Below are positions 1 to 49,056 of a stretch of DNA of 49,056 nucleotides, piece after piece. The notes beneath the pieces are model-generated. The model ran no database searches. It had not been told where the DNA came from and worked only from the letters and a program-made list of their open reading frames with translations. Within the stretch, counting starts at the first letter, position 1. Every line of letters starts with the position of its first letter. The DNA is taken from positions 1 to 49,056 of the forward strand of contig SBAX01000279.1 of assembly GCA_005240095.1 (NCBI GenBank), given 5' to 3'. A program made the position numbers and the translations under genes. This DNA comes from Phycisphaera mikurensis (GTDB lineage Bacteria; Planctomycetota; Phycisphaerae; UBA1845).

Positions 1-618
1 GCGACGCAGGAGTCGTTGGTACACGGGTTCGAGTCGTTGCAGTCGCTGTTGGCGACGCACTCCGCCGGCACGCCCACGCAAACGCCCGCCAGGCAGGCAT
101 CGTCGGTCGTACCCGGGTCAGTGTCATCGCAGGCGGTGCCGTCGGAGTGCGTCGCCAACAGCGACTGCAACGACTCGAACCCGTGTACCAACGACTCCTG
201 CGTCGCCGGTGTCTGTCAGTACGGCTACAACACCAACGCCTGCAACGACGGCAACGCGTGCACGGTCAGCGATCGCTGCAGCAGCGGTGTCTGCCGGGGC
301 ACGGTGATGGACTGCAACGACGGCAATACCTGCACGAACGACTATTGTTCGGCGGGAGTCTGCCAGCACTCTAACAACACCAACACGTGCAACGACAGCG
401 ATGCCTGTACGATCAACGATCGCTGCTCCGGCGGATCGTGCGTCGGAACGCCCGTGGCCTGCTGCGGCGACGGCGTCTGCGATGCCGGCGAGGATGAAGC
501 GAACTGTCCTGAGGATTGTGCTCCATCGTGCAATCCGGTGGGAGCATCGTGCACTGCGAACAGCGACTGCTGCTCGAACAGTTGCAAGGGCAAGCCGGGT
601 CGAAAGACGTGCAGATAG
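1..618 (+). CDS. Cysteine-rich repeat secreted protein, C-terminal part (5' end lies outside the window)
   Basis: Frame is open from nt 1 with no upstream stop. About four ~36-aa modules of the form CNDxNxCTxDxCxxGVC...NTNxC, then CCGDGVCDAGEDEANCPEDC and a final Cys cluster. A strong terminator hairpin follows. Confidence 0.6.
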   Translation, partial: ATQESLVHGFESLQSLLATHSAGTPTQTPARQASSVVPGSVSSQAVPSECVANSDCNDSNPCTNDSCVAGVCQYGYNTNACNDGNACTVSDRCSSGVCRGTVMDCNDGNTCTNDYCSAGVCQHSNNTNTCNDSDACTINDRCSGGSCVGTPVACCGDGVCDAGEDEANCPEDCAPSCNPVGASCTANSDCCSNSCKGKPGRKTCR

Positions 619-653
619 CGGCGATCTCTCATCGCCGAGGACCTGATTTGACC

Positions 654-692
654 ACCGCCGCGAAGGGCGACCCTTCGCGGCGGTTCCTTTTA
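654..692 (+). terminator. Rho-independent terminator between convergent genes
   Basis: Perfect 14-bp stem ACCGCCGCGAAGGG / CCCTTCGCGGCGGT (654-667 / 671-684) with a 3-nt loop, followed by TCCTTTTA. Confidence 0.65.
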
Positions 693-699
693 CGAGGCG

Positions 700-2313
700 T
701 CAGCCTCGGGAGAGGACCAGGGCCAGGGCATCATCGTCGGATGCAGAGCCTGCCAGGTACGAAGCCCAGAGGTTGGTGATCAGCGTCAAAACACCGGCGG
801 CCGGGGCGAAGGCATCGCGGTCCAGCAGGGCCTCATGCAGGCGATGCTCTCCGAGCGGCTCGCCCCCGGACGTCGCCCCTTCCACAAAGCCATCGGTGTA
901 GCAGACGATCCGGAAGGACTCCGGAATATCCACGCGGGTGGCCGCGTAGACGTAGTCGCGATCGACGCCCAGCACCAAGGAGGGCTGATCGAGGGTCAGG
1001 AGCCGGCCTGGACCGACTATGAGCAACGGCGGCATGGAGCCGGCGTTGATGTAGGTCAGTTTGCCCGAGGACAAGTCGATGCCGATGTAGAGCGAGCCCA
1101 ACACCTGCCGCGAGGGTGAGCCCGCGAGCTGTTGGTTCATGGCGTTGAACATGGCCGCGGGATCCATGACAGCGTCCTCAGACACGGCCAGTGCCGTCCG
1201 GATCGCTGCTTGAACGGAGTAGCCTTGGACGAGGCCGGTGATGCCGTGCCCGCCGCCGTCGATCAGCACTATGCCGCAGCGTTGCTCGTCCACGTGCAGG
1301 ACCGTGGCGAAGTCCCCACAGCGAGCCCGCCCGGGCATGAACTTGACTGCGACGTCAAACGTGTCGCTGCCCACGACCGGCGTGGTTAGCGACGCCTGTA
1401 CGCGGCGCAGCGTCGTCAGCCAGGCGGCGCCTTCTCTCGCCGCGCTGCCGCTGAGCTTCCGCGAAGCCTCGGCCAATGTCGCGCCGATGGCCGCTCCGGC
1501 TGCCATGGCGTAGGGCAGGGCACTGGGGGGAAACGGCTTCTTCGACGAAGGTCGGTCCACGTAGAGAACGCCGACGACTTCCCCGCGATGAGTCAGCGGA
1601 GCGACGACGCCGGCCGCGGCGTAGCCGAGCTTGGCGTTGATCTGTCCGGCCGTCTGCGGATAGCGCCCCGCGACCTGTTGAAGCATCGGGGCGAGGACGA
1701 ACGAGTGGCTCGCGGGAATCAGCGACGCGCCTGCCGGTCGCTTAAGCGCTCGCTGGGCGAGGGGACGCAGGTCGGTCTTCTTCTCGCCTCTCAGGGCGAT
1801 GAAGCCGCGCTCGGCCTGCAGGTCGAGCAAGACCTGACCCAACGCCGCTTGAGCAAGGTCCTCGGCGCGGGCGGTCAGCGGCTGGTCCGCGGGAATACGG
1901 GCGATCTGCTCGACCTGTTGCACGGTGAGCGACACTGGGGCCTTGAGCTTGAGCCACTCGCAGTCCGGCGGTTCGGTGCGATCGGGCGTCAGGAAGTCGA
2001 GGTCCGGCGCATCCGGCCGTCCGGCATCGTCGAGAAACTCGAGCACCTGATCGCCGGCGCGGACGATGTCTCCGCCGGTGAGCAAGGTCTCGGTGATCTG
2101 CTCACCATTGACGTACGTCTTGTTCCGGCTGCCCAAGTCGCGAATGCGGTAGCGACCGTTGGCCTCCAAGTCGATGCGCAGGTGCTCCCGCGAGATCATC
2201 TCCGAGTCGATGGCGAGCTGGCAGGTGTTGGCCCGGCCCAGGATGAAGTTCTCGCTGTCCAGCAGGCGCGTGTGAAGGCGCCCTTCGCCGTCCACGTATC
2301 GAAGCAAGGCCAT
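700..2313 (-). CDS. FHA - GAF - PP2C/SpoIIE-type serine phosphatase signalling protein
   Basis: N-terminal FHA pattern (FILGRANTCQLAIDSEMISREHLRI...GSRNKTYVNGEQI). Central GAF-like segment (ERGFIALRG...GVLYVDR). C-terminal SpoIIE/PP2C pattern (CGDFATV...LIDGGGHG...YTDGFVE). ATG at 2313 is preferred over the TTG at 2382 because FHA domains normally start at the N-terminus. Confidence 0.8.
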   Translation of the reverse strand: MALLRYVDGEGRLHTRLLDSENFILGRANTCQLAIDSEMISREHLRIDLEANGRYRIRDLGSRNKTYVNGEQITETLLTGGDIVRAGDQVLEFLDDAGRPDAPDLDFLTPDRTEPPDCEWLKLKAPVSLTVQQVEQIARIPADQPLTARAEDLAQAALGQVLLDLQAERGFIALRGEKKTDLRPLAQRALKRPAGASLIPASHSFVLAPMLQQVAGRYPQTAGQINAKLGYAAAGVVAPLTHRGEVVGVLYVDRPSSKKPFPPSALPYAMAAGAAIGATLAEASRKLSGSAAREGAAWLTTLRRVQASLTTPVVGSDTFDVAVKFMPGRARCGDFATVLHVDEQRCGIVLIDGGGHGITGLVQGYSVQAAIRTALAVSEDAVMDPAAMFNAMNQQLAGSPSRQVLGSLYIGIDLSSGKLTYINAGSMPPLLIVGPGRLLTLDQPSLVLGVDRDYVYAATRVDIPESFRIVCYTDGFVEGATSGGEPLGEHRLHEALLDRDAFAPAAGVLTLITNLWASYLAGSASDDDALALVLSRG

Positions 2314-2565
2314 GAAAGGCAATATAAGGCGGCGGGCGGGAGGAATCGATTTTCGGGCGACTCCCAAGGGCCTCCAGGTCAACCCAGGGCCGTGTCCACC
2401 GCGATACGGAATCCTTCCCGCCGGATTCGGTTTCAGAATAATTACAGTGTAACTGCTCGCCTGACGTGGATGGCGGCTCGGTGTATAGTATGGGGACTGT
2501 GCGCGGGCGGCATTGCGTCAAAGCGAGTGGAGATGACCGGAACCGCTTGGCGTTTGTGAACACCG

Positions 2566-3504
2566 TTGGACATCAGCATACCCATTGACGACCCGTCGAG
2601 GCGCGGGGCCTTGTACGGGACGGCGGATCGCAATCTGCGCCTGATCCGCAGCGCTTTCGACGTGCGGATCAGCGCGCGGGACAACATTGTCCACATCAGC
2701 GGGCCAGCCGAGGCCGTCCGCCGGGCGGCGATGGTGGTCGAAGACCTGCAGCGCTGCCTGCGGGAGAACGTCGATGTCAGCACCGAGTTTCTAGAATCTT
2801 CGATCGCCGCAGCCGGCGCCAACGGACGCTCCGAACAGGGGGCCATCGATGTTTTCCTCTCCTCGGCCGCGATCAGCCCGCGAAGCGAAGGTCAACAGCG
2901 CTACGTGGACGCCATCCTGAACCACGACCTGACGTTCTGCACCGGCCCGGCGGGGACAGGAAAGACGTTCCTCGCGGTGGCCGTGTCGATATCCTTGCTC
3001 AAGCAGCACAAGATCAAGCGCATCGTGCTGGCTCGACCGGCCGTCGAAGCCGGCGAGAAGCTCGGCTTCCTACCGGGCGATTTGCAGGCCAAGGTGAACC
3101 CGTACCTGCGACCGCTCTTCGACGCCATGCACGACATGATGCCCTTCGATCAGATCCGCCGCTTCCTTCAAAACGACGTGATCGAGGTCGTGCCGCTGGC
3201 GTTCATGCGCGGGCGCACGCTCAATCACGCGGCCATCATCCTGGATGAAGCCCAGAATGCCACGGTCTCGCAGATGCTCATGTTCCTCACTCGCCTGGGC
3301 CATCACAGCAAGATGGTGGTGACAGGCGATGACAGTCAAAGCGACCTGCCGGGCAACGAAGCCAGCGGGCTTGTCGATGCGGTACGCCGTCTGGATAACC
3401 TGCCGGGCATCTCGGTCGTGCGCCTGTCCAAAGTGGACATCGTGCGCCACCCCATCGTGCAGCAGGTGGTGGAGGCCTACAGTGCCCCCGGCGTCCGAAA
3501 ATAA
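2566..3504 (+). CDS. phoH: PhoH-family ATPase
   Basis: Walker A GPAGTGKTFLAV, Walker B IILDEAQN, and a PhoH-type C-terminus (MVVTGDDSQSDLP). TTG start. First gene of the conserved phoH-HD-ybeY-corC cluster. Confidence 0.9.
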   Translation: MDISIPIDDPSRRGALYGTADRNLRLIRSAFDVRISARDNIVHISGPAEAVRRAAMVVEDLQRCLRENVDVSTEFLESSIAAAGANGRSEQGAIDVFLSSAAISPRSEGQQRYVDAILNHDLTFCTGPAGTGKTFLAVAVSISLLKQHKIKRIVLARPAVEAGEKLGFLPGDLQAKVNPYLRPLFDAMHDMMPFDQIRRFLQNDVIEVVPLAFMRGRTLNHAAIILDEAQNATVSQMLMFLTRLGHHSKMVVTGDDSQSDLPGNEASGLVDAVRRLDNLPGISVVRLSKVDIVRHPIVQQVVEAYSAPGVRK

Positions 3505-3610
3505 CATGAATACCTGGCTATCCCGTCATCGCAGAAGAATGTCCGCCGCACGGCGTCCGATAGGTTCACTCGACCCTATGGGAGCGGGAAGGCGGTAGGC
3601 GCGGAAATCG

Positions 3611-5935
3611 ATGTTTGGTTTTGGATCCAAACGGGAAGGTCGGTCGCGGCAGCTGCGTGAGCAGCGGCTGGGGACTTCGCGCTGGAGGCAGATCAGCCGA
3701 CGGGCGTTCTCCTGGCGGGCACTGAACGGCATGATCTTCGTGGCCGGTGCCTGCACCATCGCCTTGGTGGGAGAACAAAGCCTCGACTACGTGGTCGGCC
3801 AGCGGCTGGATCAGCCTATCTATGCAAAAGTCAAGTTCCAGGTAACCGACGCCAATCAGACCACGCTGGACAAGAAGGCCGCTCGCGCCAAGACACCCAG
3901 CACCTATACCTTGAACGATCCGGCGCTGACTTTCGGACGCATCCGCGCGGACTTGATGAGGCTCTACCAGGCTGCTGCCGATGCGGACGCTTACGAGGCC
4001 TATGTCCAGGTGATGGACGGCTTGAAGTGGCCCGCGGACCGTTCGGCGTACAAACGCCTGCGAGGGCTGGTGGACATGCCCAATGACGCCGGCCGGGCCC
4101 AATTTCAGGACTGGGTGGACAAGCTTCCCCTGGAAGGCCAGCACGTCGTCAAGGGCCTGTCGCGCGAGCCTCGCGACCCCCCCAGTTCGACGGATTTCAT
4201 TCTTCTCGACATGCGCGACGGAGAGAATGCGGTGCAGATTCCGCATTCGGAATTGGTCCCCCAGGGAAACGAGAAAGCGCTGCAGGGTAGCGCCGCCATC
4301 GTGGCACGCAGCATTCCGGGAGCCTACGAGCTGTGGCCCACGATCGAGGCCATCATTGTGGCGGCGTTCCGCGAGCAACCCACGATTCTGTACTCCCAGG
4401 AGCGAACAGCCGAGGCCATGCAGAAGGCCGAGGAGGCCACGCCGCCGGCCAAGATCGTCTACGAGAAGGACAAGCCGTTCATCAGCCCCGGCGAGCTCGG
4501 TGAGGAGGAATACGTACTCCTGGAGGCCCATCAGGCCGCTTACCTGGAGTTTCTCAAGCAGGATACCGACGAAGCCATGGCCCTGCGGCAGCAGCGCTGG
4601 CTGCATCGCGTCGGTCTGGTGACCATGGCCGGCCTGCTGGCGGGGGGACTCCTGATCTACACGCGGTTGTACCAGCCCGGCGTGCTGGCCACGCGGGGAC
4701 GCGGCCTGGAGTTTGTCGCTGTCGTTCTGGCCACGGTGGCGGTCGCGCGTCTCGTGGACGTGCGCTGGCCCCAATACCCCGAGCTGGTGCTCGGGGCTTG
4801 TTTGGTCGCCGCATGCGTGACCAGCATCGTGTATCCGCGGCGATTTGCGGTTGGGGCGATGTGCATCCTCGCGGTGCTGGCAGCCACCATCGTGCGCAGC
4901 AACCTGCCCTTCCTGCTGATGCTCCTACTTGGTGTCTCGGCTACGGTGTACCAGTTGGATGAGATTCGCACCCGCACCAAGCTGCTCAAGGTCGGACTGG
5001 TGACCGCGGCGTCGGTCATGCTGGCCGCCTTGGGTGCGGGGCTGGCGGAAGGCCAGACGCCCACGTTCCTCCTGCAACACTCGATGCTTGCCGGCATTGT
5101 CGCCGTTGGAGCGGTGATGCTCGTCTCCGGGACACTGCCCTTCATCGAACGAGTTTTTGGTGTAGCCACCTCGCTGACCCTGCTGGAATGGCGCGATCCG
5201 ACGAGGCCCCTTCTGCAACTCCTGGCCCGAGAATGCCCTGGAACGTACAACCACAGCCTTGTGCTGGGGACTCTCGCGGAGGCGGCGTGCGAGCGCATCG
5301 GGGCCAACGGGTTGCTCGCCCAGGTGGGCGCTCTCTACCACGACATCGGGAAGATTCATCGCCCCAGCTACTTCACCGAAAACCAGGAAGGCCGCATCAG
5401 CCGGCACGACAGCCTGGCGCCGACCATGAGCCTGCTGATCATCCTCGGGCACGTGAAAGACGGGCTCGAACTGGCCAGGCAGTACAAGTTGCCGCCCGTG
5501 CTGCACCATTTCATCGCCGAACATCACGGCACCACCGTGGTGCGCTATTTCCATCGCGTGGCCAGCGACAAACAGCCCCTGGTGGCCAGTGGACGTCACG
5601 ACCGCGAAGTCGCGGAGTCGGACTTCCGCTACTCTGGCCCCCGCCCGCGGACGCGGGAGTCCGCCGTGCTCATGCTCTGCGACGGAGTAGAGGGGGCGGT
5701 GCGGGCTTTGCCCGAGGCCACCGTGGGGCGCATCGAAAGCGCCGTCCACGGCATCGTCACCGACCGGCTCAACGACGGTCAGTTCGACGATTGCGACATC
5801 ACCATGCGTGAAATCCGGCTGGTGGAGGAGTCGCTGGTCAAATCCCTCTGCGGCATTTATCATGGCCGGGTGGCGTACCCCAAGGCCCGCAAGCCCCGTG
5901 AGGAGTCGGTCGAACCGGCACGGATGCGCGGTTGA
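3611..5935 (+). CDS. Membrane-bound HD-domain phosphohydrolase (7TM-HD, PgpH/YqfF-like)
   Basis: Large N-terminal extracytoplasmic region, seven hydrophobic helices, and a C-terminal HD domain (HSLVLGTLAE...LYHDIGK...AEHHGT). Conserved position between phoH and ybeY. Confidence 0.85.
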   Translation: MFGFGSKREGRSRQLREQRLGTSRWRQISRRAFSWRALNGMIFVAGACTIALVGEQSLDYVVGQRLDQPIYAKVKFQVTDANQTTLDKKAARAKTPSTYTLNDPALTFGRIRADLMRLYQAAADADAYEAYVQVMDGLKWPADRSAYKRLRGLVDMPNDAGRAQFQDWVDKLPLEGQHVVKGLSREPRDPPSSTDFILLDMRDGENAVQIPHSELVPQGNEKALQGSAAIVARSIPGAYELWPTIEAIIVAAFREQPTILYSQERTAEAMQKAEEATPPAKIVYEKDKPFISPGELGEEEYVLLEAHQAAYLEFLKQDTDEAMALRQQRWLHRVGLVTMAGLLAGGLLIYTRLYQPGVLATRGRGLEFVAVVLATVAVARLVDVRWPQYPELVLGACLVAACVTSIVYPRRFAVGAMCILAVLAATIVRSNLPFLLMLLLGVSATVYQLDEIRTRTKLLKVGLVTAASVMLAALGAGLAEGQTPTFLLQHSMLAGIVAVGAVMLVSGTLPFIERVFGVATSLTLLEWRDPTRPLLQLLARECPGTYNHSLVLGTLAEAACERIGANGLLAQVGALYHDIGKIHRPSYFTENQEGRISRHDSLAPTMSLLIILGHVKDGLELARQYKLPPVLHHFIAEHHGTTVVRYFHRVASDKQPLVASGRHDREVAESDFRYSGPRPRTRESAVLMLCDGVEGAVRALPEATVGRIESAVHGIVTDRLNDGQFDDCDITMREIRLVEESLVKSLCGIYHGRVAYPKARKPREESVEPARMRG

Positions 5936-5956
5936 TCGCGGGCTTGAGGCACTTCG

Positions 5957-6448
5957 ATGCGTAAGCCTACGTCGTACGAGATTATGATTGGCAGTGCGCG
6001 AACCCCGCCCGCGCAGGCGCGGTCCTTGCTGCGAAAAGCCATCGCTGCGACTCTGCGTCGCCATGAGGTCAAAGACGCGCGGCTTAGCGTCGCTCTGGTG
6101 GGAGACGCACTCATCGCACGGCTGAACCGCACACACCTTGCCCATCGTGGGTCCACGGATGTGCTCAGCTTCGACCTCCGCGATCCCCGCACCGCCAACG
6201 GCGCCATCGAAGGAGAGTTGGTCATCTCCCTGGATACCGCCCACCGTGAAGCGCGGAAGCGCGGGCTGGCGGTGAGTGCGGAGCTGGCCCTCTACGCCGT
6301 GCACGGGGTGCTTCATCTGCTGGGTTATGATGACCGCACTGGGCGCGCCGCGGCGCGGATGTATCGAAGGGAAGACGAGATCCTCGGCTCACTGGGACTG
6401 CACGGCGTGCGCGGCGAGCCGCACTCTCGGGCGGCGCATCAGCCATGA
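5957..6448 (+). CDS. ybeY: rRNA maturation endoribonuclease YbeY
   Basis: Zinc motif HGVLHLLGYDD, correct size (163 aa), and conserved synteny. Confidence 0.9.
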   Translation: MRKPTSYEIMIGSARTPPAQARSLLRKAIAATLRRHEVKDARLSVALVGDALIARLNRTHLAHRGSTDVLSFDLRDPRTANGAIEGELVISLDTAHREARKRGLAVSAELALYAVHGVLHLLGYDDRTGRAAARMYRREDEILGSLGLHGVRGEPHSRAAHQP

Positions 6449-7740
6449 CGGCGACGATTTGGCTGTTTGCGATCGGACTGGGGGGCGTCTTCCTCCTCTC
6501 GACGCTCAACTTGGCGATGCGCGCTCCGTCCCGGGCACGTTTCGCGGAGCAGTTCGAGCGCGCCGGCCGGCCTGAAGGCTTCGAGCGCTTCGTGACCCGC
6601 CGCAGTCAGTATCTGCTGGCCACCGCCGCCCTGCGCTCGGCGGCCGTGCTCGCCCTGTTCGTCAGCGTGCTCTACTACTTCGTTCTCTATCGGGTTCCGA
6701 GCGGCGACGAGGCCGCGCACTTCAGCCGCATGACCGCGGGTTGCCTGGTAGCCTGGATGTTCCTCCTGATTTTCGGTGTAGCCATCCCTTACGCCTCGGC
6801 GGAGTACACCGGCGATTGGCTCGTCGTACGACTCCTGCCGCTGCTCGATGGCCTGAGGATCCTCTGCTACCCGCTGGTGTGGTTTCTGGAGCTTTTCGAT
6901 CCCGTCGTGCGGCGCCTGGTGGGCGCACCTCCGCGAGATCAGAAAACCTTCGCCGACGAGCTGGAGCAGGAAATCCTCAATGCCGTCAGCGAAGGCGAGC
7001 TCCACGGGGCGGTGGACGAGCAGGAAAAAGAGATGATCGAGTCGGTCATCGAACTGGGAGACAAGCGTGTCGTGGAGATCATGACCCCGCGCACCGACGT
7101 CGTGGCCCTGCCCGCGGACGCCGCCCTGCCCGCCGTGCTCGAGGGCATCCGCAACCAGGGTCACTCCCGCATCCCCGTGTACGACGGCACCATCGACACC
7201 ATCCTCGGCGTGCTATACGCCAAGGACATCCTGGGCATGCGCGAAGGCGCGTCTTTCGACCTTCGCGACGTGATGCGCAAGGCCCTGTTCATCCCCGAGT
7301 CCAAGCTCGTCCGCGACCTGCTGCGCGACTTTCAGAAGGAAAAGGTCCACATCGCCATCGTGCTCGACGAATACGGCGGCACCGCGGGTCTAGTGACCAT
7401 CGAGGACATTCTCGAGGAGCTGGTGGGCGATATCGCCGACGAGTACGAACCGGCGGAACCCGCGTCCCTGAGGCGCATCGACGACTCCACGTACGAGGTG
7501 GATGCGCGGATGCGCATCGATGAACTCAACGATCAGTTGAACCTCGCCCTGCCCGACAACCGCGACTACGAAACCATCGGGGGCTTCGTCTTCAGTACCA
7601 TGGGAAAGATACCCAAGGCCGGCGAAGCCTGCGATTTCGAGAACATCGGGATCAAGGTGCTCGCCGCAGAGCCAAGGCGGATCACGCGGCTCCTTTTGAA
7701 GGTAACACCCGCAGAGGAATCAAGAGAGCCCGCGGCGTAG
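6445..7740 (+). CDS. CNNM/CorC-type transporter-associated protein (DUF21 - CBS pair - CorC_HlyC)
   Basis: N-terminal 4-TM DUF21-like region, CBS pair (MTPRTDVV...IPVYDGTIDTILGVLYAKD), C-terminal CorC/HlyC domain (ETIGGFVFSTMGKIP). ATGA overlap with the ybeY stop. Confidence 0.85.
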   Translation: MTATIWLFAIGLGGVFLLSTLNLAMRAPSRARFAEQFERAGRPEGFERFVTRRSQYLLATAALRSAAVLALFVSVLYYFVLYRVPSGDEAAHFSRMTAGCLVAWMFLLIFGVAIPYASAEYTGDWLVVRLLPLLDGLRILCYPLVWFLELFDPVVRRLVGAPPRDQKTFADELEQEILNAVSEGELHGAVDEQEKEMIESVIELGDKRVVEIMTPRTDVVALPADAALPAVLEGIRNQGHSRIPVYDGTIDTILGVLYAKDILGMREGASFDLRDVMRKALFIPESKLVRDLLRDFQKEKVHIAIVLDEYGGTAGLVTIEDILEELVGDIADEYEPAEPASLRRIDDSTYEVDARMRIDELNDQLNLALPDNRDYETIGGFVFSTMGKIPKAGEACDFENIGIKVLAAEPRRITRLLLKVTPAEESREPAA

Positions 7741-7933
7741 CTGCTGCGCTTCCGCACTCCGGGCACGTTCCGGTGGTGTTGGCGAACAGGTCGTAGCCGC
7801 AGGCGGCGCAACGCCCCCGGCTGCGGCGATGGGCGGCGCGGACCAGCTCCCTCCCACAGCATGCGCAGGCGATCATTGTCCACAGGAACATGATCGCCAG
7901 CGTGAGCACAATGCTCGCGGCGGCGGAATCCAC
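7682..7933 (-). CDS. Small membrane-anchored zinc-ribbon protein (hypothetical)
   Basis: GTG start, one N-terminal TM helix, then CAACGYDL-x8-CPECG zinc-ribbon motif. GC-rich third codon positions. The 3' end overlaps the convergent CorC-type gene by 59 nt. Confidence 0.4.
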   Translation of the reverse strand: MDSAAASIVLTLAIMFLWTMIACACCGRELVRAAHRRSRGRCAACGYDLFANTTGTCPECGSAAATPRALLIPLRVLPSKGAA

Positions 7934-7982
7934 GTGTCAAGTCCATGCCGGCGGCCCAAGCGCCGGCGATTTCCGACCCGCC

Positions 7983-9119
7983 TTATTGTAGGCTCGCCCG
8001 ACGCAGGCGGAGGAAGTCCACCGGATGATTTGTGCATCCTTCGGTGATCCAGTCGGCGATGGTCTGCCCGATGACCGGGGCGAACTTGAAGCCGTGCCCG
8101 GAGAACCCGCAGGCCAAAAACACGTTGGGATGCTGCGGATGCCGGTCGAGAATGAAATGCTCATCAGGGGTCATGGTGTACATGCAGACCGAGCGTTTGG
8201 TGACGCTGCGTCCCAGGGAAGGCGTGTACCGCTCCACGAAGCGGCGAAGGGGGGCCTCATCCTCGGGACGAACTTCGCGGTCGAGAATGTCGGCCGTGGC
8301 GGTATGCTCGCCCCCGGCATGATCGCTGACCTTCACGCCCAGCGCGTCGATGGCCGGAAAGCCGTAGTAGAAGCCACGGTCATCGGTTTCAAACCCGAAG
8401 ACCGGACAGCCCTTGGCATGAGCGAACCGTTCGTCCTGCGCGGCGAACCACACTACGACCTTCCGCCGGATGGCCAGCGGCAGGTTCATGGCTTGAAGCA
8501 ACTGGCCCATCCACGCCCCGCCGCACAGGATCAGGTGCTTCGCGCAAAACGTCCCGTCGCCGGTCGTCACCCGCACGCCGCCCTCGGCCGACCAGTCCAG
8601 CACGCGCTGCCCGGTGAGCACCGTCGCGCCGCGCTCTCGAGCGAGTTGCACGTGGGCGCGTACACAGTTCTCCACTTCCAGGAAGCCCGCATCGGCCTCG
8701 AACAGCACGCGCATGGCGGGATCAATACGAAAGACCGGAAGGCGGCCCGCCCATTCCGCGGGTGGAACGGACTCGATGGCCAGCTTGTGCTCCCTCGCGG
8801 CGCGTTCGACCCCGGCGATCATCGGGCCGTCGGGTTTCCCGGCGAGCATTAATCCGCAGCGATGCAGGAGCTTACGCGAGCAGGCCCTCTCCAACTCTTC
8901 CCACAGGGCGTAGGCGCGATCCACGAGGGGGACGTAGTCGGGATGCTCGAAGTAGGCCCGGCGGATCAGCCTTGTGGCCCCGTGGGAACTCCCGCGATCG
9001 TGCCCGATGTCGAACTGCTCGATCCCCAGAACGCGGACCCCGCGCCGCGCAAGATGCCACACGGCGCTGCCGCCCATCGCCCCGACGCCAATGACGATCA
9101 CATCGTACGCTTGCGCCAT
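7983..9119 (-). CDS. solA: FAD-dependent N-methyl amino acid oxidase (monomeric sarcosine oxidase / N-methyltryptophan oxidase family)
   Basis: N-terminal dinucleotide fold YDVIVIGVGAMGGSA. Collinear similarity to E. coli SolA, including the covalent-FAD cysteine context (SVCMYTMTPDEHFILD) and GFSGHGFKF. Confidence 0.8.
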   Translation of the reverse strand: MAQAYDVIVIGVGAMGGSAVWHLARRGVRVLGIEQFDIGHDRGSSHGATRLIRRAYFEHPDYVPLVDRAYALWEELERACSRKLLHRCGLMLAGKPDGPMIAGVERAAREHKLAIESVPPAEWAGRLPVFRIDPAMRVLFEADAGFLEVENCVRAHVQLARERGATVLTGQRVLDWSAEGGVRVTTGDGTFCAKHLILCGGAWMGQLLQAMNLPLAIRRKVVVWFAAQDERFAHAKGCPVFGFETDDRGFYYGFPAIDALGVKVSDHAGGEHTATADILDREVRPEDEAPLRRFVERYTPSLGRSVTKRSVCMYTMTPDEHFILDRHPQHPNVFLACGFSGHGFKFAPVIGQTIADWITEGCTNHPVDFLRLRRASLQ

Positions 9120-9128
9120 TCGGCCACG

Positions 9129-10430
9129 CTAATCGCTACCGCTCATTCGTTCTGCCACTCGCAGCCAGAGCACTTTCAAGTAGGCCGATTCCGGGCAGTT
9201 GAGCATCACCGGATGATCGGGTCCCGCCCCGGTGCGGTCCAGCAATTGCAGCGGCCGCCGCAGGCGGCGGGCGGCGCGATGCACGGTTTCCAGGAAAACA
9301 TCGCCGGAAACCAGCCCGCTGCAACTGCAGGTGACAAACAGGCCGCCGGGGCGGACGACCTGAAGCGCAAGGTAGTTGAGGTCGTGGTACTTCCGCAGGG
9401 CGTCCTCGATATCGTTTCGCGTATGGGCCAGCTTGGGAGGATCGAGCACCACCGTGCCGAACTGGCGGGCATTGGCGATCATCTGCCGCAGGTAGATGAA
9501 CGCATCGGCATGCACGAAGCTGATTCGAGTCTGATTGAGATTGGCGTTTTCGCGAGCCACCGCCAAGGCCCCTTCATCCAGGTCCACGGCCGTGACGTCT
9601 GCTGCTTCGCCCAGCAGCTTGGCGCATAGCGAGAAGCCGCCGGTGTAGCAGCACAGGTCCAACACTTGTGCATCGCGACACAGCTCCGCAAAACGCCGCC
9701 GATTGTCCCGCTGATCGCAAAAGAACCCGGTCTTATGTCCGCCGGTCACGTCAACCCGATATCGAACCCCGTGCTCCCGAATCGTCAGCTCCCTGACCTC
9801 GCTCGACTCGGGATGGTCGGCGCGGAATCCTTCCATGCGTTCGACCGCTTCATCCACCCGGACCACCACCCGCCATCCCGCCCCGGCCCGCGCCGGTCGA
9901 TCCAGGCTGCTCGGCGTGCCCAGAAGCTCGCTCATCTTCGCCGCCAGCGCCGCCGCCCGCTGATACATGCCCAGGGAAAAAACCTCCAGCACCAGGCAAT
10001 CGGCATAGCGCTCCACGATCAGCCCGCTGAGGCCGTCACCCTCCGCGTGCACGAGCCGATAGGCGTCAGTGACTTCGTCCAGACACAGTCGGCGACGCAA
10101 GGCCAGGGCCTCGGACAGCTTTCGCCGCCAGAACGCGTCATCGATCGGTTCGTCACCGTAGGCCAGCACGCGGAGGACGATCATCGAGTCGGGGTTGTAC
10201 AGCCCCCGTCCGAAGAGCGCCCCTGATCTGTCATAGATGTTGACGATATCGCCCGGTCGCGCCAGGGCGTCGGCGGTGCGGATCATCCGGGCGTAGATGA
10301 ACGGATGGCCGGACGCCGATCGCAGCTGAACCCACGGGGACACGGCGCCGGCCGGCGCCTCCGCGGCGCCGGCCTGTCTGGGCGCAACTCGTGGCCGAGG
10401 TCGATCGCGTCGGTTCGCCATCGAGGCCAT
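9129..10430 (-). CDS. rlmI: Class I SAM-dependent 23S rRNA (cytosine-C5) methyltransferase, RlmI-like
   Basis: PUA-like N-terminus (IYDRSGALFGRGLYNP), EEHEE linker, and a SAM-binding core (VLDLCCYTGGFS...DPPK). ATG at 10430 (MASMANRR). The rest of the 780-aa ORF upstream is an antisense shadow of the next gene. Confidence 0.8.
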   Translation of the reverse strand: MASMANRRDRPRPRVAPRQAGAAEAPAGAVSPWVQLRSASGHPFIYARMIRTADALARPGDIVNIYDRSGALFGRGLYNPDSMIVLRVLAYGDEPIDDAFWRRKLSEALALRRRLCLDEVTDAYRLVHAEGDGLSGLIVERYADCLVLEVFSLGMYQRAAALAAKMSELLGTPSSLDRPARAGAGWRVVVRVDEAVERMEGFRADHPESSEVRELTIREHGVRYRVDVTGGHKTGFFCDQRDNRRRFAELCRDAQVLDLCCYTGGFSLCAKLLGEAADVTAVDLDEGALAVARENANLNQTRISFVHADAFIYLRQMIANARQFGTVVLDPPKLAHTRNDIEDALRKYHDLNYLALQVVRPGGLFVTCSCSGLVSGDVFLETVHRAARRLRRPLQLLDRTGAGPDHPVMLNCPESAYLKVLWLRVAERMSGSD

Positions 10431-10482
10431 GGTGTCCGCACAGGGACACCCTTGCAACCGGAGATCACCTGCGCCGCCGGCC

Positions 10483-10518
10483 GTCCCCCTTACCAAGGGG
10501 GACCACAGGGGGTTGAGG
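10483..10518 (+). repeat. Poly-C/poly-G hairpin repeat, copy a (intergenic)
   Basis: TCCCCC-TTACCAA-GGGGGA followed by CCACAGGGGGTTGAGG. Same architecture as the copies at 18146, 22979, 39585, 42339 and 42809. Confidence 0.7.
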
Positions 10519-10604
10519 CGACTGATCGCAACTAGACAGGAAATGAAAAGGCCCGACAATCGTCTTTCTGGTTCGCATTGAACGAGCGATTGCATGGGGT
10601 GGAC

Positions 10605-12005
10605 ATGAAACGGATCGAGAAAGTTGCCGTCATCGGCCTGGATTGTGCCGAGCCCTCGCTGGTTTTCGACAAATGGATCGATCACCTGCCGAACATCAAG
10701 CGGCTCATGACCGGCGGCACCTACGGTGAGCTGACCAGTTGCATGCCGCCCATCACCGTGCCGGCGTGGAGCTGCATGGCTTCGAGCAAGGACCCCGGAA
10801 CGCTGGGCATCTACGGCTTCCGCAACCGCGCCGACCACAGCTACGACAAGCTTTCCATCGCCACGTCCTTGGCGGTCAAGGAGCCGCGGATCTGGGACAT
10901 CCTCTCCGCTGCCGGGAAGCACTCCATCGTCGTCGGCGTTCCCGGCACCTATCCCATCACGCGACCCATCAACGGCTGCATGATTACCAGCTTCCTTACG
11001 CCCGACACCACCGATCCCAAGATTCAATGGACGCACCCCGTCACTCTGCGCAAGGAGGTCAACGACCTCGTCGGCGAGTACATGGTGGATGTGAAGGGCT
11101 TCCGCACCGACGACAAGAAATGGCTTCTCGACCAGATCTACGTCATGACCGAGAAACGCTACAAGGTCATCCGCCACCTGCTCAAGACCAAACCGTGGGA
11201 CTTGTTCTGGAGCGTGGAGATGGGCGTGGACCGCATCCATCACGGCTTCTGGAGCTGCATGGACCCCTCGCACCACGCCCACGTGCCCGGCAATCCGTTC
11301 CAGAACGCGATCTTCGAGTACTACAAGTACATCGATAAAGAGATCGGCGAAACGCTGGCCTGCATGGACCTGGACAAGACGGCCGTGTGGATCGTCAGCG
11401 ATCACGGCTGTAAGACCATGGTCGGCGGGTGCATGTTCAATCAGTGGTTGATGAATGAAGGCTTTCTGCACTTCAAGTCATCGCCCAAGCCCAAACAGAA
11501 GTTCGACTACAAGGACGTGGACTGGTCGAAGACCACGGCCTGGGGCGACGGCGGCTACTACGGCCGCTTGTTCATCAACGTGAAGGGCCGCGAGCCGGAG
11601 GGACAAATACATCCGGACCAGTACGAGTCCTTCCGCACCGAGCTGGCCGAGAAAATCGAGGCCATCGTCGATGACAAGGGCCGGCTGATGGGCAACAAGT
11701 GCTACCGCCCGGAGAAGATCTATGCCAAGGTCAACGGCGTAGCTCCGGATCTCGTCGTGATCTTTGGCGACCTTCGCTGGCGCTCCGTGGGGCTCGTCGG
11801 CGCCGACAGCATCTACACCTTCGAGAACGACACCGGTCCCGACGATGCCAACCACGCCCAGCAGGGCATGTACATTTTGAGTCACCCATCACTTGAGCCC
11901 CGCGGCCGCGTCAACGGCCCCACGCTCTACGATGTAACCCCCACCATCCTGCGACAGTTCGGCGCGGCCATCCCGGCCGACATGCGCGGCAAGCCGTTGG
12001 CATAA
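10605..12005 (+). CDS. Alkaline-phosphatase-superfamily protein (type I phosphodiesterase / nucleotide pyrophosphatase family)
   Basis: N-terminus VAVIGLDCAEPSL...TSCMPPITVPAWSCMASS (metal/nucleophile region) and a later VSDHG motif. ATG at 10605. Confidence 0.7.
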   Translation: MKRIEKVAVIGLDCAEPSLVFDKWIDHLPNIKRLMTGGTYGELTSCMPPITVPAWSCMASSKDPGTLGIYGFRNRADHSYDKLSIATSLAVKEPRIWDILSAAGKHSIVVGVPGTYPITRPINGCMITSFLTPDTTDPKIQWTHPVTLRKEVNDLVGEYMVDVKGFRTDDKKWLLDQIYVMTEKRYKVIRHLLKTKPWDLFWSVEMGVDRIHHGFWSCMDPSHHAHVPGNPFQNAIFEYYKYIDKEIGETLACMDLDKTAVWIVSDHGCKTMVGGCMFNQWLMNEGFLHFKSSPKPKQKFDYKDVDWSKTTAWGDGGYYGRLFINVKGREPEGQIHPDQYESFRTELAEKIEAIVDDKGRLMGNKCYRPEKIYAKVNGVAPDLVVIFGDLRWRSVGLVGADSIYTFENDTGPDDANHAQQGMYILSHPSLEPRGRVNGPTLYDVTPTILRQFGAAIPADMRGKPLA

Positions 12006-12452
12006 GGTGCGTCTCGCAGGGACTCTCAGCCTCCGCGCTTCCCAACGCGTAGGCATATGGCCATTGAATGGCCCGCTGTTCGCAGGCCGGCGGCGCGCCA
12101 CTGCCGTATGAGTAGTGCTGTCACCCCTCCTCGACGGCACGCCCTTTGAGGCGTCCGACTGCATTCTCTTTCCCGGCTCGCCCGTCCGGCCATTGACTAC
12201 CGAAATGCCTCGTCCCCTGTCGGCCGAACCACCAATCGAAGCCGGTAAGAGCAATCTGGACACCGTTACGCAAAATCCTTGACCGGCAAGGCGGTCTCCG
12301 CACGTCTATAGGACGCCGGCTCGTCGTGATGTTCACGGACCTGGATAGCTACACGACGCCATGTAGCGCTTGGCTGCCTCAGCGCTTTCGCATTCAAGCG
12401 CCGGGGGCAAGCCCCGACGCTACGTTCCGAATGCGATGCGGAGACCACTTCG

Positions 12453-14045
12453 ATGATCACTTTGTGCCTGGCGGGAATGACCGCTTCGATCCTGGGGTCC
12501 GACGTTCAGCTCAAGGTCGATCCCTTGATGGTCGTGTCCACGGGGGAAGTCTGGGACGTCATCGCCAAAGCGGACAACCCGGTATGGCCGGGATGGAACG
12601 CGGCGGACACGCCGATCCTGATCTATCTTCCCGGCGTGCAGGACGTGCTCATCAACCATCCCAGGCTGCCCGCCGACTTCACGGCCTATGACGGTCCGGT
12701 GAAGTCCCAGGCCGGTCCCATCTTCGTCCGCGACGGCAAGACCATCATCGACTTCGACGGGCAGAACACCTCGCGGGATGTTTTTGGCGTACAGACGCTG
12801 GTCATTGCCGACACACTCTCCAGCCGCAAGCAGGACGTGTCCTATCTGCTGTCCGATCCGCGCCCGGCCGACGAAAAAGCTCGCGAGCTAACCTACGACC
12901 GGCTGCGGCCGAATCCTTATGATCATCTCGCCCTCGTTGCCCACGAGGCCTTCCACGTCTTTCAGCACCGCAAGGCTCCCAACAAGGGCGGCAATGAGAT
13001 GGCCCTGGCCAAATACCCGGTTCTTTCTGTGGCCAACAACGTGGGCTTTGCCCTGGAGGGCGAGGCCCTGGCCGCGGCTCTCCGGGCGAAAACCAAGGAC
13101 GAGGCTCGAAACGCGGCGGTTCGCTGGCTTGCGATCCGCAAGGATCGGCGAAGAGAAATGCCCGCTGAGGCCATCGACTACGAGGACGGGACGGAGTTCA
13201 ATGAAGGTCTGGCAAAGTACGTCGAATACCGGTTGCTCCAAGTCTTGGAAGGCCGCACCCCGAATCCACAACTGTATCTGGCCCAGGGCTTTCGCGGCTT
13301 TCCCGACCTCTCCGCGGAACGAGAGCGGCTCATCGACCAAGCCGTCGCCAACCTCCGCGGCGAGGTCAACGTCAACAACGATCCCTACGGGGCGGCCCCG
13401 GCGCGGATGCGGATGTACTACTCCGGCATGGCCATCGCCGCGCTCCTGGATCGCCTGACCACCGGTTGGCACGAGCAGATCCTCCAGCCTTCGACGACCC
13501 TCACCGGCCTGGCGGAAAGCGCCATCAACGCGAGCGAGAACGACCTCACCGCGGCGCTGGCGCAGGCGAAATCAGGAACCGGTTACGAAGAACTCGTTCG
13601 CCGAAAAGAGCAGCTCGCGCAAGAGGGTCAGGGATTCGTGAGCCGCATCCTCGAGGAGATCGAGAAGAACCCGCACGGCGTGCTGGTGGTGGACTATTCG
13701 GCCCTGGGCAATCCGCGGGTGGGGCTGTCCTTTACGCCCTTCGGCATCCTCGCCGTGGATGACTCACGCACGATTTACCGGATGCTTCCGCTGACCGCTC
13801 AGATCGGCTCGGCCCGCATTTCGCAATCCGAGTCGCGTCCCGCCCTCGAGGACAAGAAATCCAAACAGCTTGTCTTCCCATTGACTGCCGACCCCACGTC
13901 GGCAATGGCGTCGATCGGCGAAGCGCTGGGCACGGCCGAGGCCCGGAAGTGGGACCCGCTCGAATTCCCCGGCGTCAAGCTCGAGGGCGTGCGTGGGACG
14001 ATCTGCTGGGACGGCCCGCGACTGGTGGTCCAGCTGAGCCGGTAG
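12453..14045 (+). CDS. Putative secreted gluzincin-type metallopeptidase (HExxH ... NEGLAxY), hypothetical
   Basis: HEAFH motif (LVAHEAFHVFQH) plus a downstream EFNEGLAKYVEY, typical of MA-clan peptidases. Short hydrophobic N-terminus. No closer family assignment is possible by eye. Confidence 0.55.
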   Translation: MITLCLAGMTASILGSDVQLKVDPLMVVSTGEVWDVIAKADNPVWPGWNAADTPILIYLPGVQDVLINHPRLPADFTAYDGPVKSQAGPIFVRDGKTIIDFDGQNTSRDVFGVQTLVIADTLSSRKQDVSYLLSDPRPADEKARELTYDRLRPNPYDHLALVAHEAFHVFQHRKAPNKGGNEMALAKYPVLSVANNVGFALEGEALAAALRAKTKDEARNAAVRWLAIRKDRRREMPAEAIDYEDGTEFNEGLAKYVEYRLLQVLEGRTPNPQLYLAQGFRGFPDLSAERERLIDQAVANLRGEVNVNNDPYGAAPARMRMYYSGMAIAALLDRLTTGWHEQILQPSTTLTGLAESAINASENDLTAALAQAKSGTGYEELVRRKEQLAQEGQGFVSRILEEIEKNPHGVLVVDYSALGNPRVGLSFTPFGILAVDDSRTIYRMLPLTAQIGSARISQSESRPALEDKKSKQLVFPLTADPTSAMASIGEALGTAEARKWDPLEFPGVKLEGVRGTICWDGPRLVVQLSR

Positions 14046-14197
14046 TCGGAGCGAGCTGTAGCCTTCGTCTGGTCAGTAGTCCGTGTGTCGGTTACGCGAC
14101 AACTACCCACCGCCTACGGCGTCTGACTAAGCCGAGAGAATATGGAAATAAAGCACTTTCAGTTCAAGACGTATTGACTAGAAGCCATACTAAGCGG

Positions 14198-14227
14198 TTG
14201 ACAGCGGGTTTTCCCTTAAGGTATAAC
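14198..14227 (+). promoter_or_regulatory. Near-consensus sigma70-type promoter of the small-peptide gene
   Basis: TTGACA (14198-14203), 18-nt spacer, TATAAC (14222-14227). Preceded by a markedly AT-rich stretch (14130-14197) in an otherwise GC-rich window. Confidence 0.6.
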
Positions 14228-14315
14228 CCTTCTTGGCCTCTTCGGATTCCGGTCGGGGGATCCAGGTAAGCCCGTCGTCGATCTGTCCAGGCCGCGCGTT
14301 GCGGCATGTCGTTTT

Positions 14316-14337
14316 CGATACACGCGGACGTGTATCG
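14316..14337 (+). promoter_or_regulatory. Perfect 9-bp hairpin / inverted repeat in the 5' leader of the peptide gene
   Basis: CGATACACG-CGGA-CGTGTATCG. Followed by the tandem 9-mer GAGAGGACA x2 (14345-14362) and the SD site AAGGAGG (14375-14381). Confidence 0.5.
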
Positions 14338-14387
14338 CGCATTGGAGAGGACAGAGAGGACACTTCTTTTCTCAAAGGAGGCGCAAG

Positions 14388-14576
14388 ATGGAGACTCCCC
14401 GGAAGGAAATCGAACTTCGCATTGAGGAGCTGGAAGAGCGCATCGCCCCCAGCACTTCGCCCGGCCTGCAAGGCTATGAAGGCCAGCCCGGCAATCAGGG
14501 CGGGCACGGCGGAAGCAACGGCACGCCGAACGGCCTGAAGGGATATGAAGGCCAACCGGGCAACCAGGGCGGCTGA
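14388..14576 (+). CDS. 62-aa precursor-like peptide: acidic helical leader + duplicated GYEGQPGNQGG core
   Basis: ATG preceded by AAAGGAGG at optimal spacing. Sequence METPRKEIELRIEELEERIAPSTSPGLQ-GYEGQPGNQGG-HGGSNGTPNGLK-GYEGQPGNQGG. The two 33-nt core copies differ at 5 positions, all synonymous. Confidence 0.8.
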   Translation: METPRKEIELRIEELEERIAPSTSPGLQGYEGQPGNQGGHGGSNGTPNGLKGYEGQPGNQGG

Positions 14577-14604
14577 TCGTCCAAGATGGGAAGGCGAGGG
14601 TCCT

Positions 14605-14649
14605 GCCGAGCCGCAGCGATCACGATAACAATCGGGCGCTCGGCTCGGC
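14605..14649 (+). terminator. GC-rich intercistronic hairpin (possible attenuator/partial terminator)
   Basis: 13-bp stem with one bulge, GCCGAGCCG(C)AGCG / CGCTCGGCTCGGC, and an 18-nt loop. It starts 29 nt after the peptide stop. A T-rich tract (TTTTGATTTCTTTTTCTTCTT) lies ~35 nt further on, so this is not a canonical terminator. Confidence 0.45.
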
Positions 14650-14716
14650 GGGAGCCCGCGTCCCTCCCATGCCATCGAAGGTTTTGATTTCTTTTTCTTC
14701 TTGAAGGTCCGCCACC

Positions 14717-17143
14717 GTGCGGCAAGACTGCCCCCAACTTCGCCGCGATCTCATCATCCGCCGGCAAGATCGCGCCGGTTCCGCGGGTTACGTGCTGAAG
14801 GACCCGCGCTCACAGCGATTCTTTCAATTCCGCGAGCCCGAAGGTTTCATCGCCGAACGCCTCGATGGCGCCACGCCCCTCGAGGACATCCGCGAGCGCA
14901 CCGCGCAGCGGTTCGGCGCAGCCCTTTCGGACGCCACGCTACGCGGCTTCCTGAATAACCTGCAGGGCCTCGGGCTGCTGGAGGATTCTGCGTCGGTGCC
15001 CGATCGTGCCCTGTCTGGCTCTCGCATTCGCGGAAGCCTCCTCTATCTCCGCTGGAAGGCCTTCGATCCCGATCGTCTGTTCGATGACTTGGCCCGCAGG
15101 TTCCGCTGGCTGTTCACGCCGGCGTTCGTGGCGCTTTCGGCCGCACTGATCATCGTGGCGCTAGGCGTTACTTTGGCAAACTACGGCTCGGTCGGGCGAC
15201 GTCTGCCCCAGCTTTATCGAACCGATATCTTCATTCTCGCGTGGACGGTGCTGCTAGCAGTCATCGTGCTTCATGAATTCGCCCACGGTCTGACCTGCAA
15301 GCACTTCGGCGGGCATGTGCACGAACTGGGATTCATGCTGATCTTTTTCCAGCCGGCCATGTACTGCAACGTCTCCGATGCCTGGCTCTTTCCCGAGCGC
15401 CGCAAGCGCCTCTGGGTCACCTTCGCCGGTGCCTACTTCGAGATGTTCCTCTGGTCCCTGGCCACGATGATGTGGTGGGTGACTGACCCCAATACGCTGC
15501 TGAACCTGTTTGCGCTTGTGGTCATGCTGACCTCGGGAATCAAGACGCTCTTCAACCTCAACCCGCTCATCAAGCTCGATGGGTACTACTTGCTCAGCGA
15601 CTGGTTGGACATCCCCAACCTCAATCGACGGGCAATTCGCTATGTTCGCACCGCAGTTGGCCGATGGATGGGTATGACCGAGGATCGCCTGCCCGAGGTC
15701 GAGCCGCGTCAGCGCCGCATTCTGGTCGCTTACGGTACGCTGGCGTGGACGTTTTCGGTCTGCTTTCTGGGCGCTTTGCTGTGGAGCGTGGGCGGCTTTC
15801 TGACCTCGCGCTATCAGGCCGCGGGCTTCCTGGCCACCACCGGCCTGCTCGTAGCCTTCTTCCGCCGACCACGGTTGACCAAGCCGCCGGCGGCGGATGG
15901 TCCGCTGGCACCGAGCGCGCGGCGGGTGCGAAACCCACGGCGGAAGGCGATCCTGGCGTTGCTGGCGCTGATCGGAGCAGCCCTCTTCTTCGTTCACGTC
16001 GAACTCACTGTCTCGGCCCCGTTCACCGCCCTTCCGATTCGCAACGCCGAAGTCCGTGCCGAGGTGGAGGGCATCATCGAAAAAGTTCTGGTCAATGAGG
16101 ATGATCGGGTCTCGCAGGGGCAGGAGATCGCTCAGCTCTCGGATCGGCATTGGCGCTCCGAGCTCGACAAGGTCAGCGCGGAGGTGGCCGCCACGGCCGC
16201 GCGGCTCAAGATGCTCCAGACGGGGCCGCGGCCGGAGGAGATCGAGCTCGCCCGCCGCGAGGTGGCCACCAGTAACGCGCGGTGGCAGCGGGCCCGCGAT
16301 CAGCTCGACACTCTCCTTCGCGTGCAGGGCGAACGCGTAGGCCGGACGCGCACGTCCGTCGAGAAGGCCGAGGCTCAGCTCCACGCTGCCCAGGTGGAGC
16401 TCTCCCGCGTTCAGCAACTGGTTACCGACGGGGCGGGCACTTCCAAAGAGCTGCACGATGCCGTATCGCTGGTTGCCCTGCGGGAGAAAGAACTGGCCGA
16501 GGCGCAGGCCGATGTGCGAGTCGTCTCCGCCGACGATCTGACGGAATATCGCGAGGCCGCAGTCGTGGCGGAGATGGAGCACAACGAGGCCCAGAGCCGC
16601 CTAGCCCTTCTGCTGGCGGGCTTCCGCCCGGAGCTGGTGGAGGCCGCCGCGGCCGAGCTCGGTCGCCTTGAGGCCCAGCGCGACTATTGCCTCCAGCAGA
16701 TTGATCGCCTGGTGATCATCAGCCCCATCGGCGGGGTGGTTGCGACGCCCAAGCTGTCGGAGACGGTCGGTCGGCGCGTGGACCGCGGAGACTTGATCGC
16801 CACGGTGCACGACGTGTCCCGCATTCGCGCCGAGATCGCCGTCCCGGAAAAGGAGATGGCGGACGTGGCCGTCGGTCAACCGGTGTACCTGAAGGTACGG
16901 GCGTTTCCCCACCGCGGCTTCGAGGGAACCATCCGCTCCATCGCCCCCATCGCCTCGCCGCGGGATGAGCTCATCGCCGGACGCGCCGTGCTGGTACACG
17001 CCGAGTTCAACAACCCCGAGCAATTGCTCAAGCCGGAGATGACCGGCTACTGCAAGATCCAATGCGGCCAGCGCCGCCTGCTCGACGTCCTCACTCGGCG
17101 CATCACGGGCTACGTCCGCGTCGAGTTCTGGTCCTGGTGGTAG
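14717..17143 (+). CDS. Tripartite fusion: PqqD/RRE-like N-terminal domain - M50 (site-2 protease) intramembrane metalloprotease - HlyD-family periplasmic adaptor
   Basis: GTG start is forced because an in-frame TGA lies 4 codons upstream. Residues 1-90 show a PqqD-like pattern. M50 motifs HEFAHGLTCKH and NLNPLIKLDGYY sit inside a multi-TM region. The C-terminal ~400 aa have a lipoyl-like fold, a long coiled coil and a beta-barrel typical of membrane fusion proteins (EVEGIIEKVLVNEDDRVSQGQEIAQL ... ISPIGGVV). Confidence 0.8.
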   Translation: MRQDCPQLRRDLIIRRQDRAGSAGYVLKDPRSQRFFQFREPEGFIAERLDGATPLEDIRERTAQRFGAALSDATLRGFLNNLQGLGLLEDSASVPDRALSGSRIRGSLLYLRWKAFDPDRLFDDLARRFRWLFTPAFVALSAALIIVALGVTLANYGSVGRRLPQLYRTDIFILAWTVLLAVIVLHEFAHGLTCKHFGGHVHELGFMLIFFQPAMYCNVSDAWLFPERRKRLWVTFAGAYFEMFLWSLATMMWWVTDPNTLLNLFALVVMLTSGIKTLFNLNPLIKLDGYYLLSDWLDIPNLNRRAIRYVRTAVGRWMGMTEDRLPEVEPRQRRILVAYGTLAWTFSVCFLGALLWSVGGFLTSRYQAAGFLATTGLLVAFFRRPRLTKPPAADGPLAPSARRVRNPRRKAILALLALIGAALFFVHVELTVSAPFTALPIRNAEVRAEVEGIIEKVLVNEDDRVSQGQEIAQLSDRHWRSELDKVSAEVAATAARLKMLQTGPRPEEIELARREVATSNARWQRARDQLDTLLRVQGERVGRTRTSVEKAEAQLHAAQVELSRVQQLVTDGAGTSKELHDAVSLVALREKELAEAQADVRVVSADDLTEYREAAVVAEMEHNEAQSRLALLLAGFRPELVEAAAAELGRLEAQRDYCLQQIDRLVIISPIGGVVATPKLSETVGRRVDRGDLIATVHDVSRIRAEIAVPEKEMADVAVGQPVYLKVRAFPHRGFEGTIRSIAPIASPRDELIAGRAVLVHAEFNNPEQLLKPEMTGYCKIQCGQRRLLDVLTRRITGYVRVEFWSWW

Positions 17144-17412
17144 TGGTCATAGTCCAGACGGTGCAGCAGCGCCATGTGCCTCTAACTCTTTGTCGCGCAA
17201 TTACTTACGCACCGCCCACTTTCCCCGCGGCGTCGGGCACCACCACGCGAGCGTCGTCGCCCAGGCAAGCCCGGTAACTTCAAGCGTTCCTATCGAAACT
17301 CTAAGTCGCAGGGGCGCTCGCTTCCGGGCTCGTCCTGGTTGATCCGCGCGGACCGACGGTCGATGAAGACGAAGGCACCTTGGGTGGCCGCTAAAGCCTA
17401 TCGGACGAAGCA

Positions 17413-19536
17413 ATGACCACGATCGTGGACAGCTGGCGGGATCCACGGACTCGCCGGCGGGCGGATCAGCTCTTTTCAACCCTGCTCGGCTTGCTGGAGA
17501 TGCGCCTGCCGTACCTGCGGGGGCGGGCGGCGCGGATCGACGACGGCTGCCGGGTCATGGCCGATGCCATGCAGCTCAAACCCGACGAGCGTTATGCTCT
17601 GTCGCTGGCGGCCCGTTTTCACGATATCGGGCTGCTGGGTATTGCCGACACCGTACTGCTCAAGCCCGGACCGTTGACGGCGGATGAGAAGACGCTGATC
17701 GACTGCCACACGGACATCGGCGGTCGCCTGGTGCACCATCTTTTCGCGGACTTCTATGACGCCATCGAGGCCATCTGGTGGCACCATGAGCGACCTGACG
17801 GGCGCGGACCGCACGGCCTCACCGGCGACACCATCCCCTTGGCGGCATCAATCGTGGCCTTGGTAGACGCGGCTGAGTCCATGGCCAACGACCGCCCGCA
17901 GCGCCCGGGAATGCCTGAAGACCAGATTCGCGCCGAAATCGAGCGCTGCGTGGGGACGCAGTTCGATCCTCGCGTGGTGAGCGCCTATCGCAGCGTCCAT
18001 TCCCAGCTCTACAGCGCCGTCGCGCCCACGCACGCGGTCACGGAAATCGCCGCGCCCAAGCCGGCACCGTCCAGACCTACTGGGGATTCGCCGCGATCCG
18101 CACCGAAGCCTTCGGCGCCCCACGCCTCAGCATCGCGGCCTGGGTCTAACCCCCCTTCGTCCCCCCTTATGAAGAGGGGAGGCACGGTGGATGTGTCGTG
18201 TGTTGCGCAGGGAGGCGGCGCGGCCGGGGCGTTCCCACTGGCAACCTCGCGGACCAACCTGCCGCAGGCCATCAGCGCCCTCACGCCGCTGATCAAGAAA
18301 CAGGACCTGGTGCGCCTGGTCAACGAAGGCCTGGAAATGAAGCCGCTGGCACCGGTGGTGCAAGCGGTGATTTCGGCAACCTCCAATGCCCAGTGCAGCG
18401 GGGAGGAAGTGGCCAAGGCCGTGGGGCAGGATCAGACCCTTGCCTTGCGTGTGCTCAAGGTGGCCAACAGTTCGGCGTATTCCCGCGGGCGGCATATCGA
18501 TACCCTGCAGGGAGCAGTGGCGCGGCTAGGAGTTCAGCAGGTCCGCAAGCTGGTCATGGGATTAGGCGTACTCAGCGACTTGGGTAATAACAAGAGCTCG
18601 CGGCTGGACGTGAAACTATTCTGGGAGCACTCCATCGCCTGCGGGCTGATCGCGGCTACGTTGGCGCGGTGCTGCAAGAGCCGCAACGCCGACGACCATT
18701 TCCTGTGGGGCATGATTCACGACGTGGGCCGTCTGATCCTGCACACCCAGATCGCGGATACCTACGAGAAGGTCTGGGAAACAGCCGAGCGACTCGACGT
18801 ACCCCTGGAACTCGTGGAGGCCAAGCTCCTCCTCGTCGATCACTGCGGAGTGCTGGCCAGAGCGTTGGAGCATTGGCAGTTTCCCCGCGAGTTCCTCGCC
18901 CCGGTGGTCAACCATCATCAATCCGTGCACAAGCTCGGACGTCTTGCCCCGCGGGTGGCGATGGAGGCCACCATCGTTGCCCTCGCCGACCGCATCGCTC
19001 ACGCCCTACTCATGGGGAGCAGCGGCAACGACGTGATCTACCCCCTCGATGATCTGCTTGAGCCTCTACGCCTGACTCCTCAGATCGTAGACAACGTGAT
19101 CCGCGACGTGCCCAGCCAGGCCCTGGACTTGCGTTTCACGCTTATGAGCCGCGGGCAGTTGGAGAACTGGCCCGACTACCTTGAAAACATCCGCAGTCAA
19201 TTCAAGCAGGAGCTTCGCCCGCTGCATGCGGATATCGAGCCGCGCACCAACCCCATGCGTATCGCCTGCCAGCGGCTGGCGCCCGCCGACGACGGGGAGT
19301 CCCCAAACTTGGGCGTGCTCTACGCCCGCGACGCTCGCGAGCAGGGCGCGGTCCAAGCCCAGTTCGAGGCCCTGGAAAAAGATCGTGGGGTGAGCAAGCT
19401 TCCCGTCCTGTTCGTCTGGGACAAGGGCCGGGCGGACGCCGAGCACTCCTGGCTCAAGTCCCGCCGCCATGCCCTGCTTCAATCCCCCGTCCGCCTCCCT
19501 GCTATGATCCAGGCCATCAACTGGCTCATGGCGTAG
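17413..19536 (+). CDS. HD-GYP-like (degenerate GYP) phosphohydrolase domain fused to an HDOD domain; signalling protein
   Basis: N-terminal domain has FHDIGLLGI...LKPGPLTADEK...WWHHERPDGRGPHGL, where GPH replaces the canonical GYP. C-terminal HDOD pattern (LKVANSSAYSRG...FWEHSIACG...GMIHDVGRLIL). The linker contains repeat copy b. Confidence 0.75.
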   Translation: MTTIVDSWRDPRTRRRADQLFSTLLGLLEMRLPYLRGRAARIDDGCRVMADAMQLKPDERYALSLAARFHDIGLLGIADTVLLKPGPLTADEKTLIDCHTDIGGRLVHHLFADFYDAIEAIWWHHERPDGRGPHGLTGDTIPLAASIVALVDAAESMANDRPQRPGMPEDQIRAEIERCVGTQFDPRVVSAYRSVHSQLYSAVAPTHAVTEIAAPKPAPSRPTGDSPRSAPKPSAPHASASRPGSNPPSSPLMKRGGTVDVSCVAQGGGAAGAFPLATSRTNLPQAISALTPLIKKQDLVRLVNEGLEMKPLAPVVQAVISATSNAQCSGEEVAKAVGQDQTLALRVLKVANSSAYSRGRHIDTLQGAVARLGVQQVRKLVMGLGVLSDLGNNKSSRLDVKLFWEHSIACGLIAATLARCCKSRNADDHFLWGMIHDVGRLILHTQIADTYEKVWETAERLDVPLELVEAKLLLVDHCGVLARALEHWQFPREFLAPVVNHHQSVHKLGRLAPRVAMEATIVALADRIAHALLMGSSGNDVIYPLDDLLEPLRLTPQIVDNVIRDVPSQALDLRFTLMSRGQLENWPDYLENIRSQFKQELRPLHADIEPRTNPMRIACQRLAPADDGESPNLGVLYARDAREQGAVQAQFEALEKDRGVSKLPVLFVWDKGRADAEHSWLKSRRHALLQSPVRLPAMIQAINWLMA
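18146..18182 (-). repeat. Poly-C/poly-G hairpin repeat, copy b (in-frame inside a CDS linker)
   Basis: CTAACCCCCCTTCG-TCCCCCC-TTATGAA-GAGGGGA-GG. It is the reverse orientation of copies a and e, and is translated as GSNPPSSPLMKRGG. Confidence 0.65.
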
Positions 19537-19690
19537 CAAGGGGGCTCTGACGACCACGCCGTATCCCTACAGGATTCGACAGGCGGAGCAAGTCCATCCA
19601 GGGAGTAAACTGGAGGAGCGAAAGCGACGCTGCCCCTTCCGGTCGCCGAGCACCGCAGCACGGTGAGGGACGAGCATTGGGAGCACAACC

Positions 19691-21814
19691 ATGAGGAAGA
19701 CACACAGAATTCGGTTCGTCCGAGTGGTCCTGGGACTTTGGCCGGTCGTCTTGCCTGCCGTGGTCCACGCGGGCCCGCCAGATCCGTCCGGGCATTGGGC
19801 GGGGTCGATTGAGGTCCCCGGCTCACCGCTGACGATTGACGTAGACCTTCGCGGCAAGCCGGGCGCCTGGGAGGGCGACATCTCCATCCCCGCCCAAGGG
19901 GCCAAGGACTTGGGCCTCGCCGACGTGGTCATCGACGGGACCAGCATCACTTTTGCCATCCCCGGTATCCCGGGGAGCCCCAAGTTCTCGGGCAAGCTCG
20001 CCGCCGACGGCGCGTCGATCACCGGCGACTTCACTCAGGGGGCTGCGACGCTGCCTTTCAAGCTCGAACGCGCCGTAAAGGCCGGGACGAACGCGAAGGA
20101 AGCCCTGGCCGGCTTCAGTGATTTCGTCATCCAGGCCCTCGTCGATTGGCAGGTGCCCGGCTTCGCCATGGGCATCGTGGTGGATGGCGAGGTTGTCTTT
20201 GCCGAGGGATTCGGCAAGCGCGACAAGGAGAAGGACCTGCCGGTGACGAACAAGACGCTCTTCGCCATCGGCTCGGCCACCAAGGCCTTCACATCCTTCG
20301 CCCTCGGCACACAAGTGGACGAGGGTAAGCTGGAATGGGACAAGCCGGTGGTCAACTACCTGCCGGGATTCAGTCTCTACGACGACTACGCTGCCGGGCA
20401 CATCACCCCGCGGGACCTTGTCACCCACCGCTCCGGCCTGCCGAGGCATGACCTGGCCTGGTACAACAACACCGCCCTTACTCGAAAGGAGATGGTTGAC
20501 CGCCTGCCGTACTACGAGCCCAACAAGCAGCTTCGCGAGAAGTTCCAGTACAACAACATGATGTTTCTCACCGCCGGCTACCTGGTTGCCCAGCTTGACG
20601 GCCGGGAATGGGAGGATTCCATTCGCGATCGCGTGTTCAAGCCGTTGGGGATGACCTCCACCAACTTCTCCGTAAGGGATTCGCAGGCGTCGCCGAATTT
20701 CGCGCAACCTTATGAGCTGAAAGATGATACGTTGCGGAAGATGGCCTTCCGGAACATCGACAACGTCGGCCCGGCCGGCTCGATCAACTCCAATATCGAG
20801 GACATGACCAAGTGGGTCCTTCTGCACTTGAACAAGGGTAAGGTTGGTGGCAAGAAGATCATTCAGGAGGCCACGCTGGCGGACATGCACATGCCCCACG
20901 TGGCCATCCCAACCTTGCCGAACCCGGAAGAACCGGACATTTCCCCGTCCAGTTACGGCATGGGCTGGTTTGTCCAGACCTACCGGGGCCACTACTGGGT
21001 GCACCACGGCGGGGCGATCGACGGGTTCATCGCCCTCGTCTCCTTCTTCCCCAATGACGGGCTGGGGATTGTGGCATTCGCGAACATGAATGGATCCTCG
21101 CTTCCCGGCCTGATGACCCGCCACGCGGCCGACCGGGTGCTGGGCTTGGAGCCGAGGGACTGGAACGGCAAGGCACTTGCGAAATGGAACCTCGGGAAGG
21201 ATGCGACCAAGGAGGCCGAAACCAAGAAAGACATGCTCCGCAAGCCCGACACCAAGCCTGGCCACCCCTTGGAGGAGTATGCCGGCGAGTACGAACACCC
21301 CGGATATGGTGTGTTCGAGGTGGAAGTGGATGGCGAACGCCTCGCGGGGACCTTCAACAACATCGTTACGCCGTTCGAGCACTGGCACTACGAGGTCTTC
21401 AACGGGCTGGAGAACCCGGATGATCACACGTTTGAGAATCTGCGCATCCAGTTCCTGTCAAACTTGAAGGGCGATGTAGATCGTGTGGCCGTGCCGCTGG
21501 AGCCTGCGGTGGAGGAGATCGTTTTTCACAAGCGCCCGGACTCGAAGCTTTCGGACCCGGCGTACCTGGCGAAGTTCACCGGCGTATACGAGATGGCCGG
21601 CCAGGAGATCAGGTTCGCTCTGCAAGGGAAGATCCTCACTCTAACCGTGCCGGGCCAGCCCCTGTACGAGCTGACCGCCGACCGCAACGATGAGTTCAAC
21701 CTGAAGGGCATCACCGGTTATTCCGTCCGCTTCGCCAGCGACGCAAACGGGGGGATGACCGCGTATCTGAACCAGCCCAACGGGGTATTCGAGCTGAAAC
21801 GCAAAGGAAGCTGA
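19691..21814 (+). CDS. Secreted serine hydrolase of the beta-lactamase / class C PBP family with N- and C-terminal extra domains
   Basis: Signal peptide (RFVRVVLGLWPVVLPAVVHA), SxxK motif (GSATKAF), and YxN motif (QYNNMMF). Confidence 0.8.
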   Translation: MRKTHRIRFVRVVLGLWPVVLPAVVHAGPPDPSGHWAGSIEVPGSPLTIDVDLRGKPGAWEGDISIPAQGAKDLGLADVVIDGTSITFAIPGIPGSPKFSGKLAADGASITGDFTQGAATLPFKLERAVKAGTNAKEALAGFSDFVIQALVDWQVPGFAMGIVVDGEVVFAEGFGKRDKEKDLPVTNKTLFAIGSATKAFTSFALGTQVDEGKLEWDKPVVNYLPGFSLYDDYAAGHITPRDLVTHRSGLPRHDLAWYNNTALTRKEMVDRLPYYEPNKQLREKFQYNNMMFLTAGYLVAQLDGREWEDSIRDRVFKPLGMTSTNFSVRDSQASPNFAQPYELKDDTLRKMAFRNIDNVGPAGSINSNIEDMTKWVLLHLNKGKVGGKKIIQEATLADMHMPHVAIPTLPNPEEPDISPSSYGMGWFVQTYRGHYWVHHGGAIDGFIALVSFFPNDGLGIVAFANMNGSSLPGLMTRHAADRVLGLEPRDWNGKALAKWNLGKDATKEAETKKDMLRKPDTKPGHPLEEYAGEYEHPGYGVFEVEVDGERLAGTFNNIVTPFEHWHYEVFNGLENPDDHTFENLRIQFLSNLKGDVDRVAVPLEPAVEEIVFHKRPDSKLSDPAYLAKFTGVYEMAGQEIRFALQGKILTLTVPGQPLYELTADRNDEFNLKGITGYSVRFASDANGGMTAYLNQPNGVFELKRKGS

Positions 21815-21962
21815 CGGTGCGGCGAACGCGGTCCTCGTTGTCCTACATTTGTAGGGGTTTGGAACGCGGGGCGAGTTGCGGTATACTTCCCCTGAAGGCG
21901 CCTCCCGGCGTGCATGGAGGCATTTGAAACGACACTCCCTAGAAAACCAGGAGGGTTCATCC

Positions 21963-22400
21963 ATGGCGGACTCCACCAATGAATTCCCGACCACTCTCGG
22001 CGCGGATGCAGTGTTCAAGGGCCAGCTTTCCTTCGAGAAGGGCGTTCGGCTGCTGGGCAAGTTCGAAGGCGAGATCACCAGCGAGGGCCAGCTCGTCGTC
22101 GCCGATGGCGCGACGCTCACCGGCGACGTAAAGGCCGGCACCGTGCGCGTGGACGGTCAGCTTAAGGGTAACGTCAACGCCCACACCAAGGTGCAATTGT
22201 CGGCGTCGGCGCGCCTCGAGGGCGACTTGCAGACCCAGCGTCTGGAAGTGGCTGAAGGCGCGGTGCTGGTGGGCCGATGCGTGGTGGGGACGAATGGACA
22301 GGCCAAGCCGACGCTCGATGCCAAACCCGTATCACGTCCGGCGCAGTTCGTGACTCCTGCGAAGCCCGGCGAACCGGCCGCGGCGACGGTGAAGAAGTAG
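21963..22400 (+). CDS. Bactofilin-family cytoskeletal protein
   Basis: ATG at 21963 preceded by AGGAGG. Repetitive beta-helix pattern (GKFEGEITSEGQLVVADGATLTGDVKAGTVRVDGQLKGNVNAHTKVQL...LEGDLQTQRLEVAEGAVLVG) with a Pro/Ala-rich tail. Confidence 0.8.
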   Translation: MADSTNEFPTTLGADAVFKGQLSFEKGVRLLGKFEGEITSEGQLVVADGATLTGDVKAGTVRVDGQLKGNVNAHTKVQLSASARLEGDLQTQRLEVAEGAVLVGRCVVGTNGQAKPTLDAKPVSRPAQFVTPAKPGEPAAATVKK

Positions 22401-22555
22401 GCTTACTTGCGCCGCCTCCTTAGCGGCCACGCGCTGTGGAATCAAGACGCTGCTTTGCGGCACCCGATACTCTCATGGGCGCTGACCTTAGGAGGGGTCC
22501 TCCTTTGAGGGCAACGATTCGCGCCCTGACGGAATGACTGCGGGCGGAGCCTGCG

Positions 22556-22963
22556 ATGTCCTTGACGTTGACTGAACCTGGGGCCGCCAGCCGACATGTG
22601 GCCTGCACCTACTGCCGCAAGGAGGTGGTGGTGTCGCAGCGGGCCATGTCGGTGTTCTGCCCGCACTGCAAGAAGCGGCTCATCCTCGAAGACTACAAGA
22701 TCGACGGCTACTACGCGGTGCGGGAGTTCTTCACCTGCGGCGACGTGGTCGTGGAGAAGAAGGGCCACGTGGTGGCGCCCATCCGCGCCGGCAACCTCAC
22801 CGTCAAGGGCAAGGTGCAAGGCAGTGTCACCGCCCGCGGACAGGTGCAGATCAAGAAGAACGGCTCCTTCAAGGGCGAGCTGGAAGCGCCCGTCCTCGTC
22901 GTCGAGCAGGGCGCCGTCTTCGACGGCTACGTCCGCATCGGAACTCCGCCGGACAGCACCTAG
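22556..22963 (+). CDS. Zinc-ribbon (CxxC...CxxC) - bactofilin-like fusion protein
   Basis: CTYCRKEVVV-x9-FCPHCKK, followed by a bactofilin-like beta-helix (GNLTVKGKVQGSVTARGQVQIKKNGSFKGELEAPVLVVEQGAVFDGYV). Confidence 0.7.
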   Translation: MSLTLTEPGAASRHVACTYCRKEVVVSQRAMSVFCPHCKKRLILEDYKIDGYYAVREFFTCGDVVVEKKGHVVAPIRAGNLTVKGKVQGSVTARGQVQIKKNGSFKGELEAPVLVVEQGAVFDGYVRIGTPPDST

Positions 22964-22978
22964 ACCAAGTTCTAATGA

Positions 22979-23019
22979 CCCCCTCTCCCTTCAAGGGAGG
23001 GGGTTGGGGTGAGGGTTGG
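22979..23019 (+). repeat. Poly-C/poly-G hairpin repeat, copy c (intergenic)
   Basis: CCCCCTCTCCC-TTCAA-GGGAGGGGG-TTGGGGTGAGGGTTGG. Confidence 0.7.
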
Positions 23020-23076
23020 ACGACACGCACAAGTTGCCCGCCCACATCCCGCGGCACTATCATCCCCTCGGCAACC

Positions 23077-23616
23077 ATGATTCGATCCTTACGCAGCGAG
23101 GCCCTGCTTCTCTTGCAAAAGCGTGGCGACATTCTGGAAGTGGCCCGCGAGATCACGGAGATTCTGCGCGAGGCGGACTTGGACGGCGCGATCATCGGCG
23201 GCGTGGCCGTGGTGCTGCATGGCTACGTGCGGACGACGGTGGATGTGGACGTCTTCTCGCGCAGCGCGATTCCAGATGTGGCGGCGGCGTTGAGATCCGA
23301 CGGCTTCAGGCCGCAGCGCTCGTCGACCGAGTTTCGTAAGAATGGCGTTCCAGTGCATGTCTTGACCGCCAAACAAGTGCGCACGGCCCCGGCCGACTTT
23401 GTCGAAATCGAGGATGTTCAAACCGTTTCGTTGCCGGATTTGATCGCCATGAAGCTGTCCTCAGGCACGCGCGATATGCTGCGAGCCATCGACTTGGCCG
23501 ACGTCATCGGCCTGATCCGCACCCAAGGTCTGACGCCCGCCTTTGCCTCCAAACTGCCCCGCGCCGTCCGCCCCGACTTTCGCAAACTGGCCCGCGCCGT
23601 GGCGGAACGGGGATGA
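23077..23616 (+). CDS. Minimal nucleotidyltransferase-fold protein (hypothetical)
   Basis: GG...DVDVF pattern (AIIGGVAVVLHGYVRTTVDVDVF) typical of Pol-beta-superfamily NTases. ATG at 23077 is chosen because the longer ORF start reads through the repeat element. Confidence 0.5.
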   Translation: MIRSLRSEALLLLQKRGDILEVAREITEILREADLDGAIIGGVAVVLHGYVRTTVDVDVFSRSAIPDVAAALRSDGFRPQRSSTEFRKNGVPVHVLTAKQVRTAPADFVEIEDVQTVSLPDLIAMKLSSGTRDMLRAIDLADVIGLIRTQGLTPAFASKLPRAVRPDFRKLARAVAERG

Positions 23617-23641
23617 CTTACCCGAACGGAGCAACGTAGCC

Positions 23642-24256
23642 ATGCACGCCTGCCACCGATCGATCGGCGTGATCATCTTGTTTGGCGCCATCGGCTGCGC
23701 AGCGCAGCCGAGAGTCGTGTCACAACAGGAAGACAAGCCTGGGCCGGTGGCCTTTCAGGCAGAGCTTCGGGACGAGCTGCTGAAGATGATGGCGGCGGAT
23801 CAGGAGCTGCGCAATCAACTGAGCGGTCAGAATGCGAGCAATGTTCGGCTGGTTTGGAAGATGAACGCCCTGGATATGCAGCATACGGCGCGGTTGAAGG
23901 AAATCGTCGAGGACGTCGGGTGGCCGGGAAAGAGCATCGTCGGCGAAGACGGCGCTCTTGCGGCCTGGCTGCTCGTGCAGCACGCCGATCTCGATCCCAA
24001 GTTTCAGGAGCAATGCCTGAAGCTGATGGAGCAGGCCCTGCGCGAGGGCGAAGTGGCGGCCAAGGACGTGGCCTACCTGACCGATCGCGTGCGGGTCAAT
24101 CAGGGCCGCCCGCAGGTCTACGGCACGCAGTTCCACACCGTGAACGGCCTCCTCGTGCCCAAGCCCATCGAAGATCCCGAGCGCGTTGACGAACGCCGCA
24201 GGCACGTCGGCCTGGGGACCATGGAGGAGTACACGAAAGACATGCGCGGCGGCTGA
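23642..24256 (+). CDS. Putative lipoprotein, hypothetical
   Basis: ATG at 23642. Lipobox-like signal (VIILFGAIGCAAQ) and a helical repeat body. No recognisable catalytic motif. Confidence 0.55.
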   Translation: MHACHRSIGVIILFGAIGCAAQPRVVSQQEDKPGPVAFQAELRDELLKMMAADQELRNQLSGQNASNVRLVWKMNALDMQHTARLKEIVEDVGWPGKSIVGEDGALAAWLLVQHADLDPKFQEQCLKLMEQALREGEVAAKDVAYLTDRVRVNQGRPQVYGTQFHTVNGLLVPKPIEDPERVDERRRHVGLGTMEEYTKDMRGG

Positions 24257-24333
24257 GGCCGGTGAGCGGAGGTCCGCTATTGCCGGAGGCTTCGTTCTGA
24301 TAGGATGCGAGGTTGGGCGTTCGAGAACAGGCT

Positions 24334-24648
24334 ATGGTTGCGGCGAAGATCTCCATTCCGAAAGAGCAGCTCCAGGACTTTTGCAAACGATGGAAAGTCA
24401 CGGAGGTTGCCCTGTTCGGTTCGGTCCTGCGACCGGACTTCAGTCAAGCCAGCGACGTAGATGTTCTGGTCACATTTGCGCCCGATGCGCGATGGACACT
24501 CTTTCACTTTGCGCAGATGAGATCGGAATTGTCGCTGATCTTTGGTCGCGACGTCGATCTGGTCAGCAAGCGGGCGATAGAGTCCAGTCGCAACTATCTC
24601 CGCCGCCAGGCGATCCTCTCCACGGCCGAGACGATCCATGTCGCCTGA
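24334..24648 (+). CDS. mntA: MNT-type nucleotidyltransferase antitoxin (type VII TA)
   Basis: Motif LFGSVLR...SDVDVLV. An 11-nt overlap with the downstream HepT-like gene. Confidence 0.8.
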   Translation: MVAAKISIPKEQLQDFCKRWKVTEVALFGSVLRPDFSQASDVDVLVTFAPDARWTLFHFAQMRSELSLIFGRDVDLVSKRAIESSRNYLRRQAILSTAETIHVA

Positions 24649-24976
24649 CGACACCTACCTGCTTGATATCCTCGACTCGGCCCGACTCGCCCTTCACTAC
24701 ATCCAAGGAAAGAGCGAGGAGGAATTCAGGCGGGATTTCCAGCTACAAGACTCGATCATTCGCCGACTCGCGGTAATCGGCGAGGCGGCGCGCCGCGTCT
24801 CGAAGGGGACGCGAGAGCGCTGGCCGGACATCGCATGGCAGAGCATGATCGCCATGCGGAATGTCATGATTCACGACTACGACGAAATCGACTTGGTGAT
24901 CGTCTGGGACACCGTGCAGGGGGACCTCCCCAAGCTCGTTGAACAGCTTGAGAAAATCGTGCCTGGTCAGGCTTAG
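24638..24976 (+). CDS. hepT: HepT-like (DUF86) RNase toxin
   Basis: Rx4HxY motif (RNVMIHDY), ~110 aa, directly coupled to the MNT gene. Confidence 0.8.
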   Translation: MSPDDTYLLDILDSARLALHYIQGKSEEEFRRDFQLQDSIIRRLAVIGEAARRVSKGTRERWPDIAWQSMIAMRNVMIHDYDEIDLVIVWDTVQGDLPKLVEQLEKIVPGQA

Positions 24977-25058
24977 CCGCCCACACCGCGCCTACTGGAT
25001 TTTGACGGGTGCAAGAGCTGTCCGCTAGCATGGCGGTTTTGAGCAAGGGAGGTTGGCC

Positions 25059-26222
25059 GTGCCCGATAGCAAGACGCCGGATTTTTACAACGTCGACTCG
25101 CTTCTTACCGAGGAAGAGCGCCAGGTCCGCGACACCGTCGGGCGGTTCGTGGACGATCGTGTGCTGCCCATCATCGCCGACTGCTTCGAGCATGAGCGTT
25201 TTCCGAAGGAACTGATCCCGGAGATGGCCGAGCTGGGCTTGTTCGGGCCCACCCTCCACGACTACGGCTGCGCCGGGCTCAACAACGTGGCCTACGGGCT
25301 GATCATGCAGGAGCTGGAGCGCGGCGACAGTGGGCTGCGGAGTTTCGCCTCCGTGCAGAGCGGCCTGTGCATGTACCCGATCCACACCTACGGCTCCGAT
25401 GAGCAGAAGAGCCGCTGGCTGCCGCAAATGGCCAGGGCCAAGGCTATCGGGTGCTTTGGCCTCACCGAACCCGACGGCGGCAGCGACCCCGGCAACATGA
25501 AGACCTTCGCTGCCAAGAAGGGCGGCGACTGGGTGATCAGCGGGGCGAAGATGTGGATCACCAACGGCAGCGTCGCCGACGTGGCCGTGGTGTGGGCCAA
25601 TACCGACAATGGCATCCGCGGGTTCCTGGTGGAGAAGGGCACGCCTGGCTACACCACTCGGGACATCCCCCACAAGTTCTCGCTGCGGGCGTCTGTTACC
25701 AGCGAGCTTTTTTTTGACAACTGCCGTGTGCCGGAGTCGAACCGCCTGCCAAAGGCGGAAGGGCTCATTGCTCCCTTAAGCTGCCTGACGCAGGCCCGCT
25801 ACGGCATCGCCTGGGGCGGCGTGGGTGCGGCCATGGCCTGCTATCGCGAGGCCCTGGAGTTCTGCCGCCAGCGGGTGCTCTTCGGCGCCCCGCTCATCAA
25901 CAAGCAGCACATGCAGATTCGCCTCGCCGACATTCTCCGCCGCATCACCCTGGGCCAGCTTCTGGCACTTCAGCTCGGCCGCCTCAAGGACCAGGGCACC
26001 ATGCACCACACGCAGGTCTCGCTGGCCAAGTGGAACAACGTACGCTTAGGGCTGGACATCGCCCGCGAAGCCCGCGACATCCTCGGCGCCGGCGGCATCA
26101 CCGTGGAATGCTCCCCCGTCCGCCACATGCTCAACCTCGAAAGCGTCATCACCTACGAAGGCACCGAAACCATCCACCAGCTCATCGTCGGCCGGGAGAT
26201 CACGGGTGTCGGGGCTCTCTAA
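25059..26222 (+). CDS. gcdH: Glutaryl-CoA dehydrogenase (acyl-CoA dehydrogenase family)
   Basis: Collinear ACAD pattern with GCDH-type N-terminus (FYNVDSLLTEEE...), CFGLTEPDGGSDP, and C-terminal YEGT.IH. GTG at 25059 is preferred over TTG at 25053 because the SD site AAGGGAGG ends at 25052. Confidence 0.85.
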   Translation: MPDSKTPDFYNVDSLLTEEERQVRDTVGRFVDDRVLPIIADCFEHERFPKELIPEMAELGLFGPTLHDYGCAGLNNVAYGLIMQELERGDSGLRSFASVQSGLCMYPIHTYGSDEQKSRWLPQMARAKAIGCFGLTEPDGGSDPGNMKTFAAKKGGDWVISGAKMWITNGSVADVAVVWANTDNGIRGFLVEKGTPGYTTRDIPHKFSLRASVTSELFFDNCRVPESNRLPKAEGLIAPLSCLTQARYGIAWGGVGAAMACYREALEFCRQRVLFGAPLINKQHMQIRLADILRRITLGQLLALQLGRLKDQGTMHHTQVSLAKWNNVRLGLDIAREARDILGAGGITVECSPVRHMLNLESVITYEGTETIHQLIVGREITGVGAL

Positions 26223-26322
26223 ACTGTCGATTGCCGATTGATCTAGCCGGGAAGGGCCCAGGGCAATTGCTGGCAAGAGGTGGAGGCGCGTCGTATAATA
26301 ATAAGCTGATGGAGTGATTCCC

Positions 26323-26517
26323 ATGATGACTGCGACTAGCATTCGCAAGCATCTGGTGCGCCAGCCGTTCAGGCCGTTTCGGATTTGGCTGTCGGACGGT
26401 CATACTCTCGACGTTCGCTACCCCGATATGTGCCTCCTCACGCCCAACATGATCTACGTGGGCATCCCGCACCCCGATGAAGAGGGCGTTGCCCTTGATG
26501 TCGTGGATGCGCGATAA
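26323..26517 (+). CDS. Small conserved-looking hypothetical protein (64 aa)
   Basis: GGAG lies 8 nt upstream of the ATG, and a TATAAT hexamer sits at 26294-26299. Sequence MMTATSIRKHLVRQPFRPFRIWLSDGHTLDVRYPDM... No known function. Confidence 0.45.
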   Translation: MMTATSIRKHLVRQPFRPFRIWLSDGHTLDVRYPDMCLLTPNMIYVGIPHPDEEGVALDVVDAR

Positions 26518-26590
26518 TGCACGTGACCAGCATCGAGCCGATCAACGGGAAGCCGACCAAGGCCAGACGGACACGAAAGCGCAAGACTCC

Positions 26591-26896
26591 ATGAACGCCG
26601 CCGACAGCAGCGATGGCTCTCTCGTGGTGACGCTGATCCTTGTATACATCGGGGCGTGGACGGCGGTGCTACTTTGGTTGAGTTTCCGAGTCGTGCGCTG
26701 GAACCCCTGGGTCCGCAGCGTTGAAGACCGTGATCTTAAGCAGCGAGTCATGCGTGAAGCCACGGCACGTGCCTATCGTCATGGAGAACTCACCTCTATC
26801 TCCTCGCCGTGGTCCTGCCCGGTTGTGTTGCTGTCATCCTTTTTCAGGAGTCTTTGCAGGCGCGATTGGGTGACATGGCTACTCTTTTCCCGGTAG
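26591..26896 (+). CDS. Small membrane protein, hypothetical (start and 3' end uncertain)
   Basis: One clear TM helix (LVVTLILVYIGAWTAVLLWLSF). Its 3' 88 nt overlap the next ORF in another frame, so a frameshift or an alternative start is possible. Confidence 0.3.
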   Translation: MNAADSSDGSLVVTLILVYIGAWTAVLLWLSFRVVRWNPWVRSVEDRDLKQRVMREATARAYRHGELTSISSPWSCPVVLLSSFFRSLCRRDWVTWLLFSR

Positions 26897-27267
26897 TCGT
26901 CCTTTCTGGGAGCATGACCGCGGGGGTATTCCTGCTATACGCGCCGGTTTACCGTAGTGCGGTACAGACCAGGGTAGAGCGCATGCTTTCCTCTACATGT
27001 CCCGATTGTGGATGCGACTTTGCCGGGCAGCAGTTCACCGACTGCCCATCCTGCGGCGTAGAGCTGGCGCCTTCCAGTAAGTACTCTGTGAAAGTCCACC
27101 AGCTCGACCTGCGGACCGCGAAAGGCCGGGTCAAGGTCGCATTGATTCTGCTCTTGGCAATCGTCGGGGGCCTGGAAGGTTGGCAGAAGTGGGGGAAGCT
27201 GAAGAACTGGGACTGCGGTCAACCCGACTGCCCCAACTGCGCTCCCAAGAGAACACATCCTCAATAG
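26809..27267 (+). CDS. Membrane protein with zinc ribbon (CPDCG...CPSCG) and C-terminal CGQPDCPNC, hypothetical
   Basis: TM helices flank CPDCGCDFAGQQFTDCPSCG. The start may be GTG 26809 or ATG 26875. Locally lower-GC region. Confidence 0.4.
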   Translation: MVLPGCVAVILFQESLQARLGDMATLFPVVVLSGSMTAGVFLLYAPVYRSAVQTRVERMLSSTCPDCGCDFAGQQFTDCPSCGVELAPSSKYSVKVHQLDLRTAKGRVKVALILLLAIVGGLEGWQKWGKLKNWDCGQPDCPNCAPKRTHPQ

Positions 27268-27392
27268 GCCTGAACAGTTCGTTAGCCCGGCAATCTTGAC
27301 AGTGTTCTGGCGCGGGCGGAGGATCCCACTCGGTTACGGGCTCCGATTTCTCGATCCTGATCCTTCGGATCATCTCGCCGGAGGGACTTGCC

Positions 27393-28145
27393 ATGCCTCG
27401 CACCGCGGCGCTGATCTACGGGGTTGTCGCCTACCTGTTCTTCTTGGTGACCTTCTGCTACGCCATCGGATTCGTGGAGAACATGGTTGTTCCCAAGGGG
27501 ATTGACGACGGGGCGGTCGTGAGCGCGCAGCGGGCGATTCTGGTCAACGTCGTGCTGCTGGGGCTGTTCGGCATCCAGCACAGCGTCATGGCCCGGCCGC
27601 AGTTCAAGGAGTGGTGGTGCCGGTTTGTGCCGCGGCCCATCGAGCGCTCCACGTTCGTGCTGTTTGCGACCGCGATTCTGGCCCTGCTCATGTGGCAGTG
27701 GCGGCCAATGCCGACCATCGTCTGGGAGGTCCAAACGCCAGCCCTGCGCGGCGTACTGTACGGCATGTCCTTCGGCGGATGGATCCTCGTTCTCTATGCC
27801 ACGTTCGTCATCGATCACTTCGATCTCTTCGGCCTGCGGCAGGTGTGGTTCTACTACCGCTGGATCGAATATCGCCCGCCACCGTTCATGGAGCGCTCGG
27901 TGTACCGCGTCGTGCGTCACCCCCTGATGGTCGGCTTCATCGTCGCCTTCTGGTCCGCCCCCACCATGACCCAGGGGCATCTGCTCTTCGCCATCGTGAC
28001 CACGGCCTACATCCTCGTGGCCATCCAGATCGAAGAGCGGGACCTGGTGGCCCTCTTGGGCGAGGCCTATCGCGACTATCGCCGCCGCACGCCCATGCTG
28101 ATCCCCATCGGGCGAGCGCGGCGGGCCTCGTCGGCTGCGAAGTGA
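27393..28145 (+). CDS. ICMT-family integral membrane methyltransferase (MddA / NnrU-like)
   Basis: Multiple TM helices. C-terminal motif YRVVRHPLMVGF...EERDLVALLGEAYRDYRRRTPMLIP is typical of isoprenylcysteine carboxyl methyltransferase-fold enzymes. Confidence 0.7.
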   Translation: MPRTAALIYGVVAYLFFLVTFCYAIGFVENMVVPKGIDDGAVVSAQRAILVNVVLLGLFGIQHSVMARPQFKEWWCRFVPRPIERSTFVLFATAILALLMWQWRPMPTIVWEVQTPALRGVLYGMSFGGWILVLYATFVIDHFDLFGLRQVWFYYRWIEYRPPPFMERSVYRVVRHPLMVGFIVAFWSAPTMTQGHLLFAIVTTAYILVAIQIEERDLVALLGEAYRDYRRRTPMLIPIGRARRASSAAK

Positions 28146-28271
28146 TCACACGGCGCGGCGCCGATGTTGCATGTGGCTCCGAAAGGGGAAGGGCGTAGGA
28201 TGAAAGGCACGCTCCCCGGGCTGAGCGTGTGAGCCCAGGGAGCGGCCGCGGGCAGCGCCGCCCGGATTGCA

Positions 28272-28829
28272 TCACTCCACGATCAGGCGGGGCTTCATGC
28301 GGATGGGCCTGGAGATGTTCCAGAAGTTCGGCGAGGTGGCCATGACCGTTTGATGAACCTCCTCGAACTGCTGGGGCGTCCCGTTGCCCTTGAGGTGCAC
28401 CGTGTAGCGGATTTCTTCGTAGCCCGGAGGCACGGACTTATCCAGGCCCAGGAACCCGCGGAGGTCCAGCTCCCCTTCCGTCTCGATGGTGATCGACCCC
28501 AGCTCGATGCCGCGGACGGCACAGCCGGCCACGTAGCCCACCATCATGCAGGCGTTGAGCCCGGCCATGAGTACCTCCTGGGGGTTAGGGGCCACCGCCT
28601 GCCCGAGCAGCTCGGTGGGCTCGTCGGTGCAGATGGCGAAGTTCCGCCGCAGCCGCCTGCCCCCCAGTTCCCACGCCTCCACGCGGGTCTCGGACTGCGT
28701 GCCGCCCTTCCAGCGCGTGCTCACCTGGAACTTCGCCAGCCCGCACTGGGGCTTGGCGGACACGTCCTCCGCCATTCTCTGCAGCGCCTGCGTGTCGATC
28801 CCGTTCACTTTTTCTTGTGTTGCCTGCAT
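28272..28829 (-). CDS. OsmC/Ohr-family peroxiredoxin-like protein
   Basis: ATG at 28829 preceded by AAGGAG. OsmC-type pattern (PNPQEVLMAGLNACMM...). The longer ORF to 29021 has no support. Confidence 0.75.
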   Translation of the reverse strand: MQATQEKVNGIDTQALQRMAEDVSAKPQCGLAKFQVSTRWKGGTQSETRVEAWELGGRRLRRNFAICTDEPTELLGQAVAPNPQEVLMAGLNACMMVGYVAGCAVRGIELGSITIETEGELDLRGFLGLDKSVPPGYEEIRYTVHLKGNGTPQQFEEVHQTVMATSPNFWNISRPIRMKPRLIVE

Positions 28830-29033
28830 GGTTACTGCTCCTTTGCGTTCGATTTCGTTCTTTGCCGGCCCGCTGGCGGCTCCTGCCCTAATAGATGCGC
28901 TGTTTTGAGCCGTGCGGGAGTTGACTGTCAGTCCGCGTGGGGTTGACTTGAAGTAAACCCGCCCATGGGGATAAAAGACGCCGGGTCGGATCGGGCGATC
29001 GCGCCAAGCACGTAGGATCAAGGCGGGCGAGTC

Positions 29034-29684
29034 ATGGCGGGAACATCAAGGGATCGCATCATCCAGATTGCGCACGACCGGATCTACCGCGTGGGCTTTT
29101 CCGCCGTAGGCCTGGACGGCATTCTCGCGGAAGCCGGCGTCACCAAAACTACCTTCTACAAGCATTTCGAGAGTAAGGACGATCTCGTGCGGGAAGTGCT
29201 GGACTGGCATGACCGCTGGTGGCAGGAGACGTTCCGGCAGATGCTGCAGCGTTACGGCGGCGACAGCCCTCGCGGGCAACTCCTGGCCGTGCCCGACGCG
29301 CTGGAGGAACTGTTCAACGACTCGGGCTTCAACGGCTGCTTCTTCGTAAACGTCGCCGTGCAGTTTCCCCTGCCGCATGACCCGGCCCATCAGGCGGCCG
29401 CCGCCCACAAACGAGCCATGGAAGCCATCGTCCGCGAGTTGGCGGGCTACGCCGGGGCCGACGATGCCGCGGCCTTCGCCGAGGAATTCACCCTGGTCAT
29501 GGAAGGGGCCTACGTGACGCGTCAGGTCACCTGTAAGCCGGGGACCAGCACGATCGTCCGCCGGCTCGTGGACATGATCGTCGAGCGGCACATCTCCGTT
29601 CGCGGCCGGCCTACGGAGAAGGGCTCGTCCGGCCGTGCTCGCTCTGCGGATCGCAAAGCGAGACCGTCGGCTCGTAGGTCGTGA
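29034..29684 (+). CDS. TetR/AcrR-family transcriptional regulator
   Basis: N-terminal HTH (GFSAVGLDGILAEAGVTKTTFYKHFESKDDL). Divergent from the OsmC gene. Confidence 0.85.
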   Translation: MAGTSRDRIIQIAHDRIYRVGFSAVGLDGILAEAGVTKTTFYKHFESKDDLVREVLDWHDRWWQETFRQMLQRYGGDSPRGQLLAVPDALEELFNDSGFNGCFFVNVAVQFPLPHDPAHQAAAAHKRAMEAIVRELAGYAGADDAAAFAEEFTLVMEGAYVTRQVTCKPGTSTIVRRLVDMIVERHISVRGRPTEKGSSGRARSADRKARPSARRS

Positions 29685-30726
29685 CCGAGTAATCAGCGCA
29701 GCGGTCCGCGCAGCGTACCACCGCGCGGGCGGCCACAACGCCGGCGTTGAACAAGCGCCACGTCAGGGTGGCCCTCCGGGGGTCCTGCAACTTGAACCGC
29801 AGTCTGGCCTGCAGGCGGGCCGTCCATAGGTTGATTCGTGAAGCTGCCGGGAGCTCGCCCGTGAGGGACGCGAATTGCACATCGATGGGTTGCACCTCGC
29901 AAGGCTGCGTGGATTGCACGACAAGCCCGTGCTCAATCAGTTTCCGCGACGACTCCAGAATGCTCCCAATGTACATCGGTTCAAGGAAATCGTCGCCGTC
30001 AACCGGGACCGGGAGCCAGGTGCTCAGAAGCGGGAGCGGAATCGACACATCGACATCGACGGCTTCCTCTCGCACGGTCACATCCGCATACAGTTCTGTG
30101 AAACGCGCTTGGGCACCAGCCTCGCGGACACACAACCCACGACGGTCAGCGTGGGCGGACAGTTCAAGCACTTCTGTGTTTCCCCGGCTGGTCAGACGGA
30201 TGATCTCCGCGGCATCCGGCGACCCGCGTCGCACTGACAGGACAAGCTGCCAGGGTATGTCCATCGGAAAAGCATCCGGCTGGAGCCGCAATACCAGAAA
30301 CGACGTCTGAGCCGACAACGGGTTCCGACAACTGTAGTTCACGCGGAGCGCCCGCAGTTTACCGAGTGCGTAGGATTCTGCCGCGGGCCAGTCCCCAGGA
30401 TTCAGGCGGCATTCCGTGGCCAGTCGGCTGCCATCGGCGCTGCGGAGCACCAGCACACGCTCGAGAAGACCAGCGTGGCGTTCCGCCGCGTCCGCAATGG
30501 CAAGCCGCGCAACATCGCCGTTCTCGTCCGGTTGTATCGCATGCCAGTGCAGCAGATCCTCCGCGGCGATGTCCAGTCGAATCTCAACATGGTCATGCTC
30601 GATGGCGATCTCCCCGCTGCTAAGAAGCAGATGATGAGCCCGCGCCCCCGTCGCATGCGCGCTCGTGCACAGCAGGACAAGGTGCACCCAAGCACGTCTC
30701 CACCGATGATGGTCAGTTCGCGGCAT
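29611..30726 (-). CDS. Secreted two-domain hypothetical protein, last gene of the sugar/GH38 operon
   Basis: Signal peptide (WVHLVLLCTSAHA) and a His-rich start to the mature part (HHLLLSSGEIAIEHDHVEIRLDI). 14-nt overlap with the GH38 stop. 74-nt convergent overlap with the tetR 3' end. Confidence 0.5.
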   Translation of the reverse strand: MPRTDHHRWRRAWVHLVLLCTSAHATGARAHHLLLSSGEIAIEHDHVEIRLDIAAEDLLHWHAIQPDENGDVARLAIADAAERHAGLLERVLVLRSADGSRLATECRLNPGDWPAAESYALGKLRALRVNYSCRNPLSAQTSFLVLRLQPDAFPMDIPWQLVLSVRRGSPDAAEIIRLTSRGNTEVLELSAHADRRGLCVREAGAQARFTELYADVTVREEAVDVDVSIPLPLLSTWLPVPVDGDDFLEPMYIGSILESSRKLIEHGLVVQSTQPCEVQPIDVQFASLTGELPAASRINLWTARLQARLRFKLQDPRRATLTWRLFNAGVVAARAVVRCADRCADYSVTTYEPTVSLCDPQSEHGRTSPSP

Positions 30727-33700
30727 AGATGTCCACTTCCGTAAAGAACGTGCCCGTGCCGCCGGGTGTTACCCAAAGAAGATAGCGGAACGAGCCGATG
30801 CTGGTCTGCCCGGCGCTCGGCTCAATGGAAGAGCCGTGCACGCAGCCGCGCCCCAATTCGCGGGTGTCCACAACGGCTAGCAGAGTCCACTGCCCGTGCT
30901 GGCCATGTCCAAAACCGGGGTCCGGCAGGGCATCGGAGTTGGCGCCCCACAGCGAAAAGAACTGCCGGGCGCGTTCAGCGCGATGCCACGAGTAGGTGTT
31001 CACCCGCGCAATCGGCATCGCCTGCTTCAGGTCGATGTAGAAGCGGCCTTCGTTGTCCCACCAGGAGGTGCGCTGGGTGTCGTCGTGATTCTCGGCCGAC
31101 TGCCCATCGTTGAGCCGAGGCAGGACGTCACCCACGGCTCCGGCCTTGGGGTGCGGGCGCAGCTCACGGTCGCGATCGAAATAGCGGAATTCAGTCCCGT
31201 TTCCGGCGCTCTGATCTGCATCGTCCGACGCCGAAGGTGGACCCATGCGCAGCTCGGCAAAGGCGGCGCGCCGATCGAGGACCACTGCGGCCAGAGGCGC
31301 TAAGCCTTCGTGCAATGGCGTGGGCGGCGGCGGGTACGTGTGCCGCAGCTCGACGGGCTTGCGACCGGTGAAGTCATCGTACAGAGGCGCGGCCAGCCGG
31401 ACCGCGCCGTTGTCGCTATGGGAAAGCGTCATCGCCAGCACCTTGATCCGCGGCTCGCTGGGGAATCGCAGTCGCCGCTCGTCGCCGCGAAGCGGAAATG
31501 CATATTGGAACAGGTAGCTGAAGCGATAGGCCTCGTTGCCCTTGGTAGGATGGTGACGGTGCGTGCAGAACCAGGCGATGGGATCGCGCTTGATGTACGC
31601 AGGCTTAAAGCCCGTCACGTTTCCCTCGCACCGATAGTCGACCTCGCCGAAGGGCCGATCCCAGATGCGGTCGTCCCATTGTCCGACAAACCCGGTCCAC
31701 GACTGCACCGACCATTGGTGAGGAAAGTTTCCCAGAATCAGCGAAGCAGTAAGGTCCTCGTCGGCAGCGGCGAGAATGTGCAGATAGTCGAAGTTGCCCT
31801 CGGGCAAGGCGATCTCCTGTCCCCGGCAGGCCATGGCGTTCATTTGGCCGTCGCTGGTCGGTCCCAACTCGAAGGTAATCCCGTCGCTGACTAGCGTGGA
31901 GGGGAGCATCTCCGCCGGGATGGTTCGACCCGACATGTCGAACGCGCCGTCATCAGAACGATCGTCGTTGGACACGACATCGGCGTCGTAGGGAACCGGC
32001 ACCATCCTGGATTGAGGGGCCGACAAATAGACCGGCGGTTCAGCAAGCTGCACGGCGAAGGTCTTGGGCGCGAAAGGTGAAAGGTCAAGCACGAGCTTCC
32101 CCTCACGCACATTCGCTCGGGCCACCGGGCGTTCCTGGCCGTCGGTTTCCTGAGCCTCGACAATCGGGTGGGCGAAGCTCACTTCTACGTTCTTGGCTTC
32201 CCGTCCCCACAGCTCCTGGACGCGAACGATCACTCCCTCCGCGTGCTCGGCAAGCTTGATCGCCCGGATGTCCACTTGGTCGGTATTGACGCCCACGAGG
32301 GAAAACGCCCTACCTAGCGCACCGGCGTGGGATTCGCCCTGCCAGACCCGAAGCGGCTGATTGAGGCGCCGCCCTTGCCACTCGCTGCGGGCTTCGCGCC
32401 AGTCGCCCTCGTGGCCGTACACAGCATACACGATGTCGTGCCGACCCCAGTCCTGACTGTGCTGATCCAGATACCCGTAGCGGACGCCGGGAGTGTAGAG
32501 CAGCGTCAGTCGCACCTCGTTGTCGGAGGGCTTGTCCGACCCGTACTTGGAGTCGTCCAGAATGGAGACTCCAAAATCGCCTGACCGGTCCGTCAGATCA
32601 AACCATTCGTGAGAGGGAACTTCATACTTCGTGGGTTCATTGTTGCCTCGTTCGATGGTGCCTACAGCCCAATTATACGTGGCCTTGGTATTTGCGGCCG
32701 TCAGCGGAAACGACGCCTTGAGTGCGCATTCGGGAGACTGCCAGTCAATGTCATTGGCGATTTCAATGTGCTTCCCGGCATCGCCGGCGGCCAGGCGGAT
32801 CGTCTGCCGGATGATCGAGTTGCGCGCCTGCCGCTCGATCTCCAGGGCCACGCGCACCGGCCCGCGCTCCACGATGCGCACCTTCGCCGGACCCGCTACG
32901 GCGTCGACGGGCGGCTTCTGCCGATCGTACCAGTCCATGTTCCACGCCGGCCAGTGCTGCGGCTTCTCGCGGGTAAAGACCAGCCGCGCCGGCGCCGAAA
33001 GCAGCTCGCGCCCCCCAAGCCCCTTGTCCACGATACTGCGGATGTCGCCGTTGCCATCGATGGAGATGCGGTAGTGTTCATTCTCCAACTGTTCTTCCGT
33101 AATTCGCAGCGGCCGCGCCGCGTCGCTTTGCTGTGCCTCGCGAACGTCATACACGGACCAGGATACCGAAGGCACCTTCGCCAGAAAAAGGAAACGGACG
33201 CTGTTGCCGGCTCGATCTATGGTCTGCGAGGGAACCGGCGCACCCGTGGGATCGAACACCTGGATCGACTGCGGAGCCGGCCGGTCGAAACGTACCGTTG
33301 CCCCGACGACGTCTTCGCGGGCAATGGCCAACGAGTTGTATACGATCAGCGGGACACCCGACGCGCGTGTGTCCAGGGCCCGGGCGATCGCCCCGACGGA
33401 GTTGTGCGCTACCGCCGCAAAACCGTTGCTCGCCACGATCTCATCATTCCATGAATAGGTGTAGGCTCGCGGAATGCTCGTCCCCGGAAGGATGTCGTGC
33501 ATCTGGTTGGCCAGCAGACGCACCCAGGAGCGGTTCAGCTTCTCACGCGGGTATTCCGCTCCGCCCAGCCAGTGAGCGGCAACCGCCGCCCGCTCTGCGG
33601 CATCGGCGAGAATCTCGTTTTTGCGGTTCCAGCGCTTCATGTAGGACTGCGACGTAAGCGTCCCCGCAGAGTGTTCGGTCAGCAGCAGGTCACCCTTGTA

Positions 33701-34585
33701 TCTCGGCAGGCGGGCCCGCTGCTGCGGTGTGATGTCCTTGTACATTTGATCCGAGGAAACCAGGGCCACTTTGATTTCACTGTCCGGGTTGCCGATGCTC
33801 GCGAGATAGTTGCGGACATCCTCCTCCCGCGGCGCACCGCCCTGGTCCCCCACTCCGTAATAGTGATAGTCTGCAAAGACGCCGTATTTCTGGCCGTTCT
33901 CATTGACCCGATCGACCCATTGCTTGTTCAAATCGACGCGGCCCTGGATGGCGCCGACATACGGGCCAGGATCAAACGCGGCCAACACGGACTGCCCGTC
34001 GGGGCCTTCCCACACTCCGATCTTGAATGGAATCCCCACCGCCGAACCCCACGTCAGCTTCTGCGTAGAGAATCCCTTCAGTCCACAGTGCGCCCAGATC
34101 GAGGGAAGCGATGCCGGAAACCCAAAGCAGTCGGGGAGCATGAAATCCACGCTCTCCTTGCCGAACTCGCGACGGAAATAGCCATTCCCATAGAGCACAT
34201 GCCGGATGATCGCCTCCGCCGAAGGAACATTTACGTCCCCCTCGTCTACGGACGAGCCCGACACAAACCAGCGCCCCTCGGCAATGTACTGTTTCAACCG
34301 CTCGTAGTGCTGGGGATAATACTCCTTCATCATCTCGTAGCGCACAGAGCCGGTGAAATTGAACACATAGCCGGGAAACTTCTCGAATCGCGCGAAGTTA
34401 TCTTCCAATGTGCTGCGGATGTATTTGTCGATGGTCGTGCAGAAGTCCCATCGCCACTGTGTGTCCAAGTGCGCATACCCCACGCAGTAAAGAACCTTCT
34501 CTTTGGAAAGGTCGTACTTGGGGCCATCGCCCTGCGCTTGCCCGACGCCCACTGCCAGGATCGCCACACACAACGGGAATTCCAT
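30713..34585 (-). CDS. Glycoside hydrolase family 38 alpha-mannosidase with a long C-terminal extension (~1290 aa)
   Basis: GH38 N-terminal catalytic pattern (GYAHLDTQWRW ... FNFTGSVRYEMMKEYYP ... GRWFVSGSSVDEGDVNVPS ... FMLPDCFGF). Signal peptide if ATG 34585 is used (MEFPLCVAILAVGVGQAQG). The C-terminal ~400 aa lie beyond the GH38 core. Confidence 0.85.
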   Translation of the reverse strand: MEFPLCVAILAVGVGQAQGDGPKYDLSKEKVLYCVGYAHLDTQWRWDFCTTIDKYIRSTLEDNFARFEKFPGYVFNFTGSVRYEMMKEYYPQHYERLKQYIAEGRWFVSGSSVDEGDVNVPSAEAIIRHVLYGNGYFRREFGKESVDFMLPDCFGFPASLPSIWAHCGLKGFSTQKLTWGSAVGIPFKIGVWEGPDGQSVLAAFDPGPYVGAIQGRVDLNKQWVDRVNENGQKYGVFADYHYYGVGDQGGAPREEDVRNYLASIGNPDSEIKVALVSSDQMYKDITPQQRARLPRYKGDLLLTEHSAGTLTSQSYMKRWNRKNEILADAAERAAVAAHWLGGAEYPREKLNRSWVRLLANQMHDILPGTSIPRAYTYSWNDEIVASNGFAAVAHNSVGAIARALDTRASGVPLIVYNSLAIAREDVVGATVRFDRPAPQSIQVFDPTGAPVPSQTIDRAGNSVRFLFLAKVPSVSWSVYDVREAQQSDAARPLRITEEQLENEHYRISIDGNGDIRSIVDKGLGGRELLSAPARLVFTREKPQHWPAWNMDWYDRQKPPVDAVAGPAKVRIVERGPVRVALEIERQARNSIIRQTIRLAAGDAGKHIEIANDIDWQSPECALKASFPLTAANTKATYNWAVGTIERGNNEPTKYEVPSHEWFDLTDRSGDFGVSILDDSKYGSDKPSDNEVRLTLLYTPGVRYGYLDQHSQDWGRHDIVYAVYGHEGDWREARSEWQGRRLNQPLRVWQGESHAGALGRAFSLVGVNTDQVDIRAIKLAEHAEGVIVRVQELWGREAKNVEVSFAHPIVEAQETDGQERPVARANVREGKLVLDLSPFAPKTFAVQLAEPPVYLSAPQSRMVPVPYDADVVSNDDRSDDGAFDMSGRTIPAEMLPSTLVSDGITFELGPTSDGQMNAMACRGQEIALPEGNFDYLHILAAADEDLTASLILGNFPHQWSVQSWTGFVGQWDDRIWDRPFGEVDYRCEGNVTGFKPAYIKRDPIAWFCTHRHHPTKGNEAYRFSYLFQYAFPLRGDERRLRFPSEPRIKVLAMTLSHSDNGAVRLAAPLYDDFTGRKPVELRHTYPPPPTPLHEGLAPLAAVVLDRRAAFAELRMGPPSASDDADQSAGNGTEFRYFDRDRELRPHPKAGAVGDVLPRLNDGQSAENHDDTQRTSWWDNEGRFYIDLKQAMPIARVNTYSWHRAERARQFFSLWGANSDALPDPGFGHGQHGQWTLLAVVDTRELGRGCVHGSSIEPSAGQTSIGSFRYLLWVTPGGTGTFFTEVDIYAAN

Positions 34586-34610
34586 CTTCTTACCTTTCCA
34601 TCTGCAGCCT

Positions 34611-35603
34611 TTACTGCGGTTCCAGCCGCCGCAGGGCCGCATCCAGCAGGCTGGCCGCCAGGATGACCAGGCCCAGCACGACCTTCTGCCAGAAGTGCTC
34701 CACCTCCATCAGGTTGAGGCTGTTGTTCAGCACTCCGATGATGATGGCCCCAATCAGCGTGCCCGTTACGGTGCCGCGTCCGCCGAACAGGCTCGTTCCT
34801 CCAACCACCACCGCCGCGATGACGTTGAGCTCCCACATTTCGCCGACTTTGGGATCGCCGGCCATCAGCTTCGCGTCGTGCAGCACGCCCGCCAGCCCGC
34901 AGAGCAGCCCCGTGAGCACGTAGACGGCCATCTTGGTGGCGCGCACGGGAATGCCGGACAGATACGCCGCCTGCTCATTGCTTCCCACCGCGACCACCCG
35001 CCGCCCGAACACCGTGCGGCGAAAAACGACCAGTAAAACGGCATAGCTTGCAAGCATGATAAGGACCGGCGCGGGCAACCGTTGGCCCAACACCGGTTCC
35101 AGGACAAACCCGCGTCCCCACCACATCAGCTCGCCGGGAAGCTCATGCACCGGTTGCCCATCGCACAGAATAAACGCCGCCCCCCGCGCCACCAGCATCG
35201 TCGCCAGCGTGGCAATGAAAGGGGGGATCGCGAATCGGGCGATGATCGCCCCGGCGGCCGCGCCCGTGCTCGTGCCCACGATCAGGGCGGTGGCAAAGCC
35301 CACCGCCACCCGCACCGCGGGATCGGCTTCGGCCAGCGACTGCATGGCCAAGGCGGCGGCCACGCCGGTAAGCGCCACGAGGGACCCCACGGAAAGATCG
35401 ATTCCCCCCGTGACGATGACGAAAGTCATGCCGAAGGCGATCAGGCCCTCGAAGGAGATCTGCCGCATGACGTTGACGAGGTTTTCGATCCGCAGGAAGC
35501 GCCCGTCGGTCAGGACGCTCGATGTGATCAGCAGCGCCCCCAGGATGACGGGCATCCTCCCTGCCACCAGCCACGCAACGACCACCGAGCGGACGCGCGT
35601 CAT
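34611..35603 (-). CDS. Monosaccharide (CUT2, ribose-type) ABC transporter permease
   Basis: RbsC-like multi-TM pattern (VTGGIDLSVGS ... GGRGTVTGTLIGA). The ATG at 35603 overlaps the ATPase stop as ATGA. Confidence 0.85.
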   Translation of the reverse strand: MTRVRSVVVAWLVAGRMPVILGALLITSSVLTDGRFLRIENLVNVMRQISFEGLIAFGMTFVIVTGGIDLSVGSLVALTGVAAALAMQSLAEADPAVRVAVGFATALIVGTSTGAAAGAIIARFAIPPFIATLATMLVARGAAFILCDGQPVHELPGELMWWGRGFVLEPVLGQRLPAPVLIMLASYAVLLVVFRRTVFGRRVVAVGSNEQAAYLSGIPVRATKMAVYVLTGLLCGLAGVLHDAKLMAGDPKVGEMWELNVIAAVVVGGTSLFGGRGTVTGTLIGAIIIGVLNNSLNLMEVEHFWQKVVLGLVILAASLLDAALRRLEPQ

Positions 35604-37129
35604 AGGCTCGCGCCTCCGCCCTCTCCCACCGCCAGGCGCAACAGCCCCTCCTGGGAGACATCGTGCCCCCTGTTGTCCAATACTCCGGCCAATCGCCCGT
35701 GGCACATCACCCCGATGCGGTCGGCCATGCCGATGGCCTCGGGCAGTTCCGAGGTGATCATCAGCACGGCCGCCCCGCCCTTGGCCATGGCATTGATCAG
35801 GCCGTAGATCTCAACCTTCGCACCGACATCCACTCCGCGTGTGGGCTCGTCCAGCACGATGACACGATAAGCCCGCTGGAGCCAGCGGGCGATCATCACC
35901 TTCTGTTGGTTGCCTCCACTCAACGTCCCGACCGGCACGCGTTCCGTAGGAGCCTTGATCCGCAGCTCGGCTATGCGCCGGCGACTGATGCGTCGCTCCT
36001 CGCCGATTCGCAGGAAGCCCCGTGACGACACATCCGGCAGATGAGCAAGGGTCACGTTCTCGTACATCGGCCGTCCCAGGAGCAGCCCTTGCTGCTTGCG
36101 ATCTTCCGGAAGGTAGGCCACGCCGGCCCGCTGTGCTCGTCGTGGCGAGGTGAGCCGGGCAGGCGATCCGCCCACGAGGAGTCGTCCCGAGGTGACCGGT
36201 ACGGCGCCAAACAGGGCTTTGCCCACCGACGATCGTCCCGAGCCCACCAGGCCGGTTATGGCGAATACCTCTCCGCTGCGAACGTCGAACGATACGTCGT
36301 GGAAGCGTCGTCCGCTGCAAAGCCCCTCGACACGAAGCGCGATGCCGCCGGGGGCAAAGTCACGGCGCGGGAACTCCTCGGTGATCGGACGCCCCACCAT
36401 GTCCTGAATGAGCGTCTCGCGGCCGGTCCGGGGCAAGGGCCGCGTGGAAATGTGCCGCCCGTCGCGCAGCACCGTAACCGTGTCACCCAGAGAGAAAACC
36501 TCGTCCAGGCGATGCGAAATGTACAGCACGCTTACGCCTTGCCGTGCGAGCTTACGCACAGTCTCAAAAAGGGCGCTGAGCTCATTAGGGGTCAGCACGG
36601 CTGAGGGCTCGTCGAGCACCAGCACCCGCGCCTGCAGCGACAGGGCCCGGGCGATCTCCACCATCTGCTGCTGGGCCACGACCAGATCGCGCACTTTACG
36701 ACGCACGTTGATCTCGATGCCCAGGGATTGAAAGAGCGCTTGGCTCCGCGTCCTCAGCTTTCCGAAAGAGATAAGCCCCAGGGGCCCGCGTGGCCAGCGG
36801 TCCAGAAACACGTTCTCGGCGACGCTCAGATCGCCCGCCAGGTTGAACTCCTGATGCACGACGGCGATGCCCAGCGACTGCGAGTGTCGGGCGTTGCGGA
36901 TCTGTACCTCTTCGCCGTCCAGGCAAATGGTGCCCGAGTCGGCTCCCGTCGCTCCGGCAAGGACTTTCATCAACGTGCTCTTGCCGGCGCCGTTCTCGCC
37001 GACAATGGCATGAACGCTTCCTGGCGCCACGGCGAAGCTCACGTTGTCCAAGGCCTGCACACCGGGATAGCGCTTAGACACGCCCCGGAACTCGATGCGC
37101 GGCGAATCCACCACCGTCGAGCCCATCAC
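35600..37129 (-). CDS. Monosaccharide ABC transporter ATP-binding protein (duplicated ABC, RbsA-like)
   Basis: Two ABC cassettes (GENGAGKST ... LSVAENV ... LVLDEPS and GLVGSGRS ... LSGGNQQK ... IVLDEPTRG). Confidence 0.9.
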   Translation of the reverse strand: MMGSTVVDSPRIEFRGVSKRYPGVQALDNVSFAVAPGSVHAIVGENGAGKSTLMKVLAGATGADSGTICLDGEEVQIRNARHSQSLGIAVVHQEFNLAGDLSVAENVFLDRWPRGPLGLISFGKLRTRSQALFQSLGIEINVRRKVRDLVVAQQQMVEIARALSLQARVLVLDEPSAVLTPNELSALFETVRKLARQGVSVLYISHRLDEVFSLGDTVTVLRDGRHISTRPLPRTGRETLIQDMVGRPITEEFPRRDFAPGGIALRVEGLCSGRRFHDVSFDVRSGEVFAITGLVGSGRSSVGKALFGAVPVTSGRLLVGGSPARLTSPRRAQRAGVAYLPEDRKQQGLLLGRPMYENVTLAHLPDVSSRGFLRIGEERRISRRRIAELRIKAPTERVPVGTLSGGNQQKVMIARWLQRAYRVIVLDEPTRGVDVGAKVEIYGLINAMAKGGAAVLMITSELPEAIGMADRIGVMCHGRLAGVLDNRGHDVSQEGLLRLAVGEGGGASL

Positions 37130-38094
37130 GGGTTTCGCTGGTCGCCGGTGAAGACACCGACCTCGACAGGAATCACGGCCGGCGGCGTGCGCCCTGCGAA
37201 AAAGTCGGCGATGGCGCGGATGGTCAGTTCTCCGATGCGGCGGGGGTTCTGGATGACATCGCCATAGATGACGCGTTTGGCGATCTTCTCGCGGGCCTCC
37301 GGCGTGGCATCGTAGCCCACGATTTGAATTCGCCCCGCCTTCCCCGCCGACTCGATGGCCGCCAGCGCCCCCAGGGCGGTGTCGTCGTTGATCGCAAACG
37401 CGCCCGCAAGGTCGGGATGCGCTTGCAGCAGGTCCTCCATAACTTTCACGGCCTTGTCTCGCTTGCCTTCCGCGGACAGCTCGGCCGCGACGCGAATCTC
37501 AGGGTAGCTGGCGATCTGCTCCTTGAAGCCTTTGACGCGATCGCTCACGCTGGCAACCTCGGGATGCGACAGAATGGCCACGCTTCCTCTTCCGCCCACC
37601 GCCGCAGCAAGAAGCTTGGCTGCCTCCTTGCCGCCCGCGACGTTGTCGGAGGCGATGTGACTGACCACTTTGCCTAGGGAAGAGTTGTTGGCGATGTCCG
37701 CAGTGAAGACGGGAATGCCCGCTTGGTTGGCGGCCACGATGCTCGCCCCCACGCTCCGCGAATCGCACGGGCAGACCACGATTGCGGCCACCTTCCGCAC
37801 GATGAACTCGTCGACCTGATTCGCCTGCCGGGTAGGGTCGAACTCCGCGGACACTATGACCAGCCGCAGCCCGGCCTCCTTGGCCGCATCCTCGAGCCCC
37901 CGGCGCAGTTCCTGGTAGAACTGATGCTGCATGGTGAGCAGCGACACACCGACGGACTGCCGATCTTCCACCTCCGGCGCCGCCGGGGCGCCCTCCTGTT
38001 CGCTCTTGCCGCAGGCCGCAAGGAAGACGCATAGCCCAGCGGACCAGGCGGCCACCAGCGACAGATAACGACGATGCTTGCTCGAGAAGGCCAT
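37126..38094 (-). CDS. Periplasmic sugar-binding lipoprotein (RbsB-like, type I PBP)
   Basis: Lipobox FLAACG. PBP type I pattern (VGVSLLTMQHQFYQEL ... IPVFTADI ... IVGYDATPEA). Confidence 0.85.
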   Translation of the reverse strand: MAFSSKHRRYLSLVAAWSAGLCVFLAACGKSEQEGAPAAPEVEDRQSVGVSLLTMQHQFYQELRRGLEDAAKEAGLRLVIVSAEFDPTRQANQVDEFIVRKVAAIVVCPCDSRSVGASIVAANQAGIPVFTADIANNSSLGKVVSHIASDNVAGGKEAAKLLAAAVGGRGSVAILSHPEVASVSDRVKGFKEQIASYPEIRVAAELSAEGKRDKAVKVMEDLLQAHPDLAGAFAINDDTALGALAAIESAGKAGRIQIVGYDATPEAREKIAKRVIYGDVIQNPRRIGELTIRAIADFFAGRTPPAVIPVEVGVFTGDQRNP

Positions 38095-38933
38095 GACCTT
38101 TGGTCCTCGCGCGCTATCAGGATTGTCATTCGCCGAATGCGCAGAAGGACATCCTAGCGGCGGTCGGGCCGCCTGACCAAGGTCCTTCTGATCGGGGCCG
38201 GGATGCCCGGCGCAGACCCTTCTGTTAACTGAACGTTCCTAGCAGCCCATCCGAGCCGGGCTGTCCTCAGCCCGGTCCAACTGGCTGGGGCGGCTCGGAA
38301 TAACCTAGCCAGGAGAGAATTGCCCACGCAGAAGTGGAGCCGTCAGGCTTTTCTTGCCTATCGACGGCCCATGGACGGTGACAAGATTGTGGACAGTCCG
38401 GAATCAGGCGGGATTCAGCTTGTTAGCGCGGGCGCCCGTGATGGCCGGCCCGGTCGGGAAAGGCCGGCCATCCACGGACACCGCGACGTTCTACGCGCTC
38501 GTTCATCGATACCCTTGCCACAAGTTTCGTTTTCATCGCGCAAGGCCGCCACGGCGAACCGACGACGACGCGTTTGCGTCCCCCCAGGAAGGGCTTCCCT
38601 CCACGAAGCCCGAGTTCTTTCTCTCCACTTCCGGATGTTGGAATACACGAATCGACGGGAAGCGGCGCGCCGCGCTCTCGCCCTTCAACACCGCATTCAT
38701 CACGCGCCGCCTCATCACCCACTTCGTTGCACGTCCGCCTCTGAGGCCGACGTGATCGACTGCCCTAAGGATAGCCGAAGTCTCCTCGATTGTGACACTA
38801 AATTCGCGTTCATGTGGTGTTGCGGACAGCGCAGTCGGCTGAATTCTTGTTAATCCTTCTGCGTAGACCCTTGCTTCTGTCGGTGGGGCCCATTGGGGAA
38901 CGCCGCACCGCTCCGGAGCGCCACTGGGTGAGA

Positions 38934-39284
38934 CTACTCGTTTTGCTGTCCGCCTTGCTGCGGAGCCTTGGGCTGCGGCTGCCGACCGCCTTGCGATTCA
39001 GGACGCTCCTCGCTGCCCCGGACACCGGCGAACTGGCCGAACTGATCACGTTGCTGTTTTCTGGCTGAGCGCTCCCCGCCTCGGGCCCGATCTTCGTCGC
39101 TCAGGTTACTGCCCCGGCCGGAGCGCCGCGGCGTCTGACTCTCCTGACCGATAACGCCTGGGTTCTTCTCGGCCCCCTGTTCCGGCTCCTCCTGCTCCGG
39201 AAGTTGCGCCGGGCGCTCGCCGCTACGAGGTCGTGGTTGCTCGGTTCCTCGGCTTTGGGGTTCGTTTTCCCGTCTGGCTGCCAT
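38934..39284 (-). CDS. Highly hydrophilic, low-complexity small protein (YciG/KGG-repeat-like stress protein)
   Basis: AGGAG lies 6 nt upstream of the ATG. Two repeats resemble stress-induced KGG motifs (GRGSNLSDEDRARGGERS and GVRGSEERPESQGGRQ). No hydrophobic core. Confidence 0.5.
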   Translation of the reverse strand: MAARRENEPQSRGTEQPRPRSGERPAQLPEQEEPEQGAEKNPGVIGQESQTPRRSGRGSNLSDEDRARGGERSARKQQRDQFGQFAGVRGSEERPESQGGRQPQPKAPQQGGQQNE

Positions 39285-39584
39285 GTGGATCTCCTATTCT
39301 TCCGCAAGCAAGAGTGGTTCCCCGAGTCGCGCAGGCGACCCTGCTTCAGTTACCCAATCTTCGCCGTGTTCTCTGAATGTGAACTGAATTGAAGATAATC
39401 GACGCGAAAGCCGCCTCACTCACGCGAAAAACCGCACTCTGGAGCCCCCTAGGGCAGTCATGTACACCGGGTGTAGCAATGACTCGACATGAGCGCGACA
39501 TGCTGCAATCGTTGGTCGATGGCGGGCCGCTAGCGGTGAACCCGCCGCCGGAGGGTCCCGCTGACGTGTCGCCCTCTGGCACAA

Positions 39585-39621
39585 TCCCTCTCTCTTCAAG
39601 GGAGAGCCGGGGAGGGGTTGG
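39585..39621 (+). repeat. Poly-C/poly-G hairpin repeat, copy d (intergenic)
   Basis: TCCCTCTCTC-TTCAA-GGGAGAG-CCGGGGAGGGGTTGG. Confidence 0.65.
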
Positions 39622-39687
39622 ACGGCCGGATTCATGGTCGTCGCAGGCACCGACGCGCCGATGGAAGTTTGATTGGCCTTTGTGAAC

Positions 39688-41115
39688 ATGGAGCCACCAG
39701 GCATGCATTCATCGAAGCGGTCGATCGTACCACCAGTGTCCTTCCAAGACCGGGCGGCGACGAAGCCCGGTCGCTCGCCGGAAGTAGGCCCCCGAATCGT
39801 GGGCTCAGTTGCTGCGGCGATGATCCTCGCTCTCGCCGCGCCTTGGGGATGCTTTCGGCGCCAACCCTTGCCGGAAGGCGCCGTCGTCGCACTGCGGCGC
39901 GTCGCCGACGGCTTCACCTCTCCCGTTGCTCTCGCCATTCCAGACGACGGTACGCAACGAATCTTCGTGGTCGACCAGGTGGGTGTGATCCACATCATCG
40001 GTTCGGACGGCGAGATTCTCCCCGATCCCTTCCTGGATGTGCGCGATCGGATGGTCGATCTTTCTGCGGTCTATGACGAACGCGGCCTTCTGGGCCTCGC
40101 CTTTCATCCTCAGTACGCAGACAACGGCCGCCTCTTCGTGGTGTACAACGCCCCCCTCAGCGAGGACGCACCCGAGGGTTTCGACAACGAATGGCGCCTG
40201 TCGGAGTTCACCGTTTCGGCCGATTCCGCCGATGCAGCCGATCCTGACAGCGAACGCGTGCTGCTCCGCGTGGACAAACCGCAGTTCAATCACAACGGCG
40301 GCCAGCTCGCCTTCGGGCCGGATGGGTTGCTTTATGTTTCGATCGGCGACGGTGGAGGAGCCAACGATGAGGGGCTCGGGCATACCCCCGAAACCGGCAA
40401 TGCCCAGGACCGCAGCAATCTCCTGGGCAAGATCCTCCGCATTGACGTCGATGCAGAAGGCGAAAACGGCTACGCGATTCCGGCCAACAACCCGTTCGTC
40501 GACGAGGAAAACGCCCGCCCGGAAATCTGGGCCTTCGGCCTGCGCAACGCCTGGCGATTCTCCTTTGATCTCGGCAGCGATCATCGCCTCTTCGCCGCCG
40601 ACGCCGGACAGGACCTGTTTGAGGAAGTGGACATCATCGTCAAGGGCGGTAACTACGGATGGCGGATCCGCGAAGGCTTCTCCTGCTTCAACGTAGACGT
40701 CCCCTCCAGCCCCCTCGACGAGTGTCCCGACGAAGGCGTCGGCGGTGAGCCGCTGATCGATCCCATTATCGAGCTGGCCCACCGGAACTCGGCCGGGCTC
40801 CCCGTCGGCACGGCCGCCATCGGCGGATACGTCTATCGCGGAACGGCCCTGCCGGAGCTCGAAGGCAGCTACATCTTCGGCGACTTCTCCACCGCCAACC
40901 TCCTGCCCGATGGGCAACTCTACGTCGCTCAGGAGGAAACCGACGGCTCCTGGACGACGCTTCGCCTGCAGATCGCGGGGACAACGAACAACGCTCTGGG
41001 AAGATACGTGCTGGCCTTCGGACAGGACGAAGAAGGCGAAGTCTACGTGCTCACCACCCGCAACGTGGGGCCCCGCGGCGTCACCGGCGAGGTCTATCGA
41101 CTGGAAGCACCCTGA
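39688..41115 (+). CDS. PQQ-dependent soluble sugar (glucose/sorbosone) dehydrogenase, beta-propeller
   Basis: GLLGLAFHPQY..., FNHNGGQLAFGPDGLLYVSIGDGG, GKILRIDV, WAFGLRNAWRFSFD. Signal anchor at the N-terminus. Start uncertain (TTG 39673, ATG 39688 or ATG 39703). Confidence 0.8.
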   Translation: MEPPGMHSSKRSIVPPVSFQDRAATKPGRSPEVGPRIVGSVAAAMILALAAPWGCFRRQPLPEGAVVALRRVADGFTSPVALAIPDDGTQRIFVVDQVGVIHIIGSDGEILPDPFLDVRDRMVDLSAVYDERGLLGLAFHPQYADNGRLFVVYNAPLSEDAPEGFDNEWRLSEFTVSADSADAADPDSERVLLRVDKPQFNHNGGQLAFGPDGLLYVSIGDGGGANDEGLGHTPETGNAQDRSNLLGKILRIDVDAEGENGYAIPANNPFVDEENARPEIWAFGLRNAWRFSFDLGSDHRLFAADAGQDLFEEVDIIVKGGNYGWRIREGFSCFNVDVPSSPLDECPDEGVGGEPLIDPIIELAHRNSAGLPVGTAAIGGYVYRGTALPELEGSYIFGDFSTANLLPDGQLYVAQEETDGSWTTLRLQIAGTTNNALGRYVLAFGQDEEGEVYVLTTRNVGPRGVTGEVYRLEAP

Positions 41116-41372
41116 AGTAGACGGCGAGCGGAACGGTGCAGGTGTTCTCCTACCACCTTGAGATCGGCGACAAACTCCGCGTACACCGCCGCCCGGTCAC
41201 CTTCATCCGCACGCAGGACGGCCGTGGGATGAACCGTCGCTCGGACGAACGGCGCGATCCCTCTCTCGGGCATCAAGTGCCCGCGTTCCTTGGTCACCCG
41301 GAAACTCGGCCCCAGCAGGGCCTGCGCCACCGTCGCTCCCAGACACCTCCGCCTCGGGTGCCACGGACAAGC
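41094..41372 (-). pseudogene. Family-4 uracil-DNA glycosylase relic (C-terminal ~90 codons only)
   Basis: Reads ...ACPWHPRRRRCLGATVAQALLGPSFRVTKERG...RATVHPTAVLR..., which keeps motif B (HPS/T..LR). The N-terminal half with the GE.PG catalytic motif is absent: an in-frame TGA lies at 41373-41375 and only ~130 nt remain before the divergent PCD gene. Confidence 0.6.
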
Positions 41373-41503
41373 TCAGCTTGTCCGTGTTTCCCAGCAGATC
41401 ACAGGCCCACAAGACTCGACGCCGCCCAGCGCCGGCGATATAACCAGTTAGCGATCACAATGGCTCCGTGTCTTCCAACCGAGTCACCGAAGGAGGCCAA
41501 CCA

Positions 41504-41830
41504 ATGTCTCAACTCGCCACGAAAGAGTGCGTGCCCTGCAAAGGCGGCGTTCCTCCACTGGACAGCCGCGCCCAGGCGGACCTGCTCAAACAACTCAGCG
41601 GCTGGGCCGTCGAGCGGGGTCACCACCTGAGCAAGACATATACCTTTGCCGACTTCGCCCAGGCCCTCGCCTTCGTGAACCGCGTGGGCGCCATGGCTGA
41701 AAAGCAGGGCCACCACCCGGACATCTACCTGACCTGGGGCAAGGCCCGCGTGGAAATCTGGACCCACAAGATCGACGGCCTCACTGAAAGCGATTTCATC
41801 TTCGCCGCCAAGACGGACGAATGTCTGTAG
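41504..41830 (+). CDS. Pterin-4-alpha-carbinolamine dehydratase (PCD/DCoH)
   Basis: ATG at 41504 preceded by GAAGGAGG. Motif EKQGHHPDIYLTWGKARVEIWTHKIDGLTESDF. Confidence 0.85.
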   Translation: MSQLATKECVPCKGGVPPLDSRAQADLLKQLSGWAVERGHHLSKTYTFADFAQALAFVNRVGAMAEKQGHHPDIYLTWGKARVEIWTHKIDGLTESDFIFAAKTDECL

Positions 41831-41836
41831 CGGCGA

Positions 41837-43579
41837 ATGTCAGACGCGTGGCAAATCGCGGTCGAATACCACGAGCGCACGAAGCACCATTTCCAGCGCT
41901 ACGCCCGCGCCTTAGGTTACCTCGATTGGGCTACCCAGCCCGATCCCTTCCGCCGCTATGAGGGCGCGCCGCTCCACGCCTTGCTGCTCAGCGAGCACTC
42001 CAGCGGACCAAGCTACGACGATCTCTTCCAGCCCGGCGCGATCCCTGGGCAGCCTGTCAACGTCAAATCCATCTCCGCCCTGTTCGAGTTCTCGCTCGCC
42101 CTCTCCGCGTGGAAGCAGTACAAGGACACGCGCTGGCCGTTGCGCATCAATCCTTCCAGCGGCAACCTTCATCCCACCGAAGGCTACCTGATCTCCGGAC
42201 CGATTTCCCTGCACGATCAACCGGCCGTCTACCACTATGCCCCCAAAGAGCACGCCCTCGAACGCCGCACGGAATTCACTCTTGAAGTATGGCAACAGCT
42301 CATTCTGCCTCCCCCTTCGACACAGGCGGCCGACCAGCTTCCCCCCTTCACAAGAGGGGATACAGGGGGGTCGCCTGCCGGACCTGGAGAGGGCATGTTG
42401 CTCGTAGCTCTGACCTCGATTCACTGGCGGGAGGCTTGGAAGTACGGCGAGCGCGCCTACCGCTATTGCCAGCACGACACCGGACACGCCATCGCGGCCA
42501 TAGCGCTTTCTGCCGCCCTCCAGGGCTGGCGCTGCTTCTGTCTAAGCGCCCTCAGCGATGACGAGCTCGCGTCGCTCCTTGGCCTGCGCCGCGACGCAGG
42601 CCACGCCGCTGCGGAGCGCGAAGCACCCGATGTGCTGATGGCGATCGTCACGGATCAACATCCGGGCGATTGCAACATCACGTTGGACACCGCCGCCATC
42701 GCCGCGATTGCGAACGGTCAATGGTTGGGCACGGCCAACCAGCTCAGCAGCGACCACGTGCACTGGGAGGCCATCGATCTCGCCGAAGCCGCCTGCGCAA
42801 AGTCCGGTCCCCCTCTCCCCCCGGCAGAGGGGTTAGGGGTGAGGGCATTCGGCCCACCGCTGTCGCGCACCGCCCGGGCAGCACCCGCCCGCCAGATCAT
42901 CTACCAGCGCCGCAGCGCGCTCGCCTTCGATGGCAAAACCTCGCTCACTGCGGAACAGTTCTTCCTCATGATGGACCGCGTTCTACCCCGCTGGAACTGC
43001 CCGCCTTGGCAAACGCTCGGACCGCCGGTTTGCATCCATCTTGCCCTCTTCGTGCACTTGGTCGAGCAACTCGTGCCCGGCCTGTACTTCCTCGTGCGCC
43101 AGCCCGACAAACTGGGCGACCTTCGACGAAGCATGCATGAAGACTTCCGGTGGACCAGACCCGCCAACTGCCCCCAACACATTCCGCTTTATCTCTTGAC
43201 CACGGGCGATGCCCGCCAGGTCGCCGGTCAGATCAGTTGCGGGCAGGACATCGCCGCCGACGGCAGTTTCAGCCTGGGGATGATCGCCGAATTCGAAGAA
43301 CCGCTGCGCGAGCACGGCGCCTGGTTCTATCGCCGCCTGCACTGGGAAGCGGGCGCCTTGGGTCAGGTGCTCTATCTGGAGGCCGAAGCCGCCGGCATCC
43401 GCGCCACCGGCATCGGCTGCTTCTTCGACGACCCCATGCACGACCTGCTTGGCCTAAAAGGTCGCCGCTACCAGACCCTCTACCACTTCACCGTCGGCGG
43501 ACACGTCGAGGACACCCGCCTGACCTCACTGCCGGCCTACCCGCCCCAACTCGCTCTCCGCCGACAGGCGACGCCTTGA
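41837..43579 (+). CDS. SagB/ThcOx-type tandem nitroreductase-fold (FMN) dehydrogenase
   Basis: N-terminal signature YHERTKHHF...YLDWATQPDPFRRYEGAP, INPSSGNLHPTE, and a second nitroreductase-like half ending GIGCFFDDPMHDLLGL...LYHFTVGG. Carries two in-frame repeat insertions. Confidence 0.75.
   Translation: MSDAWQIAVEYHERTKHHFQRYARALGYLDWATQPDPFRRYEGAPLHALLLSEHSSGPSYDDLFQPGAIPGQPVNVKSISALFEFSLALSAWKQYKDTRWPLRINPSSGNLHPTEGYLISGPISLHDQPAVYHYAPKEHALERRTEFTLEVWQQLILPPPSTQAADQLPPFTRGDTGGSPAGPGEGMLLVALTSIHWREAWKYGERAYRYCQHDTGHAIAAIALSAALQGWRCFCLSALSDDELASLLGLRRDAGHAAAEREAPDVLMAIVTDQHPGDCNITLDTAAIAAIANGQWLGTANQLSSDHVHWEAIDLAEAACAKSGPPLPPAEGLGVRAFGPPLSRTARAAPARQIIYQRRSALAFDGKTSLTAEQFFLMMDRVLPRWNCPPWQTLGPPVCIHLALFVHLVEQLVPGLYFLVRQPDKLGDLRRSMHEDFRWTRPANCPQHIPLYLLTTGDARQVAGQISCGQDIAADGSFSLGMIAEFEEPLREHGAWFYRRLHWEAGALGQVLYLEAEAAGIRATGIGCFFDDPMHDLLGLKGRRYQTLYHFTVGGHVEDTRLTSLPAYPPQLALRRQATP
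42339..42371 (+). repeat. Poly-C/poly-G hairpin repeat, copy e (in-frame in the SagB-type CDS)
   Basis: TTCCCCCC-TTCACAA-GAGGGGA-TACAGGGGGGT, translated as LPPFTRGDTGGS. Confidence 0.65.
42809..42845 (+). repeat. Poly-C/poly-G hairpin repeat, copy f (in-frame in the SagB-type CDS)
   Basis: CCCCCTCTCCCC-CCGGCA-GAGGGG-TTAGGGGTGAGGG, translated as PPLPPAEGLGVR. Confidence 0.65.
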
Positions 43580-43643
43580 TCCGCCCAAGTGCTTGTCCGC
43601 AAAGGAGTTACGTCAAGGTGACCGCGTATCGGCCGACGCGTCC

Positions 43644-43674
43644 ATCGACAATCGACAATCGGCAATCGACAATC
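43644..43674 (+). repeat. Tandem heptamer repeat (ATCGACA/ATCGGCA x4)
   Basis: ATCGACA ATCGACA ATCGGCA ATCGACA ATCCC, ending 6 nt before the MazG-like ATG. Confidence 0.7.
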
Positions 43675-43680
43675 CCAAAG

Positions 43681-43974
43681 ATGACCTTGGACGACCTGCA
43701 AACCCTGATCGAGCGCATGTACAGCGCCAAGGACCGGGAGCGCGGATCGGCCGCCACCTTCCTGTGGTTCTGTGAGGAGGTAGGCGAGCTGGCCGGCGCC
43801 CTGCGCGAAGGAACCCCGGAGCAGAAAGCAGCGGAGTTTGCGGATGTTCTGGCCTGGCTCGTTACCTTGGCCAATATCAGCGACATAAACTTGACCGAGG
43901 CCCTCATGGGGAAGTACGGTCGCGGCTGCCCCGGCTGCGGCAAGATGGTGTGTTCATGCCTATCGAAAAGCTAG
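43681..43974 (+). CDS. MazG-like nucleotide pyrophosphohydrolase domain protein (97 aa)
   Basis: FLWFCEEVGELAGALRE...AEFADVLAWLVTLANI has the EExxE...D pattern of the MazG/all-alpha NTP-PPase fold. C-terminal CPGCG...CSC. Confidence 0.7.
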   Translation: MTLDDLQTLIERMYSAKDRERGSAATFLWFCEEVGELAGALREGTPEQKAAEFADVLAWLVTLANISDINLTEALMGKYGRGCPGCGKMVCSCLSKS

Positions 43975-44018
43975 GGGATAGTGTCGCCCTGCGTTGCTTG
44001 GGCAGGAAACTATTGACT

Positions 44019-44045
44019 GGCCACTGGTCACCGGCCACTGATCAC
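44019..44045 (+). repeat. Direct 13-nt repeat GGCCACTG(G/A)TCAC x2, 10 nt upstream of the FHA gene start
   Basis: GGCCACTGGTCAC (44019-44031), C, GGCCACTGATCAC (44033-44045). A TTGACT hexamer abuts at 44013-44018. Confidence 0.6.
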
Positions 44046-44055
44046 TAACGTTGCC

Positions 44056-45672
44056 ATGGCCGAGATCCTCATTTCGCTTCCCGACGGGCGCACCCTGCGG
44101 CACACCCTGACCACCGCGCCGCTCACCATCGGGCGCGATGCAACTTGCGACGTGCCCACGGACGACCCCAGCACTTCGCGAAAGCATGCCCGAATCTCAC
44201 CCACCGAGGACGGGTACATCGTCGAAGACCTGCACAGCAAGAACGGCACTCTGGTGAACGAAAAGCCCTGCGCCGGTGCCGTCCTGCTCCGCGACGGTGA
44301 CCAGGTCCTGCTCGGAGCCACGGTCATCCGTTTCCACGATACGCCGGTCAAGACCTCCAGCTCCGTCGTGGTGCGTGATGACGTCACCCAAAGCCACGCC
44401 ACTCACTACGCGCCCAGGGATCAGCGCCTGCTGCTCTCCCAACGGCGACTGGAGATGATCTACGAACTCAGCGAGCAACTGACTACTCTGCAGACTCGCG
44501 ACCACCTGCTGGAAACCGCCATGTCCACGTGCTTCCGGACGCTTAACTTTGAACGCGGGGCAGTGGGCATTCGCCGCCGCAACCAGCGGACGGTGGACTG
44601 GCCCGTGGTCAAGAACCTCCGCGGCGCCGAGGGCGAACTCACCATCAGCCGCACCCTGCTCGCTAGGGCCCTCGAGCACGGCGAGCGGGCCATCTACACC
44701 GACGACGGCGCCGCCAACACCGACCCCACCGTCAGCATGGTGCAACAGGGCATCCGCTCGGCCATGTGCGTGCCCCTGCTGCAGGGCGACCAGATCCTCG
44801 GCGTCATCTACGGCGACCGCCTGAGCACCTCCACGCGCTACACCAATGAAGACATCGACTTCTTCGCCGCCATCGCCCGCCAGGTGAGCATCGGCCTGAT
44901 CAACTGCCAGCTTCTCGACGAGCAGCGGCGGATGATCCAGCTCAGTCATGACATCGAAGTCGCCCGCGGGATTCAGACCGGACTGTTTCCAACGGCTTTA
45001 CCCAATCGCGCCGACCTGCGTGTGGCGGCCCTCAACGACCCCGGGCGGCGAATCAGCGGCGACTATTACGATGTGATCGAACGCGGCGACGGGAGGGTAT
45101 GGTGCCTGATCGCGGACGTCACCGGCGAAGGCGTGGCCGCGGCCATGCAGATGGCCAACTTCCAGGCCGCCGTCCGCGTGACGCTCGCCGACTTCGAGGA
45201 CCCCGGCGAATTGCTCTCCCGCTGGAACCGCTTCATCTGCGGCAACTCCCCTTCCCCAAGATTCATCACTTGCGTTCTCGTGCTGATCGATCTCGCCTCC
45301 CACCGCGTGCACCTAGGCAGCGCCAGTCATGCCCCGCCCCTGCTGATGCGGGCCAGTGCGCCCGCTCCGCAGGAGCTTACCCTCGATGGCGGGCTGCCCC
45401 TGGGCGTGGACAACGATGCCACGTTCGCATCCACCACGCACGAACTCGGCCCCGACCCCTTCCTGCTCTTTTGCTACACCGACGGCGTGACCGAGGCCTT
45501 CAATGCCGACGGACAGATGTTCGGCCACGAGCGCCTCCTCGCCGGTCTCGCCGAACGCACCGACCTCAACCCCCAGGCCCTCATCAAGCAGGTTCGTAAG
45601 CAGGTCTCCTCCTTCGTCGGGCCCGCCGAACAAAGCGACGATCTCACCATGCTCGCCATCTCCGTGGGCTAG
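44056..45672 (+). CDS. FHA - GAF - PP2C/SpoIIE-type serine phosphatase signalling protein (paralog of 700-2313)
   Basis: FHA (LTIGRDATCDVPTDDPSTSRKHARI...SKNGTLVNEKP), GAF (FERGAVGIRR...GVIYGDR), and PP2C/SpoIIE (ARGIQTGLFP...ISGDYYDV...ADVTGEGVAAA...YTDGVTEA). Confidence 0.85.
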   Translation: MAEILISLPDGRTLRHTLTTAPLTIGRDATCDVPTDDPSTSRKHARISPTEDGYIVEDLHSKNGTLVNEKPCAGAVLLRDGDQVLLGATVIRFHDTPVKTSSSVVVRDDVTQSHATHYAPRDQRLLLSQRRLEMIYELSEQLTTLQTRDHLLETAMSTCFRTLNFERGAVGIRRRNQRTVDWPVVKNLRGAEGELTISRTLLARALEHGERAIYTDDGAANTDPTVSMVQQGIRSAMCVPLLQGDQILGVIYGDRLSTSTRYTNEDIDFFAAIARQVSIGLINCQLLDEQRRMIQLSHDIEVARGIQTGLFPTALPNRADLRVAALNDPGRRISGDYYDVIERGDGRVWCLIADVTGEGVAAAMQMANFQAAVRVTLADFEDPGELLSRWNRFICGNSPSPRFITCVLVLIDLASHRVHLGSASHAPPLLMRASAPAPQELTLDGGLPLGVDNDATFASTTHELGPDPFLLFCYTDGVTEAFNADGQMFGHERLLAGLAERTDLNPQALIKQVRKQVSSFVGPAEQSDDLTMLAISVG

Positions 45673-46301
45673 CCCGATGAACGCACCGGCTGGCGGAGCA
45701 CCGTCTTGAGCTTCTTCGGCGCCACGCGGTTCGGATCGGTCAGATAGATCTCGTGATGATGCCCGTTGGGGATCAGCTTGCGGGCCGGAAGGAACTCCCG
45801 GTGCAGCCGGGCAATAGTCGGAGCCTCCTCGTCGGGCGGGCCGACGTACATGATCTGCGCGCTAAGCCCCTCGCGATAGCCTTCGAGCCGCAGGCTGGCC
45901 GGCGGCTCGCCCAGCCTCGCCTTCGCCATGGCGAGGCCGTCCTTAAACATCTCCGCCGTCAGCCAATCCGGCTCGTAGACGATCATCATCCGCCAATTCA
46001 GCTTGTCCCGGTTGCCGCAGATGAAGTCCTGAATGTCGTCCGCCCACCACAGACCTTCCAGCGGCGGCTCCACAAAATCCTTACCCATGCGCTCCCGAGC
46101 GATACGCTTGATGGGGTGGATCACCGCGAACAGCCACTTGACCGCGTGGTCGAGCGCCGAGCGATCCGCAGCCCCGTGCCCATCGATCATGACGTAGCGC
46201 ATGTCAGGCACGTCCACCAGGACGAAGTCCTTCGCCGGCGGCAGGTACAGCTCTTTCAGTTTGGCCTTCATCTCCGCATCTTTCATCGCCTGCCCCCTCA
46301 T
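45669..46301 (-). CDS. GyrI-like small-molecule-binding domain protein
   Basis: Duplicated SHS2/GyrI-like pattern (MRYVMIDGHG ... EGLWW ... WRMMI ... AQIMYVGPPDEE ... HHEIYLTDPNR). ATGA overlap with the PadR stop. Confidence 0.7.
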   Translation of the reverse strand: MRGQAMKDAEMKAKLKELYLPPAKDFVLVDVPDMRYVMIDGHGAADRSALDHAVKWLFAVIHPIKRIARERMGKDFVEPPLEGLWWADDIQDFICGNRDKLNWRMMIVYEPDWLTAEMFKDGLAMAKARLGEPPASLRLEGYREGLSAQIMYVGPPDEEAPTIARLHREFLPARKLIPNGHHHEIYLTDPNRVAPKKLKTVLRQPVRSSG

Positions 46302-46906
46302 TCAAGCCAGGGTTTGGTGGCCATGTAGGCCAGGGTGTGCGCCACCCATGTCGCCTCGGCGCGCAACTGGCCAAGTGAGTAATCGAACAACGCTTCGACA
46401 TAATCCGGCAGGGGCTGCTGCTCCACCTGGATAGCGCCGAGACGCGCCAGTTCGGCTTCGATTGACTTACCCCGCGTGCGCAGCGCCTCCAGCGCCTCCT
46501 CGCGCTTGAGTGCCGCCCAGTTGATCATTCCCAACAGCACCGACGAGTAAACGGGTCGGACATCGCGGAGCGCATCGATCGTCTGTGATGCCAACGCCCG
46601 GCGCCCGGCCGACGTGATGCCGTAGACCTTCCGGGCCTTCGGGCCCTTGACACGCCGCGTTCCGCTCCGCGGAACCGTCGCGAAGCGACGACAGGCGAAG
46701 CCCGTGCGGCGAGTCAAGGGCTTCCTGGCCGTCACGAGCCCCAGCTTTCGCAGCTTGCCGAGCACGAAGTAGATCGAGGAAAAGCCGATCTGCGTCCACT
46801 GCCGCATGCCTCGTTGCTGAATCACCTGATCGAGCTCATAGCCGTGGCGGGGCATCTCGGCCACCAGCCCCAGCAGCAGCAGTTCCGCGTCGGTCAGGAG
46901 CTTCAT
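46298..46906 (-). CDS. PadR-family transcriptional regulator
   Basis: Winged-helix signature LLLLGLVAEMPRHGYELDQVI...IYFVLGKLRKLGLV...RKVYGITSAGRRAL, with a ~25-aa basic insertion in the wing. Confidence 0.8.
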   Translation of the reverse strand: MKLLTDAELLLLGLVAEMPRHGYELDQVIQQRGMRQWTQIGFSSIYFVLGKLRKLGLVTARKPLTRRTGFACRRFATVPRSGTRRVKGPKARKVYGITSAGRRALASQTIDALRDVRPVYSSVLLGMINWAALKREEALEALRTRGKSIEAELARLGAIQVEQQPLPDYVEALFDYSLGQLRAEATWVAHTLAYMATKPWLE

Positions 46907-46946
46907 ATTCTAGTAGTAGAATACGCGATTCGGCGGCTCCTGTCAA
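46906..46946 (-). promoter_or_regulatory. PadR promoter with an overlapping 18-bp perfect palindrome (probable autoregulatory operator)
   Basis: On the minus strand: TTGACA (46946-46941), 17 nt, TATTCT (46923-46918). The palindrome TATTCTA-CTAC-TAGAATA (46923-46906) covers the -10 and ends in the A of the ATG. This implies a very short or absent 5' UTR. Confidence 0.55.
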
Positions 46947-47041
46947 CCAAAAAACGCCCAACCCCCCTCGCTTCAGTCTGGTTGGATGAGCCGGCGAGGC
47001 GCCCGCCGAGCCGTTCCGAGCAGTAGGCTTAAAGCCACATG

Positions 47042-48247
47042 TTATGCACTCGGGAGGGCGAGGCTCCTGCCGAGCCGACAATCAGTACCGCGACCGTAAG
47101 GGAGCGGGTTTGGTCGCTGACTCGCCCGCACGCCTGCAAGGAGCGCGTCGTAGCAGCGTTCATAAGCGGCTACCGTTCCCGCAAGACCGAACTGCGCCGC
47201 TCGCGCCCGTGCGGCAGCGCTGAATGCGCGTCGTTCCTCCGCGGACAGCAGCAGTCGCTCGACCGCGTCCCGCAGCGCATCGAAGTCGTGCACGGGGACG
47301 ATCACGCCGGCTTGCGGGCGCACGAGCAGCCCGTGGTCGCCTACATCCGTGCTCACCACCGGCAGTCCAAGGGCCATGGCTTCGAGCAAGGCGTTGCTCA
47401 TCGCTTCCGATGCGCTGGGGCACACATAAACGTCCAACGCCGCCAGCTCGTCGGCTACGTTCTCTCGATGGCCGAGAAGATGGACCCGGCCGCGCAGTCC
47501 CCGCTGCTCAATGAGTCGTTCCACGTCGCAGCGCAACGGGCCATCCCCAATAATGATCCCGTGAACATCGTGTATCTGCGCGCCGAGGGCATGCACGAGT
47601 TCCACGATGACCTCCGGGCGCTTCACCGCCGTCAGGGACACTGCCGTTCCGATGACAAATGATCGATCCGAAATGCCGAGTCTCGCCCGTGCCCCGGCGC
47701 GCGTCGATTCCTCGATGCGTGGCCATTCCCGAAGGTCCACTCCGTTGCGAATCACCGCGATGCGCTCCGGCGGGACTCCCGCCTCCTCTGCGAGGCGCTG
47801 CCGCCCTGCCTCGGCCACGGACAGGAAACTCGCCCCCTGGAGCACGCCCCATCGAGCCACGCGCGCCTGCCGCCGCGTGAGCGGCCCATCCCGGTCCAGC
47901 CCATGAAACCCGAGCACCAGCTTCACCGCGCCCCGCCCCATCGTCGCGGTGATGGCGTCCATCCAACAACCCGTGTTACGGGCGTGAACGATGGCTGGCC
48001 TCCACGTGCTCCCAATCCGCCGCAGCGTCAGGCCTGTCGTCCAGCTTCGATTCACCGCGTTGATCGACCAGCATGCCACGTGATCGGGAAGCTCTGCGGC
48101 CAGCGCCCCTGCATCGCGCAGGGTCACGACGGCATGCCGAAAACGATTCGAGTCGAAAGCCCGCAGCAGGCGCAACAGGAACAGCTCCGTGCCGCCAGCC
48201 GTCAGAGAGTTCACCACATGCAACACCAACGGCGGCTCAGTACCCAT
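47042..48247 (-). CDS. Glycosyltransferase family 4 (GT-B fold)
   Basis: ATG at 48247 (MGTEPPLVLHVVNSL). EX7E region (CPSASEAMSNALLEAMALGLPVVSTDVGD). 11-nt overlap with the upstream ligase-like gene. Confidence 0.8.
   Translation of the reverse strand: MGTEPPLVLHVVNSLTAGGTELFLLRLLRAFDSNRFRHAVVTLRDAGALAAELPDHVACWSINAVNRSWTTGLTLRRIGSTWRPAIVHARNTGCWMDAITATMGRGAVKLVLGFHGLDRDGPLTRRQARVARWGVLQGASFLSVAEAGRQRLAEEAGVPPERIAVIRNGVDLREWPRIEESTRAGARARLGISDRSFVIGTAVSLTAVKRPEVIVELVHALGAQIHDVHGIIIGDGPLRCDVERLIEQRGLRGRVHLLGHRENVADELAALDVYVCPSASEAMSNALLEAMALGLPVVSTDVGDHGLLVRPQAGVIVPVHDFDALRDAVERLLLSAEERRAFSAAARARAAQFGLAGTVAAYERCYDALLAGVRASQRPNPLPYGRGTDCRLGRSLALPSA
47052..47077 (+). repeat. 26-nt GC-rich repeat GGGARGGCGAGGSTCCTGCCGAGCCG (second copy at 14588-14613)
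   Basis: 24/26 identity between the two copies. This copy encodes the last residues (RLGRSLALP) of the GT4 protein on the minus strand. Confidence 0.6.
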
Positions 48248-49056
48248 ATTGCACCGCCGCTTCCACTGGCTCTCCAGAGTCCGCCAAGGGCTCATCCGCG
48301 GTAGCCGGTCGGGCAGCCAGCGCTTCGCTTGCCGCAATCCGATACAGGCACAAGGGCATCACCATCACCCACCAGAAGGATTCGCAGTAGAATCGCTGCG
48401 TCCCCAATGCCGTGATCAGATACGTGATCAGGGAGATCAGCACTCCGTACGCCAGCAGCTTCGTCTCCATAGGCTCTGCCGTAAATCGAGCCAGCTTGGT
48501 GACCTGCCGCAAATACCAGAAGGAGCCTGCCACCATCAGGCCGAACAGGATTCCGCCTTGAATCCCCAACTCCAGGAAGCAGACGATCACCGAATTGTGC
48601 GAAGACCGCTTATAGTGGCGCGGATCGTAGTCCCCGATGATTCTTGTGAAATTGCCCACCCCCACCCCCAGCGGATGATCGGCCAGAATGTGTATGGAAG
48701 CGGCCCAGATCTCTCGGCGGCTCACCGTGGCCAGGTCCGTCTCCAGGGCCTGCTGATCCGTCAGCGTTTCCATTCGCTGCCAGAAGTGGTCATCGGTCAG
48801 AGCAAAGGCCACCGCGCATCCACCAATGAGAAGTGCATGAATGCGATAGCGCTGGGCACGCGGGGCGAGCATGAACGCCGTCAGGATGCCCACGACCAGT
48901 CCGATGAAGGCCGATCGCGTGCGGCACATGATTACTGCGTTGAAGGTGAATGCCCCGGAGAGTGCGGCCAGCAGTTTCCATTTCCAGTGACTGGCTATCA
49001 GGAGCGCCGTGCCGATCAGGGGCAGCATAGCGCTCAGATGCGCCGCCGCCCCGGAC
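48237..49056 (-). CDS. O-antigen ligase / Wzy-like polymerase family membrane protein, C-terminal part (N-terminus outside the window)
   Basis: Polytopic membrane protein with a Wzy_C-like segment (CRTRSAFIGLVVGILTAFML). The reading frame probably continues past the window end. Confidence 0.6.
   Translation of the reverse strand, partial: SGAAAHLSAMLPLIGTALLIASHWKWKLLAALSGAFTFNAVIMCRTRSAFIGLVVGILTAFMLAPRAQRYRIHALLIGGCAVAFALTDDHFWQRMETLTDQQALETDLATVSRREIWAASIHILADHPLGVGVGNFTRIIGDYDPRHYKRSSHNSVIVCFLELGIQGGILFGLMVAGSFWYLRQVTKLARFTAEPMETKLLAYGVLISLITYLITALGTQRFYCESFWWVMVMPLCLYRIAASEALAARPATADEPLADSGEPVEAAVQYGY

What the first reader, a model, noticed from the sequence alone, without database searches (positions are those of the whole stretch)
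14388..14576. 62-aa precursor-like peptide with a duplicated GYEGQPGNQGG core under purifying selection
Sequence: METPRKEIELRIEELEERIAPSTSPGLQ|GYEGQPGNQGG|HGGSNGTPNGLK|GYEGQPGNQGG*. The two 11-codon copies (14472-14504 and 14541-14573) differ at 5 of 33 nt (ggc/gga, cag/caa, ccc/ccg, aat/aac, ggg/ggc). All five differences are synonymous, which argues that the amino-acid sequence, not the DNA, is conserved and that the ORF is really translated. The N-terminal 20 residues are strongly amphipathic and acidic (leader-like). The remainder is Gly/Gln/Asn/Pro-rich with exactly one Tyr-Glu pair per repeat and ends in Gly-Gly. There is no Cys, Ser-rich or Thr-rich core, so it does not look like a lanthipeptide, thiopeptide or sactipeptide substrate. 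The invariant Y-E pairs next to a PqqD-like domain recall Glu/Tyr-derived cofactor precursors, but no radical-SAM gene is present. That link is only an idea.
Basis: seen in the sequence. Interest (0 to 1): 0.8.

Follow-up and report, generated by a model that had tools for sequence, protein, structure and literature searches.

The report
Conserved secreted glycine-rich peptide with leader
This small gene is real: it encodes a leader-tagged peptide, probably cut and exported by the protease-adaptor fusion protein encoded next to it, and the same peptide is conserved almost letter for letter in bacteria of more than ten phyla, yet its function is unknown.

Summary
ORF 14388-14576(+) has a good Shine-Dalgarno site. 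Its two GYEGQPGNQGG copies differ at 5 of 33 nt, all synonymous.

The peptide belongs to a large unnamed family: at least 1200 clusters at 90% identity, and 46 genome loci in more than ten phyla. The 11-mer is nearly invariant although synonymous sites are saturated (dN/dS about 0.02).

The N-terminus (IEELEERIAP) resembles the published daptide leader motif ELExMEAP. The next gene (14717-17143) is a three-part fusion:
- a leader-binding RRE domain
- an M50 site-2 protease related to the daptide leader peptidase
- a HlyD/EmrA-type periplasmic adaptor

This gene follows the leader-type peptide in 23 of 27 loci. It never accompanies homologues in which the same core carries a Sec signal peptide (0 of 12). 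Other homologues carry a double-glycine leader.

All three leader types predict the same mature N-terminus. I therefore infer that the leader is removed after IAP, releasing a hydrophilic peptide of 41 aa (about 3.9 kDa).

No modifying enzyme is conserved beside the gene. The window has no radical-SAM or pqq genes, so the PQQ-like cofactor idea is not supported. The peptide's extracellular role is unknown. I rate it a new variant of a known kind.

The parts
14374..14381 (+). Shine-Dalgarno sequence AAAGGAGG, 6 nt upstream of the ATG
   Evidence: Read directly from the sequence.
14388..14450 (+). Leader region, 21 codons: METPRKEIELRIEELEERIAP. It holds an alternating hydrophobic stretch (I-x-L-x-I) followed by EELEERIAP.
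   Evidence: The motif is conserved in 26 of 27 leader-type homologues selected by their core alone. It resembles the daptide leader motif ELExMEAP. The C-terminal boundary after IAP is inferred from Sec-type and double-glycine-type homologues.
14451..14573 (+). Predicted mature peptide, 41 aa: STSPGLQGYEGQPGNQGGHGGSNGTPNGLKGYEGQPGNQGG. Calculated values: 3896.73 Da monoisotopic, pI 5.4, GRAVY -1.39, 15 Gly.
   Evidence: The boundary is inferred, not measured.
14472..14504 (+). Core copy 1, GYEGQPGNQGG. The DNA-level repeat extends over 14452-14503.
14541..14573 (+). Core copy 2, GYEGQPGNQGG. The DNA-level repeat extends over 14521-14572. Stop codon TGA at 14574-14576.
14582..14670 (+). Long G+C-rich hairpin immediately after the stop codon, followed by a T-rich tract at 14680-14702. 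Candidate partial terminator or transcript stabiliser between the precursor gene and the processing gene.
   Evidence: RNA fold of 14574-14720: -67.8 kcal/mol, z = -3.8, with 0 of 200 shuffles folding as well. Inverted repeat I1. Stable hairpins sit at the same position in most other loci, with z below -3.5 in 13 of the 20 intergenic regions folded. The simple terminator scan did not call it. Its function is inferred.
14717..17143 (+). 808-aa fusion protein. It comprises an N-terminal RRE (about aa 7-88), an M50 site-2-type intramembrane metalloprotease (about aa 118-382), a transmembrane anchor (aa 407-425) and a HlyD/EmrA-type periplasmic adaptor with a long alpha-hairpin (aa 426-808).
   Evidence: Pfam and NCBIfam hits. 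AF2 model with mean pLDDT 79.7. Foldseek matches to EmrA, MacA and MexA. The isolated N-domain best matches the lasso-peptide RREs TbiB1 and TfuB1. It follows the peptide gene in 23 of 27 leader-type loci.
15272..15286 (+). Codons for the HEFAH zinc-binding and catalytic motif (H186, E187, H190). The second M50 motif, NLNPLIKLDG (N280...D288 G289), lies about 280 nt downstream.
   Evidence: Both motifs are invariant in an alignment of 34 homologues.

Best explanation
A two-gene cassette makes and secretes a small, apparently unmodified peptide.

1. The 62-aa product is a pre-peptide.
2. Its 21-residue acidic leader (…IELRIEELEERIAP) is bound in the cytoplasm by the RRE domain at the N-terminus of the downstream 808-aa protein.
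3. The M50 site-2-type intramembrane metalloprotease domain of that same protein cuts the leader off directly after IAP.
4. Its C-terminal HlyD/EmrA-like adaptor domain, which has a long alpha-hairpin, couples release to passage across the periplasm. The partners (an outer-membrane channel and possibly a transporter) are encoded elsewhere.
5. The product is a 41-aa, about 3.9-kDa, very hydrophilic and mildly acidic peptide rich in Gly, Gln, Asn and Pro. It carries two copies of the invariant module G-L-x-G-Y-E-G-Q-P-G-N-Q-G-G.
6. The modules act outside the cell as independent units that recognise some conserved partner or ligand. That role is not known.
7. A hairpin after the peptide gene probably raises precursor transcript levels relative to the processing gene.

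Shown: the gene is real and conserved; the leader motif, the domain content of the partner and their linkage.

Inferred: leader binding, the cleavage site, the export route and the absence of modification.
For: Family and selection:
- At least 1200 homologous clusters, all 'hypothetical'.
- 195 clusters at 50% identity in an exhaustive profile search, nearly all 35-125 aa.
- 46 genome loci in Acidobacteriota, Planctomycetota, Verrucomicrobiota, Bacteroidota, Chloroflexota, Actinomycetota, Nitrospirota, Gemmatimonadota, Methylomirabilota, Beta- and Deltaproteobacteria and Eisenbacteria.
- Core dN/dS about 0.02 with pS 0.69.

Leader and partner:
- ELEERIAP resembles the daptide leader motif ELExMEAP. 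Daptide leaders are removed by an RRE-fused intramembrane site-2 protease.
- The window's protein matches NF041824 daptide_HExxH over its full length (E 7e-64), and also matches HlyD and RND-adaptor models.
- HExxH and NxxPxxxxDG are invariant in 34 homologues.
- The modelled N-domain is beta-beta-beta-alpha-alpha-alpha. Its best PDB matches are leader-bound lasso RREs: TbiB1 with TM 0.74-0.78 and rmsd 2.1-2.8 A, and TfuB1.
- The C-terminal half matches EmrA, MacA and MexA.

Linkage:
- The fusion gene lies just downstream on the same strand in 23 of 27 leader-type loci and in 0 of 12 Sec-type loci (Fisher p = 5e-7).
- The closest relatives (fusion protein 74% and 62% identical) share only these two genes with the window.

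Exported product and cleavage site. The same core sits behind three kinds of leader:
- Sec signal peptides: ALA|SQPPGLLGYEG and AFA|DQPPGLLGYEG…GGPQHHP.
- Double-glycine leaders: VRGG|SNPPGLLGYEG and VRGG|KVPPGQKGYEG.
- The IAP leader: IAP|SQPPGLLGYEG and IAP|DQPPGLLGYEG…GGPQHHP.
All three predict the same mature N-terminus.

No modification in this subtype:
- No conserved neighbouring enzyme.
- No radical-SAM motif in the window.

Hairpin.
Against: - Nothing here is experimental. Leader binding, cleavage after IAP and export are all inferred.
- No ABC, MFS or RND transporter or TolC-like gene lies next to the cassette in the window. The only ABC genes, at 34.6-38.1 kb, form a sugar-importer-type operon. 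ABC exporters are adjacent in only 3 of about 45 loci. The energy source and outer-membrane partner are therefore unknown.
- The NF041824 score (216 bits) is below its curated cutoff of 300.
- Four leader-type loci lack the fusion gene within the DNA held.
- In 10 loci of the short-linker subtype a 2OG-Fe(II) oxygenase sits beside the cassette. At least some family members are therefore probably modified, and an unlinked modifier cannot be excluded for this one.
- The extracellular function is unassigned.
Confidence: 0.62

Rival explanations
1. It is a true RiPP precursor. Each GYEGQPGNQGG module is recognised through its own invariant sequence by a modifying enzyme encoded elsewhere. Candidate modifications are Pro, Asn or Tyr hydroxylation, Tyr sulfation or oxidation, or a cross-link. 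The active product is a modified peptide or an excised small fragment. The first reader's Tyr/Glu-derived cofactor idea is the extreme form of this reading. I give that extreme form about 0.03.
For: - Cross-phylum invariance of a core, with 1 to 3 copies per precursor and variable linkers. This is what precursors of one fixed product look like; PqqA, MftA and multi-core RiPP precursors are examples from established knowledge.
- A PF13759/TIGR02466 2OG-Fe(II) oxygenase is adjacent in 10 loci, all of the short-linker subtype. It weakly resembles the prolyl-hydroxylase family PF13640. Q-P-G is an X-Pro-Gly site.
- The leader, RRE and protease module is borrowed from a genuine RiPP class.
Against: - No modifying enzyme is conserved next to the long-linker subtype to which the window belongs. 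The oxygenase is absent from the 49-kb window.
- There is no radical-SAM motif and there are no pqq-like genes.
- Sec-type and double-glycine-type homologues have no RRE partner and no conserved neighbour at all. Cofactor and RiPP pathways are normally clustered.
Confidence: 0.22
2. It is a microcin-like or bacteriocin-like toxin, exported by a dedicated leader-cleaving system to kill competitors.
For: - The architecture matches a leader peptide followed by a processing and export gene. The structural gene is small, is followed by a hairpin, and some loci hold several precursors.
- The relatives that use this protease type include an antimicrobial daptide.
- A HlyD-type adaptor is present, as in colicin V export (established knowledge).
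Against: - No immunity gene is conserved.
- The peptide is strongly hydrophilic and slightly acidic, with no amphipathic or hydrophobic segment (GRAVY -1.39).
- The core is invariant across more than ten phyla, whereas bacteriocin cores usually diversify.
- Stand-alone Sec-type copies occur without any accessory gene.
Confidence: 0.08
3. It is a spurious ORF in G+C-rich DNA, or the functional element is the DNA/RNA repeat or the antisense ORF 14190-14675(-).
For: High-GC DNA yields many chance ORFs. A 161-aa antisense ORF overlaps the locus.
Against: - Variation among 84 core copies is almost entirely at third positions of the + frame.
- The family has over a thousand members with intact frames, start codons and three kinds of secretion leader.
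- No Rfam family matches.
- Antisense 'homologues' appear only as mirrors of the peptide gene (clusters c3, c7 and c17).
Confidence: 0.01

Closest known systems
Daptides (MpaA/DapA precursors with the RRE-fused intramembrane site-2 protease MpaP/DapP)
   Same: - An acidic leader with a near-identical motif: ELExMEAP in daptides, ELEERIAP here.
- A leader peptidase built from an N-terminal RRE and an M50 membrane protease. The window's protein aligns end to end with the NCBIfam daptide protease model at E 7e-64.
- Several precursors per locus in some relatives.
   Different: - The score is below the equivalog cutoff (216 against 300 bits).
- The core is Gly/Gln/Asn/Pro-rich rather than aliphatic, and has no C-terminal Thr.
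- No DapB, DapC, DapD or DapM enzymes are present.
- The protease carries an extra periplasmic adaptor of about 400 aa.
- The hosts are mostly diderm soil phyla rather than Actinomycetota and Bacillota.
Class II microcins and double-glycine-leader peptides, exported by a peptidase-containing ABC transporter with a HlyD-family adaptor (e.g. CvaAB-TolC)
   Same: - An N-terminal leader is removed by the export machinery itself.
- A HlyD-type adaptor is present.
- The structural gene is small.
- Some homologues of this very peptide carry canonical double-glycine leaders.
   Different: In the window the protease is an M50 metalloprotease fused to the adaptor, not a C39 domain on an ABC transporter. 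The window's peptide has no double-glycine leader. No transporter is adjacent.
YydF/YydH-type epipeptides (YydH/LiaK M50 maturation protease)
   Same: A membrane M50 protease dedicated to maturing a small ribosomal peptide. The window's protein gives a weak hit to NF058609 (E 2.5e-11). JGI names many homologues 'putative peptide zinc metalloprotease protein'.
   Different: There is no radical-SAM epimerase. The peptide is unrelated, and the RRE and adaptor domains are additional.
PQQ pathway (PqqA precursor, PqqD chaperone, PqqE radical-SAM enzyme)
   Same: A small precursor containing Tyr and Glu. The neighbour's N-domain has the PqqD/RRE fold.
   Different: Tyr and Glu are adjacent rather than in an E-x3-Y arrangement. 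No PqqB, PqqC or PqqE is present. The RRE is part of a protease-exporter. The peptide is secreted, and Sec-type homologues need no RRE.
Lasso-peptide B1 proteins (TbiB1, TfuB1), stand-alone RREs
   Same: These are the best structural matches to the N-domain. In their crystal structures they bind a leader peptide.
   Different: Only the leader-binding domain is shared. No lasso cyclase or B2 protease is present.
Bacterial collagen-like (Gly-X-Y) proteins
   Same: Each module is a run of 4 to 6 Gly-X-Y triplets (GLQ GYE GQP GNQ GG…). There are weak hits to the Pfam Collagen model and to collagen tails in the PDB.
   Different: The hits are below threshold (13 bits against a cutoff of 27.2). The runs are too short for a stable triple helix. 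The register breaks between modules, and the short-linker period is 14 residues.

Membership tests
Daptide RiPP class | Precursor leader with the conserved ELExMEAP-type motif | tested here: met
   The window has ELEERIAP, and the motif is conserved across leader-type homologues.
Daptide RiPP class | RRE-fused intramembrane site-2 metalloprotease (NCBIfam NF041824 equivalog) | tested here: inconclusive
   Full-length alignment at E 7e-64, but 216 bits is below the curated cutoff of 300. The architecture of RRE plus M50 is confirmed, with an additional adaptor domain.
Daptide RiPP class | Invariant C-terminal Thr that is converted to an amine | tested here: not met
   The peptide ends …NQGG. 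Homologues end in GG, GGH, GNHNP and similar tails.
Daptide RiPP class | DapB/DapC oxidative decarboxylase, DapD aminotransferase and DapM methyltransferase in the cluster | tested here: not met
   None of these is next to the gene in the window. None is conserved in 46 loci.
PQQ-type cofactor precursor | Radical-SAM PqqE and PqqB/PqqC encoded with the precursor, and an E-x3-Y motif | tested here: not met
   No CxxxCxxC motif in any ORF of 120 aa or more. The Pfam map of the window has no pqq genes. Y and E are adjacent.
RiPP recognition element (PqqD-like fold) | Three-stranded sheet plus three helices, similar to known leader-binding RREs | tested here: met
   The AF2 models show beta-beta-beta-alpha-alpha-alpha over residues 13-85. 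The top Foldseek hits are TbiB1, TfuB1, CteB and SuiB, with TM up to 0.78. The Pfam PqqD hit is below cutoff. Leader binding itself was not testable.
Peptidase family M50 (site-2 protease) | HExxH in one transmembrane helix and NxxPxxxxDG in another | tested here: met
   H186, E187, H190, N280, P283, D288 and G289 are invariant in 34 homologues. PF02163 scores 28.7 bits against a cutoff of 27.2. Transmembrane segments are shown.
HlyD / membrane-fusion (periplasmic adaptor) family | Barrel-sandwich, long alpha-hairpin and beta-barrel domains after a single membrane anchor | tested here: met
   PF16576 and PF13437 hits, and TIGR01730 above its cutoff. Structural matches to EmrA, MacA and MexA at E down to 4e-19. 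Docking to an outer-membrane channel was not testable.
Double-glycine-leader peptides (PCAT substrates) | LSxxELxxIxGG-type leader and a C39-peptidase ABC transporter | tested here: not met
   The window's peptide lacks such a leader and the window has no such transporter. A few homologues do carry this leader: P0262, P0290, P0330, P0331 and P0341.
RiPP in the strict sense (post-translationally modified) | At least one enzymatic modification of the core besides leader removal | not testable with these tools
   No conserved modifying enzyme accompanies this subtype. A 2OG-Fe(II) oxygenase is adjacent only in the short-linker subtype. Mass spectrometry is needed.
Collagen triple-helix repeat (PF01391) | A long uninterrupted Gly-X-Y run that reaches the Pfam gathering score | tested here: not met
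   13.1 bits against a cutoff of 27.2. The runs hold only 4 to 6 triplets.

The most novel reading that the evidence does not exclude
Two linked claims.

First, the ELEERIAP leader and the RRE, site-2-protease and adaptor fusion together form a previously unrecognised, widespread and dedicated peptide-secretion route of diderm bacteria. The fusion protein has thousands of homologues. The leader heads at least seven different Asn/Pro/Gly-rich core families.

Second, the GYEGQPGNQGG peptide is a pan-phylum extracellular effector with one fixed sequence. It could be, for example, a ligand for a metal, mineral or polymer, or an interspecies signal. Evolution has grafted it independently onto Sec, double-glycine and ELEERIAP leaders because only the secreted core matters.
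Probability: 0.35. Interest if true: 0.8.

Novelty: new variant of a known kind. Interest (0 to 1): 0.64.

Why it matters
Secreted bacterial peptides usually diversify quickly. An 11-residue module kept almost unchanged in more than ten phyla, and moved between three kinds of secretion leader, implies a conserved extracellular target or chemistry that nobody has named.

The partner protein joins leader recognition, intramembrane cleavage and a periplasmic adaptor in one chain. It would extend the daptide-type leader peptidase into a secretion device of Gram-negative-type cells. It would also give genome miners a simple handle, the ELEERIAP leader next to this fusion, for a large set of unannotated small genes. 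Current annotation calls the peptide 'hypothetical' and the partner a 'multidrug efflux' adaptor.

The cassette has only two genes, so it is easy to test by heterologous expression.

Tried and rejected
- **Curated families.** Pfam and NCBIfam give no family for the window's peptide, for six other leader-type cores, or for Sec-type and double-glycine-type homologues. There is no Rfam match in 13800-15000.
- **Literature.** 'GYEGQPGNQGG' gives 0 papers. 'LEERIAP' gives only chance word matches. The combinations M50+HlyD+RRE+RiPP and 'peptidase M50'+HlyD+precursor give 0 papers. The TMcin preprint concerns an unrelated site-2-like protease. PF13759 papers were uninformative.
- **Daptide cleavage site.** I could not find where daptide leaders are cut relative to ELExMEAP in the text or supplements held. 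The IAP| cleavage site therefore rests on my comparison of leader types.
- **Solved structures and plasmids.** A PDB sequence search with the mature peptide gave only weak collagen-like hits. A plasmid tblastn gave no match, though the low-complexity filter may contribute.
- **Export partners.** No ABC exporter or TolC-like gene is near the cassette in the window.
- **Flanking genes.** The upstream 530-aa HEAFH protein and the downstream HD-GYP/HDOD protein are not conserved beside the cassette in close relatives, so I do not count them as parts.
- **Leader pN/pS.** My anchoring pattern put sequences out of register, so that number is discarded.
- **Large proteins with a similar N-terminus.** From memory, large Planctomycetota proteins carry a LExRxLLS-like N-terminus that might use the same route. 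None turned up in the fetched loci, so this stays untested.
- **Contigs of variant-leader members.** The contigs holding double-glycine-type and LEGRRLLS-type members were too short to be informative.
Full report
**1. The observation**

Its ATG is the first start codon in that frame after a stop. AAAGGAGG precedes it at a spacing of 6 nt. The two 33-nt copies at 14472-14504 and 14541-14573 both encode GYEGQPGNQGG. They differ at five third-codon positions, all synonymous. Only about 23% of the sites in these codons are synonymous, so the chance of that pattern is about 7e-4 (my calculation). The DNA repeat is in fact 52 nt long at 81% identity, so the repeated unit also includes the preceding P/N-G-L-x.

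**2. The gene is real and the family is large**

- A word-seeded search of 5.8 billion proteins returned 1200 homologues (E ≤ 10). All are short and all are 'hypothetical'.
- An exhaustive profile search of 1.84 billion representatives found 195 clusters at 50% identity. Almost all are 35-125 aa.
- A scan of one genome per species found 46 loci. They lie in Acidobacteriota, Planctomycetota, Verrucomicrobiota, Bacteroidota, Chloroflexota, Actinomycetota, Nitrospirota, Gemmatimonadota, Methylomirabilota, Beta- and Deltaproteobacteria and Eisenbacteria. All are metagenome-assembled genomes, and several record titles point to soil depth samples or groundwater.
- Of 84 core copies in the fetched DNA, 59 are GYEGQPGNQGG and 16 are GYEGQPGNQGN. 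Only nine carry another substitution.
- Synonymous sites are near saturation: pS 0.69, pN 0.038, dN/dS about 0.02. This estimate is partly conditioned on the search pattern.
- Members carry one, two (the majority) or three cores, joined by linkers of very different length. The modules therefore look like independent units rather than parts of one fold.
- No Pfam or NCBIfam model covers the peptide, and I found no paper on it.

**3. The neighbour**

The next gene (14717-17143, 808 aa) is a three-part fusion.

- *Residues 27-379* align end to end with NCBIfam NF041824, 'daptide biosynthesis intramembrane metalloprotease'. The E-value is 7e-64, but 216 bits is below the equivalog cutoff of 300. 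The C-terminal half matches HlyD and RND-adaptor models.
- *Catalytic motifs.* HExxH (H186, E187, H190) and NxxPxxxxDG (N280…G289) are invariant in 34 homologues.
- *AF2 model* (mean pLDDT 79.7). It shows a beta-beta-beta-alpha-alpha-alpha domain at residues 13-85, a helical membrane core, a single anchor helix at 407-425, and an adaptor with a very long alpha-hairpin.
- *Fold comparisons.* The C-terminal half matches EmrA, MacA and MexA. The N-domain modelled alone best matches the lasso-peptide RREs TbiB1 and TfuB1 in their leader-bound crystal structures (TM 0.74-0.78, rmsd 2.1-2.8 A). The RRE domains of CteB and SuiB come next.
- *Abundance.* More than 3000 proteins share this architecture at E ≤ 1e-20. 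They are annotated 'putative peptide zinc metalloprotease protein' or 'multidrug efflux' adaptor.

**4. The leader and its link to the neighbour**

The daptide papers report that daptide precursors carry a conserved N-terminal ELExMEAP motif. They also assign leader removal to an RRE-fused intramembrane site-2 protease, although this role is proposed, not shown. The window's leader reads …IELRIEELEERIAP. Among homologues picked by their core alone, 26 of 27 leader-type sequences keep LE(E/Q/L)(R/K)IAP, preceded by an alternating hydrophobic pattern.

| Peptide type | Loci | Fusion gene just downstream, same strand |
|---|---|---|
| IAP leader | 27 | 23 |
| Sec signal peptide | 12 | 0 |

Fisher's exact test gives p = 5e-7. 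The closest relatives of the window's fusion protein (74% and 62% identity) share only the peptide gene and the fusion gene with the window. All flanking genes differ. The unit is therefore a two-gene cassette.

The same leader also heads at least six other Asn/Pro/Gly-rich core families. Some loci hold up to six precursors next to the same fusion gene.

**5. The core is a secreted product and the leader is only a handle**

The same core is found behind three kinds of secretion leader.

| Leader type | Where found | Junction with the core |
|---|---|---|
| Sec signal peptide | Actinomycetota, Anaerolineae | …PALA\|SQPPGLLGYEG… ; …AAFA\|DQPPGLLGYEG…GGPQHHP |
| Double-glycine leader | a few metagenomic members | …ELKEVRGG\|KVPPGQKGYEG… ; …SENVRGG\|SNPPGLLGYEG… |
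| IAP leader | mostly diderm phyla | …IAP\|SQPPGLLGYEG… ; …IAP\|DQPPGLLGYEG…GGPQHHP |

All three leader types place the mature N-terminus six or seven residues before GYEG. I therefore infer that the M50 domain cuts directly after IAP.

For the window this gives a 41-aa product, STSPGLQ…NQGG. Its calculated properties are 3896.73 Da monoisotopic, pI 5.4, GRAVY -1.39 and 15 Gly.

Sec-type copies have no conserved neighbour at all. Whatever the peptide does, it does not depend on leader-guided chemistry.

**6. Other features**

A strong hairpin at 14582-14670 (-67.8 kcal/mol, z = -3.8), followed by a T-rich tract, separates the two genes. Comparable hairpins follow the peptide gene in most other loci. 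This fits the common arrangement in which a structural peptide gene is transcribed in excess of its processing gene. That reading is an inference.

In ten loci a PF13759/TIGR02466 2OG-Fe(II) oxygenase sits beside the cassette. All ten have the short linker …NQGNG(L/Q)xGYEG…. The window belongs to the long-linker subtype and has no such gene anywhere in its 49 kb.

**7. Mechanism and rivals**

My best reading (confidence about 0.6) has four steps:
1. The RRE binds the leader.
2. The M50 domain cleaves after IAP.
3. The fused adaptor hands the peptide to unlinked outer-membrane or transporter partners.
4. A hydrophilic two-module peptide is released and acts outside the cell.

Weak points:
- No transporter or TolC gene lies nearby.
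- The match to the daptide protease model is below its cutoff.
- There is no experimental evidence.

Rivals:
- *A modified RiPP or fixed small product made by an unlinked, core-recognising enzyme (about 0.2).* The invariance of the core and the oxygenase in a sister subtype keep this alive. The PQQ-like form of the idea is unlikely: the window has no radical-SAM motif and no pqq genes, and the peptide is secreted.
- *A bacteriocin (about 0.08).* This fits the architecture. It does not fit the lack of an immunity gene, the hydrophilic acidic sequence or the invariance across phyla.
- *A spurious ORF.* This is excluded.

**8. Comparison with known systems, and novelty**

The cassette works like a daptide or microcin maturation-export module, but it is not a daptide. 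The C-terminal Thr, the DapBCDM enzymes and the aliphatic core were all tested and not met. It is not a PQQ-type precursor, not a collagen-like protein (13 bits against a cutoff of 27) and, in this window, not a double-glycine peptide.

Three things appear to be undescribed in the libraries and literature I could search:
- the GYEGQPGNQGG peptide family
- the fusion of RRE, M50 protease and adaptor as a unit
- the swapping of leaders on one invariant core

I rate it a new variant of a known kind, with interest about 0.64. The gene is real, the family is abundant and strikingly conserved, and the cassette is easy to test. Its function remains open.

Noticed in passing
L016:400-1450, L046:600-2800, L051:3100-3800, L004:9073-9603(-), L048:6150-6600: The same IEELEERIAP leader heads at least six other Asn/Pro/Gly-rich core families, for example SNANFPPGQFPSGNPAHAPGNSNPNE, GNPGNNNPPLNNTNNPGNEGTGG, GFGPSNNGNPGNEVSNG and TTVGALHNNPDNPNNNNDHNAVP. 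Up to six precursors lie beside one RRE-M50-adaptor gene. None has a Pfam or NCBIfam family.
   Followed up: partly
L009:10291-11004, L019:3883-4554(-), L029:12494-13204, L048:6604-7323 and six more loci: A 2OG-Fe(II) oxygenase of about 230 aa (PF13759/TIGR02466, with weak similarity to the prolyl-hydroxylase family PF13640) sits next to the cassette in 10 loci. All 10 are of the short-linker subtype (…NQGNGLxGYEG…). It is absent from the window. It is a candidate hydroxylase of the Q-P-G or Asn sites.
   Followed up: partly
P0262, P0290, P0330, P0331, P0341; P0353; P0001, P0064, P0246, P0339 (metagenome proteins): The invariant core also occurs behind classical double-glycine leaders (…ELKEVRGG|). 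It also occurs behind LE(G/E)R(R)LLS/LEERLSLS variants of the leader. One member (P0353) adds a PEP-CTERM-like C-terminus, VPEPGSLALLGVGALGLMSRRRRRA. Their contigs were too short to show partners.
   Followed up: partly
window:12453-14045(+): A 530-aa protein with a signal-peptide-like N-terminus and a HEAFH (HExxH) motif has no Pfam or NCBIfam hit. It lies directly upstream of the peptide gene but is not conserved there in close relatives.
   Followed up: partly
window:17413-19536(+): A 707-aa signalling protein with an HD-GYP-type HD domain and an HDOD domain lies directly downstream of the cassette. It is not conserved there in relatives.
   Followed up: no
window:39673-41115(+): This gene encodes a PF07995 glucose/sorbosone dehydrogenase family protein. 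By my recollection this family includes PQQ-dependent soluble dehydrogenases. It lies 25 kb from the peptide, and the window has no pqq biosynthesis genes.
   Followed up: no
window:700-2382(-) and window:44056-45672(+): Two paralogous FHA-domain SpoIIE/PP2C-type phosphatases are present, the second with a GAF domain. A bactofilin gene lies at 21876-22400.
   Followed up: no
window:14190-14675(-): A 161-aa antisense ORF overlaps the peptide gene and the hairpin. Similar antisense ORFs 'cluster' across loci only because they mirror the conserved peptide gene (clusters c3, c7 and c17). It is an artefact, not a gene.
   Followed up: yes
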